A DNA stretch of 64,000 nucleotides from Craspedostauros australis. Taxonomy: Eukaryota. The position numbers and the translations under genes are program-made. Every line of letters starts with the position of its first letter. Position 1 is the first letter of the stretch. Location: NCBI GenBank assembly GCA_030167865.1, contig JALAGF010005657.1, forward strand, positions 1-64,000, in the 5' to 3' direction. Positions 1 through 64,000 of this stretch are shown here, piece by piece. The notes below the pieces were generated by a model. The model did no database searches. It saw only the letters and a list, made by a program, of their open reading frames with translations, and was not told the DNA's origin.

Positions 1-907
1 TGAAGAGTTGGATGCATCGGTATTGTCGGATGGATGGGACCGTGGAGAAAAATGGATCTGTGTCCACCCTTCCCTTGATTCGGTGTGGCTGCAGCGCACC
101 TGCTCGCTGTGCTCGATACTGCCTCGGGATGAGTCTTGACTCGGCCTCGATGGGTGTGTCGGCCAGCTGGGTGGATGCTTCCTTGGTCTTCGCCACCACT
201 TGTGGTGGGAGATGCTGGAATACTTTGTCGAAGTCGACATGTGTGTGCGATCGCCTGAGGCGTCGGTGCCTGTCGCAAATCGTGATGTGCGCGGCTTGGG
301 TGAGCTCGTGAGCTGTTGGTCTGCGGATTGGGATGCGTAGGGTATTGCCGTCATGGTTCGCCAGTGGGATGCTGATGTCGCCAGACGATATCCGTTGCTG
401 CCCATCGTGTTGTCGAAGTCTGTCGTAGACGCGAACTCCGGAAGCCCGCATGTGGTGCGTGTTGAATAGCGACTCCATCTGCCGTGGATGCTTGTCGAGA
501 GCCACGAAAAATGCCTTGATGAGAATCACTCCGTCGTGCGGTGAATCGTATGCCGCCACTGCGTCAACCATTGCGAACGCCTCGACCGGTGAATCCACGG
601 TCGCGCCGCGAGCGTGGAACTTCTGCGGATGCTGTCGGGTCACTTCCCATCCAGACTCGTGTACAATGTCGCCGTCCGCCCCTGAGTCTAGAATGATATA
701 GCCGTGGCTACTATTCGTTACTCTTGCCCGTCGAATCGTGTGCTCTGTATTTGGGTGGGTTGTGCGGTGACGCGACACCTGTAGCGTATCCGGGGCCCTG
801 GCCGCCGGCTTACTCTCCGCAGTATCACTCTCCAGTCCGGTGGTCTCCCGATCCTTGATACGAATGCTGACTTCCGATTGACGGCGTGTGACGGCCGCCG
901 GTGGTTG
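1..907 (-). CDS. pol: pol polyprotein (protease and integrase N-terminal part, truncated by the window edge), in frame with gag after a TGA
   Basis: Manual translation of the gag frame past the TGA at 910-908 stays open to position 1. LDSGAD protease motif at ~691-674; TDPFFS integrase core start near 60-45. This frame is missing from the ORF track because it runs off the window. Confidence 0.9.
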
Positions 908-2287
908 TCAGGTACTGTTGTCGCACGGTCCGTACTTCTTGACACGATCGGTCTTGTTGCCGAATCTCGCGCGCTTGGTAGGCTTGCGCTGAGCTTGTTG
1001 CTCTTGGGTTTTGGCGAACTCAGCAGGCTTGGCGCGTTTGAGCGCAGCCTCGCCCATGAGCTCTCCGGTGCTGCGGAAGTGGCGTGAAGACTCCACCACG
1101 AGCACTTGTGCTGCGGATGGAAGACTTCGGAACACCACGTCCGGCAGACGGTAATGGGAGGACTTCTTGCGGTCACCTGATGCCTTGTCGAACGATCGCT
1201 TGCGGTCGGGACGACTGTCCTTCTGGTGCATGCGACGGCTGCGTCCTGGAGACTTGTCGAGGTCGGCGTTGGCGAGGATCTTGTCATGGCGCATGAGCGT
1301 CTCGCGGACCCAGGAGAAGGACTCCTTCGTCTGCTGTAGGCTCGTGATCACGCTGGCAAATCGCTCGTCGCGGATGTTGCGGAAGAATCTTGCGATCTTC
1401 TCTTGGTCGTTCATTGGCTTGCCGTTGTCCTCGATCGCGTGGAGGGACATCGAGAAGTCGTTGACGAAAGTCCCAAATGCGCCGTTGCCGTCGTAGATGA
1501 GTTTGGAGAGTCTTGCCTCCTCCTCTGCCACGATGCCGGCCTGGTTCTCAGCAGACTCGTAAATGCGAACGAGAGATCGGAAAGCGGCGTAACCGCTGGG
1601 TTCTTCTGCTGTGACGATGTACTGCGCGTCGCCCTTGCAGGTTTTGGACCTGAGGACTGCGTAGAACTGAGCGTCCACTGATGCGCGGTAGTGCGCTGGT
1701 TTCTCATCCAGCATGTAGTCCGCGAACTTGGATGTGACCAGCTGTCGCATGAAGTCCGTCTTCCATTGGTACCACTCGATGTTGAGACCGCTGAACGTCT
1801 CAGCTTCCGGCATGGTGATCTTATCGTATTTCCATCCGGTGGGGGTCGATGGCGATCGACCGAGCTCCTGGTTGCGTCGTGGCGAGTGCACCACGACCTC
1901 ACGGCTTGCAGCCTCAGTGAGCTCGCGGCTTGCTGCCTTCATGTCTGCCTCCAACTGGAGCTGGATGGCTTTGAGAGCGACAGGAGTCTCGATGATAGGC
2001 ACTGTGTACCCAGAGGACTTGATGTACTCATCGATGGCGTCCCAATCGGTCGCTTGGTCGATTTGTCGCTCTTTTGCAAAAGCGAAGATGCGAAGGATGT
2101 TTTCGATGTTGATCGCGGTGAGGGTTGTTGAGAGAGACAAAGCCTGAATGATGTTCTGCTCCGGACTCTGGATGGCGCGTTCAATCCTGCCAAGCTTCTT
2201 GCGGATGAACTCCATGTCAGCGTCTTCGAGCTCAACGAGCTCCTTGATGACGGTCGTCCAGGTACGGTTGTTGATTGGTCTCGCCAT
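908..2287 (-). CDS. gag: gag protein of the copia element (~459 aa)
   Basis: ATG at 2287 in an ACCACCATGG context. Copia gag-like motifs FSGLNIEWYQWKTDF, SGYAAFRSLVRIYE and GKPMNDQEKIARFFRNI; basic C-terminus; no CCHC knuckle visible. Confidence 0.85.
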   Translation of the reverse strand: MARPINNRTWTTVIKELVELEDADMEFIRKKLGRIERAIQSPEQNIIQALSLSTTLTAINIENILRIFAFAKERQIDQATDWDAIDEYIKSSGYTVPIIETPVALKAIQLQLEADMKAASRELTEAASREVVVHSPRRNQELGRSPSTPTGWKYDKITMPEAETFSGLNIEWYQWKTDFMRQLVTSKFADYMLDEKPAHYRASVDAQFYAVLRSKTCKGDAQYIVTAEEPSGYAAFRSLVRIYESAENQAGIVAEEEARLSKLIYDGNGAFGTFVNDFSMSLHAIEDNGKPMNDQEKIARFFRNIRDERFASVITSLQQTKESFSWVRETLMRHDKILANADLDKSPGRSRRMHQKDSRPDRKRSFDKASGDRKKSSHYRLPDVVFRSLPSAAQVLVVESSRHFRSTGELMGEAALKRAKPAEFAKTQEQQAQRKPTKRARFGNKTDRVKKYGPCDNST

Positions 2288-2326
2288 GGTGGTTGGTGTT
2301 GTAACGTGATAAGCTTGGTGGTAGAT

Positions 2327-2340
2327 CACGACTCTTAATC
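2327..2340 (-). promoter_or_regulatory. Primer-binding site complementary to the anticodon stem-loop (about nt 27-40) of tRNA-Lys(CUU)
   Basis: Plus strand reads CACGACTCTTAATC = stem CACGA, CT, anticodon CTT, AA, TC. It directly abuts the LTR end (TGTCA at 2341). A D-loop-like GGTAGA lies at 2320-2325. Confidence 0.75.
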
Positions 2341-2505
2341 TGTCAAAGTGCACAAGTAACTACTGTAGACGTATTGGCCCGTTGTTGCGTGCCCTGGTCG
2401 GAGCTCTTGTTCTTTATTTGTGAGTTGTCCGAGGACAAACCCCCGACCAGTATTTGTGACTAATATGATTAGTAGAGAGGTAAGAAGGTACAGAGAAAGT
2501 TGTCA
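2341..2505 (-). repeat. Putative 5' LTR (~165 bp, TG...CA)
   Basis: Inner end is fixed by the adjacent PBS. Outer end TGACAAC coincides with the stop of the upstream ORF. The segment is AT-richer and has AATAAA on the minus strand (~2413-2418). The second LTR is not in the window, so the outer boundary is inferred. Confidence 0.6.
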
Positions 2506-2862
2506 GTATTCATCAAGCTTGCTGCGTGGTATTCTTGGCACGCAACGCACGGTGTTGTGCGATTCGTTGATGTTGATGCGGCTTGCCGTGCTGTGCGTAC
2601 TGATGGTGCTGATGGCACTGCGCACGGAGGCGGTGCCGTCGAAGTCGCTCTGTGGATTGCAGGGAATGCGTTTCCAGCCAAACTCCGGTACGCCATCGCG
2701 GTCCTTGTTGAAGGAGGACGTGCGCAGGACGCCTCGCGTTGGCTCCTTTCGCTTGCTTTGACTGGAGGCTTTCATGCTACCATCGGTGATGGTGATGACT
2801 TTGCTTGAGAACATCATGTTGCTATCGTTGTTGCTATCGTTGTTGGACTTTGCTTTGGTCAC
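2503..2862 (-). pseudogene. Possible host gene 5' portion truncated by the retrotransposon insertion
   Basis: 119-codon ORF with protein-like composition (…RGVLRTSSFNK…PRIPRSKLDEY*). Its stop codon is the first three bases (TGA) of the putative LTR. Confidence 0.4.
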
Positions 2863-5800
2863 AAGTTGATTTTATGGGAGAGTGGAGATGAATTGTGTGT
2901 GAAGAACAAGACACCACACCGGTTGTCAACGAGCACAAACTCGCTCACACGATTGTGCCTTGTGCCCTCTTTCCAGTGTTGTTGCGCAAAAGCGCTTGCA
3001 GCAGAAGAAAGGCACCAACGCGAGGTCGTTTTGGAGCCACAACACGCAACTTCGTGTTGTGCATGTGTGTCTCGACTTTGGTTATTAGCCCGATTCGGGT
3101 AGTTGTACCTGCCCATGCGCGTACCTGTTCGTAGTTGTGTTCGTGGGTGAGATTTGGTGCCGTCGAATTTGGTCGAGGTTGAGAATTTGTGACGCCGAGA
3201 AAGTCTCTATGTGGTGTGCGTTGATATTACGTTGTTAATTAACTGAATGACTTCCGAGAATCAAGTTCATAGCGGCTTGCAGTCTTGGAAGAACGGCGTG
3301 GACGATTCCGCGCCTCACAAAGTACTCCAGGTCGTCGCAAGAGGAACGCAAACAGCATCATGAACTCTTCTTCGGGTCTGCCACAAATGCGTTTTTGTTC
3401 CTTTGCGTGGTTGTGCGTGTCTTTGTGCTCGATATGTATTGCAGTACCCATGGCGCATTGATAAAACCGACGATTTCTCTTTGGCAGCAAAGGAGGTTTC
3501 AGCAACCTTTCACGTCGTGTTGTTCGTGGGAGAGATCTTCGTTCCAAGAATTCTCTCGGCTGCTGTGCGTTGGATTCCGATCCTCTCTTATTGGTCGTCG
3601 CGTGAACACAACGAGGGAGGGAGGGAGGGAGAGAGAGGGTGATGGAAGAGAGGACGATGGAGAAGAGGGCGAAAACAAGAGATGATGATGATGGAGGCGT
3701 TGTCACAAAGAAGAAACCTGGAGGACGACGATGGAAGCAAGGAAGGAGGAGATGACGTATCACATCACACCACATTGCTGGATGTGATGGGGGCAAATAA
3801 CCCTCTATACCGCATCATTGCGTCACGAGCTACGAGTACGATTACAGACCATAAAAAAGAAGATGGTGTTGAAATTGCGGCGTTGTTCATGAGGAGGTGA
3901 AAAAAGCATCAGCGTTTACGATCCCGTTCCCAAGACCGCAGAGGCGATGCCTCATGTGCACAACACATGAAACGCTCTCACAAAATTGGCAATCTTCGAG
4001 TCCATCGTCATGTGGCGTCCTCATCTGCAACCTCAACACACGTCGATGGGGGGCGCTGCACGCTTTCTTCTTCCCCCCTTGAATTGAAGAGGCAGAAGAG
4101 GGCGATTTGGATCGGATAGTTGGTCTCTGGTCGTGAATGTCCTGTTGTTGTTGGCGTTGCCGGTAACCACGATGGAACAATAATCGGTGGAGACCTTCCA
4201 TGCTGGCGTTTGTGACTGGTGCCGCGATGGCGAAAGGAAGATGGGCGTTAGGAATGCATGCATGAATTCATTCGATGACTGGTGTTGCTGTTGTTGCAGT
4301 TGGTGTCAAGGAGGGCGTATTGGTGATGTGCATACACTTGTTGAAGTATTCTTCGTACGTTTCGCGTGCTCGTTGTGACGCCTCGCGTAATGCTGCTCTA
4401 CGCCCTTCTTCTTGTCTGACCGCGAACACTCGCATGCCGCCTTTGTTGCCCAATCGACGATCAGCCACGCAATGGATCTTGCGCTCTGGTGCCATGGTGA
4501 GGATGTCGATTATTCCATTGATGCGGTTCTTCCTGATGGTCATCATGCAGAGTGATGAAAGTGGACACGATGAAACAAGTTTAGATGTTGCAGCAGCGCT
4601 TCTCGCGAAGCGGTGAAAGAAGAAGGAGGAACCAGCAAGCAAGGGGGAGAGAGAGAGAGAGAGAGATCTCCGTTGGCAAACACCCACGATTTGGATAACT
4701 GTGAGAATTCCACGATGAGCTGCATCATGTTCGCCTTGGAGTCTTTTTCCAGGCGAATGTGAAGGATTGGTTGAACGTGGAAACTGTCGCAAAACACGTC
4801 CGCGAAAAAACTCACACTCTAGACACAATGACCATAGACTTCATCACAAACGGACGTAGGAATTGTAGATGTGGGGAGACTTCTTTAGCTTCAACAAAGC
4901 CCAATTGTTCCCACGAATCGCTGGACTAGATGGAGTGCTCGGTGGTCGTGGTCTTCGTGAACTTGTCCAGTATGCGAACGTGGTCATTTCATCAATATCG
5001 CGGGGCTTAGGTGAACTGCCTCCAACAATTAGGCTCCGTCGTGGATGTGACACGATCTGTGCGCAACGTTCGGTGACTCCGGAATAAATTTGGCGAGAAA
5101 GTGTTGCGCGAAAGGGACGAATCAGTGTTTGTGCCTCTATGTGCGAGTATCACTGTGTGCGTGTGCCTTTGTGGTCGTTTATGTCTGCGCAATGGTTGTG
5201 TGTTTGTGACCTTTGGGTTTTCTTCGACGGAGTTAGGCGTGGATCGCTCGTTGATGACGAAGGAGCGTGTTGTGTTGTGATTTATGGTCGAGAACAGCGA
5301 TGGCGCGCAAGAAGGGAGAGGAAGGGTGAAAAGGTGGAATTACTGGTGGGCGTTCCACGAGTGGTTGCGGACTGTGAGAAAGGCTGTGTGCACGTTGAAG
5401 CCTGAAAAGGGAGGGTTGTTGGGTGTGTGTTGCGTGTGTTGCAAGGCACGATGGTGCGAGTGCGCGAGCGCGCAGTAGTGGGAAATGTAGCACGGTGGCA
5501 GCGTTAACAAATGGAACAGCGGCAGAAAGGGAGAAAGCCAGAAAGGAGCAGCAACAACGAAGGTTGGCGGCAAAAGAGGACCTCCGCTCCATGGGAACAA
5601 CATCCCTCTCCACCACACACGAACGACACGAACGACAGGAGTGGTGGGAGCAACAGCAACAACAACAAGAGCAACACAAAGAGGCATCAAGTGTATCAAC
5701 TGTATCAGTCGCATCAGTGGCAACAGCAGCGCCAAGTGCGGAGGATCTCATCCAATCCCCACCAACGATCACCAACAATCACCTCCGACACAAGCAGAAG

Positions 5801-6328
5801 CAGCAGGAGCAACAGCAGCAGGAGCAGCAGGAGCAACAACAGTGACAACTCTGACAACAACACAACGAAAAGAGATCGCAGTCGATTACTTGCAGATTAG
5901 AGCAGAGCAAAGTATCAGCAACAAGACTGTCCTCAACGTTATCCATCCATCTACTTATCCATCAATCACATCAACAACAACAACAACAACAACAGCAAGA
6001 AAGAAGAGAAGCAGCATCGAACGGCGGTTCCTTGGAAGGTGTTGGAAGGTGTTGGGATTGATCTTCTTGTTTGCTCTGCCACCCATCCATTCATACATCC
6101 ATTCATTGGTTGATTGACTGACTGACTGATTGACTGCAAGTAGTTGATTGTTGATCGCTGTTTGCCCAAACAACAATCCAAGATCAGCAGAGTCTCAGAG
6201 CATCAGTGGATCGACGCCACGAGTGGCAACAGTGCATGGCAGAGCACTGCCAGTTCAGTTGTAACTGATAGAGTCAGACAGAGTCCAACACACAGAGTCC
6301 AACACACAGACCCAAACAACACGGAACC

Positions 6329-8902
6329 ATGAAGCTCCGCAACGTCTTCAGGTCCAAGTCCTCCGCCAACGCGGACCCAGACTCGACGTCGCGCCGCTCC
6401 GCCAGAACAGCAGGAGCCCCGCCCTCCGTGCGGCACACCCGGACCGTCATCGACCCCTCCGCCAGCGTGAAGCCACCCACGCTGAAGCGGCGCGAACGCC
6501 GGCCCGACCCTCTGGACGGCAGGACCAGCAGCCACAACCGCCGCGCCAAGCAGGATGTCATCGACAGGAAGAAGCCGGCCACCAAACGCGCCGTCAAGGC
6601 CAGGCCGGTCGTCAAGAAGAAGCTGGGGGCGTCCTCCAACTCCTCCTCCGTGCCCTCCTCCAACCTCACGCCGAGGAAGGCGGCGCGCGCCAAGGCCCCC
6701 AAGGGCGAGATGAGCGAGCTGGATCGCATCCTCAACGGCGACGCACCCATGTCCGCGCAGACGCCGAAGCGGAAGAAGAAGTCCCTGGACGACGTCCTGG
6801 CCAGGGGCCGCATGAAGTCGCAGTCGGGGGCCTCCACGGTCGGCGGAGGTCGCTCCGTGGCCTCGCGCAAATCCCTCAAATCAAGATCGGCCTCCAAGGG
6901 ACCCAACCGCAAGGCCAAGCCCTCTTCCAACCCGCAGGGCGGCAGCGACGAGAACACGTCGGCCAATTCGGACACCATCAACAGCAACGGCGGCAAGCAG
7001 TCAATACGTTCCAGCCGCAGCACACGAACGGCGCCGCCCGTCATGGACGCGCCCTCACCCAGGTCGCGTCGCAGATCCAAGTCGAGGGCGAGGCTAAGGG
7101 AACTGGAAGATCACATCGGCGCGGACGACATCGACGCGGACGACCGCACTTCACGAACAGCCACGCAGAGGCATCAACGCGCATCCTCGCCCGCCAAGGG
7201 GGACCAGTCGCCCTATCACACGCCGCGCACCACCAAGGCCAAGCTGGTGGCCTCCAAGGCATCCAAGGTGCCCTACGACGATCCATCCCTCATGCTGTCG
7301 CCCGCGGAGAAGCGCCTCAAGGATCAGATCGATCGCGTTAAGAAAGATGTAGATCTGCGCAAGTCACCCAAGCACATCACCAGCAACAGCGCCAACCATA
7401 TCAACAATAACAGCAACAACATCAACCACAGATCACCCAAACCATCCACAGACGAAACCACCAGCAACAACGACGATGACGACATATTCGCCAGCCCCAA
7501 GGCCATGCCAGTCGTCTCGCAGCAGGTGGACGAAGACGAGGGTGCCGACAAGGAGTCCTACTTCCGCCAGCGCATCCAGCACTACCAGTCGGAGTTCTTC
7601 AGCATGCAGGTGCAGCTCACGGAGGCGCAGGCGCAGGTCACCAAGCTCCTCGATCTCAGGAAGAAGGACAAGGGACGCCTAGAAGACGCTGCCGAAAAGT
7701 TCATTGAACTCAAGACCACCTCCAAGCAGAGCAAGGCGGAGGTCCAGCATCTCAACGACAGAATATACGACCTAGAGGACAGCATCGTGCGCAAGGAGAA
7801 GGAGGCGGAGCGCCTGCGCGAGGAGGTGGAGACCAAGCTAGACAAGATCGACGACCTAGAGCGACAAATTGAGGACAGGGACGATCCCATCCTCAGCAAC
7901 TACTCCACCACGCCCAGCAACGAAGAGCAGATACGTGACCTGCGGGCCTGGGAGGAGGAGCTCAAGGCCAAGGAGGAGCGGCTCAGCGCGGAATCAACCT
8001 TCGACAACCTCAAGCTCAAGCAGATGGAGGAGCGCGAGGCCGATCTCCGCGCGCGAGAGGCAAAGATACAGGCCGACGAGCTCCTCCTGCAGCAGAAGCA
8101 GCGCACGGCCGATGAGAGCGAGTCCAAGTACCACCGCCAGATGAGACGCCGCACCAGCAACGAAGGATCCTTGCCCGGCGACGCCGTCAAGATACAGCAG
8201 CTGCAGAAGGAGATCACGGAGAAGGACTTCCAGCTCGAGAAGGCATCCAAGGCATTCGTCAAGATGGAGAAGAAGCACGGCGACGCGCTGCAGAAGATGC
8301 GCGACGGCATGCAATCGGAATTCGAGTCCAAGGAGAAGGAATTCCAGGCCCTGCAGCGCAAGCTCAAGCACGAACAGCGCTTGGTCGACCAGCTCAAGGC
8401 AGGCGGTGCCACGGTCAGCGGGACCGCCCTCGGCGACGACGGTGTCAACAAGGAAGAGGTCATCGCGGAGCTCAAGCTCGAGCTGGCCAAGATGGAGGAC
8501 GAGCTCAACGCCAACGACCCCGTCGGTTACGCCTCCAAGCTCAAGACGGAGGTCATGCTGCTCAAGGAGCAGAACCGCATCATGAAGACGCAGCTAGAGG
8601 AGGAGCAGGAAGACACGCAGCAGAAGCTCCAGAAGAAGGACGAGACCATCGCCTTCATGCAGAACGAGCTAGTCAAGATCAAAATGAACGGCGGCAAGTC
8701 CATCGCGGGCATATCAGGATTGGGAGCAGCGCTGACAGACAGCGGTGAACCGAATGGATCGATATCATCGTACGGTTCCCCCACGACCGTCATAGAGCAG
8801 AACAATTCAAATTTCGATGGCAACCGATCCTTCACTGGCATGTTCTCCAAGATTGGTCAGAAACGAGAGCAGCGCCGGCAGCAACAACAGCAACAGAGAT
8901 GA
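6329..8902 (+). CDS. Long coiled-coil protein with basic S/K/R-rich disordered N-terminus, unknown function (857 aa)
   Basis: Long ORF with strong GC3 codon bias; E/K/L/Q heptad-rich C-terminal half. Confidence 0.85.
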   Translation: MKLRNVFRSKSSANADPDSTSRRSARTAGAPPSVRHTRTVIDPSASVKPPTLKRRERRPDPLDGRTSSHNRRAKQDVIDRKKPATKRAVKARPVVKKKLGASSNSSSVPSSNLTPRKAARAKAPKGEMSELDRILNGDAPMSAQTPKRKKKSLDDVLARGRMKSQSGASTVGGGRSVASRKSLKSRSASKGPNRKAKPSSNPQGGSDENTSANSDTINSNGGKQSIRSSRSTRTAPPVMDAPSPRSRRRSKSRARLRELEDHIGADDIDADDRTSRTATQRHQRASSPAKGDQSPYHTPRTTKAKLVASKASKVPYDDPSLMLSPAEKRLKDQIDRVKKDVDLRKSPKHITSNSANHINNNSNNINHRSPKPSTDETTSNNDDDDIFASPKAMPVVSQQVDEDEGADKESYFRQRIQHYQSEFFSMQVQLTEAQAQVTKLLDLRKKDKGRLEDAAEKFIELKTTSKQSKAEVQHLNDRIYDLEDSIVRKEKEAERLREEVETKLDKIDDLERQIEDRDDPILSNYSTTPSNEEQIRDLRAWEEELKAKEERLSAESTFDNLKLKQMEEREADLRAREAKIQADELLLQQKQRTADESESKYHRQMRRRTSNEGSLPGDAVKIQQLQKEITEKDFQLEKASKAFVKMEKKHGDALQKMRDGMQSEFESKEKEFQALQRKLKHEQRLVDQLKAGGATVSGTALGDDGVNKEEVIAELKLELAKMEDELNANDPVGYASKLKTEVMLLKEQNRIMKTQLEEEQEDTQQKLQKKDETIAFMQNELVKIKMNGGKSIAGISGLGAALTDSGEPNGSISSYGSPTTVIEQNNSNFDGNRSFTGMFSKIGQKREQRRQQQQQQR

Positions 8903-9200
8903 GTTGGATTAGATTGCACGCTCTCTTTTTCGTCATCATGGAGGTGCTGAAGAAGGAAGCGGGGTTGGCGTTCATGGGTGGATGGCTGCATTTCCATCAC
9001 TGCCGAGGAAGACCATGCAGTGCGCTCCATTATACTAATAGTGTTATTACAATTCCCACTGCGACAAGACAGTACTTGTGTGTTCCATTCTTCCAATAGT
9101 TGCAAAGAAATACTCGCTGGTATAATGTTACATGTTGTTGTTGTCCACCTGTCATTGACTCCATCTGCATTCATCACATCCACACATCAGTCCTCTGCAC

Positions 9201-12200
9201 TCATCTCTCACCATTGCAGTACAGCAGAATCTGCTTCTTCATCAATGACGACGTCTCGTCGAGCGCATGCGCCTCCATCAGATCGCAGATGGATTGCTGA
9301 TGATCCCGCTTCTCGATGCATGCAGCTGAGATGCCAGACGCGCAAAGCCATTTCCTCGCCACCGTCGTCAGATACGTGTACTTGAACCGCTGCTGCTTCC
9401 ACCACGCGTTCGCGCTGTTGCCGTACATCGACGTCGTTGCGGACAGCTGGTACGACTGGATTTCCTGCTCAATCATCTTATTCAGGCGTTCGTAATGCTG
9501 GTTCGTTGTGGCTTCGGGCGACAGGTCGTTGCCGTCGTTGGCATTGTCCGCAATCAGGTCATCGAACGAAAAGTCGTGCTCGTCGTCGTCGTCATCCATG
9601 TTGTCGTCATCGTCGTCGGCCTTGGATTGCCCGGTTCCCTGCTGCCCTCCTCCTGTCGCGGCCGGCGCCACATTCGCTGCAGGATGTGTGCGGCGCACGA
9701 GCTCTTCCACCTCCTTCTGCAGGCTGGCGACAGGATCCGTCGATGAGATGGTGGATGCCATCCTCACGAACTTGGGATCCAGCATGACCATCCAATCATG
9801 CTTCTGAATGACGTGATGGATCTGCTGCTCGTATTCCTGCACCAGCACCGACCGGCATGTCTCCAAGCGCTCCAACACCTCGGTGTAGAACGTGCAGTAC
9901 GAGTATCGCTCGATGAAGGTCTGCTTCATGGACGTCGATGCTGGCACGGTAGTTTGCTGCGACGTGAAATGAAACATGCTGGCGTTCGAAATGTACTGCT
10001 TGAGCTTGTAAAGGACAGGCAGAACGCTCGCAATGGGAGTGGTTGGTGTGGTTTCCACCGTCGTTGCTGTCGTTGCTGTTGCGGCCGTCGCGTTGGTTTG
10101 TGCATGCTGCGATTGTTGTTGCTGCTGCACCATCATCCTGGATGCCTTGTCGAAACTTGTGAGCAGATATCGCAGGCCCTCCAACAACGCCCAGTGTTCG
10201 ATGCTTACTTCAGGCACAGGGAGCCACGATGGCAGAGCATTGGCATCGTCACTGTCACGTGCATCGTTCTTGATGGCAGTCTCATCTGCGGATGTGGAAC
10301 CATGAGAATGAACGTCAATGATGGTGGGGATATGAGGCACGATGATCTTCATCGTTGCGAACGTCGTCTTCCATTGCACCTGCTGGCCGTCGTTGGACTT
10401 GGCGGCGCCGCTGCCGCTCGTGGCGCTATCGTTGAACTTGGCCTTGAGCGCTGTCTGCAGCGGCCGCAGTTGCGGGATGTCATCTGCGGCGGCGAGGTAA
10501 CGTGCGTACCGATGCATGTCCGAGATGACGTTCCTCATTTCTTGAACGACGCTGTGCGAAAAGAAGGAGCTGTTGAACTCGTCGATGTAAGAATCCAACC
10601 GGTCCGGCGTCGCGCCACCGATATCGTGCTGCCGCCGATCGAAGAGAAGCGGCCCCACGACGAGGTGCAGAGCATGATCGATGGCCGGGAATGTCGCAAG
10701 CTGGAAGGTCCGATCTGGAGACGTGACTTCCCAATCCTCGCAGTTCCTGTTGATGGTGGTCGCGGAGTCATGCACCAGCACAGCCATCATGGATTCCTTC
10801 AATCCCCAGTGCTGCAGCGTCTGTTGGATCTGACTCCGGATGGCCAATCGGTTGTTGTCATCGTCAATGTCCTTGGTATCATCGGAAACAGCAGCATCGT
10901 TGTTGTGAACGGGCAACACATCCAAAACGTACGTCCTCGAGTCGAATTCTTCGGTAAGAAAGCGCAGCGTCAAGGGCATGAAGGTCCTGCCGCTGCGCGA
11001 CGACGTCCAGAGGTTGGCCGTGATGGAGTAGTACTCGCAATGGTGATGGATCTGATCCAGGATGTGCTGCTCCAGAGCATCGGCCTGTTGCGTGAGGGTG
11101 TTTCGGATGACCGGCTGGGATGGCGCATAGAGTGAGCCTGCCTTGCCATGATAGAATGCAAAGTTGAGGATGTCCTGGAACTGCTTCGAGCAGACGGGGT
11201 GGCTGGGTTGCAACGTCTCCACCACCCATCGCACGACGAGGCTGTTGAATTGGCTTTGCAAGCGTTGCTTCTTTTTTCGGCTGTAACCGGCAGGCGTGCC
11301 GTTCTTGGCGCTGCCATTGCTATTGCCGACATCGTTGGGAAGAGGAGCGGTGCCGGCAGTGGGCGTTGGCGGATGGAGGTCCATGCCTGCAGATCTGCAA
11401 CCTCCACCATCAGCATTGGCTCCAAGCAGCCACGTGGTATTGGAAGCATCGTTGGCCTGGACAGCCATGCCCATGGAAGCAGGTGGAACTGTGGGAGTGG
11501 CCACCGCAGTGGCATAACTCTGGGCGTGAGCCTGCGCATGCGTGGAGACGGCGTTGCCATACGAATCCACGTTTGTCCCGGCAGCGGCGTTGGATGCAGG
11601 TGGCTGCTGAACACTTGCGTTTGCAAGAGCGGGTGGTTGATTGACAAGGCCGACGGGCGTGCTGGCCCCTCCACTTTGGCTGGCTGCCGATGCTTTCTTG
11701 GCAGAAGCAGAAGGCGTGGACGAAGCAGGAGGCGGCACGTAGGCCTCCAGCAGACCCTTGTGCAGCTTGATCATATGTCGTTTGACGGCCTTGGAGTTGC
11801 GGAAGGAGTCGTAGGGGATCCTGCACTTGCACTCGATGCAGAAGACTCCGACCGAATCCGCGGACTTCCACTTCTTCTTCTCGGGCGTGGGGGCGATGAA
11901 GCGGATGCATTGCCAGTACTCCGGGTGCCGCAGTCCGGTTGCTCGGAACAGGTTGAGATCGTCCTCACATTCTGTGGCAGGCACTGATGCAGCGGCTGCT
12001 CTTGCTCTTGCTTTTGGTGCTGCGGGTGATGACGATGTCGATGTTGATGCTGATGATGGCGTTCTGGTCTTGCGCTTCTTCTTGGCTGGCGTGTTGCTCG
12101 TACTGCTCGTACTGCTCGTATTGTTTGTGGTGAGCGTGCTTGCGGCCGTGCTTGCCAACGCGTTTGTATTCGTTCCTGAGATGCTCGGCCTTGCTGCTGT

Positions 12201-12446
12201 TGGTGTTGCTACAGCTACAGCCACAGTTGCAGTTGCAGCTGGCACTGGCGTTGCTATGGCTGTTGCTGCAGGTGGAGTTGCAGTTGCAGTTGCAGTCACT
12301 GGTGTGCTCGTACTGGCGCTCGTAGTCGTGCTAGTACTTGTGGTTGTGGTTGTGGTTGCGGTTGCTGCAGTTGCCATCGACGGTGGCGTCTGCGATGGAG
12401 ACGAAGTCACCGATCTCGGTGCGGCATTTGGCGCATGGCCGCTCAT
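9201..12446 (-). CDS. BED zinc finger + hAT transposase-derived protein (ZBED-like), probably domesticated and catalytically inactive (1081 aa)
   Basis: BED finger (YW…VFCIECK…KRHMIKLH). hAT-like motifs YYSITANLWTS, VLVHDS, AIDHALHLVV, WKTTFATM, MLDPKF and the C-terminal dimerization-like WWKQQRFKYTYLTTVARKWLCASG. Confidence 0.85.
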   Translation of the reverse strand: MSGHAPNAAPRSVTSSPSQTPPSMATAATATTTTTTSTSTTTSASTSTPVTATATATPPAATAIATPVPAATATVAVAVATPTAARPSISGTNTNALASTAASTLTTNNTSSTSSTSNTPAKKKRKTRTPSSASTSTSSSPAAPKARARAAAASVPATECEDDLNLFRATGLRHPEYWQCIRFIAPTPEKKKWKSADSVGVFCIECKCRIPYDSFRNSKAVKRHMIKLHKGLLEAYVPPPASSTPSASAKKASAASQSGGASTPVGLVNQPPALANASVQQPPASNAAAGTNVDSYGNAVSTHAQAHAQSYATAVATPTVPPASMGMAVQANDASNTTWLLGANADGGGCRSAGMDLHPPTPTAGTAPLPNDVGNSNGSAKNGTPAGYSRKKKQRLQSQFNSLVVRWVVETLQPSHPVCSKQFQDILNFAFYHGKAGSLYAPSQPVIRNTLTQQADALEQHILDQIHHHCEYYSITANLWTSSRSGRTFMPLTLRFLTEEFDSRTYVLDVLPVHNNDAAVSDDTKDIDDDNNRLAIRSQIQQTLQHWGLKESMMAVLVHDSATTINRNCEDWEVTSPDRTFQLATFPAIDHALHLVVGPLLFDRRQHDIGGATPDRLDSYIDEFNSSFFSHSVVQEMRNVISDMHRYARYLAAADDIPQLRPLQTALKAKFNDSATSGSGAAKSNDGQQVQWKTTFATMKIIVPHIPTIIDVHSHGSTSADETAIKNDARDSDDANALPSWLPVPEVSIEHWALLEGLRYLLTSFDKASRMMVQQQQQSQHAQTNATAATATTATTVETTPTTPIASVLPVLYKLKQYISNASMFHFTSQQTTVPASTSMKQTFIERYSYCTFYTEVLERLETCRSVLVQEYEQQIHHVIQKHDWMVMLDPKFVRMASTISSTDPVASLQKEVEELVRRTHPAANVAPAATGGGQQGTGQSKADDDDDNMDDDDDEHDFSFDDLIADNANDGNDLSPEATTNQHYERLNKMIEQEIQSYQLSATTSMYGNSANAWWKQQRFKYTYLTTVARKWLCASGISAACIEKRDHQQSICDLMEAHALDETSSLMKKQILLYCNGER

Positions 12447-13018
12447 TTTTTTGTGAGCGGGTCGGTTTGAGACGCTCGTGAGTTACGATTGAGGAGTGTC
12501 CGTCACCCTTGACCGTTGGTCTCGTTGTTGGTGTGGTCGGCTTTGCGTTTGTGTGTTGTGTTCCTCTTCTTGGTCGCACTGCCGTTGCCAAGACTGTTGT
12601 TCCTACCATCGTTGTCCTTGTTGAGCAGCGGCCAACAATCAGACAGTCACTTCGCGACATACGTACGGTGACCGTGTCGTTGTGTTCAGAGCAACAACGG
12701 ACCACGATGTGTTGCTGTTTGGTGACGGTCCATTCGAACCAATGACCACTTCGACTACGACACTTGTCACATGCGACATATTCAATTAACAACAAGATCA
12801 TTTGGAGAATTTGTGGTCGACACGTTGCTTGGTCTTCTCCTCTTGCTTTCTTGCACACAGACCAGTTCTCCTGTGCGATCAGGTGCCACCATGTGCCACC
12901 ACAACTCGAGGAAGACGCCGCTCCTTGTCGTGCCTTCTGCTGTCTCCACTCCCCATAGTAGTACTCCCCATACTGCTCATACTCCTCATCCTGATCAAAC
13001 ACACGTTCTCTCCACACG

Positions 13019-13900
13019 ATGATCCCCAGACGACGCAGCACCCTCATCAAGGGCGCCTTCCAATTGCTCGCGCTGCTGTGCGCCTTGACTCTGCATAGTA
13101 CTACTACTACGACGAACAACAACAGCAACCATGATGGAGGCCCAAAGACGCGAGTCTTCGTCGACGCCATCAACTACGCGGAACCCAAGTTCGACGACCT
13201 GCTGAACCAGAAATGCCCCGCCTACACGTGCCCGCACGACTACATCCCCGTGCCGCGATCGCGCCTCAAATTCAAATCCGGCGGCTGCCACAGCTTCGCC
13301 GGCGCCGTGACGACGCTCGATGACACCGAGACCCCGATCCCCTATCAGCAATGCTGCGACATCCTGCACGCCTGCTACCAGGTCTGCGGCATGGTCAAGA
13401 CGAAGTGCGACGCCGAATTCGAGCTGTGCTCCGCCACCAAGTGCGACGCCAGCGACGAATCGTGCCACAGGAAGCTCAAGTCGACCAGCACGATGATCCA
13501 GCTGGGCGGATGTCGCGAATTCGAGCTGTCGCAGAAGAAGTCGTGCGAGTGCGTGGCGACGCTGCAGCAGGCCGAGAAGAAGCGGGCCGCGGCGTTGCGC
13601 TACTTCTACAAGAAGGTGGCTCCGGACAACGTCGACAAATCAGAGGAGCTGGCCGCCAAGGCGGACACGCCATCGCGCATGGCGGGCTTGATGCTCAAGC
13701 TTCTCATCAAGTATCCGGAGAGCATCACGGTCAACAAGAATGAGCACAACGATCAGATGGACCTGCTGGAGGACCAGATTAAGGAAGCGAAGAAGATGGC
13801 CAAGGAAGCCAAGGAGGCAGACAGTGATGAGAATGATGAGACAAATGACAGTGATGAGAGCGACGATGACACTGATGATGAGGCAGACATGGAGTTGTGA
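13019..13900 (+). CDS. Group XII secretory phospholipase A2-like protein, likely inactive and ER-retained
   Basis: N-terminal signal peptide. Cys pattern CCDILHACYQVCG…KCDAEFELC…C…GCREFELSQKKSCEC resembles PLA2G12. Acidic tail ends DMEL. Confidence 0.8.
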   Translation: MIPRRRSTLIKGAFQLLALLCALTLHSTTTTTNNNSNHDGGPKTRVFVDAINYAEPKFDDLLNQKCPAYTCPHDYIPVPRSRLKFKSGGCHSFAGAVTTLDDTETPIPYQQCCDILHACYQVCGMVKTKCDAEFELCSATKCDASDESCHRKLKSTSTMIQLGGCREFELSQKKSCECVATLQQAEKKRAAALRYFYKKVAPDNVDKSEELAAKADTPSRMAGLMLKLLIKYPESITVNKNEHNDQMDLLEDQIKEAKKMAKEAKEADSDENDETNDSDESDDDTDDEADMEL

Positions 13901-14579
13901 GCACCCAAACATGAGTTTGTTGAGAGGGTGTGTGTTTCTCAGCGTAGAAATGTTGCAATGCTGTTTCCACGTTCGATGATCCACGCCAATTCATGGTGCA
14001 GCGACTTTCCATTGAGAACGATACGAACCAGGATCATTGCGAGTGCTGCCATACATACAACAACGATCTCCTAGTATATGCCACAATGGAAGAACATCAG
14101 AGGTAATGAGGATAGTACTGATAGAGCGACCACGCCAAGAGTTGTGGTCATGTTTCCTTGTTTGTGGATTCTCGAGAGATCGTATCCCGTATACTCGTGA
14201 CAGGCTCAAGCTGCAACCAACAACAAAACCGCGAGAACAACAAAGAAGACGCATCACGAATTCGCAAGGTGGTCGCGTCCGTTCTTGGCCCAAACGTTCA
14301 TCGTCTGTCGTGATCTTGATGGAGTATCCGCTCCTGTTCCTGGAAACCACATACGACTGTAATAGATCACATCTGAGAGGATGCTTTGGTGAGCTTGGCA
14401 TCAGTTTTGCTGCAGCCATTGTTGCCATTTCTGTTGTCGAAGTTGTCTTCATAATCACCACACCTACGAGTACGAGTACGAGTTCGAGGAGGCATCACAA
14501 TACTCGTACGTGCAGTATAAGACGCAAAGCAAAGCACAGCGAAGAATTCCACTCCAGATCGCCAATCCTGAGTCGTGCA

Positions 14580-14657
14580 GGCACACATCAACGCACATCA
14601 ACACACATCAACACACATCAGCACACATCCACATCTCCACACACCTACACACACATC
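14580..14657 (+). repeat. CACACATCA-type degenerate microsatellite in the 5' region of the RBR gene
   Basis: Several near-copies of cacacatca(a/g). Confidence 0.7.
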
Positions 14658-14661
14658 GACG

Positions 14662-16338
14662 ATGCAATCGCACAGAGCAAGGAGACGGCGCAGCAGCGCC
14701 AAAGCCGACGATGTGGTGGCAAGAACGGCCGGCCGCGACAGCTGGAAGACGTGGGCCGGACGCAAGCATGGCGCCGACGAATTCCACTTCCTGGACCTCG
14801 TGCGCGGCTTCCACCGCACCGTGCAATCCACCCTCATCAACCACGTCCCATCGCCAGGCACGCCATGTCCCATCTGCTTCTGCGAGCCAACCACGAGGCA
14901 GGAGTGGCACATCACCTCCAGCTGCTCGCATGCCGTGTGTCTGGATTGCTTCCGCGCCTACGCCAGCAGCCAGATCAAGGACAAGCAGCAGACGGGGCCT
15001 CTCAAGTGTCCCATCTGTCCGAGGGTCCTGCGCACCGACGATGCGGCCGTGGCGTTTGCGCAAGATCCGGACCTCATTCGATTGTGGGATGTCAAGATGC
15101 GCAATCAGCTGCTGCGTGCCTTGCCGGCCTTTCGGACCTGTCCCCACTGTTCCGGCGATGATGATGGTGGTGATGGCACTAACGGCAACAGCAGCAACAA
15201 CAGCAACAACAACGGCGGTGGATTCGTCACGCCAGAGTGCTTGTCGCCGCACTACGAGGAACGCAGGGACTATGCGATCAACAAGTTGGCGAGCACCCGC
15301 ACTTACATGTTCGGAGCACTCATCGTCTACGTCATCATCTGCGTGACGATCGAATGCACGCCGTCGTCATCCGCCAAATGCGACCTGTTCTTCATGCTCC
15401 TGCTCCTGCACCCGCTGATGCGGGCCATCCTCTCGAGAAGGTTCGCGATGGCGACGAAAGCGCGCGACGAGATGGCGAGGCCCATCTCCGTGGGCTGCCC
15501 CTGCTGCGACAAGTCCTTCCTGCTGCCGGCGGAGACGATGAACAACCATGGCAACGATGAAGATACGAAGCGATGGATCAGCGCGCGCACGAGACCGTGT
15601 CCCAGCTGTTCCGCTCCCATCGAGAAGGACGGCGGCTGCAACCATATGCGATGTGGCCGGTGCAATGCCAGCTTCTGTTGGGCCTGCATGCGACTCAGCA
15701 CGCGATGCCAAGCGTTCAATTGCATGCACGGGGCGCCGTTCCGCAACGCGCGGCCGGGAGGCGGTGGTGACGATGGCGATGATGGCGATGGAGAGGACAG
15801 CCTCGAGGACATGCTCGCCTCGACCATCAATTCCATCCTCTCCAACCAGTCTCCGTCCTGGCACGACTTTGGAGATGTCGATCTGGCAGTCATCGCATTT
15901 GCCGTGCTGGGACGCTTGATACCAGGAATTGCTGAGATCATTGACCCCTTCGTGGGATATCTCCCTTGGATCACCTCCACCACCCTGTTTAATCCAATCC
16001 TGGTGCTGTTCGCGCTGCAGCGAGGCATACGCCATCTGCCGCAACTGGCTCGACTCTACCACAGATACACGCGCGCGTGGGTACGTACTCGGAATCAAAT
16101 GCAAGCAAGGTACTGGCAGCAACAGCCGCCGAGACGTCACCAGCAACCACGGCAACGGCAAGCACAACGGCAAACACAGCCACAAAGGCAAGCACAACCA
16201 CAAAGGCAACCGCAAAGGCAACCCAGACGAAGGATTCGACAGCCAGATGAATTCATCCCTCGCCGTGGAGGGCGCAGGATGACGGAGCGTGAGATGATCA
16301 ACGAGGCCACTCGGAGATCTTTGGCCGCAACGCGATGA
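14662..16338 (+). CDS. RBR (RING1-IBR-RING2) E3 ubiquitin ligase with transmembrane segments
   Basis: RING1 CPIC…CSHAVCLDC…CPIC; degenerate IBR (RTCPHC…VGCPCCDKSF); intact RING2 RPCPSCSAPIEKDGGCNHMRCGRCNASFCWAC; hydrophobic segments; Q/R-rich tail. Likely ATG at 14662. Confidence 0.88.
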   Translation: MQSHRARRRRSSAKADDVVARTAGRDSWKTWAGRKHGADEFHFLDLVRGFHRTVQSTLINHVPSPGTPCPICFCEPTTRQEWHITSSCSHAVCLDCFRAYASSQIKDKQQTGPLKCPICPRVLRTDDAAVAFAQDPDLIRLWDVKMRNQLLRALPAFRTCPHCSGDDDGGDGTNGNSSNNSNNNGGGFVTPECLSPHYEERRDYAINKLASTRTYMFGALIVYVIICVTIECTPSSSAKCDLFFMLLLLHPLMRAILSRRFAMATKARDEMARPISVGCPCCDKSFLLPAETMNNHGNDEDTKRWISARTRPCPSCSAPIEKDGGCNHMRCGRCNASFCWACMRLSTRCQAFNCMHGAPFRNARPGGGGDDGDDGDGEDSLEDMLASTINSILSNQSPSWHDFGDVDLAVIAFAVLGRLIPGIAEIIDPFVGYLPWITSTTLFNPILVLFALQRGIRHLPQLARLYHRYTRAWVRTRNQMQARYWQQQPPRRHQQPRQRQAQRQTQPQRQAQPQRQPQRQPRRRIRQPDEFIPRRGGRRMTEREMINEATRRSLAATR

Positions 16339-16730
16339 TACATGATGTTCCCAACGTACTATACGACAAGAACGATGGAGCACTCCATCGCATATCACCA
16401 GCACAACAGTAGAATAGAGCAGTTGAGGATACATGCCTGTACTCTCCAATAACACTGGCTCTATTCAAAGAAGCGTGGGGTGGCTTGTGTCTGTCTGAAT
16501 CTGCTGCAACGTAACACTGGGGGAGACCAAGCCGAGCTATACTTGGTGGTTGTGTCTTGTCCTCCTCTCTCTAGACTCGTTGCTTGCTTTGCGATTGTTT
16601 CCGCAAAGTATCTTTCGTGTCAACAGGCATCGAAGAAGCAGAAGAGAAGGAACACAAGCGAAGACATCAACAGATTCCATTCTTCTTTGGTGTGCCTTGC
16701 TGATGTGTCGATTCTCTCTCTCTGTGTTGT

Positions 16731-16800
16731 TCCGCATGATCGCCTTCCGCATGATCGCCTTCCGCATGATCGCCTTCCGCATGATCGCCTTCCACATGAT
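16731..16800 (+). repeat. 15-bp tandem repeat (TCCGCATGATCGCCT) x4 plus a partial copy
   Basis: Four exact copies at 16731-16790, then TCCACATGAT; ends about 100 bp upstream of the LarA-like ATG. Confidence 0.95.
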
Positions 16801-16902
16801 TCCGCCACAATCACAACACACTATCCCAACACAATCATCAGGAAAGCCACAAGGAACCCAATTAACACACAATAGAGAAGAACAGAACAAAGCAGATTGA
16901 AC

Positions 16903-18627
16903 ATGGCGACCTTGGAACGGCTGTCTTCGCTCCCTAACTTGGCTTGCTCGTTGATCGTGGACCCGGACGGATCTCTGGCCCAGCAGGTGGGCAAGACGTC
17001 GCAGCAGGAAGGCCCCACGCATGCCACACAAACGATCTCGGACGACACCAGGATCTCCCATCCCGTTCTGAAGGACAAGCTTCACCAATTCCTCGATCAA
17101 ATCGGCGGACCGACTGCGTACGATGATGTCCTTATCGTGCCTCCCGACTTCACCCGATTCCATTCCCATTCGGGCATCATCACGGAAATGATCGCTGAGT
17201 ACTACCATCAGATTGCGCCTGCATCGGACGGTGACGATCGCGCAGCCAACACGCAGCCTCCTGCAAGGCCCTCAAGGTTCCAAATCCTGCCAGCGCTGGG
17301 GACTCACGCGCCAATGACGAATGAGGAGATACGTGTCATGTTCGGCAGCCGGTTGCTCGGCAAGCATACCGCTGGTACACCCGGTGGCGCGAAAGAAGGC
17401 AAGCAAGCGGGCACGGATGAGGAGAAGGATCCCTTGTTCGTCGTGCATGATTGGAGGAACAGTGTTGAGACCATCGGAAAGGTAGATGCCGGTCTCGTGA
17501 CGGATGCAACCCACGGCATGGTCAAGGATCAGGAATGGCCAGCCCAGTTGAACACGTTGGTCTGGTCGAAGCGAAACGCCTTGCTCAATGGAGGCGAAGG
17601 CCTCACCTCTTCGTCGCAGCTGCCCAACCTCATCATCTCTATCGGACAAGTCGTGCCGCACGAAGTCCTCGGGATGGCCAACTACAACAAGAATCTCTTT
17701 GTCGGGGTTGGCGGGACGGAGGCCATCAACCTCAGCCACTTCATCGGGGCCGTCCATGGCATGGAGCGCCTCATGGGAAGAAGCCAGAATCCGTTGCGAC
17801 ATATCCTCAACGTGGCAAGCCAAAAGTTCCTCAATTCGCCTCAGGACATCCATCTTTGGTACATCCTCACGGTCGTCGGCGCAGATGAACAGTCAAAATC
17901 CAAATCCGACTCTGAGTCCAAGCAGGGCGCTGCGCAAAACGACAAGGCGAGTACATCATCATCACTGGCCCCATTCAGCCCAGCGCAGCAGCCACCGGAT
18001 GTCGCACTCAAGGGACTCTTCATTGGCAACGACATCACCTGCTACAACATGGCATGCGACCTCAGTCTGCAGCTTAATTTCATCCTCCTCTCCAAGGAAC
18101 CAAAGACGATGGTCGTCTACCTCGATCCATCCGAGTTCCATTCCACCTGGCTCGGCAACAAGGCCATCTACCGCACCAGGATGGCGATCGCCGACGGTGG
18201 CCACCTCATCATTCTCGCGCCGGGCGTTTGCAAGTTCGGAGAGGATGAACGTATCGATGATCTCATTCGCAAGTACGGATACTGCGGCACCAAGGAAGTA
18301 CTCAAGCACATGGAGCAAGAAGATGCGCAAAACGGCGATGCCGACGACAAGAACTCGTTGCAAAACAATCTGAGCGCCGTGGCTCACTTGATCCACGGAA
18401 GCACTGAGGGGCGGTTCCGCGTCACGTACTGTCCAGGCCATCTCACGAAAGACGAAGTGGAAGGGGTTGGATTTCGGTACGGAGATGTGGACGAACTGAC
18501 GAAGAATGAGTACGATGTCGACACATTGGTGTCTGGATGGAACAAGCACGATGAGACTGGCGAGGAGTTCTATTTCATTAAGAACCCAGCCTTGGGATTA
18601 TGGGCAGTGCCAAGTCGCTTCGATTGA
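16903..18627 (+). CDS. LarA-family (DUF2088) nickel-pincer-nucleotide-dependent 2-hydroxyacid racemase/epimerase
   Basis: Motifs PPDFTR, ALGTH, VHDW, GQVVPHEVLGMANYNKN, INLSH and GNKAIYRTRMAIADGGHLIILAPGV. Single exon with low-complexity insertions. Confidence 0.85.
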   Translation: MATLERLSSLPNLACSLIVDPDGSLAQQVGKTSQQEGPTHATQTISDDTRISHPVLKDKLHQFLDQIGGPTAYDDVLIVPPDFTRFHSHSGIITEMIAEYYHQIAPASDGDDRAANTQPPARPSRFQILPALGTHAPMTNEEIRVMFGSRLLGKHTAGTPGGAKEGKQAGTDEEKDPLFVVHDWRNSVETIGKVDAGLVTDATHGMVKDQEWPAQLNTLVWSKRNALLNGGEGLTSSSQLPNLIISIGQVVPHEVLGMANYNKNLFVGVGGTEAINLSHFIGAVHGMERLMGRSQNPLRHILNVASQKFLNSPQDIHLWYILTVVGADEQSKSKSDSESKQGAAQNDKASTSSSLAPFSPAQQPPDVALKGLFIGNDITCYNMACDLSLQLNFILLSKEPKTMVVYLDPSEFHSTWLGNKAIYRTRMAIADGGHLIILAPGVCKFGEDERIDDLIRKYGYCGTKEVLKHMEQEDAQNGDADDKNSLQNNLSAVAHLIHGSTEGRFRVTYCPGHLTKDEVEGVGFRYGDVDELTKNEYDVDTLVSGWNKHDETGEEFYFIKNPALGLWAVPSRFD

Positions 18628-18715
18628 TGCAACTTCAAGACCACTCGGCAGGATTGTGTGGTAAGATAGCAAAGCCAAGAAGCCAGTTGGGCATTAAACA
18701 AGCGTTCTACTCTAG

Positions 18716-20401
18716 CTACTCCTGAGCCGCCTTGTACAGCTCCAGTCCCTTCCTCCAGTCCGCCTCCTTCAAGCCAGCTGGCGTGCGATGAGTGACGACA
18801 GATTTGCCGCTCGACTCCTCCTTGCATCCACGTGCGACCATGCCGCAATGATCACCCCAATTGCTGTTGCATCGACAAGGAAGTTGAGGAGGCGACGATC
18901 GTAAGCAATCCATCACATGCGCAGGCAGAGGAAATGAATGGGTGAGCGTCACCCACAACTGCCTTCGACATCGCGAAACAAACAACATATCTCCTACTGC
19001 GGTCGGCGTCATGTACGCCCATCATGCCCACACCATTCCAACCACTCATTCAGTCGGAATGCCAACCGACTATCTTTCTTTGAGGATAAGGCAGCTTCCT
19101 CACACACACATCGTCAATGTCACATCCAAACATGCATTGCTGGACGTACCAATCGTCAAAGAAGAGCATCTTGTCGTAGGGGATTTGTGTGATTTCCCGA
19201 ATCCTTGGAAAGTGAGTTGCGGCCTTGTTGCTGTGCCGAAGCAAACAATTGAAATGAAATGAACAGCCAGACGATCAGGATCCAGAATGAGACAAAGAAG
19301 AGGTGTCAGCAATTCACGGAACGATTGGTCCAGGCCTGTTAACATGTTTCAACTCGATCCACACACGCGGCTCGAATTGTACTCTCGACCTACCTGCTCA
19401 ATGGAGGCTGCCGTCCGATCTGATTGACATCCTGGCCATCCCAATCTCGCATCACCAAATCCCAAACCGTCATGCCAGGAACGACTTCCAGCAACTTCAA
19501 GGTCGCCCTCCCCACCTTCTCTGCAAAAGGCGTATCGGCAGAGCTCGCGAAGCAAACCTTCATCCCGGGATACTTGTTCTCAGCATGCTCCTGCAACGCG
19601 GCCAGCGATCCTTGGTGCAGCGATATCTTGTCGTGCCCTGAATACGCGCCGGTGACTCCTTCTCCCTTGCCTGCGACGAGCACGGACGAGCAGCAGTTTT
19701 CGACAAAGCGCGCATTGGTAAGAGCCATGATAATATCATCTTTGAGTATGTACGCCACTTGGCAAAGCAAGCATGTGACATTGATGAACACGAAGCAAGC
19801 GACGCATCGTCATTTACAACAGTGCAATACAACATGATGCAATGCAATGCAAAGCACCACTGGCCACGTAAGTCGACCATCTCATGATGCCATACTCCTT
19901 GATTGTTTCACGGACACGCACCATTCAAATCGCCTGTCGTGGTCTTCCCTGGCAAGGCCGACATCTCATACATTTCTTGATCCCACAGACAAGCGTCAAG
20001 GTCGAACACCACGAGTTGCGGGTAGTCCAATCCGACCTGAGCGAATGGCAAGTGATGGAAAGATGATCATGAGGGGGAGACAGCAAGTCGATGCGTGTGA
20101 AGTTGATGCGTGTGAGATTGATAGAAAGGTGACTAACTCTCGTCCAATTCTCAGCAGGAATGCACACATCCCTGAATGCCGTGCCATCTCACGAATTCCA
20201 CGTTGAACTCACCCGCGATGCATCGACCGTAGACGACGACGATGAAGACATGCTGCGCTGCGTGCTGGTTTGCCTTGAACTGCCAATAGGCGATGTTGTA
20301 CAAGCCGAACACGTTGAAGGTTGGGGACGAACCACGCACTGTCGTCCAAGCAAGGTCGAAGCAAATGTGAATGTCGACTTGATGAATGTCGTTGTTCGCA
20401 T
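18716..20401 (-). CDS. MDP1: Magnesium-dependent phosphatase 1 (HAD subfamily IIIC), 5 exons, possible organellar transit peptide
   Basis: Spliced reading: MRTTTFIKST…DASR / VGLDYPQLVVFDLDACLWDQEM… / …FASSADTP… / NKAATHFPRI…MLFFDD / CNWGDHC…HRTPAGL…QE*. GT-AG junctions seen (GTGAGT, GTGCGT, GTAGGT, GTACGT donors). Confidence 0.85.
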
Positions 20402-21549
20402 GATGGACCTCCAATCACAAGACTTGTGTTGCCAAATCAATGGTCGTGTTGTGATTTCTTGGTGTAGATCGTTGCGCCGTCTCGTTGCGTCGCCTCGTTG
20501 TTGAGAGTACTGAGCTGCGCGTGGGACGGTGATCATCGTGATGTGTTTCCGTATCTTTTCTGCCGATCTCCAGCCATCATTAAACCTTTGCAATACTAAG
20601 TTGTCTAACATAAGCTAAATATGTCGTAGTGTTTCTCCTTGAAATGGCGTGAATTTGATAGTGATTTCACAAAGACCTACGCACGAGCTGTGTTCGGATA
20701 GCACATGTCACGCCTGTCCATTGTCCGATTTGAGACTATAATAGTCCTCATTGTAAGTCCCGTTTCGGACCAACCTTCAACCGTTTGTTGGGATCTGAGG
20801 CAATATAAACTTAATATCAACAAATACAAGACAAACACAAACGTACTGGGACAGACTGTTTATGAGCTTTCCAAATGAATGGAAAAGATGTCAACGACAT
20901 CGAATCACGCCCAATGCATTACCATTCCAACGACATTCGCACCAGTGAGAATGGATGAAGGCAATTGCTTTCTCGTTGTTCGCGGTTTCGTGATCGGTTG
21001 GAGTTGTTGATGTGTGTATTAAGCCTTGATTTAACCGAACTTAAGTCACGCATCAAGCCAATGAGGATCGTTTGACTCATGCGATCATATTCAAGTCCAT
21101 ATATAATTCCACCAAATAGGTTCTTCGCGTGTCCTTGAAAGTTAAGTGAATGGTCCAACATGTTTGCATTCATCACTGGTCCGTTTATCTTCGCCAAACG
21201 GAACCGATCTGCCGCCAAAACATCCAAGAGGCACACATCGAAAAGAACCGCGTGGTGATGAACACACTTGTGTCACCAAGAACGACACGAACAGCATCAA
21301 CCGCCCATGGACAACATCAAGAACAACAACATCAACAACACTCTCTCTGTCCAATCTCTGTTTCAAATGCATCGTCTCCACATCCTCGCTTGACGCGTCG
21401 ATCTCGTAGTTGTAGGCAAGAGGAACTTTCTGTCACTTGATGTGGACGAAGCCATCGTCGACACGTGAGAAAAGAGGACAACAACGAAGACCACAACGAA
21501 GACAGACACACATCTTCAAGCACAGGTGTGGCGCCAAGTTGTTCACCTT

Positions 21550-21600
21550 CGACCCAACTCGACCCAACCCAGCTCAACTCGACCCAACTCGATCCAACCC
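21550..21600 (+). repeat. Degenerate 10-bp tandem repeat (GACCCAACTC-like) x5
   Basis: gacccaactc gacccaaccc agctcaactc gacccaactc gatccaaccc. Confidence 0.75.
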
Positions 21601-21679
21601 AAGCGAGCGGTGCTGGTCATCATCACAAACAGAGAGACGACCCTCTTCATCGTGAACGTCACGCTCCTCCAAACATTCC

Positions 21680-24600
21680 GTGCATTCAACAAGAAGCAGC
21701 AGGAGCATGGACCGCTTTTCGTGCTTTGAAACGCCCAGGTGCCACCTGACCTTCCAGGACACCAGCAGGAGCGAAGCCGGGCAGCCGCCTCTCCGCTTGT
21801 CATGCAACCGCACGGGGGAGCTCTTCTGGACGAAGAACCGCATGGCTTGGGAGGAATGGTACATCTTGACGGTGGAGACGGCATCTTCTGTGGAACGATC
21901 CTCCAAGTTTCTGAAAGCAGGAGCGAGAGACGCAACAAGTCAAAGTGCCTCCACCAGTTCGCCTGCGACTCCGACCGAGCGGCAGCAATCACATCGCCCG
22001 CCATTCAGCAACGTCGCGGGAGGAGGCACGCCGCATCCTGCAGAATTCACATCGCCGAACCGTGCCCTACCCTCCAGAGCACAATCAGCGACGACGATAC
22101 CGGACCCAGTCATGTTGAGATCGCCGCTGAAACGTCAGACCTTGTCAGACTCCTACATGTCACCGACGGGACGCTCAGGGTCATCCCGATACCTATCCGC
22201 TTCACCAAAGCACAAGGCGCTGTCGCATCGATCCAATCAGTCCATGGGGTCGCCTCTGGGATCCGTTCCCTCCCCAATTCGAATGCCCCTGTTGGATTCG
22301 ACGTCCGCCACACCCTTCAAGTCTCCTCCATTCGCAGGCAGCGCTTCGCGACGTCCCGCCTCCGGCATGTCAACAAACCAAGCCAGCGGAGGCATCACGC
22401 AAAGGCGTGTGATGCTGCAATCTGTGCAGCATGGCTTCGTCCTCGTGTCGTTCCCGGATGGTTCGGTACAAGTCATCAAGCCATGCCACCGGTCACAACA
22501 TACCAACAACAACAATAACAACAGCAACAGTGATGCGGCATCGGCTGCTTTGTCATGGTTTTCGTCATCGTTGCTATCTCCAAAATCAAAGCAAAAGGCA
22601 ACAATCCAAGACGATCAACGCGAAGCGCAGCTGGATGGAGCAGGCGAGGACAGCACTTCGCTCTCCGAAGACAAATGGAGGGAGCTTGAAACAGGGGGGT
22701 ATCATCATTGGGACATGGAATTCGACCCATCGGGTCAGGTTGTCTTCTCGGCGCCTGCACATGGGGGTCGGAGGCTGCGGGTATCCAACGTCGACGAGCA
22801 ACTCCTCCAACAACAGCAACGCCTCCAGAAGGACCTCTGGAACAAGCTGCACGATGTGACCAGTTTCCACCGTTCGAACAACACCAGTCTTGCCAAAAAC
22901 GAGGAGCTGGAAACGCCTGGCACCAGAGAAGAAGCCAGGGATGCGAACACGAACACGAGCAATGACCCAACTGACAACAAAGATGAGGCTTCCACGAACG
23001 GCACTGAAAATGACACCGGCAGGACGAATGATGAGAACGCGGCGCGCTTGCCCAGCAGCGGAGTCGACAACCTCGTCCCCATGCTCTCCACCGTGGAACA
23101 CGAAGATGTGGACCCCGAAGACGACCACTGGTGGCAGCTTGAGTGGCTCTCCGGCGAGCTCTGCTCCATCTCGCACACCCACCTGGGATGCCGCATTCAG
23201 TGCGATCCATTGGGAGGACTGCACATCCCCACCAGCCATGATGATCGTCACCAACCTGCGAGGAACAGCTTCTTCAAATCGGCGCGAGGACAGCACCATC
23301 ATCGATCGCAGCAACACAAGCCTGATGGGTGGCAGATCTTCAGATTCATTCCGCTTCCATTCGCACAAGCGCGCAGCGGCGCTGCCCTCCTCCAGACTTC
23401 GGGAAGCATGGATGAAGACGATGAACCGACGGCGAACGGCCCGCAGTACATGATCACATCGTGGACGCACCACGACAAGTATCTGACATGCGATCCCGAT
23501 GGGCACGTCTACACAACAGACTTCTGCAATGCGTCGAACAACGCATGCCAGCGTTGGATCGTGCAGCCGACGCACGACAACGATGGCGTGCTGATCGAAT
23601 CGGTGTCGCATGGTCGGTTGCTGTCCATACAGCGCCAATCCATCTTCTCCTCTCTCCTCCGGCAATCCCCATCAAAGGGTAAGGTCCAGCAACAGCCAAA
23701 CAAGAAATCCTTCTCCATGTCACCAACTCCAACGAAACGGCAAAGCGGCGGCACGATGGTTGCCGATGCCACGGTCACGAAATCGCCAATGCAGCCGTCG
23801 TTCGCGCCAACAATCATGCCATCGTTGCAATCAAAAAGTGCAACAAAGACCAATGGCGACGACGAAAGCAACGATCAGAGTCAACGGCATGGTGATGAAG
23901 AGCTTGTCGATGCAGACCTGTCTGCGAGATGCCACGAAGACAACGACGACGGCCACGACTTGGGACGAGATGAACACGATGAATCATTCCCAGTGTCGCC
24001 CCAAACCATGGAACCATCGTTGTCCTCATCTTCGTCATCATCGACTACTACAGCGTCATCTTCGTCGGTGGCATCACAAAAGGATTCCCATGGCATGGCA
24101 GCATTCGGGAAACGGCTGGTGCTCTCCACATTGCCGAGGGACGAATTTGCAGAGCACGACGAAAGTTGCAAGTGGGACATCAAACCAGGCCACTGCCACA
24201 CGTACTACCTATCGTGCCAGCAAACGCGCCTGCAGCTGGCGAGCGACTCTCGTGGCAACGTCAAATCGACGAAGAACTTCAAATCATGGGAGCAATGGAC
24301 GATCAGCGCGGTCGAATGTCCAGATGACGAGACGAACGTCACAGACGCAAGACCCGTCAGCACGGTGACTTTACAATCCGCACAGCACGGCACCTACTTG
24401 GGCGCCACCCAATCGGGGAAACTGACGACGACACGCCAGATTGGCCCTTGGTCGTTTTGGGAGTTGCGAGAATCCGGAGGAGGCGCCATGGAGTTCGTCT
24501 GCACGAGCAACGGCAGGGTCTTGGTCTGCAGCAACGATGGCGGACTATCCACTCGAAGTGTCTCGCATCACGACACCTTTGAGGATGATGACGGTGACGA

Positions 24601-24985
24601 CAGCGGCAACGGCAGCGGCGACAACTGTGACCACAGCGAGTGGAACATACTTCCCTGCTTGCCGGGATCGCTCAATGGCTCACAGATGGCCGCCATGGCA
24701 GCCGCGGGTGCGGCAGGTGTCACCCTCTCTGTTTGCATGCCTTTGGCAATCCTGGGAATCGCGGAAGCCTTGACAGCCGCAGAGATTGCTGCCGCCGGCG
24801 TCATATCAACGGAAGCACTGGCAGCCGCTGCAGGAGGAGGAGCGCTTGCGGGAGCAGGCATGTTCACCGGGGCGAACATTTCCATCCACCGCCATCAACA
24901 GAGTCGCATCCAAAAGCAAACGCGCGGCATGTCGAATCCATCTTTGTCCAACTGCAAGCCTGTCTCCATGTGGAGATCGTGGTGA
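21680..24985 (+). CDS. Fascin-like/actin-crosslinking beta-trefoil repeat protein with long disordered insertions and a hydrophobic Ala/Gly-rich C-terminus; true start uncertain
   Basis: Repeated strands such as LQSVQHGFVL, ITSWTHHDKYLTCDPDG, IESVSHGRLLS, LASDSRGNVKSTKNFKSWEQWTI and LQSAQHGTYLGA; 1101-codon ORF. Confidence 0.7.
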   Translation: MHSTRSSRSMDRFSCFETPRCHLTFQDTSRSEAGQPPLRLSCNRTGELFWTKNRMAWEEWYILTVETASSVERSSKFLKAGARDATSQSASTSSPATPTERQQSHRPPFSNVAGGGTPHPAEFTSPNRALPSRAQSATTIPDPVMLRSPLKRQTLSDSYMSPTGRSGSSRYLSASPKHKALSHRSNQSMGSPLGSVPSPIRMPLLDSTSATPFKSPPFAGSASRRPASGMSTNQASGGITQRRVMLQSVQHGFVLVSFPDGSVQVIKPCHRSQHTNNNNNNSNSDAASAALSWFSSSLLSPKSKQKATIQDDQREAQLDGAGEDSTSLSEDKWRELETGGYHHWDMEFDPSGQVVFSAPAHGGRRLRVSNVDEQLLQQQQRLQKDLWNKLHDVTSFHRSNNTSLAKNEELETPGTREEARDANTNTSNDPTDNKDEASTNGTENDTGRTNDENAARLPSSGVDNLVPMLSTVEHEDVDPEDDHWWQLEWLSGELCSISHTHLGCRIQCDPLGGLHIPTSHDDRHQPARNSFFKSARGQHHHRSQQHKPDGWQIFRFIPLPFAQARSGAALLQTSGSMDEDDEPTANGPQYMITSWTHHDKYLTCDPDGHVYTTDFCNASNNACQRWIVQPTHDNDGVLIESVSHGRLLSIQRQSIFSSLLRQSPSKGKVQQQPNKKSFSMSPTPTKRQSGGTMVADATVTKSPMQPSFAPTIMPSLQSKSATKTNGDDESNDQSQRHGDEELVDADLSARCHEDNDDGHDLGRDEHDESFPVSPQTMEPSLSSSSSSSTTTASSSSVASQKDSHGMAAFGKRLVLSTLPRDEFAEHDESCKWDIKPGHCHTYYLSCQQTRLQLASDSRGNVKSTKNFKSWEQWTISAVECPDDETNVTDARPVSTVTLQSAQHGTYLGATQSGKLTTTRQIGPWSFWELRESGGGAMEFVCTSNGRVLVCSNDGGLSTRSVSHHDTFEDDDGDDSGNGSGDNCDHSEWNILPCLPGSLNGSQMAAMAAAGAAGVTLSVCMPLAILGIAEALTAAEIAAAGVISTEALAAAAGGGALAGAGMFTGANISIHRHQQSRIQKQTRGMSNPSLSNCKPVSMWRSW

Positions 24986-25282
24986 GGGGCAGCATTACTT
25001 TCTCTCTCTCTCAAGATTCATCGCAAATAGGATGAGTCAAACGGCGAACAACCAGAGACCATACCATACAAGAGTACGAGTCATACTGATACTCATACAT
25101 CTGCCAAGGTTATTGGCGGAATCAATAGAGAGCCACATTACATTTCTCAGAGACTTCGAGGCAACTGTCCTCCATTGGCATTGTCTGGGATCAACGTGTT
25201 GACGCTAACGCAAGCGTAATCCTTGAGTGGGTCTACCTGCCTGCCGACCTGCGCGCTCACTGCCCGCGTTGTCTTTCGGCAT

Positions 25283-28200
25283 TCAACGACGTCGAAATCT
25301 TGGACTTGCATGCGGATCAATCAGCTGTCGGTGGTTCTGACCGAAGCTGAACAGCGGGATCATCCTGTTGCCGCTTGCTTCCGGTGGTCCACACAGTGAC
25401 TGCGGGATGATGTTGCGGAACACGTGATCGCAAGAAATCATAGACCGCGTCAGCCTCGCCGCTTTCGATCCGCACAAACGGCGTCGGTCCTCGAGCTTGG
25501 CATTGTCAATGATGTACTGTAGTATGGACTTGCCATTCCCGGAATTGCCCCGGCTTGGCTTCAGCACCCTGCAGAGCGCATCGAAGCACGCCCGAAAGAC
25601 CAGCACGCAGTTTTCGATCTTGAAGCATCCGCTCATGTCTCCAGAAATGCCGTCCTTCGTCTTGAAGATCTTCATGCGGTCGAGCCTGCTGGAAGCTGCC
25701 CGAGGCATGTTGGCATGGTGCACAGAATTGCTGTAGCGGAACAAGAAACTGAGGAGCACGTCCCCTGGACGGTCCTTCCCTCCATGCGCCAGATGGCGCT
25801 CCAGCTGTGGAAACAGAAACGAGGCAATATCCAACACAGAGCGTGTCGTCCATGGCAACGAAATCCCATTCTCATTAGTACGAGCAAGACGTTCGCATAA
25901 AATCGGTCCATCATATGCGCAGAGTCTCGAGTATGCACATGCACCTGCTTGTGCGCACCGACACAGACTGCCCCTCCTTCAATCTTCAATTCCCCTGAGT
26001 CCCATCCCTTTCTGTTTTGATGGGCGACACGCATGAGTTGTGTCCGCCAGTACCGATATCGGCATCAGTACCCTGCCTCTTGGCTACTAATACATGGGCA
26101 TGTTGTGTTTGACGCCATCGCCTCACTGAGTCATCCACAGATCCCGCCGCCGTATTATTCGATTCCAACTTACATGATAGGCAACCAGCACATAAAGGCG
26201 AAAGCTTCCCATGCCACCGGTGAACGGCTTGTCAAGATCATGCTGCGCAAGCAACATTTTGAGCAGCAGCACCACAGGCGCAAAGCTCTTGAATCGCTTC
26301 GTGTGCGTGCTGGCGTATGCACTCGTGTCAATACCCTGGTGACCGCCAATGGCGATATCGCATTCAAATCCCAAGCTGCAGGTCATGTTGACGATGGGAA
26401 CACGGGCATGCTTGCGAACATGAAGGTTCTCGGCCATTGGCAGCTTCCGCAGCTTCCTCCCCAGTCCGTTCAATGCGCGGACGACCTTCACCCTGGTCTC
26501 ACCCGTTGGTCCGACGACTGCTGCAGCAGCGGGAGTGGCGGCCTTGCTGTTGTTATCGTTGCCGCCGTTCGATCTGCCAAGCGCTGACGGGTTCGTGACG
26601 AAGGAGACCTGGATGTCGGACTCATCGATGTCGTCGTCATCGACTGCTGATGCGTCAGAATCTGCTGTGGTTGAGGAGCACAGGCTGATGGATAGTTTGC
26701 GCTTCGTCCCGCTGGGAGGAGTGCGCGCGGATGCAGCAGACGCCATTGGGCTGCTATCAGCATTGACATTCCTGCTAGTACCACCATGGCCTGCCTCGCT
26801 GCGCATGCTCTCGTCGGCGTCTGGAAGGCGCGCTGCGATCTGTTGAAGGTCGACATCATCGTTGTCGTCGTCATTGTCGACGGATTCAAATTGCTCCAAC
26901 GAAGCCATGCGATCCTTCTCATTCAGCCCCTCCAGCTGATCTGCGGTGTCTTGGCTACTGATCGAAATCACCTCCTGTTGTTCGTGTTGTTGGTCATCTT
27001 GTTGATCATCTTGTTGTTGCTGCTTACCTTCGCTGCCGTCCCCAGAAGCGTCGCCCTGATCGTCTGCGCCATCTGGCAGATTCTCTGGCTTGCCGTCATC
27101 GTCAGAGCTGTTGGTTACAACGTCGAGATCCTTCGATTCATCGGCGGTGCGATCAATGACAAAGAAGCCAATTCCAGTTTCGGTATCATCTTGTTCATCG
27201 CAATCATCCTTCTTCTCTTTCCCTTGCTCATCACCATCATGATCGTCATCAACAGATAGATCAATGACGTCGGAAACTGAAGAGCGTTTATCCGACGATT
27301 CGGATGGTGGTTCCACAACGGGATCGGCAAGTGCTGCCTTCCATTTCTGAACCTTTTCCTGCTTGCGACGCTTGGCGCTGCCTTGATCGCCACAGTCGGC
27401 GGAGGCTTCTGGTTGCCTCTCCGCATCGCCTCCACAACTCTGCGTGTTGGTGTCATCCATAACGGCGCTCGCCTTGGCTTGATTCTTCTCCTGTTGCGCG
27501 ATGGCTCGTGCAAGGCTGTTGTCGTTCGGGTCAGGGTTGCGATGATCCGGCGGGACGACGCCGAATATGGCCATATCGACGTCGCTTTCGAAGGTGCAGA
27601 CATCTTGCGTTGCAAAGGAGCCGAAGATGCGGCATTCCACCGGCTCGGACAGGCGTGGGCCGGATGACGACCACATTGCCTGGCAGAAGCGCTCCGTGTG
27701 TCCAATGACCACCTCGCGCGCCTTCGTTTCGTCGTCAGATAACTTGACGTATTCAGCGAAGTGCAGCAGCTCGAGATGCAGCGCATCCATGGCTTTGGGG
27801 CAGATGGGCAGATCGTGATGATCCTGGCCAAGATCGGATGGGAAGAGGGAGTATGATTTGGATTCTGGCGAGTTTTTGACGTCCTGGACAGCAGAGTCGT
27901 CCAACGATAACGATAACGACAACGACAACGATGACCGCCTTGATCGTGATGATCGCTTTGCTGATTTGGATGATTTGGACATCCAGGCGACGGAGGCCGA
28001 TGATCTGGTCACCATCGGCATGACGAGCTTGAACTTCCTGGTCGAATTGTTCTTCTTCGGAAGTGCTGCGGCAGCCGCCTTCGACAAAGGGCTGTTGCGG
28101 CGGTGGCCAAACTTGACCGATGACTTCTTCTTTGCAGCGAAGGGCTTCTCGTGCCGGTTGTTCCTGGCCTTGTACCTCCCACCGATGCTGCTTTGGCTTG

Positions 28201-28669
28201 GGAGGCGATTCAAGGAGGGAAAGCCAAAGAAGTTATCGCCAGAGTCAGGGTTGGGTCCTTTGCGCTTGACGATCTTTCCAAAAACGCTGCCAACGCCACC
28301 GTTGTTGATGCCCCCGCCGCTACTTTTCGCTTTGCTGGAACGACCGGATGGTGCTTTCTTCTCGTTGCTCAATGGCTTTCCTTTCCCCCTGCCTTCAGCT
28401 TTGCTTCTTCCACCGAACTTGCCCGGCTTGGCGTTGGGTGGACTCGAAGCAGCTTTGAGATTGGTGTGGTTGGTTGCGGACAGTTGCCTGTTGCCATACT
28501 GCTTCAGCTCCTGGCTTTTCCTGCCCTTGGACTTGGGCGCTGCCTTTGCTTTTGATTTCGACTTGGAGCTTGCGTTGGCTACCTTCTGCTTGTGCTTTTG
28601 CTTGTGCGACTTTGGCCCATCTCCTTCCACGCCGAAACTTCCAGATCGTCTCTTCCCGTTTCTGCCCAT
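25283..28669 (-). CDS. Non-canonical poly(A) polymerase of the Trf4/PAPD5-7 (TENT4) family, 2 exons (intron ~26173-25805)
   Basis: FGSFAT…ESDVDMAI nucleotidyltransferase motif, ARVPIVN, ECDIAIG and LKMLLAQHDLDKPFTGGMGSF. Donor CAT|GTAAGT and acceptor TTCCACAG|CTG keep the frame into …GDVLLSFLFRY. Confidence 0.88.
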
Positions 28670-29557
28670 CTTGCGATCGTGACCTCACACTTGACGCTTG
28701 CACTCGTATTACTTGCTCTTGCTGTTGCTCTGGTGCAACGCTGTCCGTCAGAAGAACTTGATGTTGAAGGTGCGCTTCCAATTGCGACAGATTTGTGTGC
28801 GAGAAGTAAGTCCTTGCTGATGTTGGTGTTGATGTTGGTGTTGATGCGAGGACTGATGTTGGCACGTATGGAGCGCGACCGAATCTTCGAGCTCGACAAA
28901 TGATGTGGTGGCAGGGGACCCTACGCGAGCCGTCTAATGCAACCTCACCCAAGCACACGCAAACTCAAGGATTGCGACGCCTCCCTCCTCTGCTCGTATC
29001 TTGATTCAAGGGAAGGTATTGCTGTGCTCTTGTGGAGAATCAGCAAATAGGCCACCAATACTATACGGCCTACTATGCGTAGTCTGCGCTGCAAAGTGTA
29101 CGATTTCCATCAACGAGCAGCAGCGACGAGAGCACAGAGATCAGCATGGAGGATTGGCACCACGCGTCGTTGGATGGAGATGCTCACGCGGGCAAAAGAG
29201 AAAGAACGAAAAGTTTGTGGTGGCAATTTTGTGCGTTTCCGCACATTCCTTCTTTCGTTCTTCATTCTCACACAGGATGGGCGAACAGACGGCGAAACCT
29301 GCGATCCATTGTGGTCGTATCAGTCGATAGAAATGACCGATTCAACGGACCTGGCGAACCATCGTCGCAATTTGCACGCAAAGAATCTCTTGTGTGGCAG
29401 GCATCAAGCGCCACCACAAAATGGAACGCAATCCAATCCGAACGGAGCGAGACCTCTCACAACACAATTGGCACAAGATCCCTCGCAGGCTCCGGATGGT
29501 GTCCGCCGTGCGTTGCAAGAGACCAGTAACAACTATTCTACAAAGACAATTGCATCA

Positions 29558-30640
29558 ATGGTGAAACTTGGCTTCACGCTTAGCGTGCTGCTTTGCTCAC
29601 TGCTTTGGCAGTCGCAAGCTGAAGCGTTCGGCCTGCGTCCTTCGATTTCGACAGCAGCGGAAGTGCGAACACAGGCTTGCTGCCAGCACCGAGACGAAGC
29701 AAGGACCGCAAGATGTACTGGTGGCCGCCTGGTGCACCCCAGCACGCAGCTGAGGGCGCTTCTTGAGGATGGTCCACCGAACGACGATGGCAACGGCAGC
29801 GATGACGACTTCATGGCGTCCTTGCAAAGCCGGATGAATCAGTTCACGGAACGCTCCCAAACTCTGCCTCTGGTGGTGCTGGACGCCATGCTGCCCCGCC
29901 AGGTCTTCAAGCTCAAGGTCAACAATCCGTTCTTCATGGAGCTGGTGCGCACTCGATGGGAGCAGGAAACGCCGACCTTCGGCATGACCGGAATCGCGCG
30001 ATTAAGCGATGGTCGGCAGGTGCATCTTCGAACCGGCGTCATCGTCGAGATCATGGAACCACCCAAGTTGGATGGTGCCGGCGCTTCCACCTCGTCGTCA
30101 GGTTCGCCAACATATACGGCAGATGATGGCAGCGACGGAGAGAGCGAGCTGCTGATATCCTTGAGAGGCACCAGACGATTCCGCATCGAAAAGGATGTGG
30201 TCACGGCGGAGCAAGGCTGGACCGAGGCCAAGGTCCAAATATTCGATGACGAATTCAACGGCGACGAAGATGACGACGACACGACCGTCACCTCCGCCAA
30301 GCAGAAGGCGCAGCAACTGACGGCGCCCAACCTCAGCATGCCGGAACAGAAATCCCTCGTCGATAGATGGATCCAGCTGGCACGAGAACGCGAGCGGCAG
30401 GACGGACAGATCGACCAGCTATTGGTGGATCTTGGCGACATGCCATCACCGTCCAAGTCGCCGACCGACTGCGCCTTCTGGATCGGAGCCTTGGTTAACC
30501 CGCTGCCGGCCATGGGGGTTGCGCTGGAGATTCGGCCCAAGCTGCTGCTAGCAAACAATGCCGAAGAGCGTGTGGATATCGCCTTGGACGGCATCCTGAA
30601 ATCCATAAAGCACATGGATGGCTCCGAGCCGCTGTGGTAG
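29558..30640 (+). CDS. LON peptidase N-terminal (substrate-binding) domain protein, predicted plastid-targeted
   Basis: Signal peptide ending in AEA-F (diatom ASAFAP-type motif); LPLVVLDAMLPRQ, FGMTG, GTRRFRI; C-terminal EIRPKLL…EERV. The upstream part of the listed ORF is probably non-coding. Confidence 0.8.
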   Translation: MVKLGFTLSVLLCSLLWQSQAEAFGLRPSISTAAEVRTQACCQHRDEARTARCTGGRLVHPSTQLRALLEDGPPNDDGNGSDDDFMASLQSRMNQFTERSQTLPLVVLDAMLPRQVFKLKVNNPFFMELVRTRWEQETPTFGMTGIARLSDGRQVHLRTGVIVEIMEPPKLDGAGASTSSSGSPTYTADDGSDGESELLISLRGTRRFRIEKDVVTAEQGWTEAKVQIFDDEFNGDEDDDDTTVTSAKQKAQQLTAPNLSMPEQKSLVDRWIQLARERERQDGQIDQLLVDLGDMPSPSKSPTDCAFWIGALVNPLPAMGVALEIRPKLLLANNAEERVDIALDGILKSIKHMDGSEPLW

Positions 30641-31056
30641 AGTTCAGGACATGAGAAGCATCGATCCATCGTGTGGATCATACAATGATATAATAGTACT
30701 CTGCAGGCTCCACCAAAGACTGCCAACGTTGGACCTGTCTCGTGCGTCCCTGAAAAGGCATCGAATGATTGAATGAATGAATCGCTGCGAGGACTGAGAT
30801 GGAGGGGTCTAACGCAATGTTCATATAATAGGATACTATTATACGCTACTACTTTCATTGTGCCGTAGTCGCATCATAGAACAGCATATGCCGAGTTAGA
30901 CCTCGCCTCGTTCCGTACTTCTTTTGTGGTCAACCCATTCGAGCAGACCAAGTTCTTCTCTTCTCTTGTGTCGCGCATGTGTGACTTGCACGTGTCTCGG
31001 ATGCGCATACGTGCGTTCGTCCACCAGTTCTCCCAAAAGGCACACGAAGACAGAAA

Positions 31057-32694
31057 ATGACCGAAACACACCATAATCTCCACAAACCACAACACACGAT
31101 CGGGAATGACACAATCTCGGGTGGCCTTGGTCAGGAACGCACAGTCTCGATGAGACAGCTGACGCATTCGAGGCATGTAAGCAATGGCAATGGGACTCGA
31201 CGGCACTACGATGTCCGGACTGTGAAAAAGGAAGGCAGGGGCGCAAGGCTCGGCTTCATCCGCTGCAGGAGCAGGTGCTGCCTCACGGCGTTGCCTGTGT
31301 GTCTGCTCTCGTTCGCCGTGCTGAGCACGATTTCCTTCCACGGGATCATCGATGATCCGTTGCCGCCACATTCTCATGTCCTCCCTTTCCAACAAAGAAG
31401 TCGTGACGATGGCCCGAATGCGTTGACTTCCATTCCGGCTCCTTCGGAAGCAACACTCACTTCGCCTCAGTACGACTATATGAACAATGCCACGTTCTAC
31501 TGCGAGTGGAAGCACAAAGGGACGTTGAAGCAATGCTTTCGGATTATCCATCGCAGCTTCCAGAGGCACAGCATCGGGCGGAACCGCCCATGGATCTTCT
31601 TCGGCGACTCCACCATGAGACATCTGTTTGATGCCATCATTGCGGGCTTGCACGAGCAACCGCGACTCATGACGCCTCACGATCTGCTCGGAGATGGGTC
31701 GCTTTCTCGTGCAGCGCAGACGAACACAACGTTGTTGCGAAACAGCACGCACAGGTGCGGCTCGTTGGAATACTTTGGAATGCGCCCGCCCTCCGCAACC
31801 TCTGCGCTGGGTGGACAGGATGCGAAAGCAAGTGATGGCGATTTCCAAGGAGACTTTGGTCACGCTGACAGCAGAAACCCTGTGAAGTGGGTTCCACCTG
31901 ATCATTCGAAAGGAGAAGGACCGGTGGCGTTTGGCTTGCTGAATCCCTTCTGTTCCGATGCCGCCAAATGCTTCAATCAGCAGCATCTTGTGGAAGTCAA
32001 CGGCGCTGGGACGATCGCCGATAGCAGAAACGCTCGTGAAATCGCATCTTTGCGATCGCCAGCATCGACAACGATGGAGTTCCTGACTGTGGAATTTGCA
32101 TTGGATGTTGCAGTGCCAACCAGCACATCGCGGACGACGCAGGAAACTGCCATCCAGTATCTCCAAAGACAGCGGCAGCAACATCCAAGAGAAGGCGACC
32201 ATCGGCAACTCGCTGCGTCTGCGATTTGCGTCGTCAATACTGGCACTCATGACATGGCGATTCCCAACATGACGACTGAGTTGTACACTAGCAATGTGCA
32301 ACAGTACTGGAAGCAACTGTTGTCGCCGGTCCCAGCGTTGACAGCGAATACTGACAGCATCACTGATGGTATTGGAACTGAGCCACCGATCTGCGAACAT
32401 ATCGTTTGGATTTCGCTTTCGTACACCAAGAATCAGCCGTCAAGACCCCAGCGGAATTGGAAGTTGAAGGCGTGGAATGACGCATTGATGACGATCCTTT
32501 CATCTCCCGCAGAGCACAATGGCAACGGATTGTCGGCATCATTCTTGAGGGATCACGTCGCTTTCGTGGATGTTTGGCACAAGTCATCCAAAACGAAACA
32601 TGTGGACAATGTCCATCTGGTCCCATCGGAGTACTACATCCCCCTCGCCGACCTCTTCGTCAACCTCACACTCGCCACTGCCTTGGCAGAGTAA
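31057..32694 (+). CDS. Type II membrane SGNH/PC-esterase-like protein (putative polysaccharide O-acyltransferase/esterase)
   Basis: N-terminal TM helix; WIFFGDSTMR (GDS), VVNTGTHD, IVWIS, FVDVW and DNVH (DxxH) motifs. Confidence 0.78.
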   Translation: MTETHHNLHKPQHTIGNDTISGGLGQERTVSMRQLTHSRHVSNGNGTRRHYDVRTVKKEGRGARLGFIRCRSRCCLTALPVCLLSFAVLSTISFHGIIDDPLPPHSHVLPFQQRSRDDGPNALTSIPAPSEATLTSPQYDYMNNATFYCEWKHKGTLKQCFRIIHRSFQRHSIGRNRPWIFFGDSTMRHLFDAIIAGLHEQPRLMTPHDLLGDGSLSRAAQTNTTLLRNSTHRCGSLEYFGMRPPSATSALGGQDAKASDGDFQGDFGHADSRNPVKWVPPDHSKGEGPVAFGLLNPFCSDAAKCFNQQHLVEVNGAGTIADSRNAREIASLRSPASTTMEFLTVEFALDVAVPTSTSRTTQETAIQYLQRQRQQHPREGDHRQLAASAICVVNTGTHDMAIPNMTTELYTSNVQQYWKQLLSPVPALTANTDSITDGIGTEPPICEHIVWISLSYTKNQPSRPQRNWKLKAWNDALMTILSSPAEHNGNGLSASFLRDHVAFVDVWHKSSKTKHVDNVHLVPSEYYIPLADLFVNLTLATALAE

Positions 32695-33084
32695 GATCAA
32701 CTTCATGTTGGCGTCACTACCAATCCAGCGGTACTCCAACCACTGTGCTCCACTCTGTACCGCCCTGTGCATACTACGAATGTATGGTAATGGCAGAAGT
32801 GCATCATCTATTATTCTCTAGAGAGTCAGGAGATGGCAACATCCTTTCTTCGCATCTCCGGTCTAATGTTGGTGTTTGGTGTGTTTCTTCCTTCTTTGCC
32901 GCATCATCTTCAAGCATGGCACTCTGTACTCGTATTTCACATGCTCATCCAGAGTCGACTATCGTTTCAAAAGCGAAGGAGCGAACCACGTATGGTCCAG
33001 CGCCCTCTTCCGATTACCACAGCTATGGTGGTGCACGCGTCTGGCATGAGACGAAGATGTGCATCGTCACCAGCGCATGACGGC

Positions 33085-35715
33085 TTATGCCGATCCGGCC
33101 GGTTGTGCCCCTTGGTGAGATTCCATGATGCTGGTGGGAGACTCAGGGATCTTACCTGCCTCTCCTTGCTGCAGATCCGCATCGGGGACAGGGGAGGACC
33201 GAGCATCGGTCTTGCCCTCGCTGCGCTGCTGCTCAGCGGTGTTCTTATTCGAAAGATGCTGCGCCTGGATGGCCGTGAGCGCGATGGTGTATACGATGTC
33301 CTCGACACGAGCTCCACGGCTGAGATCGTTGACGGGACGCTTGAGGCCCTGCAGCATGGGACCGATGGCCACCACGTCGGCAGTACGCTGGACGGCCTTG
33401 TAGGTCGTGTTGCCGGTGTTGAGATCTGGGAAGATCAGCACGGTGGCCTTGCCTGCTACCTGCGAATCTGGAGCCTTGCTCTTCGCCACATCCATCGAAC
33501 TGGCGGCATCGTACTGCAGGGGGCCGTCCATCAGCAAGTCGGGACGGCGGGCCTTGGCGAGCGCGGTGGCCTTGCGCACCTTGTCGACATTGTTGCCGCG
33601 TCCGCTGGTTCCGGTGCTGTAGGAGATCAGGGCAACGCGAGGATCGATGCCAAAGGCCTCGGCAGATTCCGAGCTTTGGAGGGCGATATCGGCAAGCTGC
33701 TCGGCCGTCGGATCAGGGTTGATCGCGCAATCGCCGTAAATCAAGACCTGATCGGGCAGGCACATGAAGAAGATGGATGAGACGATGCTGGCGGAGTCGG
33801 TCGTCTTGATCAGCTGGAGGGCCGGGCGGACGGTGTTGGCGGTGGAATGGTTGGCACCGGAGACCAGTCCATCCACATGCCCATCGGCCAGCATCATGGT
33901 GCCGAGGACAGTGACGTCTTCCAGCTGGTTCATTGCGGACGGCGGTGTCATCCCCTTGTGCTTTCGCAACTCCACCATGCTGTCCACATACTTCTGCCGG
34001 ATCTCCACGCTGGGAGGAAGGATCTCCAGATCGCTGGGGAGAGTCAAGCCCTGGGCTTGCGCAACCCTCGCGATTTCGTCTGGATCTCCAAGCAGGACGC
34101 ATTGGGCGATGCTTCGCTGGTGCGTCAGGCACGCGGCCTTGATGATGCGGGGTTCCTCACCCTCTGGCAGAACGATGCGTTGCGGCCGGGCACGCGCCTG
34201 CGTGACAAGACGGTGCAAGAAGGCAGGCGGGGACATGCGCGGCTGCCGAAGCATGAGCTTGCGGTAGGACTGCGATTGGAACAGCTGCTCGAATGGGCCT
34301 TCGAGGTGATCGGCGATGGAGTTCATCACGTTGCGCATGCGCACGATGTCATCCGGCGGCACAGACGGGTCGACGCTGCCCAGAAGAGCAGAAACGGCGA
34401 AGGAATCCTGCTCGGTGGACAGGATCGGGAGGCCGGTCTTGAATGCGGTCTCGCACAGGTTCCAGATGCTGGGGCTTGGGGAGATGCCTCCGGTAAGCAC
34501 CACGCCTGCCAAGGGCGTTCCGTTGAGCGCTGCCATGCATGCCGCAATGAGCACATCGTCGCGGTCGCCTGGCGTGAGGATGAGAGTGTTGGGCTGCGTG
34601 AGCCTGTGCGCCATGTTCTTGAGGGTCATCGCCACGACGCAGATTTGGGACACGCGGCGGTTGCGGATGTCGCCCTCGTTGAGGATCGTTGCCCTCAGGT
34701 GCTGCTGCACATCGACGGTTCTGGGGTTCGTGAGATTCTCCTTGAAGGGGATCGCACCGAGCAATCGGAACTTGGGGGTGAAGAACGGGCACCGGGCCTG
34801 GATGCGGTCGGACGTCCAGAACTTGGAAAATCGGCGCCTGCCTGGGATGCTGGGCATGCTGGGGTCGACGAGGCTGGGCCTTGGGGTCTTGGCGCAGAAT
34901 GGTGAACAGCGACTGGAGAGCTCTTCCTCTTGGACGGGATCCTTCAGCCCGTTGAGGATGCACCCAAGCACGCGGGGATCCTCCAGACCCCCATAGTGCT
35001 GTGCGATCTGCTCGAGGCGTTCTCTGCAGCGCCTCCACCCGTTCTGTTCTGGGTCTTCGTCGCTGGATTCGCTGGACTCAGTATCGAGCGACGACAGGCT
35101 GGCCCTGGAGTTGCATCTTGGGGGCTGCGCCGAGGGGTCCATGGTGGACACGATGATCACCTCGGCGTCGAGGGCACGCACGACGGCGTGGTTCCATTCC
35201 TCGAGCTCTGGGTGATGGGCGGTGGGTTGCAGGCCTTCGACGATGGCGACATCGCATATCTGCTGGATGTCCTGGAACGAGGCTACGATCTTTTGGAGCA
35301 GCTCGTCGCGACGGCTCGCATCCCACCACAGTTCTTCCGCCTCCTCGAACGGCATGGGGGCTGGGCTTGGGATTCCCAGCTTCGCGATCTTGCGACAAAA
35401 GTGGGTGGAGGTCTCTTCGTTGGGCGCGGCGTTGGCAGCGCTTTGCTTCGCAGTGTCAGCTCCGACGGACTTGGTCACATCGTCTCGAGGAGGCGAGTTG
35501 CGGCGACGATGGTGGCGATGGTTCGAGTGATGCTCAGGTGGCTGGGCCACTGGCTTCCAGAATCCGACGCGGATTCCTTTACGGTCAAGGGCGTGCAGCA
35601 ACCCGAGAGACACGGACGTCAACCCGATGGATGGTCCGGTCGGCACGAGGTAGAGGCTTTCGGCACCGCCATTGCGCGAGTGGTTGCTATCATGCTTGGG
35701 CTCTTCGGTCGTCAT
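33085..35715 (-). CDS. pta: Phosphate acetyltransferase, long class II form (AAA_26-like + DRTGG + PTA_PTB)
   Basis: LVPTGPSIGLTSVSLGL…KPVAQP, TPGDRDDV, RIVLPEGEEPR, DGLVSGANHSTANTVRPALQLIKT and FPDLNTGNTTYKAVQR…GPMLQGLKRPVNDLSRG. Confidence 0.97.
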   Translation of the reverse strand: MTTEEPKHDSNHSRNGGAESLYLVPTGPSIGLTSVSLGLLHALDRKGIRVGFWKPVAQPPEHHSNHRHHRRRNSPPRDDVTKSVGADTAKQSAANAAPNEETSTHFCRKIAKLGIPSPAPMPFEEAEELWWDASRRDELLQKIVASFQDIQQICDVAIVEGLQPTAHHPELEEWNHAVVRALDAEVIIVSTMDPSAQPPRCNSRASLSSLDTESSESSDEDPEQNGWRRCRERLEQIAQHYGGLEDPRVLGCILNGLKDPVQEEELSSRCSPFCAKTPRPSLVDPSMPSIPGRRRFSKFWTSDRIQARCPFFTPKFRLLGAIPFKENLTNPRTVDVQQHLRATILNEGDIRNRRVSQICVVAMTLKNMAHRLTQPNTLILTPGDRDDVLIAACMAALNGTPLAGVVLTGGISPSPSIWNLCETAFKTGLPILSTEQDSFAVSALLGSVDPSVPPDDIVRMRNVMNSIADHLEGPFEQLFQSQSYRKLMLRQPRMSPPAFLHRLVTQARARPQRIVLPEGEEPRIIKAACLTHQRSIAQCVLLGDPDEIARVAQAQGLTLPSDLEILPPSVEIRQKYVDSMVELRKHKGMTPPSAMNQLEDVTVLGTMMLADGHVDGLVSGANHSTANTVRPALQLIKTTDSASIVSSIFFMCLPDQVLIYGDCAINPDPTAEQLADIALQSSESAEAFGIDPRVALISYSTGTSGRGNNVDKVRKATALAKARRPDLLMDGPLQYDAASSMDVAKSKAPDSQVAGKATVLIFPDLNTGNTTYKAVQRTADVVAIGPMLQGLKRPVNDLSRGARVEDIVYTIALTAIQAQHLSNKNTAEQQRSEGKTDARSSPVPDADLQQGEAGKIPESPTSIMESHQGAQPAGSA

Positions 35716-36975
35716 GCTGTCTGTATCAGTATGGTGTTACCTTGGTGTAATGTGAATGATGGTGCTGTTTGTTCAGCGTAAGTGGTTGTTCTCGGTGGGA
35801 TTGATTGAGAAACCTGGTTGGCAATTTTGTGGGCATCGAGTGGATTGCATTGCATCGCGTCGCATTCCAAATGTTGAAATAGTGAAGAACAAACACGTTG
35901 GTCAACAGTACGACTAAGAGCTACGAGTACGAGGACGGTGAGGCGATGTGAGGCAACGCAAGGGGGACAGAGAAAGGGAAGCGGAGAAGGAACCATGCCA
36001 ACAGACAGAGCGCAGCCACAAGATCAACAACCTCAACATCATCGACATCAACAAAAGCAGTAGGCGCAGAGTGGAGAATCATGAGGAAGCATCCGTTGGC
36101 TGTTGCGGCGTCATCGGAGGGAATTGACCCTGTTCGGTTTCGCGCCGAAATGAGAACACCGTTTCCTCCATGGGCTTCGCGTGTCTTTCTCCACCGGCCT
36201 TTCGCGGGTTTGAGAAATTCCTTCGCGCCAAAAGGAGCCAACAAGCAAGAGTGAAGATTCTGCTGTTCTCGACATCGCGTCTCCGCACCCCTTCGACCAT
36301 CCAATGATTCACGGGGAGAACGAGCCACAGCCACCGAGGCGAAAGGAACAGGAACAGGAACAAGAACTGGCGTTGCTCGCATGGCGCGAGTGATCATCGA
36401 AGTGGAGAAATAGAATCTTATGGGAACAAGAACCGCAACGGTGGGATTGGCGATGAGATCGCCAGTGACAGCGACGTCGTCACTCATTTCTCTCATTCGG
36501 TTGCGCACAACAATGTTCCTTGCGGACACAAATTTCCATCGAGAAGAGGAATCAATGGCTGCCGTGACCTATCTGTACCATAGAGTAGCTCGTGCATCAG
36601 AGCACACAGCAGTCACAACAACGGCTCCGGCAACAAGAGCAGAAGCACGCGAAGATACTATTCTGCGAACACATGTGAGAGAAGTATGAATTTCGTGGGG
36701 ATGGAACTGCTCTATTCGTAGACTATGGTGATGCGTAAAGGACGTCCACGCCTTGGCCTTCCTGAAGTGCCAGAGCGCCACGAGTAGCTTGTGCGAGGTA
36801 CATGCGATGTAGAAATGACTGGTTGCCCCATCATCCCCCGTTTGCGTGCTTGAGGGTTCTTCTTTCTTTCGTGAGAAAGCAGACGAATTCCTCGCTGTCC
36901 ACAGAGAAGGACAGAACCCTGCGGAGTCAAGAATCTACCCAGGTTCATGGCCCAGTTCTCTTCGTGTTTTGAGCA

Positions 36976-38631
36976 TCACCTTCTCCTGCTGCGTTTGGTC
37001 TTGCGTTTTGCATGTGCCGTGTTTGCCGCAGGGCGTTGCAGCTTGGAATATCTGGTTGTTGCCAGGTATCGGTACAGGTTGGCACCGCCCGATGATGATG
37101 ATACATCCAGCGATGCGTTGAGCTGCTCGTATTCGGTTGGCACTGGAAACTTCGCAACGTATTCGTCCACCTTGTCCTCGTTGGTCCAGTCGAGCTTCCA
37201 GATCGGGTCCTTGCCTGACCACAGATCATCCAGCCTCAGAGAGCGGCGGGTGACTTCGTCCTGGATGTGCACTATGAAGTTGCCGCAATCCACCACTCGC
37301 CACGTTTCCCTCAATGATGGCGTGCCGGAAATCCCGGCCTTCCTCATGTTCTTCGGAGCGCTGGCAATGCCGACGTCTCTCAACTCGTACAGCTTCCGCA
37401 ATTCAAGCTGGTGAGCGATCGCCTCACCCAGCGTAATGATTTGATACGACGAGGTCGATGTGCACATGATCATGCCTTCTGTGATGCCGCCACCCATTCG
37501 TGGTGCGTCTGGATCATCCATGATCACGTTGATGTCGATCGCCCCCAGCGCGGTGAGGATCTGCACGATCTCATCTCCCGTCAAGAAGGTGTGCTCCTTC
37601 ACAGGAATGTCCAGGCCTTGCGTCAACGAACTTTCCTGCTCCTTCAGCTTCTGTCTGCGAAGCTGCAGCCAGTCCACTGGCTCATCAGTGCCATCGTCTT
37701 CAATGCTATCATTCACTTCCGGCGCACTCGTACCATCGTCATCGTCTTCCAGGCCGATGTCCATGTCTCCAGCTGTGGTCACGACCGCCTCCTCCTCTTC
37801 CAAACGGGACAGAATGGCCTCTTCTTGCAGCTTCTCCTCGGCCTCGAATTCCTGTAGGGCTTCCTCGTATCGCTTGAGTTGATCTGGTGTGGGATCGCCG
37901 CCACTCCTCTCCTCGATTTCGGCGACGATAGCGTTCATTACACCCTCCTTCGCTTTCAGCCGTTCCCATTCTTCGTCCGTTTGCAACATTGCATCCCTGT
38001 ATTCCGATTCATCTATGTCTGCCATCTCGATGTCGCCGTATTCATCGTCGTCATCATCATCATCGCTGTCATCATCGTAGTCTGCGTCACTGTCCGTATC
38101 GACATCGTGCAAATCGAGTTCCTTGGATCCCTCAGATTGGTTGACCCTAACTTGTTCCTCCAAATCTCGCGAGCCATCTGTTTGTGCGCTTTCGTCGTTT
38201 TTACCTTGAGTATCACTGGCATCATCGACGATGGATTGAGATGATGCGCCTACTTGGTAAAGCTTCGCTTGACCGCGGTCGCCACCAAGAGGCCGATCTG
38301 GTGGGACCCATTCCTCGCTGTCGACCGAGACGTCACCGCCCTCATCTTCGCTCGATGTTGGCTTCGAAGGCAGCTTCTGTTCGGTCGAGGATGATGGCGA
38401 TGACGACGACGAAGACAGCAGCCGGCAGCCTGCCAACAAGACTCCGTCTTGGGAAAACGGAGAGTGACAATTCCCCAGTTCAGGAGCTCTGCACGAGAAA
38501 GCCGCAAGTGACCTGCCGAACGAAACATGGTGCACCAAATGAGAGCATTCTCTTTGTGAAGTTAATGACGGCGCTGATGATCTCGGGAGGAGGCGACCAG
38601 AGATCCGCTTGGTTTGAAGGACTCGGCGCAT
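36976..38631 (-). CDS. Ribosomal silencing factor RsfS/Iojap/MALSU1-like protein, probably mitochondrial
   Basis: C-terminal WRVVDCGNFIVHIQDEVTRRSLRLDDLW; R/S-rich transit peptide from MRRVLQ (38631); long acidic linker. Confidence 0.85.
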   Translation of the reverse strand: MRRVLQTKRISGRLLPRSSAPSLTSQRECSHLVHHVSFGRSLAAFSCRAPELGNCHSPFSQDGVLLAGCRLLSSSSSSPSSSTEQKLPSKPTSSEDEGGDVSVDSEEWVPPDRPLGGDRGQAKLYQVGASSQSIVDDASDTQGKNDESAQTDGSRDLEEQVRVNQSEGSKELDLHDVDTDSDADYDDDSDDDDDDDEYGDIEMADIDESEYRDAMLQTDEEWERLKAKEGVMNAIVAEIEERSGGDPTPDQLKRYEEALQEFEAEEKLQEEAILSRLEEEEAVVTTAGDMDIGLEDDDDGTSAPEVNDSIEDDGTDEPVDWLQLRRQKLKEQESSLTQGLDIPVKEHTFLTGDEIVQILTALGAIDINVIMDDPDAPRMGGGITEGMIMCTSTSSYQIITLGEAIAHQLELRKLYELRDVGIASAPKNMRKAGISGTPSLRETWRVVDCGNFIVHIQDEVTRRSLRLDDLWSGKDPIWKLDWTNEDKVDEYVAKFPVPTEYEQLNASLDVSSSSGGANLYRYLATTRYSKLQRPAANTAHAKRKTKRSRRR

Positions 38632-40025
38632 GGTGTGGAATGCAATCGGCTGTGTCAGAAGCTTGAGAGCCAACAAGGATCCACCGCAGGGGCATGAGAG
38701 CGCACAAGATGGCCGTTGTGTTCGATTTGAGTGCGGGATGTCGTCATGGCGAGAAGGCAGGTTTTGCGATTGTCGTTGTTGTTCTGGTGACGCCTGATTT
38801 CGCGCCGAATTTCTGTGGCGGTTCTTGTCTCGGGTTTGATGGGTCCAAGTGGTCCAAGATGTTGCTTTCAAAGAGACGTACAACAGACAGACTAAAGTAT
38901 GTGATTCTAAATAGAGCATTGTGATACCACGGCATCTGCTTCACGGATTTGTGCGGAATGTTGGTTTCTGCCCTCAACTGCTGCCTTGTCTGATTCTCAC
39001 TCCTCATGTGATCTTCGGGAACAACTTGACTGTGCGACTTCATTGTCGTATCCATCAGCATCCTTGCTGATGCTGGCGCTGATGTCGTGCTTGCGTTTAT
39101 GGTTAGATCCATCTGCTTTCTTCTCCGCATCGCGAAAGCTGTTTTGTTGCTGCGTCGGCAAAATGTGACCATCTGTTTCTGGCGTGTCGAATTTTTGACG
39201 TGGAATTTCGAACTTGTTTTGGCGTGGCGCGGAGGCTGACGGTGCCACGGAGACCCATGCTTCTGAATGCAAGATGGGCGATGAACAATCATCGTGGGCG
39301 TGTGAAAGAAAGTGAAGGGCCGAGTGTTTGTCATAAAATTGCAAGAAGCAGGCACGCGGGTGAACAAAATCATTTTCGCAAACCGTCGACACCACAAATT
39401 CATTGCTGATCGAGGATTCGTTCGTTTGGTGGGGTGAGAGCGCCGTGGCCATTTTGATCAGATGAGATCACGGGCATCTCACCTTCGCAGTCCGACAACG
39501 CCCCGGCCAGCCAACCAGCCAGTCAGTCATTCACCCCTCCATCCCGCAAAGAGCGAGGCGTCCCAATCTGCTTTGATACCGTCCGGCAGCTGTTGGTCGT
39601 TGCGCCCAAGAATGTGAATACGTCGGCGGCTGCGTTCCAGTTTCTACAGGCTTTGATCGCATAAATATCAACCGTGCTGTTTGCATCATTCGAGGCAGAG
39701 CCACGCAAGCTGCAGAGCACCGGCTCCAGACGTCACGGTTGAAGCATCAGTGGGTGAACCCATAGGCTCCGTGCTGTAAGTGCCCTGACTGTCGGCAACC
39801 TTGGAGGGGCGGCGGTGGATGGCCCTCCGGTCTGCGGGTGCCGCACATCCACATCCCCGGTCGTGCGCCCGCTTCGTACCTTCCCATATACTTGTATAAT
39901 ACTTGTACATGTGCTCGTTCTTGTATTTGCTCCCATTATACATGCGATGGCTTTTCCTTGATGCTCGCATCCATGCACACGTGCGTATTCACGGGCTCAC
40001 CCATAACCTCGTTCGTCTCCATTAC

Positions 40026-40061
<36 letters not shown>

Positions 40062-40106
40062 TTTCCACTTTCATCTTTACTTGCACCTTCATCTCTGTCC
40101 ACATTT

Positions 40107-41589
40107 TCATGCGTTAGAAACGCCGAGGTCGACAACGGGGCGCAAGTACACGATGTAGTTTACGACTTCCAGGGAGGGCGTCGATGATGGCTTGTCGAGG
40201 CAGATCTTTTGTTTCACGGGGTGGACCTTGACGGCGCACCATACTATCTGTGGTGTCATGGGCTGTTGAATGTTGATTCTGCTGCTACTCATGGTGAGGT
40301 TGATGTTGTGAGCAATCGCTCTGCGCAAACATCTCACTTTCAGCTGCGGCTTTCCGTTGAAGAATTCGTCATTCAGTTTCATGAGCGTGGGGTGAGACAA
40401 CAGAGTCGGCGTCCATGGGGTGTTCGGCAGCAAGTAATCGAAGATGCTGTTGCCCAATGGACTTTCACCAAGCAGATCCATGACGTTCCCACTCATTCGC
40501 ACAATACGGTATGGGAAGGATGTCAGGGTCACCACTCTATTGTACATCGGAAATGGGCAGAGCGTGTGTTGCACAAGCACAGCAAGCGACGAATCATCGA
40601 GCACGAGTATGAGTAGGTATGGAACAAAGCACGAAACAGAGATTGTTGAATGGATTGTTCGAGCAGAGAGATACAACAAGTTTGTGAGTACAACCGGTGG
40701 GGGTTCATCACAGTGAAGACTTGCAGTCTGCGATCGACAAGAAAAGCCAAGCTTTCTCCTGGCACTAAAGTGTGGCAACTCACGTTGGACATCCTGATCC
40801 AGGGAACTGAGCCTCGTCGAAATGTTCGTTGCATGTTGGGTCTCCGGTGTTGGGACCTTGCGTTGTTGCGATGCCATTGATATCCGCCGAGTGCAGAGCC
40901 AGGGTTGATGGAGCAAGCACCTTTTCAGCCTGCTGCTTCAGCTGGGCCGTCGCAACATGGACTTGGTATTGCCTCTGCAACGCCGACAACGCAGATGTCT
41001 GAGGCTCTGCCGAAGGCGCTACCGTTTCGGAATGTGATTCGAGAGATGTGGTCGGCACATGTGTCACATCATGATGCGATGAAGACGGTGTGATGGTGTG
41101 TTCATGAAGCGGCGGTGCCGGCGTTTGCATCCCACCGTTGCCTGCGCCCAAACTCATCGGCACGCAACGTGAATCGGCCGTGGCGCACGGTGTTGATGTC
41201 AGCGCCGCTTGACACCCACGAGGGAATTGCAATTGAGAACGGTCGGCATGTGAAGGGTGCTGGTGAAGTCGGTCTGAGGGGCGACTTGGGCACAGCCGGC
41301 ATAGAGAACCCGTGGGATGTTCTTGCTGCGTCGTTGGCTGCTCCAAGAGAGGGACACAAAGGTCGCAAATGATCTCCGCAACACCTCGGGTACCGGCGTC
41401 ATGATCGCCATCAACGGAGGTCGAAGCTGGCACGTGGTGGTGTTGTTGTTGCTGTCTCAATTGCGACCGAGGTGGTTGCCGTTGTTGGTGTGATGGTGGC
41501 GGCCGTTGGTCACCTGACCTTTGGCTCTGCCACCGGCCGAAACCGAGCGTACCGCCGATGTCACTTCCGGCGATGCTGTTGGGATTCAT
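40107..41589 (-). CDS. Protein with disordered Q/S/P-rich N-terminus and a degenerate PAS-like C-terminal domain, 2 exons (intron 40783-40537)
   Basis: AC|GTGAGT…AATAG|A splice joins the two ORFs in frame, giving …EAQFPGSGCPTVVTLTSFPYRIVRMSGNVMDLLG…CAVKVHPV…VVNYIVYL. Confidence 0.55.
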
Positions 41590-42567
41590 CGATGACGATT
41601 GTGGTGCCAAGCATGAATGTGGGATGGTGAAGGTGGGAGCAGCATCGATCGGTGTTCTCCGGCTTTTTGTTGATCAGATGTTGGCCTTCAGCGCTGTGCC
41701 CTCGGATGGACGAGGTCGGCGTGGAGATTGGGCAAAAAGACGCGCGATTTCACGAAACCTCGCAACGCGGCAACGACAAGGGACGAGACAAGGGGACGAG
41801 AGGTGAAGACAAGGAACCAAACGCAAAGACAGGATGAATTTGAATTTACTCGTACCGCGCATCTGTACCAATACGAGTACACGCACGAGTGCGACTTCTC
41901 CCATCAGAGAGGCACGCTGTGTTGCTGACCGTACTACTATTCAACGAGCAACATCAGACCAAGGGCGGTCAGCGTTGACAAACGTGGTGGCTTCCATCCA
42001 TGTTGTTGGAGTGGAAATGTTCGACACCAAAATGCCTTTGTGCGTACGCGGACGATCTGCGTGTGTGGACGACAAATTGGACAAGTCTTACTGCAAGTTG
42101 AAGCCACTACGCGGCAACATGTTCTTCGAACCAATGAACGATCGTATTTGATGATACGTGTTCTGCTGCGTTAGTGCGCATTTGCTCTGGATTTACTCGT
42201 ATCTGTGTCGTGTTCACTTCCCCAGATCTCCTCTATCCCCCAATCTAATACGTACTCGTATGTAACATAGCACGAGAGCCGTTGCTGAAAGTTTGAACTC
42301 ATTATATCATCTTCGAGACGATGACAAAATGGAGTGTATGATATGGTGCTCGTAGCAGAGCATAGACTCTATCTGCGCACGCAAGAAAGTACCATAAGCT
42401 CAGATTGCAAGATTCCAATTGCTGATCGACCGTCTAGGATGCCTGCCCTGCGAACGTTGGATGCTATTGTATTGCATTAAATCATCCTATTTGGACTTTT
42501 TTAATTACGGAGAGAATCGTCCCAGCCATCTCCTTCATCTACGTGTATTGGAATACTGTAGCTATAT

Positions 42568-44612
42568 TTACAATTTGCTGCCCGCCGTCTCCAAAGTCAT
42601 GTTATGAGATTGGGCCGGTCGTTCTTGCCGGAGCCGTTTCTGATGTTGCTGGCGCATGGCAAAAATCAGCAAGGAGACCATCGTGCCAAGCAAGGCAAAG
42701 ATGACGATCTGCAGAGTTCTCCACCCTTCGATTCCGGAGCCTCCTCCGCGGTAGATGTAGCCGGTGGAGAACATCATGCTGCCACTCAGAAGGAACATCC
42801 CGAATTCGTTGGCCGCCTGGATCTGGGGCTTGTACTGAGCGACCGCGAGCTGATATGCTGGAGCGTCCTCCAAATCACCACTGATTTCTTTGATCGCCTC
42901 GATGCCACCGGAAGATTCCGTTGATGTGTTTGTTCGGCCGTGCGGCTTATCGCTGGTCGCGGAATCCTCTTCGATGTCGGCCTCCATGCTGTCGTCCCGC
43001 TGTGGCGGCTGCTGATGCTGCTGTGTCGGAGCGATCTTGTTTGGCTGATACAGCTGGGAGACCCAGACGGTCGATGCGCTGAAACCGAAATTCCAACCAA
43101 TCCCCAGCAAGGCCAAACCGATGGCGAATGGGAGGATGTGGACGACCTTCGATCTATCATCCTGCGCTGTCAGGTTCGCGATCGTCGCCAGGAGGAAGGT
43201 GCCACACGACACCCAGCAGGCCCGTTGCGGTCCGTTCCGGCCGATGAAGGTTCCGCTGACGAGGCCAGGTGAGTACATGGAGAGGAAGTGGAACTCCATG
43301 ACGAGGAGGGACTGGCGGCTGCTGTAGCCGAGCTCGTTCATCACGACACGGACAATCCCCATGGGCATCGCCATGATTGCCCAAACCAACCCCGCAATCA
43401 GCATCGGCAACCAGAATGATGATCTGGACAAAACGAATGCTAGGGTGGGACCGTTGGCAGATTGAATATCGCTGGCGCTTCCGCCGCCTCTATTGCTGGT
43501 GATATCGTCACAGGTGCGCGTCTGATTGATGGTGCTTTGTTGTTCGGCATTCTCGGACACAGATTGCTGAAGGCGAGATTGAGCGTCCTCTGCCACGGAT
43601 TCTGTGTCGTCGTGTACCGGGAAAGACACCATTGCGATGAACACGGCTTGGATGATGTTGAAAGTTGCGGTCTTGGGAGGAGATATGATTTGGAGGAGTG
43701 GCATTCATGAAAGATGGAAATGAAGCGACGAGTATTGCACAAGTGAGCAATGGGCAGGTGAGTAAGGAAAGGGGACTGCACATGCCCTGTGCTTCCAAAG
43801 CGCAAATCGAAGCGAACGTCGGGACAAGCGTGTACATAAGTTCATCGATGGAAGATTCGACAGCATGCGAGTAGAGTTCAGTCCTCGTTCCATTCCATTC
43901 CATTCCTTGCCATGCTATGCTATGCCCAAGCATGGTTGCAGATGCTCAGCGTACGATCATTTGCTGCATGTCATGCAATACACTGCAATGTGTTTGCGTT
44001 GTCTTTTGTTGCGCTCACCACAACGAAAACTCCGACGAATTCCAAACCGTCCGTGGGTTGATCGCTGTACCCGATTTGCGACCAGTCCACCTTCGTGGAC
44101 GCCTGCGCCAGTTCAGGTCCCAGGAATGCGGCGAAGCATCCACCCAGCAACACCCACGTGACTGCTTTGGCGTGGAACACTGGCGGGACGACCTCCATGC
44201 TTGCAAAACGGAGGTACATGCCGATTCCGGCTCCCGCACCCAACGGCGCCATTGCCAAAATGACGATGAAGGGCGATGACTCCAGCACGCCGATGGCCCC
44301 GATGATGCTCCCGACAAAGCCCAGTCCAATGCCGACGCCGAACCCAACTTTGCGTCCCCACCTTTGGAACACCCAATGCGTCAGCAGCAGCGAGACGCTG
44401 GACATGCCGACGAAGAATGTTCCCAGTCCGAAGGGAGAGATCGCGCTGGATCCACCGACGGCCTGCACCAGCACGGAGGAGTTACCGACGACGATCGTCA
44501 TTGAGGACACCACGCATGACCATGCCACGAGCATGCATGAGATGTTCCACCGTTCCGTGCTGGAGAGCACCGCGGGTTGTTCTTCCTTCAGCGGCTCTGG
44601 TGCTTGCGCCAT
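42568..44612 (-). CDS. Major facilitator superfamily transporter, 2 exons (intron 44018-43672)
   Basis: About 12 hydrophobic helices; RWGRKVGF, YLRFASMEVVP, EFHFLSMYSPG and GIGWNFGF motifs; in-frame GTG|GTGAGC…CCAAG|ACC junction. Confidence 0.88.
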
Positions 44613-45874
44613 GTTGCGTTGTGGTTTGGTTTGGTTTGATTTGATTGTAGTTCTGTTCCTTGTAATGAGTGATGCTTGATGATCGAAGCGTGATGATCTT
44701 CAGTTCCTCTCTTCCTATTCGTTCAATTGTGTCCTGATGGATTTTATGAGATTGGATCGGCGCTGGAAGATCGGCACCGTTGGATGATGACGAATGCCCG
44801 ATGCTGGTGTGGATGCTGGTGTGGATGTTGGACAACGACGTCGGATGATGATGGTGATGCAAGATGCCGAATGTTCTATCACCAAGACATGCAGACCCAG
44901 AGCTCTGCTCACGCCAGCTTGGTTCAAGTTCGGTCAGCTCCCAACAGGGGTGTGGTGGCTACTCCAAGAATAGTTGTATGGTCGAGCCGAGCCGAGTGGA
45001 AGCTCGCTTCACCTTCCTTCACCCTTTTGTTCCTGCTTGTGCAACCTCTTGTCGGTGGTACTTCTGGCACTTGTGTGCGTTCGTTTTTGATCAGAACTTC
45101 CGGTCGCGTTCCTGATTCAAAGATCCTTCGAGTCCTCTACATCGGTGTGTTACATGCCCGCAAGTCGGCATCGACTGAGCAATTGTTGATGGAGTGAGAT
45201 GTTGCTGCCGTGGCTGGAACTGTGCCAACCCATGGATGGAGAGAGGGAGGACGGAGCGGGGAACTGCAAACATCGCCGGTCCAACCAAACGTGGCGCTCT
45301 CCACAGTGTTGTTGTGTTGGTGTCAGCGTTTTGCTGTCGTGTTTCGTGAGCCCCCACGTTGGTGGCAGAAATCGAAAAGAACAAGATCGAAGCCGCAAGA
45401 GTTCTTTTGCTTGCCATTGTTTCTGGGCGACGGTCAGACCGGAAGGTGACGTGTCTCAGCAGACACCAAACAACGCCCACAAAACGGACGAAAGGATTCA
45501 AGTTGGAAATACGCATGACTGAATGCATTCGCTCAATTTCGAATCCCGCAAGACGCCAGTCACTAGCTTCGTGTGGAGATTCTTCGGATTTGGCCAAGTT
45601 TCCCGCCACAAATGCTGCCCAGGCAGCAAACGATGACAACCAAAGCCGCACATCTCTCTCGTTGTTTGTCTTTGGGCGCAGGCGAGAGTGACAACACCGA
45701 CAGAAGCAGAGGCAGAGAGGGATGGGTGGATGCATTGGGCGTTGGCATGCAATGATTCGTTTTGCACCGCTGTGCACTGATCCATTTCATGTGATGAGTG
45801 TTTCTCCCACATAGAGTCGCAGCAACACCAACACAAGCATCGGCACCAGAACCAGCATCGGCACCAGCATCGGC

Positions 45875-47467
45875 ATGATGAATGAGTACTACACCACCGC
45901 GTTCAATCCGTCAGGCAATCGCTACGTTGCCTCGTGCAATGTCAAGATCAAGGATGCAAACAAGAACGGGGCGCTCGTCAACGGTGCGAGCCTGAGGACG
46001 CCGAGCTGGTTCGCCTACGCCACCGCTTCCGATGTAGCTTGGATCGTTGGCAACGATCAGTCGGTTTCGTTCGCCGTGGTGAACAATGATCGGCAGCTGT
46101 CCACGGTGTCATTCCCGAATGCCACGGATGAAGTGCGCGAAACCAATGCGGTGCAAAGCGATGACGTTCTCGTGGACAGGCCGCTCGTGGTGCAGATCGA
46201 TCCGACGACCAGCAAGCTTCAGCCCGTGATTGCGCCATGGAACACTTCTGTCGTCAGCAGCCCGTATCCCATCCGCCATCTCGATCAGACCATGACTAGC
46301 GACGTCGGGAACGCAACCGACATCAACGACGGATACCTGTACATCAAGCGGTCCTCGCCGCACCATCTGCAGCAACTCGCGTCCGATGGCACGATCGTCA
46401 CACACCCCAAATTGAGTGGAGAAGACGCGACGACGACATTGGTCGACCCGCTCCGAGATGGTCAGATTGCGTACTCCGCAGCAAACGATATGTGGGCCCT
46501 CTACACGCATGTGACAGAGGACCGCAACACGCATTGCATCTTGGGTGATTGCGGAGAAGGCTTCCATATGCATGTCCTGAAGCGCAATGCCGCAACGCGC
46601 GTGGTTGAGATTGCCAACGACATTGCGCTGGAGGGCAACTCCCTGGTCTTTGAAGGTCTGTCGCCGTTTTGGGCGGACATCAACCAGGACGGCGTTGATG
46701 ACTTGGTGACGACCATCTCTGGCAACCGTGATGGCGCGGCTCTGCGGGTGTACTTCATGCAGAATGAGGAAGGTAAGCTCCTGTCTGACCCGAACGACCC
46801 TTCGAAAGATTGGATCGCGGAGTCTAGATTTATTGGCAAGGATAATCGGTGGTTGCACCAGCTGGCATTTGGCCCGCTGGGACCCATGGGCGAGATGGAA
46901 CTCGTGGAGATTCGCACCCCGCACATCGGTGGGCAGGTGCGGTACTACAGATGGGGCGGCGTCGGGGATCCCAACTCGCTCAATGTAGTGGCAACCAAGT
47001 CCACGTTCACTTCTCATGACATCGACTCCCGCAACGTGGACATGGCCGTTGCGGCGGATTTGAACGGTGACGGCATTCCAGAGCTCGTGGTGCAAGATCA
47101 GGCAGGCAGCAACATCCACGGTCTGCAGCGCTGTGGCGACGGCAGCATCAAGACCGTGTGGAAGGTGCCTGTGCCGAATGGGCGACGTATCACATCGAAC
47201 TTTGCCTTGGCGTGTGACCCACAGACGAACGACGCTGCCATCCTCCTCGGGCACATCGGAGGCTTGCTCCGCATTTCGTTCAGCGATTCGATGAGGTCGG
47301 GAGGCGAACACAGCGCAGGGCCAACGGACATCCCGACCGAAAGCCCAACCATGATCGACCCAGCATCCTGCAGCAGCGCAAACTCCCGAGGAACCATGTA
47401 TGAAGGGAGCTTCTCGTGGCTGTACATCTTTGTGATTTGGCGAGTCGTTAAGCTCCTTCGAGCTTGA
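45875..47467 (+). CDS. FG-GAP/VCBS-repeat protein with PT-rich stalk and C-terminal GPI/TM-like tail; an upstream exon may exist
   Basis: ADINQDGVDDLV and ADLNGDGIPELVV Ca-binding repeats; NRWLHQLAFGP…RTPHIGG and SHDIDSRNVD motifs; PTDIPTESPT; hydrophobic end. An acceptor-like TTTCTCCCACATAG ends at 45814, in frame. Confidence 0.78.
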   Translation: MMNEYYTTAFNPSGNRYVASCNVKIKDANKNGALVNGASLRTPSWFAYATASDVAWIVGNDQSVSFAVVNNDRQLSTVSFPNATDEVRETNAVQSDDVLVDRPLVVQIDPTTSKLQPVIAPWNTSVVSSPYPIRHLDQTMTSDVGNATDINDGYLYIKRSSPHHLQQLASDGTIVTHPKLSGEDATTTLVDPLRDGQIAYSAANDMWALYTHVTEDRNTHCILGDCGEGFHMHVLKRNAATRVVEIANDIALEGNSLVFEGLSPFWADINQDGVDDLVTTISGNRDGAALRVYFMQNEEGKLLSDPNDPSKDWIAESRFIGKDNRWLHQLAFGPLGPMGEMELVEIRTPHIGGQVRYYRWGGVGDPNSLNVVATKSTFTSHDIDSRNVDMAVAADLNGDGIPELVVQDQAGSNIHGLQRCGDGSIKTVWKVPVPNGRRITSNFALACDPQTNDAAILLGHIGGLLRISFSDSMRSGGEHSAGPTDIPTESPTMIDPASCSSANSRGTMYEGSFSWLYIFVIWRVVKLLRA

Positions 47468-48689
47468 GGAAACGAAGCACGATCGCTCGAGGATGGGAAA
47501 CTATCACTGCGTGGTCGTGATGTGATGTGATGTGATGCAATGTGATGGTGATGACTGGTGGAAATGATGGCGTCGGCACTGTTTCCAGAAACAGGGCTAG
47601 CAGATGGCTGGAATCTCTTGCAGTCACCATACCTGGTCATGAACTACGGAATTGTCCGCGGCACGCAGAGCGAAGCGGTCTGCTTCATGGTGCCGCGAGT
47701 AGGCAAGGCTATGCTACAAGCACCAGACGTACATCGAAGAGGCGCATCCCATCACTCATCATCGCCATCATCACCATCACCAATGTGCTACTGGCACCAT
47801 ACGAGCTACTACTCGTTGGGCGATTGCTCATGAACTACTGTGATCACGATGGCGTATGAGTACTCGCTCGTTGAGCGATCATGGGAGCTGTAGATCGTAC
47901 CCAAGGATTCCGAGTCCTTCCACTGCGATGTTCTCATCCTTCGTTGTGGGGGTGCCTCCGACCTGCAGGTGCTCACCGGTTTCCGCCAGTACCGCAGCTA
48001 CGCCACGCTCATGCCGTGCCGCGCTTGTCCCGTCTTGCGTGACAGCCGCACACGTGAAGCCCATGTGTGATTCGCGCTCCCTCTGGATAGGGTCTTGCCT
48101 TGTGGGGCAATGGCGAGGGAAGATGAGAAAAGCGCAAACGGTAGCTTGGAGCCCGACATCATTGCGACGAGCGAAATGCCCGGTCTTGATTCTCAAACTC
48201 ATCCGTACCTTTCCGATCTCATTCCACACGTACGTACGTACGACTATCCCAGAGAGCACCATGCGTACGCGTACTCGTACCATCAATAGGTCGTAAAGCA
48301 ATAATGCAACAATAATAGTAGAGTATGGTACATGCCATGACACGAATGGAACCATCGTCACCTGTTGATAGGTGCGCTATGCTCCTCTGGCAAAGGCAAT
48401 CATCTCCGTTCTTGTGCACCCTTCATGGCACCCCATGGCCCTGATGTCGCTGCTGGAGCAGGAGTGTTGGATGGTGCTCGCACCTGTGCTTGCCTATGGA
48501 ACATTGTAGGTATTTGCTGGTTGTATCTCTGGTTTGCTGAAGTAGTCGTATGCGTTGTAACTGTTGGTGGTGGTTCGTATACTATTACAATTGTATTAAC
48601 GGTTAGTAGCGTGTGTATGTATCCATCGTTCTCGCTTTCTCTGTTCGGAGGCTTCGTCAGACAGTTTCTTTGATTCAAAAATGAAACTC

Positions 48690-50207
48690 TCAGCTGATCG
48701 AGAGAGTGGCTTCGGAGGCTGCAGATACCGTGGATGCGGCAGTGGAAGCTGACGATCGTCGCCAGTCATCGTTCACCGCCGGTTTGATTGGAGGTTGCAC
48801 AGCCGGGGCGACGCGGCGCAGACCTCGTCGTCGCCGTGGCTCCCTCTCGCGTCTGCGATTGCTTGTATTCAACGACCCGAAGGAGTTGGATGGTCGCAAC
48901 AATCTGCGTTGTGGTTCGGGACGGACGTAGGCATCGACCTGCTCCGTGCCGACACGGCGGTTGTTCGTGGTGTGGACTGTGGTGCCGGTCCCGTTCGTCT
49001 GCGTGTTTGGTTTGGAAGTCTTCCACCAGTTCACTTTGCCGCTGCCGGTCTCACTGTTGTTGTTTCTGTTGTTGCTGCTGCTGTGGTTGTTGGCGTTGGT
49101 AACGTTGGTAACGCTGACGGTGTTGCAGGATTGGGGTTCCCTGATCTCGTTCTGGATGCCAGCGTATTGATCATTGAACTCTCTGACCATGTGCGATAGA
49201 CTTCCGCCCGATCGCGATCGTCGCATCGGGGCGTTCTTCGGGTTGTGCATGGAGACGGCAGCGGCGTTGGTTGTAAGTCGCGCTCTGTGGCATTGCGTTC
49301 CATACGCAGCCTGAGCATCCTTCATCCCTGCCAGTTGAGCGATTCGGTGACGGTGCTTGGAGACACGCATCACGATCTGGGCCAGCACATCAGCGATCAT
49401 GTCGCTTGTGCTTTGTCTCTTGTCGAAAATGCCGCCCGTGGAGTCGTCGCTGCTGGTGCTGTGTGTGGAGGAATCGTTGGACATCGCGAGGCTTTGTCCA
49501 TGCAGCTCTCTGAGACGCTTCTGTTCCTGCAGGACGGCGTGGACGGTGCGCTTGGATTTGGCGCTGATGATGTCAAATCCTTTGGCCGTCATGTACTCCA
49601 GTCCGCGCGTGTTGATCTCGCTGCTGTCAGTGTTGTTGTCAGTGCTGTTGTCAGTGCTGTCGCCACCGCCAGCAGCTGACCGTGCGAATGCGCTGCCCGA
49701 TCCACGCGTGAATGAAAACGCCCGTGTTGGGCCACGCGGATGCAGCGGGCCATGCGCACTGGGATCGTCGGACTGCGAGGCCATCATGGATCGAACGGTC
49801 TCCTTGCACTGCTGGATGGTGCATTGGTGTTCGTCGTTGCTCACCCACATGGCCTTCTTTTCGTCTTGGGTGTACGAGGAGCGGCCGGGAATGGTGATGC
49901 TGTCGGTGATGGCGTGGGGCGCTTCGAAGCGCACTTTGGATCGTAGCGATCGCGCAGCTGCGTTTGCATCCACGGTGGTGATTTGGGATGGCACGGACAA
50001 TCTGTTCTTGGTGTTCGTGCTTGCGCTTGTGCGGGAGCGCTCAGTTGCGGGTGCTGCTGTGGTCGGTGGTGAAGACGATGCGACGACTTCTGCCGCGACG
50101 GCCGATCCATTCGAGCGACGTTGTCGGTTTCGCCTCCTCTCAGCCAGGCTCTGGCGTGCGCTTCTGCTGATGCGCGGGGTGTCGATCTTCTGGGTTGGGT
50201 TCAACAT
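48690..50207 (-). CDS. Uncharacterised protein of a diatom-type family (KVRF…YT.DEK..MW…RGLE…VLQEQ)
   Basis: Long ORF. Motif series KVRF, SYTQDEKKAMWVSNDE, NTRGLE, VHAVLQEQ, AQLAGMKDA resembles a family I recall as expanded in diatoms. Confidence 0.75.
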   Translation of the reverse strand: MLNPTQKIDTPRISRSARQSLAERRRNRQRRSNGSAVAAEVVASSSPPTTAAPATERSRTSASTNTKNRLSVPSQITTVDANAAARSLRSKVRFEAPHAITDSITIPGRSSYTQDEKKAMWVSNDEHQCTIQQCKETVRSMMASQSDDPSAHGPLHPRGPTRAFSFTRGSGSAFARSAAGGGDSTDNSTDNNTDSSEINTRGLEYMTAKGFDIISAKSKRTVHAVLQEQKRLRELHGQSLAMSNDSSTHSTSSDDSTGGIFDKRQSTSDMIADVLAQIVMRVSKHRHRIAQLAGMKDAQAAYGTQCHRARLTTNAAAVSMHNPKNAPMRRSRSGGSLSHMVREFNDQYAGIQNEIREPQSCNTVSVTNVTNANNHSSSNNRNNNSETGSGKVNWWKTSKPNTQTNGTGTTVHTTNNRRVGTEQVDAYVRPEPQRRLLRPSNSFGSLNTSNRRREREPRRRRGLRRVAPAVQPPIKPAVNDDWRRSSASTAASTVSAASEATLSIS

Positions 50208-52444
50208 GGTGGTGCTGTGTTTGCAATGCAATGTAATTTGATGCGATGCGATGTGATGCGATGTGATGGATGTTGTCAATTATATTATAATATTATAATG
50301 GATAACAGAGTAGAGAATGAGAGGACAAGAGAGGAGGGATGTCGATTGCTGTTTGTTGTTTGGAACGAATGCCCGCTTCCTGACTTTGTGGGTCGATTCG
50401 CGCTCTTCGCGTTTCCCACTTCTTGTTTCTTGTTTCTTGTTTTGTGACAAGTCCACCAGTACCGACGCCCATCCCATCCACTCGTACCACCAACGGTCTC
50501 TCCTCGTTCTCTGACTCTGTGTGTGTTTGTGTGGTGTCCGATTTGTTCCTCTCCTTTCTTGGCCTCCTGCCCACAAGCAATCGACACCACAAGCTACCAC
50601 GCGCACTGAACACGACAAGAACCGAAGCAACGAACAACAACACGCAATGTTCACCCAAGACAGACCAACGCCGCACAATAGCGCACGCGCCAAGACGCCA
50701 ACCGTCTTGGGCTCGATTTGCCCGAAGACCTCCGAAGCCCAATCGAACACAAGTCATTTTCGGCACACGATTGTTGATTGACCATTCCTGCATATGAAAT
50801 CAAATGATATGATTGGTTACGACGGTATTCTGCATGTCGCATGCGACATGGAAAAGCGCCACGCGCCACCCTGCTGCCAGATGGTACCGTTCGCCGTTCG
50901 TCAATCCCCACCGCGCCCAAGACCAAAGTTGCGCATGGATCGTCCACACAAAAACACGAAGGATTTGTGCATCACTCTGCGCAGCATCATGTCGCCCATC
51001 CATGCACGATTCTGTGAAAGATCTGCCACCGGATGGATACGTCATGAACCTTCGGCGAGGCGATGATGGCCAAAAAAGGAAAAGGCAACACACAAGATGC
51101 CCGCGCAGAAGTAGGGAATGAAATTGTCCACATCCATGATGCTCCCGTTCGTTGTGGGCATCATGGAGTGCTCCTCTACGCACACTCTACCTGAACACAT
51201 TGTCTAAGTCAACAGCCAAAGTCGTGATGTTCATGACGATTGTGCTGATGACAACGATGATGACACTGACGCGATCATGATGATGATGCAAACTTCTCCT
51301 GGGGAATGGAAATCCTGCTTCAAGCGTCCATTCATGCATTCGTGTACGACTATACATGCATTCACACTCGTACATTCTGTCCGTGAATATAGCATGGCAT
51401 TACGACACAATCATCAACCGACCTATTGGCACAAGCATCAGAATCCAAACAGATGGAATACTTCGTTTGACGCACGAGTATCTCGCAGCGCATTCTGTCT
51501 AAGTCTGCCACACGGCAGCGGATGCTTCCACAAGGTATCTTCATGTCACCAACAGCTCGTGTCTGGACACAGCCAAGAACCATGCGAATACGTTGCAACA
51601 TGCAACTCAGTGCCAGAAGCATCTTCCGGACTGTCCACTGCTCTGCATCTCTTTGTATCTTCACCCCTGCTAGATACGCGCACTTCTGTTCCTGCTCGAT
51701 GCCGCGATCAGGTGATTGGTCGGTCCTCTCGGATTACGACCAGGCCTTCATCAACATTTAAACTCGGACTCGCATTCGTCCCTGCCCTGGAGATGCCTCG
51801 TCAATACGCCATGCAGCAACTCGATGCCGAGAGATGGAGGTTGCCAGAGAGAGGCCAGCGCGACACGATCTGCAACACGTCCCACATGATGCACACCCAA
51901 CGTCAGCATCTTCAATGTTCTTGTGCCTGGTTTTGCCAGTTGCTGTCCCGTGATCACCAAGCGAAGACCCACAGACAGCATGGCTGAGAGGTTCGTGCGA
52001 ACCCTCTTCAAACAAGGCTACAAATACGACCTAGAGTGTCTCCAATCTGCTCATGGTGATTGTACAATACCCATGCGTGTATTTCACAAACACGCAGGCA
52101 TTCAAAGCGGCGGCACAACCGTGGCATCATGGGAGTGAGCGCTTCAACAACCAGCACCGCTCACAGAGGCAACACCGTCAGCCAACTGTCCCGAAATCGC
52201 TACTTCAGCGGCGCATGGCTATCGAACGGCCGTCGGCGAGCTGATGCGACACGAAATGCGCAACGCCAGCACCCACTTGGATGTGGTGCTGCAACAAGCA
52301 CGATGCAATGCAATGCAGTATCTACGTACACCCCAGTGCGGACATAGAAAAAAGAGTGGGAGCAGAGTACTCTAGAACAAACAGTTCGCCTTACGGAGTA
52401 TCAGGATCCACAATGGATGATCTCCCGCTGCCTCGTATAATAGT

Positions 52445-55400
52445 CTACAACAGTCTGTTGGCGCGCTCCATCATCACGACCTTGTCGTGGCGTTTGAAGA
52501 GCTCGACGAATTCATGCAGACTGATGGTGCCATCGCCGTGGACATCAAGCTCGGAAATGAGCTCGCCAACTTCGTCGACGGTGTACCCAACCTCGAATGC
52601 ATCCATGGTCGTTTTGAACTCGTGGATTGAGATGGTTCCGCTTCCATCTCTATCGAAAAGATTGAAGAAGAAATGCGCACGTTCATGCAGCTCGTGCTGA
52701 TGGTGCGGACTTCCATGACCATGGCCGTCCATGTCGTCACCAGGCTTGGGCGTGATGCTCACGTGGTTCATGTAGAAGCGGACGAATTCCTGTTCCGAAA
52801 TCGTTCCGCTGCTATCGGTGTCCAGGATCTTGACCATGCGATCCAGGAGCTCATCCGTGAGGCGTAGTCCCATGCGGAGCATCACCTCTCGCAGTTCATC
52901 CGTGTCGATGTGGCCGTCACCGGATGCATCGAAGGCGCTGAACGTCTTCTCCACTTGTGCAAGCTCCAACGCGTCCCAATCACGAGCCTCGGCGAATGCG
53001 GGAGCATTCTCGGCATCTTGCGAATGGCCGTTGCCGCTCTCGTCTGCGGGTTCATCTTCAAATCCCTCGTCGACAGCCTGCTGCAGCTTCTGCAGAACGC
53101 AGAATGCACGGACAATCCGAGACGTCTTCTCTTCTCTCACGACTTGAGACACGATCTGCGGCTTGGAATGCACGCCGATGCAACTGGCCTGTGCCAGGTA
53201 GGTGGCGGAGATCTTGCCCTTCGAGCGCATCAGCACGGGCGGGATGATCGAAACGATGGCGAAAACAACGAATTCGGTGACCCCGACTGAGTTCCATGCT
53301 GTGGGCAGGAATGTCAGCAGCAGCATCGACAAATACGCCGCCATGAACACGAGCTTGGTCTGGAAGATGATGTTGTACAGCTTGGGCCCGGAATGCTCCA
53401 GCATGTACAGCGTGTCCTGGGATCGGACCTGCACCTTGTGCTTTCCGTTGCTGAAGCATTTGCTGAAGCAGGATCGCTTCTTCGACATGTAAAGATCCAA
53501 GTCGATGCTGCACCATGCGGGCAAGTTTGGCGATTGTGATATGAGCGGGACCTCCTCTCCCTGATCGGTGGAGTAAGTCGTTGCGGAGGCACCACCCCTC
53601 GCGGCATGAGCACCGATGATTTGCTGCAAATGGAAGTCGAATGATGTGCTCAAAAAGAACACAAGCCAACCTAGCCCAACCCACGTCCATGCAAAGATCT
53701 GTCAAGGGCAACAGCGTGCATGATTGATGATTTGATGTTGACGTTGATGGTGTGAGTGTGACGCAAAGTAAATAACGGACGAATAGTCGACGGACATGGG
53801 AGCACCCGTGGATGTGGACCGTTTGATTTTTGCAGTCGAGAGCGTTCAGCCAGTCACCACCGTATTCACCCAATCGCCGACCGATGAATGTCCGCAATGC
53901 CACGAAGTGCGGTTGGCAATAGTAGGCGTGGAGATTGGTGTATTGATTGCATAGCAATAATAACAGCACGAAGATAACAAGTCAGAAGTGTCAGTCACGA
54001 GGCAATTGGATGTGAGGCAAACAAAGAGACAGAAGCCTTGAATAGATAGCATCGACATCGATGGCGCATTTCAGGCTCGAAACACTGCGATGGAAATCTT
54101 CTCGACGCGACTCCCACCCGATACATACAGCAGCAATTGCCATGGGGAGATTGTACACTCGCCACGCTCTTTTGCACCCTGAGTCAACTTACATGAACCT
54201 TGTCTTCGATGACTTCCAGCAGTGCGTACAGCATGAGTGTGAGCACCGCAAAGAAGGCCCATGTGATTTCACTCACATGGACCGTGTGGGCCAAGGTTTG
54301 GCTCAGACACACAGTGAGGTATCGTCCGAAATGAAAGTCCTCTGGCACGCGGTGCTCGAGCGGCGCTGGCTCGAACGGCGCCTTGGGAGAGCGTTCCAGG
54401 ATGAACTCCTGGCGGACCCCGTCAAACAGAAGCTGGTCTTCGATGGCCTTCATCAGCTTCCGATCGCTCGAGAAGTAGAATGGGAACAGGCAGTCGCAGA
54501 TGTACGACAGCAGCGTCTTGCTCTTGCGTCCGGCTCCTCCGCTGGTCGATGCCAGCGAGGTCCACTTGGCCTTGAGCTTCTCCATGTACGCACGGTCCAA
54601 GCACGCCCGGTCCATGCCGTACCACATCTCCTCCAGGGAGCGCGCTTCGCCGACCAGCACGAGGACATTCGTCACGAAGAAGACCATGATCAAGAAGAGG
54701 AAGTAGTGCACGAATTCGAATTCCTCGAACAGCGCCTCCTCCTCTTCGTGGCCGAAGAGGTAGACCGAGAGCTGTTCGAAGTATCCCAGCTTGGTGACGC
54801 AGAAGGTGAAGATACTTAGGAATCCAAGCACCGTGAGTTCGCCGAACATCGACTCGATGACGGGCCTGGTGTTTTTGTCTGCCGAATGCTCGATGCTGTG
54901 CTTTGCCTTCTCGAAGGCGATGGTCATGAAGATCAACACCAGGACGATGACAGCGATCGTGGTGGCCACGAGATCCTGTTGGTATTGGAACAAGCCCGAA
55001 TTTGCAGTCGCGGGCACAGAAGAAGACAAAGAAGACGAAGGGGAAGAAAGAGTGGAACGCGCGAAGATGCCACCGAACATGCATCGTGGTTGGTTGATCG
55101 ATAAATCCCATGGGAGGCGGCCAAATTATTGATCGGGCGGTTGGTGAGTCATCATTGTGCATCATTGTGCATCATCGATGCAAGCGACCACGTACTGCTT
55201 GTGCTCATTCGAGCTGCAGTGCACATCTTGTCCTACAAATAGCAACAAAACGCTTGATACTGTTGCACTTACCTCGTTGAGCTCTTCGTGTTCCTCGCCT
55301 TCTTCTTCTCCATGTTCACCCTCAACGCCTTCTTCATGCCCCTCTTCATCTTCGCCGTGCTCGCTTTCCTCGCCTTCCTCGCCTTCCTTCGCAGGGTTCT

Positions 55401-55629
55401 CTCCGTGCTCCACCTCGGCAGATGGCTCGGCTCCTACCTCACCCTGCATGGCTCTGCGAAGGACGTCTTGATCGCTGTCGGCTTTGCCTGCGAACAGCGT
55501 CTGCTCATGCTGCTGATCCAATGCCTGCACTGCATGCGGAAGCTCCCACGGGGATGCCGCTTTCCCATGTGCGAAGGCAATCATCGCGGCGCACCACAGT
55601 GCCAGCATCACGGCAGTTGCTTGCTTCAT
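52445..55629 (-). CDS. MLO-family membrane protein fused to a C-terminal four-EF-hand calmodulin-like domain, 3 exons (55629-55273, 54975-54193, 53698-52445; ~797 aa)
   Basis: MLO-like motifs IESMFGELTVLGFLS, FEFVHYFLFLIMVFFV and DFHFGRYL…HVSEITW. EF loops DASGDGHIDTDE, DTDSSGTISEQE, DRDGSGTISIHE and DVHGDGTISLHE. Both introns are phase-0 GTAAGT…CAG. Confidence 0.82.
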
Positions 55630-56395
55630 GATGGGCTAAGTGCGATGTGCGATTGGTACTCTGTCTGCTTCGGCGGTCGTCGCTTCTCTGCTATTTTTGT
55701 GTTGACTGTGTGAGTTGCGAACTGGAAGTTGTAATGTTGCTGTTGGGCAGTGACGGAATGGACCGTTTCTCTTGTTGCCCCTTCCACGATGTGCGTGTTG
55801 ATCGTGCGCGTGTTGATCGTGTGCATGCGATCATGTGCGCAAACGAGGGGGAGAAACAAGCACTCGAGTGACGATGGCAAAGAACGGTATCCGTATCCTT
55901 GGGACATGCGAAAGATTCGATCCTGTTGCGTTCATTTTCGCGTTCTCGATCCTCGATGAAGTGGTCATTTGAGTCGATTTCATCCAGAAGGGGAGAACCG
56001 ATCCTCCCGCCATTCCCGGTTGCGAACTATGAGCGATGAGTAGATGCTCGCTGACTTTGGCACTTCCCCAATTTGCCCTGTGTTCGAAGGCTACGGCAAC
56101 ACTCGTACCTCGTAGGTTGGTTGCGGAGCCTTCCAGAATAGAGCACTCTGCTGCACTTCGATTTGCATTGCCTCGCATACCATGCCTGGGCGTTGCCAAC
56201 TCACCAAAGTATTTCAAGGCGCTGACCAGAACACGCAAAGTCCTCGCTGGGTTCTAATTCAAGAAAAGATGGCATGTTGTGGTCGAGTAGCACCCTGTCC
56301 TCCATTACCCCATGCCATGCCACACTCGCAGACTATCGTTGTTATGCTTTCCAACGACCATACGCAGGATTGGCGTTCGGGCAAGCGCTCACTCC

Positions 56396-57937
56396 CTATT
56401 CAGCTGGCAAACACAGCTTTCGTTCGTCGGAAAACTCGCACAGCCAAAATTCCTGCTTGAAAATATTCCCTGTTCCAGCCACATGAGAAAAGCTGCGATG
56501 CTGTCGTATGAACTCGACCTTTGCCTCCGAAATGGGAAAAGCTCTCTGCGGATTGATGAATGGCCCATTCTTCACGGCTGGGCGTTCGAAGCAGCAGCTG
56601 CTCGTCATCAGGTCCGGCACATCGTGAATCGTCCGTTCTCCATTCAGGTAGGCTTTGTCGTAGTTCTTCTTCCACCGTTGCACCGTGTCCGCAGAGACGT
56701 CTGGAGGGATCGAAAACGGCTGCCCTCGATGAGGAATGATGACTGGTGCGGCATTCTTCTTGGCATGCCTTGGATCAGGTTCTTGTAACGTGTGCCGCAG
56801 GAGGTAGTGTACATTGCGCATATGCGGCAACTCGTCGGACTCCGTGTAGTACACGAAATCGAAGTCGTCCTGGCTATACACGCCTTTCTGAAAGAGCGTC
56901 TTTGCTGTGACCGATGTGCCGTAGGTGATGTGATCAAACGAACGCAGATCCTTCATCAGCTGCACATCGTACAAGTACTGATTGAGACCGCTGTGTTGTG
57001 TGACGTACTCGTAATCCAATGGGTGTCCCACAAACACGGCCACGTTGGGGAATATTGACGCAACAGTCTTGATCGTCATGTTCAAGAACAACTGACTCCT
57101 TCGTTGTGATGGGCCCTTGCTGTCTCCCGCAAAGTACGCCACGATTGCCAATGTGTGCCCGTTCCGTTGTTTTGAGGGGTTGTTGTAGAACTGATTCTGC
57201 TCGTAATCATCCTGCATGACCTCCAGCAGCTTGATGGTATCATTCCGCAGCTCTTCGCCTTTGCCCGTCACCCTCTCGTAGTAGGACAGATGATGCACGA
57301 AGAAATCGAACATGTCCACTGCCTGCAGATTCCAATTGTCGATGCTCATCGCGATGTGACCGTATTCCAGATTGATCTTGTCGGCTGTGAAGAGGTGATC
57401 GGTGGAGATTCGCTCGGTCTTCAGCAAACCGTCAACGGTCGTCAGCCATGCCGCAGAGTAGCCACCACTCCGTTGTTCTCTGGTCATGCCTGCGAATTTC
57501 TCAGTTCTGTTGGTGCCTTCATCGATGGGTGGTACATTCCGTGACGAAGACTGGAAGGTGTTCATATGAACTGTGCCATCCTCCTTGTCATGAAACGAAA
57601 CTCCCCGTCCATTGAGAAGGTCATCCTTGGTGTATCCCACGACGATCCGTTGCGATCTTGGCCCTTGTGCGAAATCATGGATGGTATCGAATGGTGGCAT
57701 CTTGAACATGTCTGACCATCCAGATGGTTGGCTTGATTGTTGCAAGGATGAGTCTGCGATGTGCTGCCACATGGCCGTCGTCATGATGTCGTCATGGACC
57801 TCAAAGATGGCGGACGCAATACGCAGTGACCACAACTGAATGCCGACCACCGCACACGCAAGACCAAGGAGGACCTTGGTAGTTACTCCCATCGGAGGGG
57901 TTTTCTTTGCCTGTCGCTTCAAGCCGGTAGCGTTCAT
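56396..57937 (-). CDS. Type II membrane protein of unknown function (glycosyltransferase-like?), tandem copy A
   Basis: N-terminal TM helix, luminal domain with FVYYTESDE; close paralog of the next gene. Likely ATG at 57937. Confidence 0.8.
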   Translation of the reverse strand: MNATGLKRQAKKTPPMGVTTKVLLGLACAVVGIQLWSLRIASAIFEVHDDIMTTAMWQHIADSSLQQSSQPSGWSDMFKMPPFDTIHDFAQGPRSQRIVVGYTKDDLLNGRGVSFHDKEDGTVHMNTFQSSSRNVPPIDEGTNRTEKFAGMTREQRSGGYSAAWLTTVDGLLKTERISTDHLFTADKINLEYGHIAMSIDNWNLQAVDMFDFFVHHLSYYERVTGKGEELRNDTIKLLEVMQDDYEQNQFYNNPSKQRNGHTLAIVAYFAGDSKGPSQRRSQLFLNMTIKTVASIFPNVAVFVGHPLDYEYVTQHSGLNQYLYDVQLMKDLRSFDHITYGTSVTAKTLFQKGVYSQDDFDFVYYTESDELPHMRNVHYLLRHTLQEPDPRHAKKNAAPVIIPHRGQPFSIPPDVSADTVQRWKKNYDKAYLNGERTIHDVPDLMTSSCCFERPAVKNGPFINPQRAFPISEAKVEFIRQHRSFSHVAGTGNIFKQEFWLCEFSDERKLCLPAE

Positions 57938-58684
57938 GGTTGCTGACAGAGCGGTGCTGTGCCGTTTCTTTGGCAGACGATCGAGCAGCCCCGCGTTGCT
58001 GCTTGGGGACGATGGCGGAGACACTGCATGCAATGCGATGTGATGCGACGTGATGTGGTGGGTGGCAATACTCTGGTGATGAGGTACGAGCAATGTGTTG
58101 TTGTTGTGTGTGTTGGTGGTGATTGTGGTGTGTTCGTTTTTCTTCGTTGTGTCTCCAGTCATTTCCGACTTCTCGACTCAGGTGTTTGCCGACTGAAACG
58201 ACAGTTTCTCCAATTGCAGCAAATTCAAGGTGAAGCAGGAAAATTGAAGAATTGTTGGACGAAAAATACATTTTCGTGCAGGCAGAAAGTCAAAAATCAA
58301 TCGCAATATACGTTAGTAGACGTTAAATTAAGTCGTTTCAAAATAGAGGAGTGATACTGTTGGCGCCTTGCCTGCTGTTCGGTGGGTGAAATCCAGTTTG
58401 TGTTGGTGGATCGAATGTCGAATTTGACACCTCACAGACAGCCGATGATCAACTTGTCGCTATCACGAAGACAACCTATTATACCTCTCTGGAGAGCTGG
58501 CACCTTCTGCAGCTGTCTCCCTCCGGAGAGACAGCGTGACAGTATTCAAAAGCACGAGGACTCGTTCCATAGCAGGCGCAGGATATCAATCTTTCGAGAG
58601 AGAGAGAGAGAGAGAATACTCCAAAGCAGACTATTCTCCTGCGACATTCATTCTACCCGCCTGTGCCCCACCTCCAGCTTCGTT

Positions 58685-60271
58685 TCAAGTGGTTGTGCCA
58701 CCTTCTTCAGACGATAGGCACATTTCGCGCTCTGCCGAAAAACGACATGTGAAGAACGATTTCGCGAACACGTCCCCCGTGCCGGCCACATGAGAGAAGC
58801 TGCGGTGCTGCCGTATCAGCTCGACGTCCGACTCGACAAGGGGGAAGAACTTCTGCGGATTGATGAATGGTCCATTCTTTTCGGCTGGGCGTTCGAAGCA
58901 GCAGCTGCTCGTCGTCAGGTCCGGCACATTGTGTATCGTCCGTTTGCCATTCAGGTACGCCACGTCGTAGCTGCTCTTGTGTCCCCTCGCTGTTTTTTCG
59001 GATACATCCGGGGGTATTGAAATCGGCTGTCCTCGATGAGGAATGATGACGGTTGCGGCATTCTTCTGGACATGCCTTTGATCAGGTTCTTGCAACGTGT
59101 GCCGCAGGAGGTAGTGCACATTGCGCATGTGCGGCAATTCATCAGCTTCTGTGTAGTACACGAAATCGAATTCGTCCCTGCTGTACACGCCTTGCTGGAA
59201 ATATGTCTTTGCTGTGACTGTTGTGCCGTAGGTGATGTGACTGAACGAACTCAGATTCTTCATCAGCTGCACATCGTACAAGTACTGATTGAGACCGCTG
59301 TGTTGGGTGACGTACTCGTAATCCAGTGGGTGCCCCACAAATACGGCGACGTTGGGGAATACGGACGCAACAGTCTTTACCGTCATGTTCAAGAACAGGT
59401 GGCTTCTCCGTAACGGCGGACCCTTGCTGTCTCCCGCGAAGTACGCCACGATTGCCAATGTGTGCCCGTTCCGTTGTTTCGAGGGGTTGTTGTAGAACTG
59501 ATTCTGCTCGTAATCATCCTGCATGACCTCCAGCAGCTTGATGGTGTCGTCGCGAAGCGCATCGCTCTTGCCGGTTACCTTCTCGTAGTAGGACAGATGA
59601 TGCACGAAGAAATCGAACATGTCCACTGCCTGCAGATTCCAGTTTCTGAAACTCATCGCGAAGTGGCCAAGCTCCAAGTTGATGTTGCCTTGCACGTACA
59701 GACGATGGGTAGAGATACGGTCAGTCTTCAGCAAGCCGTCAACGGTCGTCAGCCATGCCGCAGAGTAGCCACCACTCCGTTGTTCTCTGGTCATGCCTGC
59801 GAATTTCTCAGTGATATTGGTGCCTTCATCGATGGGTGGTACATTCCGTGACGAAGACTGGAAGGTGTTCATATGAACTGTGCCATCCTCCTTGTCATGA
59901 AACGAGACTCCCCGTCCATTGAGAAGATCGTCCTTGGTGTATCCCACGACAATCCGCTGTGACCTTGGCCCTTGGGTGAAATCATGGACGGTATCGAATG
60001 GTGGCATCTTGAACATGTCTGACCATCCAGATGGTTGGCTTGATTGTTGCAAAGATGAGTCTGCTATGTGCTGCCACATGGCCGTCGTCATGATGTCGTC
60101 ATGGACCTCGAAGATGGCAGATACAAAGCTGAGAGACCATAATTGTGCGCCCACAAGCACGGCCACAAAGCCAAACACAATCTTCAGGATGGGCACAGCT
60201 TGACTGTTCAGACTTGATTGTTGTCGGTTGTCCCGCTGTCTTGGACGATGAGTCGCGTTGTTGGCAGCCAT
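58685..60271 (-). CDS. Type II membrane protein of unknown function (glycosyltransferase-like?), tandem copy B
   Basis: 528-aa ORF, collinear with copy A at an offset of about 2.3 kb; FVYYTEADE. Confidence 0.82.
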   Translation of the reverse strand: MAANNATHRPRQRDNRQQSSLNSQAVPILKIVFGFVAVLVGAQLWSLSFVSAIFEVHDDIMTTAMWQHIADSSLQQSSQPSGWSDMFKMPPFDTVHDFTQGPRSQRIVVGYTKDDLLNGRGVSFHDKEDGTVHMNTFQSSSRNVPPIDEGTNITEKFAGMTREQRSGGYSAAWLTTVDGLLKTDRISTHRLYVQGNINLELGHFAMSFRNWNLQAVDMFDFFVHHLSYYEKVTGKSDALRDDTIKLLEVMQDDYEQNQFYNNPSKQRNGHTLAIVAYFAGDSKGPPLRRSHLFLNMTVKTVASVFPNVAVFVGHPLDYEYVTQHSGLNQYLYDVQLMKNLSSFSHITYGTTVTAKTYFQQGVYSRDEFDFVYYTEADELPHMRNVHYLLRHTLQEPDQRHVQKNAATVIIPHRGQPISIPPDVSEKTARGHKSSYDVAYLNGKRTIHNVPDLTTSSCCFERPAEKNGPFINPQKFFPLVESDVELIRQHRSFSHVAGTGDVFAKSFFTCRFSAEREMCLSSEEGGTTT

Positions 60272-60840
60272 GGGTGTTGCGGTAATCAGGGGGGATGATA
60301 CGGTCGGCGATGGAAGAGGTTGTTACTCATACACTGAGTTCTCGCTTGCGCTTTGTGGTTGTGGAGAAACAGGAGCGAAGTGAATGGTTCGGAAAGCGTT
60401 GCTGTGGGAATGACAAGGGAGGCACCAGCCGTCGGGTTTCCCTGTGTTTGTGTGGAAGATTTGTTGGTGGCCGAACGCACACAAGGCGAACAAAAGCGGG
60501 ATTCTCTTCGATTCGTTTGATCGGATGGTTTGGGTGAATCGAAGGCTTCTGCAGGAGTGCTCTGGAAGATGTACGACTATGTACCCATGCATGTAGTCCT
60601 GCGAGGATCCTCTCTAGAGTCCTTCACACTCCCATGGCACCATACGAGCTACAGGTACGAATAGGCAGGAATGGGTACGATTGGAGGCTAACGAGTACGC
60701 GCTCAATGGTGGGTACATGGAACTAGAGAGGTGGGCACGTGGGCATATACATGTTCTCGTACATGCGGTCAGTCTCTCTCTCTCCCCAACGCTCCAGATA
60801 GAAGTACCCAGCCGTAGGTTACATACGAGGGCCATACGAT

Positions 60841-62506
60841 CTACTCTTCGAACTCCACAATTTTGAATTCTTCAGACACCACCGCGGATGATTCATAGTC
60901 TGCAAAGGTGCCCAGCACGGTCCGGATCTGCCCAGACGATTGCGACACGTAGTGGACCCTGCGTTCCAAGTGCATCCCGACTTCGGCTGGTTGCTTCGTG
61001 TTGCCTTCGGCACCTTTGTTGATTGCTGCGCCGGAGGCATTGATGAGACGTCCCAGCGTGTCCGGAGTGGGCGAAGTGACGATGAGGCAAGCCGGAAGCT
61101 CCCTGTCCTTCTCGCAGCCTTGGTTGATGCCATCGAACAGGTGTCTCAGGACCAGAATGGATGTGCTGGATATTGTTCTGCAGTGGACTCCGCCCAGGAA
61201 TCCCAGCTCGTCGTCACCATCGGTCTTCACCTCATTCGCATCCTTTTCATCTTCGTCTTCGTCGGCGCTGGTTGGTAAAGATCCCAAGTACTTGCGGTCC
61301 TCCACGTTCGCTTCAGTGTAGCTCTGCAAGTAAAACAGAAGCATATTCGCGGCCACATTCACAGTCAAGTCAGAGGTCGTAGTTGTAGTCGTCGTCGTAG
61401 TCGCAGTTGTGGTTGGGGATGTAGTGAAAGCATGCAAAATGTAGAACACCATCACATTTAGATGTGTTAACATCGACATGGTGAGTGCGTTGTAACAGCA
61501 TGATGCAGCGAAAAAGAGTGCATCACAGACACAGAACAGAAGAGGCGCACAGGAAATACAACGGCACCGTACTCACCGCCACGGTCAGCCTCCACATCTG
61601 GTCCAGCAAGTCCTGCGGCATGCTCCCCTCGCGTGAATAGTACACGAGTCGGAATGATTCTCCACCGCCAATGTTTGGCCCCAACGCTGGTGCTGCTTGC
61701 GCCATTGAAGACCCAAGGATCGTGAGAATCGTCCAAAGGATGTCGAGCTTGCCGTTGGCGTACACGCAAAAATCGGAGCACAGATTGTCGCACATTGTCA
61801 GACGTCCTTGCGTAGGTCTTGCAGTTCGGTCGCTGCCATCTCCCACTGCTGATTTGGCTTTGCGATTCACGGCCCTGGTCATCAGCACCTTGGTCTTCGG
61901 GAGCAGGAGGATGTCATTCTCCATCAGCTTGATCCAATCTGATGATCTGACCCTCGCTCGCAACCGAAACTGGTACCTCTCGAAGTTGACCATGTCGAAG
62001 AACCTATCTGTATCCTTGCGCCGAAGCGTGTCGCAGTAATTGATCAACGACGCGATGCGCAGGTCGAGCCCAACCTCGTTCGCAGCATCCTGCAGCTCGT
62101 TGAACATCTTCGGGTTCTGCTCGATCCACGTGCTCCCGGTTGCAAGCAGCTCGATGATCCGGCGCGTCGTCGACAGTGACCAGCTGCTTTTCCGAATCAC
62201 GCGGCTGCTTTCCTCCGCAAGGATCACGCGGAAGTGACGCGAGTGCTGCAGCACCGTGGCGCTTTGGGCTGCCGCGACGAACACCATCGTGCCACCCTCG
62301 CACTCGATGCCGAAGTCGGAGCTGCCGGATTCCTGCCCCCCGTCGCTGTCAGAGCCTGACAAATCGGTGTCGTCTCCATTTCCGTACTTTGATCCAGGAG
62401 CGTGTTCGCTATGATCCATCGTGGCAGACTTTGAGACGCTTATGTTGATGTCTCTCTTCCAGAATGCACGCAGACCGCGGCGCTCATTCGACGTCTCACC
62501 CTTCAT
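60841..62506 (-). CDS. Uncharacterised protein, 2 exons (intron 61576-61324); start uncertain
   Basis: Two ORFs with coding-like bias, joined in frame by GCG|GTGAGT…TTGCAG|AGC. No recognisable domain. Confidence 0.65.
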
Positions 62507-64000
62507 TATCGACGACAAAGCTCGAGAGTACGGAAGAGATGTTCCAGCTATTGCGCGTTTTTGAAGTGTCTACCTTTGCTATTGAGTGTGGATGCTGAGC
62601 AAGATGTGAACGAAAGCGTGGATGTAAATGCGGACACGAGTCTGGACATGAATGAAGAGTCAATGTTTGAGGGTGCACTCGCTTCGGTGTCTCCGGAAGC
62701 AAGGGAAGAGATATACTGTTACTTAGCACAAACCTGAATAGAAGTTGGCTTGGAAGTCTTGGCTTCGATAGCGAGGAGAATGACAACAGCAACGACGATG
62801 GCGCCAACGATGGTGGCTCGGATGTCGTGGAGATAGCGAGGGAACTGTGTATTGGTGATGGCCACTGGGCCACACGGCGACAAAGAACACGAGTCTCGAC
62901 AACTTCATACGCTCCTCTCAAGAGCCTCTTGGGCCACTTGCCTGAGATCGGCACCGGAATCGTACTGCAGTGGCGGTGGTGACAGTAGTGACAGGAGTGA
63001 CGGTAGCGACAGTGTCGGCAGTCTTGGCGATGTTGATGTCAGTCCTTCCAGCTCTTGTTCGTCCTGGCAGTCGTTTGGTCGGTTCGTGCAGATCCATCCC
63101 AGTCCCCGAATGCATTTAGACCATGAGATGTTCCCAACAAGACTGAGTTGCCTCAGCGGAACTCTTCGTAAGATTGCAAGCATACACGAGCTCCTCAGTC
63201 TCGGCACCAATCATACTGATGTGTGGCGTTGTCGCCATCCCAACATCGTTTGCAGCGGGTGGAGTGTTGATGTGTGCGCCCTGTTTGCCAGATTGCAAGA
63301 TCGGCGTGTCTTTCGAGCTCAACAAAAATGTGACTTGTTGCGACATTTTTGTCAGCGACGAAAGGTGGAGGTATCGTGTGAAGGGTGTCGATGGTATCTT
63401 CTTCGACAAAATTAACTATTGAAGCGACTAGGTTGAGACGTATTCTCGCGACTTGCGAAAATCGTAAAACTCAACGGTCACGCGATTTCCATTTCTCGTC
63501 ACATTTTCCGGTCCTGTCCCTCTTGTCTGTCCACAAACATCACATCGAATGCGAGTGTAGAGTGCAGAGTAGAGCAGGAGACTCCATACCATCGCCAACT
63601 CTACAAACGGCCCAATAGATGCTTTCGACGCACGTGCCGATTCGATTCGTAGACAGTTTTGAGAATCAGAGCCATCTGTCGAACTTCGCAGAGTTGCCAT
63701 CCCATACTGCCATTCTTTCAACTTCTTCCATCGAAACATCGCAGCAAAGTACTACAATTTTACCACCGACCACATTCAATCCCATACTAGCAACATCTTC
63801 GACAGCATCCCTGCCCAATCGCATACGCATTCGCATTCACAATCGCAACATCTACAATCACCATGACGAGCCAATTCCTGAAGGCACTGTGGCTTCTTTG
63901 CGCCTGCGTCCTCACAGCAGCGAGCCAAAGAGTCACGGTGCTGCCACGTTTCTCTTTGTCCATGACGCTCGATCGATCGGATTTCGACAGGCAAATATTC

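Follow-up and report, generated by a model that had tools for sequence, protein, structure and literature searches.

A Ty1/copia-type retrotransposon lying across the edge of the 64-kb stretch of DNA analysed here (the window) holds gag and pol in one reading frame, separated by a single in-frame UGA that is directly followed by an exact match to the six-base CAR-YYA readthrough consensus. The best-supported reading of this junction, judged from the sequence, is that gag and pol are separated by programmed UGA readthrough, which would set the ratio of the two proteins, and we give this reading a probability of roughly 0.55. The same interpretation had been proposed in an earlier note on this DNA, and our analysis bears it out in part: the anatomy of the junction, the rare stop context, the well preserved pol and a seemingly split nearest relative speak for it, while the single-ORF organisation of the wider family and a decayed relative in which a CGA of the same linker has become TGA speak against it. 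Retroelements need far more Gag than Pol, and the usual route to this excess in copia elements is a single ORF combined with splicing or protein turnover.

Junction anatomy and identity of the element

The window contains the 5' portion of a Ty1/copia-type LTR retrotransposon, whose domains follow the order gag, protease, integrase (Table 1). The gag ORF of 459 codons ends, on the minus strand, as ...GAC AAC AGT ACC TGA CAA CCA CCG, and past the TGA the frame stays open for 302 further codons down to window position 2, a span bounded by the window edge and not by the end of the ORF. This frame contains one stop in 762 codons, whereas the remaining two minus-strand frames contain 7 and 19, and 761 stop-free codons are expected from the base composition with p ~5e-12. 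The layout described in the earlier note, in which gag, TGA, CAA CCA and protease/integrase follow each other in one frame that is open for about 300 codons after the stop, was confirmed. Its statement that no in-frame Met lies between the stop and the protease active site was also correct, as the first in-frame ATG downstream of the TGA is codon 573, 40 codons beyond the catalytic Asp533. Since this ATG lies past the active site, pol can be made only as an extension of Gag or via an unusual start. In-frame near-cognate start codons between the stop and the protease are CTG at codon 485, GTG at codon 504 and ACG at codons 501, 517 and 524.

Table 1 Features of the element in the window (all on the minus strand).
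Feature	Position	Strand	Remarks
PBS-like TGGTCGGGGGTTTGTCC	2449..2433	-	guess only
gag ORF, ATG through last pre-stop codon	911..2287	-	ORF call; start ATG at 2287..2285; without CCHC zinc knuckle
In-frame UGA, gag/pol boundary	908..910	-	codon 460; sole stop in 762 codons
CAA CCA hexamer directly 3' of UGA	902..907	-	exact CAR-YYA match; +4 base is C
Post-stop linker without ATG	698..907	-	codons 461-530; motifs SEVSIRIKD, IRRARV
Hairpin GGCGGC/GCCGUC	880..899	-	6 bp, 8-nt loop; arms 899..894 and 885..880; 8 nt past stop
Protease and N-terminal integrase, to GRVDTDPFF...IQLF	2..697	-	truncated at window edge; LDSGAD at codons 532-537 (694..677), catalytic Asp533 at 691..689; GRVDTDPFF at codons 739-747

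The protease and the start of the integrase fall within the window. The reverse transcriptase (RT) of this copy lies outside it, and the domain order beyond the integrase is read from two relatives: protein P0151 goes on to RVT_2 at 828-1030, and in protein P0174 rve (717-803) precedes RVT_2 (1253-1453). Pfam gave no significant family for the gag and pol pieces. The homologous protein P0008 aligns with residues 9-342 of gag (24% identical; pairwise E 1e-31) and itself scores 35.4 bits for Pfam Retrotran_gag_2, above the cut-off of 27; as Pfam is silent on gag itself, the tentative assignment of gag to the copia type is a transitive one.

Both ORFs are well preserved, and the part after the stop is not decayed. 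This part matches a profile of 32 relatives over its full length and free of indels with 203.5 bits, where P0151 reaches 234.7 bits. The observed/expected ratio of CpG in the element is 1.13, i.e. CpG is not depleted. A stop could arise in the element by a single transition in 72 ways, and 18 of its codons are CGA. Searches of the element against the 64-kb window with blastn and tblastn returned only the element itself, with no second copy. No repeat delimits a 5' LTR within the window, the 3' LTR falls past the window edge, and no tRNA genes were found in the window. Three proteins encoded in the window had no exact counterpart in the protein collection, and an atlas look-up returned clusters of bacterial phosphate acetyltransferases only.

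Stop context and downstream hairpin

The TMV-type consensus CAR-YYA, as given in the available text of PMC2194720 and PMC3441728, is reportedly sufficient on its own and portable across plants, yeast, human and Xenopus (PMC2194720, available text). The CAACCA that follows the UGA matches it exactly, in agreement with the earlier note. The 17 long host ORFs of the window offer 10,748 in-frame positions, of which 24 carry the motif, and over both strands of the whole window it is found at 243 of 127,990 positions; it follows only two of the 2,223 TGA trinucleotides, one of these being the gag/pol site. The chance of an exact match is thus about 0.1-0.2%. TGA is an ordinary terminator in this genome, being used by 11 of the window's 17 long host ORFs. 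A C at +4 follows 23% of all TGA trinucleotides but not one of these 17 host stops, and the host terminators avoid this C-at-+4 context, which the gag/pol UGA carries. On the 5' side, adenines next to a stop favour readthrough; the bases immediately upstream of the gag/pol UGA are ACC, which is not such a context.

The weak stem that had been noted after the stop is present with 6 bp, although it begins 8 nt downstream and not 7. Folded without pseudoknots, a 66-nt stretch has z = -1.16, with 27 of 200 shuffled sequences folding equally well or better, and a 145-nt region has z = +0.33. The stem was rejected as a recoding signal because its stability is no better than that of shuffled sequence, and the hairpin is probably no such signal.

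Relatives of the element

Judged from its proteins, the nearest relative of the element appears to be split as well, with separate gag and pol ORFs. The element and P0151 share 49% identity over 233 residues and form one clade (support 100/99), in which the terminal branch of the element is long, at 1.08 compared with 0.41 for P0151. The 1322-aa ORF of P0151 covers pol only, with its start called at a Val directly at VIVLDSGAD, and the 436-aa ORF of P0008 covers gag only. For each of these two JGI/IMG proteins the longest contig is 5877 nt, and from this equal length we infer that one contig encodes both. P0008 ends 117 residues past its last aligned gag residue, as does the gag of the element, and about 10 profile columns from the stop of the element; P0162, a transcriptome ORF that is 98% identical to P0008, has the same terminal residue. 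For DNA of this sister element, a first metagenome scan with patterns contained in P0151 confirmed nothing, nor did scans of genome contigs and viral contigs. A separate search among longer proteins found none.

Among more distant relatives, a single ORF is the rule. Of the 26 metagenome loci, 8 have an open frame of 385-634 codons ahead of the protease, and in 19 of 27 protein relatives of P0151 the protease motif lies at residue 468-516 of a single ORF. An in-frame stop after a long open stretch was seen at five loci, all five of them decayed copies. Scanning was done with a 5-sequence alignment, one of 14 sequences being too divergent for this purpose. Among the decayed copies, locus L016 has in the same linker an ACC TGA CAA where L017, L018, L021 and L022 read ACT CGA CAA; besides this TGA, L016 holds two further stops. 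L021 and L022 have another TGA at the position of an Arg in L017. The decayed relatives that are readable further (L010, L016 and L021) carry several lesions each.

In the linker of the element itself, the motifs SEVSIRIKD and IRRARV match conserved linker motifs of single-ORF relatives. A linker profile built from 33 relatives matches the element in a single domain that extends over the stop (35.4 bits, E 1.2e-12), with low confidence inside the linker. In both the profile and the MAFFT alignments the stop sits inside a basic K/T/R linker motif, and under one plausible alignment the ACC TGA CAA of the element falls on the Arg position at which L016 has its TGA.

Alternative explanations

The main rival is a private nonsense mutation, in which a single C-to-T change (CGA to TGA) would have hit the gag-protease linker of a single-ORF family, so that this would be a dead or dying copy with CAA CCA following by coincidence. 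We regard this as less likely than readthrough, even though several of the results above fit it. The more distant relatives are mostly single-ORF, the stop lies within the basic linker motif, the element offers 18 CGA codons for such a change, and decayed relatives show changes of this very kind, with TGA in L016 against CGA in four other loci and TGA in L021 and L022 against Arg in L017. Moreover, many windows were scanned, so that a rare context can arise somewhere by chance. However, decay in L010, L016 and L021 has left several lesions in each copy and not one, whereas here pol is well preserved, the frame is nowhere shifted and the UGA is the sole stop within its 762 codons. The stop is also located where the gag of the sister lineage ends, the exact CAR-YYA match has a chance of only about 0.1-0.2%, and the CpG ratio of 1.13 gives no sign of depletion. 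If the stop were nevertheless a private mutation, the element would be an ordinary dead transposon copy.

It is also conceivable, albeit quite improbable, that the stop is fixed in the family and is bypassed in another way, by splicing, by a separate pol transcript from an internal promoter combined with a non-AUG start, or by readthrough that relies on host factors or on sequences farther away, a proposal made for the Candida albicans element Tca2. A 300-nt stretch surrounding the gag UGA of that element yielded no more than background readthrough (0.3%) in yeast, and a weak internal promoter was detected, from which the authors conclude that the bypass is non-canonical (PMC2194720, available text). 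The near-cognate codons ahead of the protease (CTG 485, GTG 504 and ACG 501, 517 and 524) would offer starts for such a route in the present element, but no ATG precedes the protease active site, and the junction carries a canonical six-base signal, unlike that of Tca2. A mini-intron that would remove the stop was rejected, as the sole GT...AG stretch seen across the stop measures 49 nt and, not being divisible by three, is out of frame. Finally, the TGA might be read as an amino acid, through code reassignment or as selenocysteine, and so be no stop at all. The open frame by itself would be compatible with this, but the idea is barely credible: reassignment was rejected because TGA serves as the terminator in most of the longest host ORFs (11 of 17), and against selenocysteine, a scan of the whole 64-kb window found no Rfam family, SECIS included, that reaches the threshold, with the 3' end of the element lying outside the window.

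Proposed mechanism and significance

Under programmed readthrough, the majority of ribosomes would terminate at the UGA and release Gag. A small fraction would decode the UGA with a near-cognate tRNA, aided by CAA CCA and the C at +4, and would stay in frame to produce a Gag-Pol fusion; the protease would then free the enzymes from this fusion. In this way, the leaky UGA would set the excess of Gag over Pol. This implies that the stop would be fixed throughout the family and not a lesion of one copy, and that the hexamer would work in the host. As a more tentative proposal, which we put forward with less than even confidence, a small marine-protist copia clade formed by the element and P0008/P0151 may have left the single-ORF plan, with the UGA replacing a basic-residue codon in a conserved motif of the linker and readthrough depending on the six-base TMV-type signal only. 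If this holds, a canonical and portable readthrough signal would be seen for the first time in a copia element, and decoding of the UGA as Arg by a near-cognate tRNA would restore the ancestral residue.

If the readthrough reading is true, this would be a clean and easily tested case with a minimal six-base signal, which would reveal whether CAR-YYA works in this branch of the eukaryotes. The junction could further serve algal engineering as a tunable leaky stop.

Comparison with known systems

With regard to the TMV-type (type I) signals, the six bases after the stop fit the consensus exactly. The TMV prototype is UAG CAA UUA in the replicase gene of an RNA virus, whereas the junction described here has UGA CAA CCA in a retrotransposon and is a candidate signal. 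In murine leukaemia virus, too, gag and pol are parted by an in-frame stop, which sets a low Gag-Pol fraction of ~5% (PMC2194720, available text). This virus requires a spacer and a pseudoknot, whereas the hairpin that follows the 8-nt spacer here is no better than shuffled sequence; a stable structure ~8 nt past the stop, as in the murine leukaemia virus and Tca2 type, is thus not seen in the element when folded without pseudoknots.

The CoDi elements of diatoms also belong to the copia type; their hosts are marine microalgae, their domain order is PR-IN-RT-RH, and in most of their groups gag has no CCHC (PMC2806351, available text). The CoDi groups are defined on RT, which in this element falls outside the window. 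The main text of Maumus et al. 2009 (PMC2806351) gives no recoding mechanism for CoDi, and the earlier suggestion that readthrough is undescribed for these elements is consistent with our literature searches.

Tca2 is likewise a Ty1/copia element in which gag and pol are in the same frame and split by a single UGA, and its pol is made from full-length RNA (PMC2194720, available text). It shows no detectable close sequence relationship to the present element. Downstream of its UGA come an 8-nt spacer rich in purines and a putative pseudoknot, without CAR-YYA (PMC3441728, available text), whereas the element here carries the bare hexamer and no significant structure. The description of Tca2 as the classic case of readthrough fits poorly, given that its junction failed to direct readthrough in the yeast reporter (PMC2194720, available text). 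VdLTRE5 of Verticillium dahliae is likewise a Ty1/copia element with the arrangement gag-UGA-pol; its authors sought CARYYA and did not find it, whereas CARYYA is present here, and they term an in-frame gag/pol stop very rare in copia elements (PMC3441728, available text). In the available texts, the two described copia cases, Tca2 and VdLTRE5, are without a recognisable signal. Readthrough in the present element, if real, would add to this known but rare gag-stop-pol organisation.

Organisation of the gag-UGA-pol frame

The element reads as gag, an in-frame TGA and the protease with the start of the integrase, all in one minus-strand frame (frame 0, counted from the gag ATG), and its features are collected below.

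Features of the element and the adjoining DNA
Feature	Position	Strand	Remark
gag ORF, 459 codons, ending ...GAC AAC AGT ACC	ATG 2287..2285	minus	ORF reading
In-frame stop TGA (codon 460), then CAA CCA CCG	910..908	minus	ORF reading
Post-stop open frame, 302 codons	down to window position 2	minus	same frame as gag
Protease motif LDSGAD	codons 532-537	minus	catalytic Asp = Asp533
TGGTCGGGGGTTTGTCC	2433-2449	minus	5 nt after ...TCACA; could be a primer-binding site past the 5' LTR end
Imperfect repeats rich in CAA/CAG, plus a short (GA)n run	5600-6010 and 4640-4670		intergenic DNA adjoining the element

Over 762 codons this frame holds a single stop, against 7 and 19 in the other two minus-strand frames, and from base composition the probability of 761 stop-free codons is about 5e-12. 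The post-stop frame, which includes GRVDTDPFFSTVPSIRQYRCIQLF near the window edge on the minus strand, is still open at its last visible codon, and its visible end is thus set by the window edge and not by a stop. The first in-frame ATG 3' of the stop is codon 573, located 40 codons past the catalytic Asp. The frame, motif and ATG checks therefore show that an earlier note was correct in describing gag, an in-frame UGA and a same-frame protease, with no methionine between the stop and the protease active site.

Classification and nearest relatives

A Pfam search with the two pieces of the element gave no significant match. With the read-through translation as query, exhaustive searching by HMMER retrieved 152 proteins (E up to 0.001), P0001 being the best among the matches listed, with 32% identity, and a word-indexed search added P0151, with 49% identity over 233 residues of the protease and integrase start. 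RVT_2 is present in P0151, another relative (P0174) has rve between protease and RVT_2, and the best gag match (P0008) passes Retrotran_gag_2. By this gag-PR-IN-RT order the element is classified as Ty1/copia-type, the IN-RT order being that of its relatives, as its own RT lies outside the window. In a maximum-likelihood tree of 34 protease-integrase segments, the element and P0151 formed a clade (support 100/99) nested among the remaining relatives, with terminal branches of 1.08 for the element vs 0.41 for P0151. The relatives come from marine metagenomes and one marine-protist transcriptome. The window contained neither a second copy of the element nor a tRNA gene matching the candidate primer-binding site, no repeat in it marked out an LTR, and scans of metagenome, genome and viral contigs recovered no DNA of the closest relatives.

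P0151 is a pol-only ORF of 1322 residues, called from a Val right at VIVLDSGAD, and P0008 is a complete gag-only ORF of 436 residues, aligned from residue 9 to 342. Both are JGI/IMG proteins with a longest contig of 5877 nt; a contig of that length would accommodate the two ORFs (1311 + 3969 nt) and leave 597 nt over, and we infer that the pair represents gag and pol from a single element. P0162, a transcriptome-derived ORF sharing 98% identity with P0008, has the same end residue. The gag end is 117 residues past the last aligned gag residue in P0008 and the element alike, and in a linker profile of 33 single-ORF relatives P0008 ends about 10 columns before the column of the element's stop. 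Given the split ORFs and the matching gag ends, the clade, in which the sister is known from proteins alone, probably has in common a gag ending shortly ahead of the protease region, while pol lacks a Met from which to start.

The gag/protease junction in more distant relatives

A broader scan yielded 35 metagenome loci with 23-35% identity over the longer matches, 26 of which were surveyed by following the frame of the protease match in the 5' direction. Gag and protease shared one ORF of 385-634 open codons in eight (L001, L003, L004, L007, L009, L012, L017, L018), the locus end was reached after 13-197 open codons in three (L008, L014, L025), an in-frame stop was preceded by at least 92 open codons in five (L005, L010, L016, L021, L022), and the remaining ten, attributed to a change of frame, to truncation or to decay, had a stop with no more than 33 open codons ahead of it. 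Among 27 relatives of P0151, 19 are single Met-starting ORFs in which the protease motif is located at residue 468-516, and six of the HMMER matches listed (P0002, P0003, P0027, P0048, P0087, P0127) span gag through protease in one stretch. Together, these counts make the single ORF the rule among relatives and very likely the ancestral state.

Each of the five in-frame stops appears to be a product of decay. The TAA of L005 breaks the conserved gag motif IP.IP...L....WR, L010 has a TAG within gag plus a second stop in the protease, and L021 and L022 have TGA at the position of an Arg in L017, with further stops upstream in L021. L016 reads AAG ACC TGA CAA GTC where L017, L018, L021 and L022 read AAG ACT CGA CAA GTC, and it has two additional stops downstream. 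Judging from these codons, CGA-to-TGA lesions do arise in the gag-protease linker of relatives.

Other arrangements were also observed. Four gag-only ORFs representing different 50% clusters (P0109, P0110, P0114, P0145) all end 4-8 residues past the motif R[RC][IV]VTE, and an end kept over such divergence suggests that a stop or frameshift site is fixed in a further subfamily of these elements. Four loci (L015:1192, L020:995, L028:248, L029:626-1464) change frame inside the protease at a common place, query residues about 585-598, with AGT TGA GGA in the downstream frame in three of the four; behind this may lie a lesion common to these loci, an intron or a recoding site. L032:574-2706 matches gag in frame 1 and the protease in frame 3, which could reflect either a -1 relation between gag and pol or an indel. 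In L002:1-5614 the N-terminal gag matches (4973-5614) lie downstream, on one strand, of a block at 4-1592 that comprises the gag C-terminus, protease and integrase, suggesting a tandem or permuted element arrangement in the contig.

Stop codon usage and sequence context of the UGA

The 17 longest host ORFs (between 6329 and 62506) end in 11 TGA, 4 TAG and 2 TAA; TGA is a genuine stop in this genome, and its reassignment is ruled out. The base after these stops is G in eight, T in five, A in four and never C, although C follows 23% of all TGA trinucleotides in the window, and the element's UGA-C is thus a context avoided by host terminators. The host ORFs have a GC3 of 0.55-0.84, and their length and close spacing suggest few introns.

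Directly 3' of the stop, CAA CCA is, as the earlier note had it, an exact match to CAR-YYA, a hexamer found at 24 of 10,748 in-frame host ORF positions, at 2 of 760 in the element and after 2 of the 2,223 TGA trinucleotides in the window. In TMV-type cases the hexamer by itself directs readthrough, and it also works in yeast, human and Xenopus systems (PMC2194720). The weak stem proposed downstream is present, with 6 bp, but it begins after 8 nt and not 7, and is no more stable than shuffled sequence. Rfam gave no match over the whole window.

Explanations for the stop

We consider programmed UGA readthrough the best explanation of the frame, with a probability of roughly 0.55. The main rival, a private CGA-to-TGA nonsense lesion, is distinctly less probable; it would agree with the single-ORF layout of relatives and with the change seen in L016. 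The linker motif shared by single-ORF relatives, K.RRVTKTRRVG..DDTVEVKL.SSD.EY, lies about 60-90 residues before the catalytic Asp, and in MAFFT and profile alignments the element's stop falls within its basic part, where alignment confidence is low; the post-stop SEVSIRIKD is aligned, also with low confidence, with TVEVKL/TVQVSIKD. In one plausible register, the element's ACC TGA CAA falls opposite ACT CGA CAA of L017, at the Arg lost in L016. This register cuts both ways, being the appearance expected of a CGA-to-TGA lesion, yet a CGA-derived UGA is also a plausible origin for a leaky stop, because in plant systems tRNAs for Arg, Trp or Cys are able to decode UGA (PMC2194720).

Aligned to a profile of 32 relatives, the post-stop part is matched from end to end and shows no additional indels (203.5 bits vs 234.7 for P0151), and CpG in the element is not depleted (observed/expected 1.13), both of which fit a young or functional copy. 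A recent single lesion is still compatible with this, as 18 of the element's codons are CGA and a stop could arise in it by 72 one-transition routes. Bypass of the stop by means other than hexamer-driven readthrough appears unlikely: Tca2 offers an analogy, as readthrough at its junction reached only 0.3% in yeast and the mechanism it uses is still described as non-canonical (PMC2194720), but no in-frame intron was seen across the element's stop, the sole GT...AG stretch being 49 nt.

Comparison with known systems

MuLV, Tca2 and VdLTRE5 are documented examples of gag and pol separated by an in-frame stop (PMC2194720; PMC3441728), and the Verticillium authors describe the gag-stop-pol organisation as very rare (PMC3441728). 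For CoDi copia elements, whose groups are defined on RT, the main text of Maumus et al. contains no discussion of a mechanism (PMC2806351). No description of such a readthrough signal in a retrotransposon was found in the literature on diatom LTR retrotransposons or on Phaeodactylum stop codon readthrough, both judged by title, and a full-text search on CARYYA in retrotransposons found only the Verticillium paper, which did not describe one. According to that paper, CARYYA is lacking in both copia examples, Tca2 and VdLTRE5 (PMC3441728), whereas it is present in the element described here. If real, the element would be another case of the rare gag-stop-pol organisation and the first copia case found with the canonical hexamer.

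Follow-up and report, generated by a model that had tools for sequence, protein, structure and literature searches.

Bases 2–2505 of the minus strand probably belong to a Ty1/copia-type LTR retrotransposon; they make up its 5′ part, and its remainder lies beyond the start of the window. Minus-strand DNA synthesis of the element would start from an internal piece of tRNA-Lys(CUU) in place of a tRNA 3′ end. The two statements are judged likely as a pair, from the sequence and from comparison with relatives. The window is the whole stretch of DNA analysed (64,000 nucleotides of Craspedostauros australis contig JALAGF010005657.1). Half-tRNA priming with a non-Met tRNA is already known in kind. New is a Lys(CUU) user in a clade that is otherwise of Asn, Met and Ser type. 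The element joins a clade of protist Copia elements in which anticodon-arm priming appears to be the rule; primer choice in this clade follows phylogeny, while the apparent cut position (nt 40) stays fixed.

Element layout and coding regions

Features of the element are listed in Table 1. The visible gene order is gag, protease (PR, with LDSGADGD) and the start of integrase (IN). Reverse transcriptase and RNase H lie beyond the window start. Protease followed by integrase is the Ty1/copia order, and the element is therefore read as copia type. The pol frame is open for 302 codons after the TGA that ends gag. The PR–IN region is 49% identical to that of P0052, a 1322-aa protein (Pfam: RVT_2) that continues with IN and RVT_2. 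P0052 and P0001, encoded on one contig of 5877 nt, represent the closest relative. A chromodomain suspected by eye in P0052 was rejected, as Pfam reports RVT_2 only.

Table 1. Features of the 5′ part of the element (positions in the window)
Feature	Position	Strand	Description
Candidate 5′ LTR	2341–2505	minus	165 nt; TGACAAC...CACTTTGACA; TG..CA ends and imperfect terminal inverted repeat
AATAAA	2418→2413	minus	Within the candidate LTR
Core of the putative primer-binding site (PBS)	2327–2340	minus	GATTAAGAGTCGTG; complement of the tRNA-Lys(CUU) anticodon arm, nt 27–40 (CACGA-CTCTTAA-TC)
Second box	2313–2326	minus	ATCTACCACCAAGC, with TCTACC at 2325→2320; D-arm-complement-like, 2 nt out of register with the core
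gag ORF	908–2287	minus	459 aa; ATG at 2287; stop TGA at 910→908, then C
Start of pol	2–907	minus	Same frame as gag; protease LDSGADGD and first part of integrase; ends at the window start

The Gag of the window has no Pfam match at E ≤ 0.01. A word-indexed search for near-length Gag homologues gave 6605 candidates, none of them at E ≤ 1e-3; exhaustive phmmer at the same threshold gave 51 distant relatives, with a best identity of 26%. Retrotran_gag_2 (copia-type Gag) was matched by 11 of 16 scanned Gag relatives at E ≤ 0.01, five above the Pfam curated cut-off.

Neither a second copy of the element nor another LTR or solo LTR was found in the window; the 3′ LTR falls beyond base 1, and related elements are about 6 kb long. 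tRNA genes were not detected in the window (ARAGORN; Rfam gathering), and an Rfam E-value scan of 2250–2400 gave one chance miRNA match (E = 5). The candidate LTR end at 2341 is a putative boundary, for which the comparative support comes from the relatives. The candidate 5′ end at 2505 is suggested by the TG..CA ends and the imperfect terminal inverted repeat.

Putative primer-binding site

On the minus strand the LTR-like end ...CTTTGACA (last base 2341) is directly adjoined by the 14-nt core, 53 nt before the gag ATG. Upstream of gag this strand reads ...GTGCACTTTGACA, then GATTAAGAGTCGTG, ATCTACCACCAAGC, ... ATG. On the plus strand, positions 2313–2340 read GCTTGGTGGTAGATCACGACTCTTAATC, followed by TGTCAAAG from 2341; CACGACTCTTAATC stands at 2327–2340 and GGTAGA at 2320–2325, and the LTR-like CA is at 2342–2341 (minus). 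TGG does not occur on the minus strand between 2340 and the gag ATG at 2287, so that a conventional PBS is absent. The preliminary description had reported this absence of a canonical TGG after the CA, and had read the minus strand right after the CA as the complement of CACGA-CT-CTT-AA-TC; both readings were confirmed, the second at 2340→2327.

The complement of the 14-mer comprises the 5′ stem strand of an anticodon arm, its loop of seven bases, which includes U33 and the CUU anticodon, and nt 39–40. The predicted arm bases allow stem pairs 31–39 (A–U) and 30–40 (G–C). A Lys(UUU) primer was rejected because the site reads AAG (anticodon CUU), not AAA. Also rejected was a tRNA gene fragment at the insertion site: the stretch that resembles a tRNA belongs to the element and is placed, like its counterparts in the relatives, between LTR and gag. 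A search of both strands of the window with ≤2 mismatches finds the 14-mer at this place alone, but one match or more at that stringency also turns up in 35 of 100 shuffles; the single occurrence is not significant in itself, and the evidence is carried by position and register.

Match to tRNA-Lys(CUU)

A 17-mer, composed of the 14 site bases and the three bases that close the predicted stem, was scanned against viral_contigs. Three matches were found, all inside tRNA-Lys(ctt) genes (L001–L003; ARAGORN). One of these genes is on a contig of a giant-virus bin, and the remaining two are on other viral contigs. tRNA-Lys(CUU) with precisely this arm thus occurs in nature; the genes that serve as proxies are viral-contig genes and may be neither the host's nor eukaryotic. 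The host tRNA-Lys(CUU) would be expected to carry the same arm. Among the 79 related loci described below (best 80 of at least 497), tRNA genes were not found.

The element matches nt 27–40 of the proxy tRNAs (14 nt) without interruption. Position 26 is unpaired, and the bases next to the core, opposite nt 24–26, do not pair. The base before the site is A, and G41 of the proxy tRNAs would need C. Complementarity stops exactly at nt 40, so a fragment cut after C40 is the most likely reading.

A 16-mer, composed of CA and the site, also had three matches in viral_contigs. The loci of 5.4–6 kb around them contain no tRNA gene, and the 121 bases around each show no LTR-like context; on these two grounds the matches were taken as chance.

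Related loci and their primer sites

Relatives were sought by a metagenome scan with 28 Gag-Pol relatives of P0052, which yielded at least 601 stretches and at least 497 confirmed relatives. The sample consists of 79 loci (best 80 of at least 497), many of them fragments, all counted in the 79. A metagenome scan with the PR–IN pair (A1) gave 505 pattern stretches and no relatives, and viral_contigs searched with Gag, P0052 and A2 gave no related locus. Metagenomes and a transcriptome set of marine protists are the sources of the nearest relatives. In long matches the PR–IN of related loci is 25–35% identical to that of the window.

A site of common format, GATT followed by the reverse-complemented anticodon and A, after ...CA, AC or TA, was found in 23 of the 79 loci (best 80 of at least 497). 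Since GATT was a requirement of the motif search, the common AAUC end partly reflects how the sites were selected. The sites are of three types: Asn(GUU), GATTAACAG/A, in 16 loci (L015, L020, L022, L024, L025, L027, L030–L036, L039, L044, L045); Met(CAU), GATTATGAGAC, initiator and elongator not distinguished, in 6 loci (L010, L011, L012, L014, L040, L052); Ser(GCU), GATTAGCAG, in 1 locus (L016). Near-duplicate pairs are L031/L032, L034/L035 and L024/L039. Motif matches were dropped if inside the polyprotein match or not preceded by CA, AC or TA (L007:1423, L019, L023, L024:2262, L028, L029:1080, L030:1852, L033:13629, L036:1331 and 1775, L038, L039:4305, L040:2226, L055, L056, L057, L060:3328, L066, L083). 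L016:6366 was set aside as a repeat of L016:56 in the terminal overlap of the contig. The Lys(CUU) site ATTAAGAGT was found on the coding strand of none of the 79 loci (best 80 of at least 497).

The window element and these metagenome Copia elements (L010–L052) have in common a short LTR, the site format, and gag within about 30–100 nt; they differ in primer type, Asn(GUU), Met(CAU) or Ser(GCU) in the relatives and Lys(CUU) in the window. An ATG that opens a long ORF stands 29–101 nt after the site in 20 of the 23 loci. In the loci with two LTRs (L024, L032, L033, L034, L052) the site starts ≤1 nt from the LTR end, as fixed by the 3′ LTR. Their LTRs are 107–221 nt long, with similar imperfect terminal inverted repeats. 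The placement in these five relatives is the best available support for the 2341 boundary. L009 is the closest in PR–IN among the loci with DNA, at 35% identity; it lacks both an LTR pair and a recognisable PBS.

Some variant sites were observed. In the more distant L068 (121–135) and L084 (after the repeat end), GTTTATCAGACCC follows an LTR-like ...ATCA; as an arm it corresponds to GAU with AAAC at nt 37–40. In L029 (101–115), GATTGACTTCTG follows an LTR end ...CTGAC, starts like the clade sites and has T at the complement of U33; L029 falls inside the Asn clade on the PR–IN tree. Contigs L016, L022, L030, L062 and L064 (exact) and L058 (96% identical), about 6 kb in size, carry the same 123 or 127 bases at both ends. 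These repeated ends look like assembly overlap of circular or tandem forms, not LTRs.

PR–IN phylogeny

The PR–IN tree comprises 20 rows: the window, P0052 and 18 loci, which were chosen for having ≥200 aligned residues and lacking a stop, to the exclusion of the other loci. The Asn clade has 13 rows (10 of Asn type, 3 with no assigned PBS type; support 100/99). The second clade has 7 rows: the Met trio, L016 (Ser) with L009, and the window with P0052 (support 100/99). The grouping of the window with P0052 has the same support, 100/99. Branches are long and the root is arbitrary, and the order of switches is not readable from the tree. Primer type, as predicted from the sites, tracks relatedness on this tree. 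Given the same site format in 23 of 79 loci and its placement at LTR ends, priming from a tRNA fragment ending at nt 40 looks like a trait of the clade, with the window element as its Lys(CUU) user.

gag–pol junction

Six relatives from the Asn clade (L020, L024, L030, L032, L033, L034) share with the window a gag that is closed by an in-frame TGA followed by C, with pol continuing in the same frame. In L012, L014 and L016, which are of Met or Ser type, gag and pol are fused into one ORF. The in-frame TGA-C looks like a conserved site of stop-codon readthrough, not decay. Since the junction of the window is the same as in the six relatives, the copy is not obviously decayed at this point.

Second box

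GGTAGA matches nt 18–23 of the three proxy tRNAs, 2 nt out of register with the core. With position left free, the score of this match is reached by 285 to 686 of 2000 shuffles (three proxy tRNAs). For pairing with the proxy tRNA half, a duplex energy of −38.2 kcal/mol is predicted (core alone: −20.8). When the bases downstream are shuffled, 43 of 1000 shuffles score as low. The second-box match of the window element is only weakly significant, as tested against the proxy tRNAs. Among the relatives, 4 of 21 distinct elements (L030, L032, L033, L044) have TCTACC 9–50 nt beyond the first base of the site; its background in the same loci is 0.78% of 42-nt windows (1011 of 129,484), and the binomial P of the enrichment is 2e-5. 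In L032 and L044 it stands within a 16-base stretch, GTTCTACCAAC[TA][GA]AGC, which by eye resembles the D-arm complement of the proxy tRNAs. The D-arm box is recurrent, not universal, in the relatives; in the window it is directly next to the core. The D-loop-like GGTAGA that had been noted beyond the core is thus present at 2320–2325, off register by 2 nt and not significant when its position is free.

Proposed priming mechanism

In the predicted element RNA, the 14 nt directly after U5 would pair with tRNA nt 27–40, a duplex that would extend over the 5′ half of the anticodon stem, all of the CUU-bearing loop, and U39–C40. A tRNA cut after C40 would pair at 2340→2327, with its 3′-OH facing the last base of the LTR. 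Copying would begin with TGTCA..., and these bases would become the end of the LTR. The primer would be an RNA ending ...CUCUUAAUC, joined to the complement of U5. The D arm of this fragment may in turn pair with the second box (TCTACC...), 1 nt further on. The annealed fragment would prime minus-strand strong-stop DNA. Cleavage of the tRNA after nt 40 and its use as the primer are the presumed steps; a link to regulated tRNA cleavage or to host stress nucleases is speculation.

A 5′ half of tRNA-Lys(CUU) ending at about nt 40 was the primer proposed in the preliminary description. That proposal is supported in part, by a site format and position as in 23 loci, the LTR-end placement in five relatives, the tRNA-Lys(ctt) genes that carry the arm, and the published nt-40 position. 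Its weak part is the D-loop match, 2 nt off register and only weakly significant.

A wider rule for the clade is conceivable, though doubtful. Any tRNA with an arm ending A37-A38-U39-C40 would be a possible primer after a cut behind C40, the choice would have switched among at least Asn, Met, Ser and Lys, and the D-arm box would help to hold the 5′ fragment. Under such a rule the shared AAUC would be either a sequence-specific cleavage mark or a requirement of the reverse transcriptase, and the Lys(CUU) element would be a fresh switch, usable for testing the rule. Expression of pol through UGA-C readthrough would be a further trait that makes the clade unusual among Copia elements.

Alternative explanations

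The resemblance to tRNA-Lys(CUU) might be due to chance, the element being primed otherwise, for example by Tf1-like self-priming or by an unrecognised primer. This is regarded as quite improbable. The uniqueness of the 14-mer is weightless in the argument, given the shuffles (35 of 100 with a match at ≤2 mismatches), the Lys site is present in 0 of the 79 related loci (best 80 of at least 497), and the tRNA with the exact arm is known from viral-contig proxies, not from the host's own genes. Against chance stand the exact format, the register (end at nt 40) and the position, all common to the sites of 23 relatives, the three independent 17-mer matches, which are without exception tRNA-Lys(ctt) genes, and the lack of a TGG-type PBS before gag. 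The more-than-chance reading rests on position and register, on the format of the relatives, and on the 17-mer matches in tRNA-Lys(ctt) genes. As for self-priming, a complement of the site with ≤2 mismatches is not found elsewhere in the window, so that Tf1-like pairing with the transcript 5′ end is unavailable. Decay is unlikely too, although somewhat less so. The site would then be a relic of a formerly used tRNA-Lys half or other tRNA of the clade, the copy or family would now be immobile, and the match to the present host tRNA would be imperfect. The single partial copy in the window and the unpaired bases adjoining the core (nt 24–26 of the proxy tRNAs) are compatible with this; gag (459 aa) and the visible 302 pol codons are nevertheless open, the 14-nt core is uninterrupted, and the only stop in frame, TGA-C, is no random one, as six relatives conserve it at their gag–pol junction.

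Very improbable is a role other than priming, in which the site would bind tRNA-Lys(CUU) or its fragments for packaging or for silencing by tRNA fragments, and the true primer would pair elsewhere. tRNA fragments that target primer sites are described for 3′ fragments, and diatom small-RNA fragments cover the D loop and anticodon of 9 tRNAs (PMC4247016). The Lys CTT row of Table S3 of the same source carries no pattern flag, in a species that may differ from the host and with PDF columns that are uncertain. There is no other candidate PBS between the LTR end and gag, and in the relatives with two LTRs the site adjoins the LTR end, a placement that priming requires if the LTR is to be restored. 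Priming by the tRNA-Lys(CUU) fragment is preferred.

Comparison with known systems

In hemiviruses the cDNA starts from the 3′-OH of tRNA nt 40, within the anticodon stem (PMC1181622). Hemivirus-type elements (Drosophila copia, yeast Ty5, Osser, 1731) have directly after the 5′ LTR, as the window element does after its candidate LTR, a PBS that is complementary to the anticodon stem-loop and not to the tRNA 3′ end (PMC8515867). Both are of Ty1/copia type, with the primer 3′-OH at nt 40 (PMC1181622), as predicted for the window. The window has an anticodon-arm complement ending at nt 40 (tRNA-Lys(ctt) L001–L003, viral-contig proxies) and no TGG before gag. Hemivirus-type elements use initiator tRNA-Met, whereas the window site has a CUU (Lys) anticodon; this comparison covers the priming site and the element type.

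In the FunCo1 Copia elements of Pezizomycotina the PBS is ATTAAGAGTCT, directed at an internal stretch of tRNA-Lys (Donnart et al. 2017, PMC5445492). By comparison of the PBS motif alone, it uses the same part of the same tRNA species as the window site; ATTAAGAGTC is shared, 10 of 11 printed bases. The stem bases differ, ..GTCT in FunCo1 and ..GTCGTG in the window, and the FunCo1 hosts are fungi. Such a difference in stem bases is expected if each element follows the tRNA of its own host. Fungal Copia and Helenus families have Tyr, Ile, Asp, Asn and iMet anticodon-arm primers, with repeated switches (PMC10886601). These families and Candida albicans LTR elements resemble the present clade (Asn, Met, Ser, Lys) in non-Met anticodon-arm primers and in switching; they belong to other hosts and clades, and Lys(CUU) is absent from their listed primers. 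The novelty implied by the term non-Met in the preliminary description does not hold, as Arg, Tyr, Ile, Asp and Asn tRNAs are already in print as internal primers, and so is a Copia PBS against internal tRNA-Lys.

A printed statement on anticodon-arm priming in diatom or other protist Copia elements was not found by a full-text search that excluded supplements and subscription journals. Maumus 2009 (PMC2806351) does not use the term 'tRNA' at all, and its single 'PBS' denotes a wash buffer. In Phaeodactylum tricornutum, fragments of about 19 nt over the D loop and anticodon of 9 tRNAs, outside the standard classes, are on record (PMC4247016). They are a possible comparison for half-tRNA primers.

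The known understanding of the mechanism of half-tRNA priming is unchanged by the Lys(CUU) site. The clade offers a natural set of primer switches for the questions of what selects the tRNA and what makes the cut. In annotation, PBS finders limited to tRNA 3′ ends miss such elements.

Other features of the window

Direct repeats are present at 56459–56993 and 58766–59300. They are 2307 nt apart and 81–87% identical, and lie within neighbouring minus-strand ORFs of 588 and 528 aa, neither of which has a Pfam match. The repeats are probably a tandem gene duplicate. An 876-aa phosphate acetyltransferase (AAA_26, DRTGG and PTA_PTB) is encoded at 33085–35715 (minus). Its nearest atlas clusters, among those listed, are all bacterial; the rest of the window is eukaryote-like.
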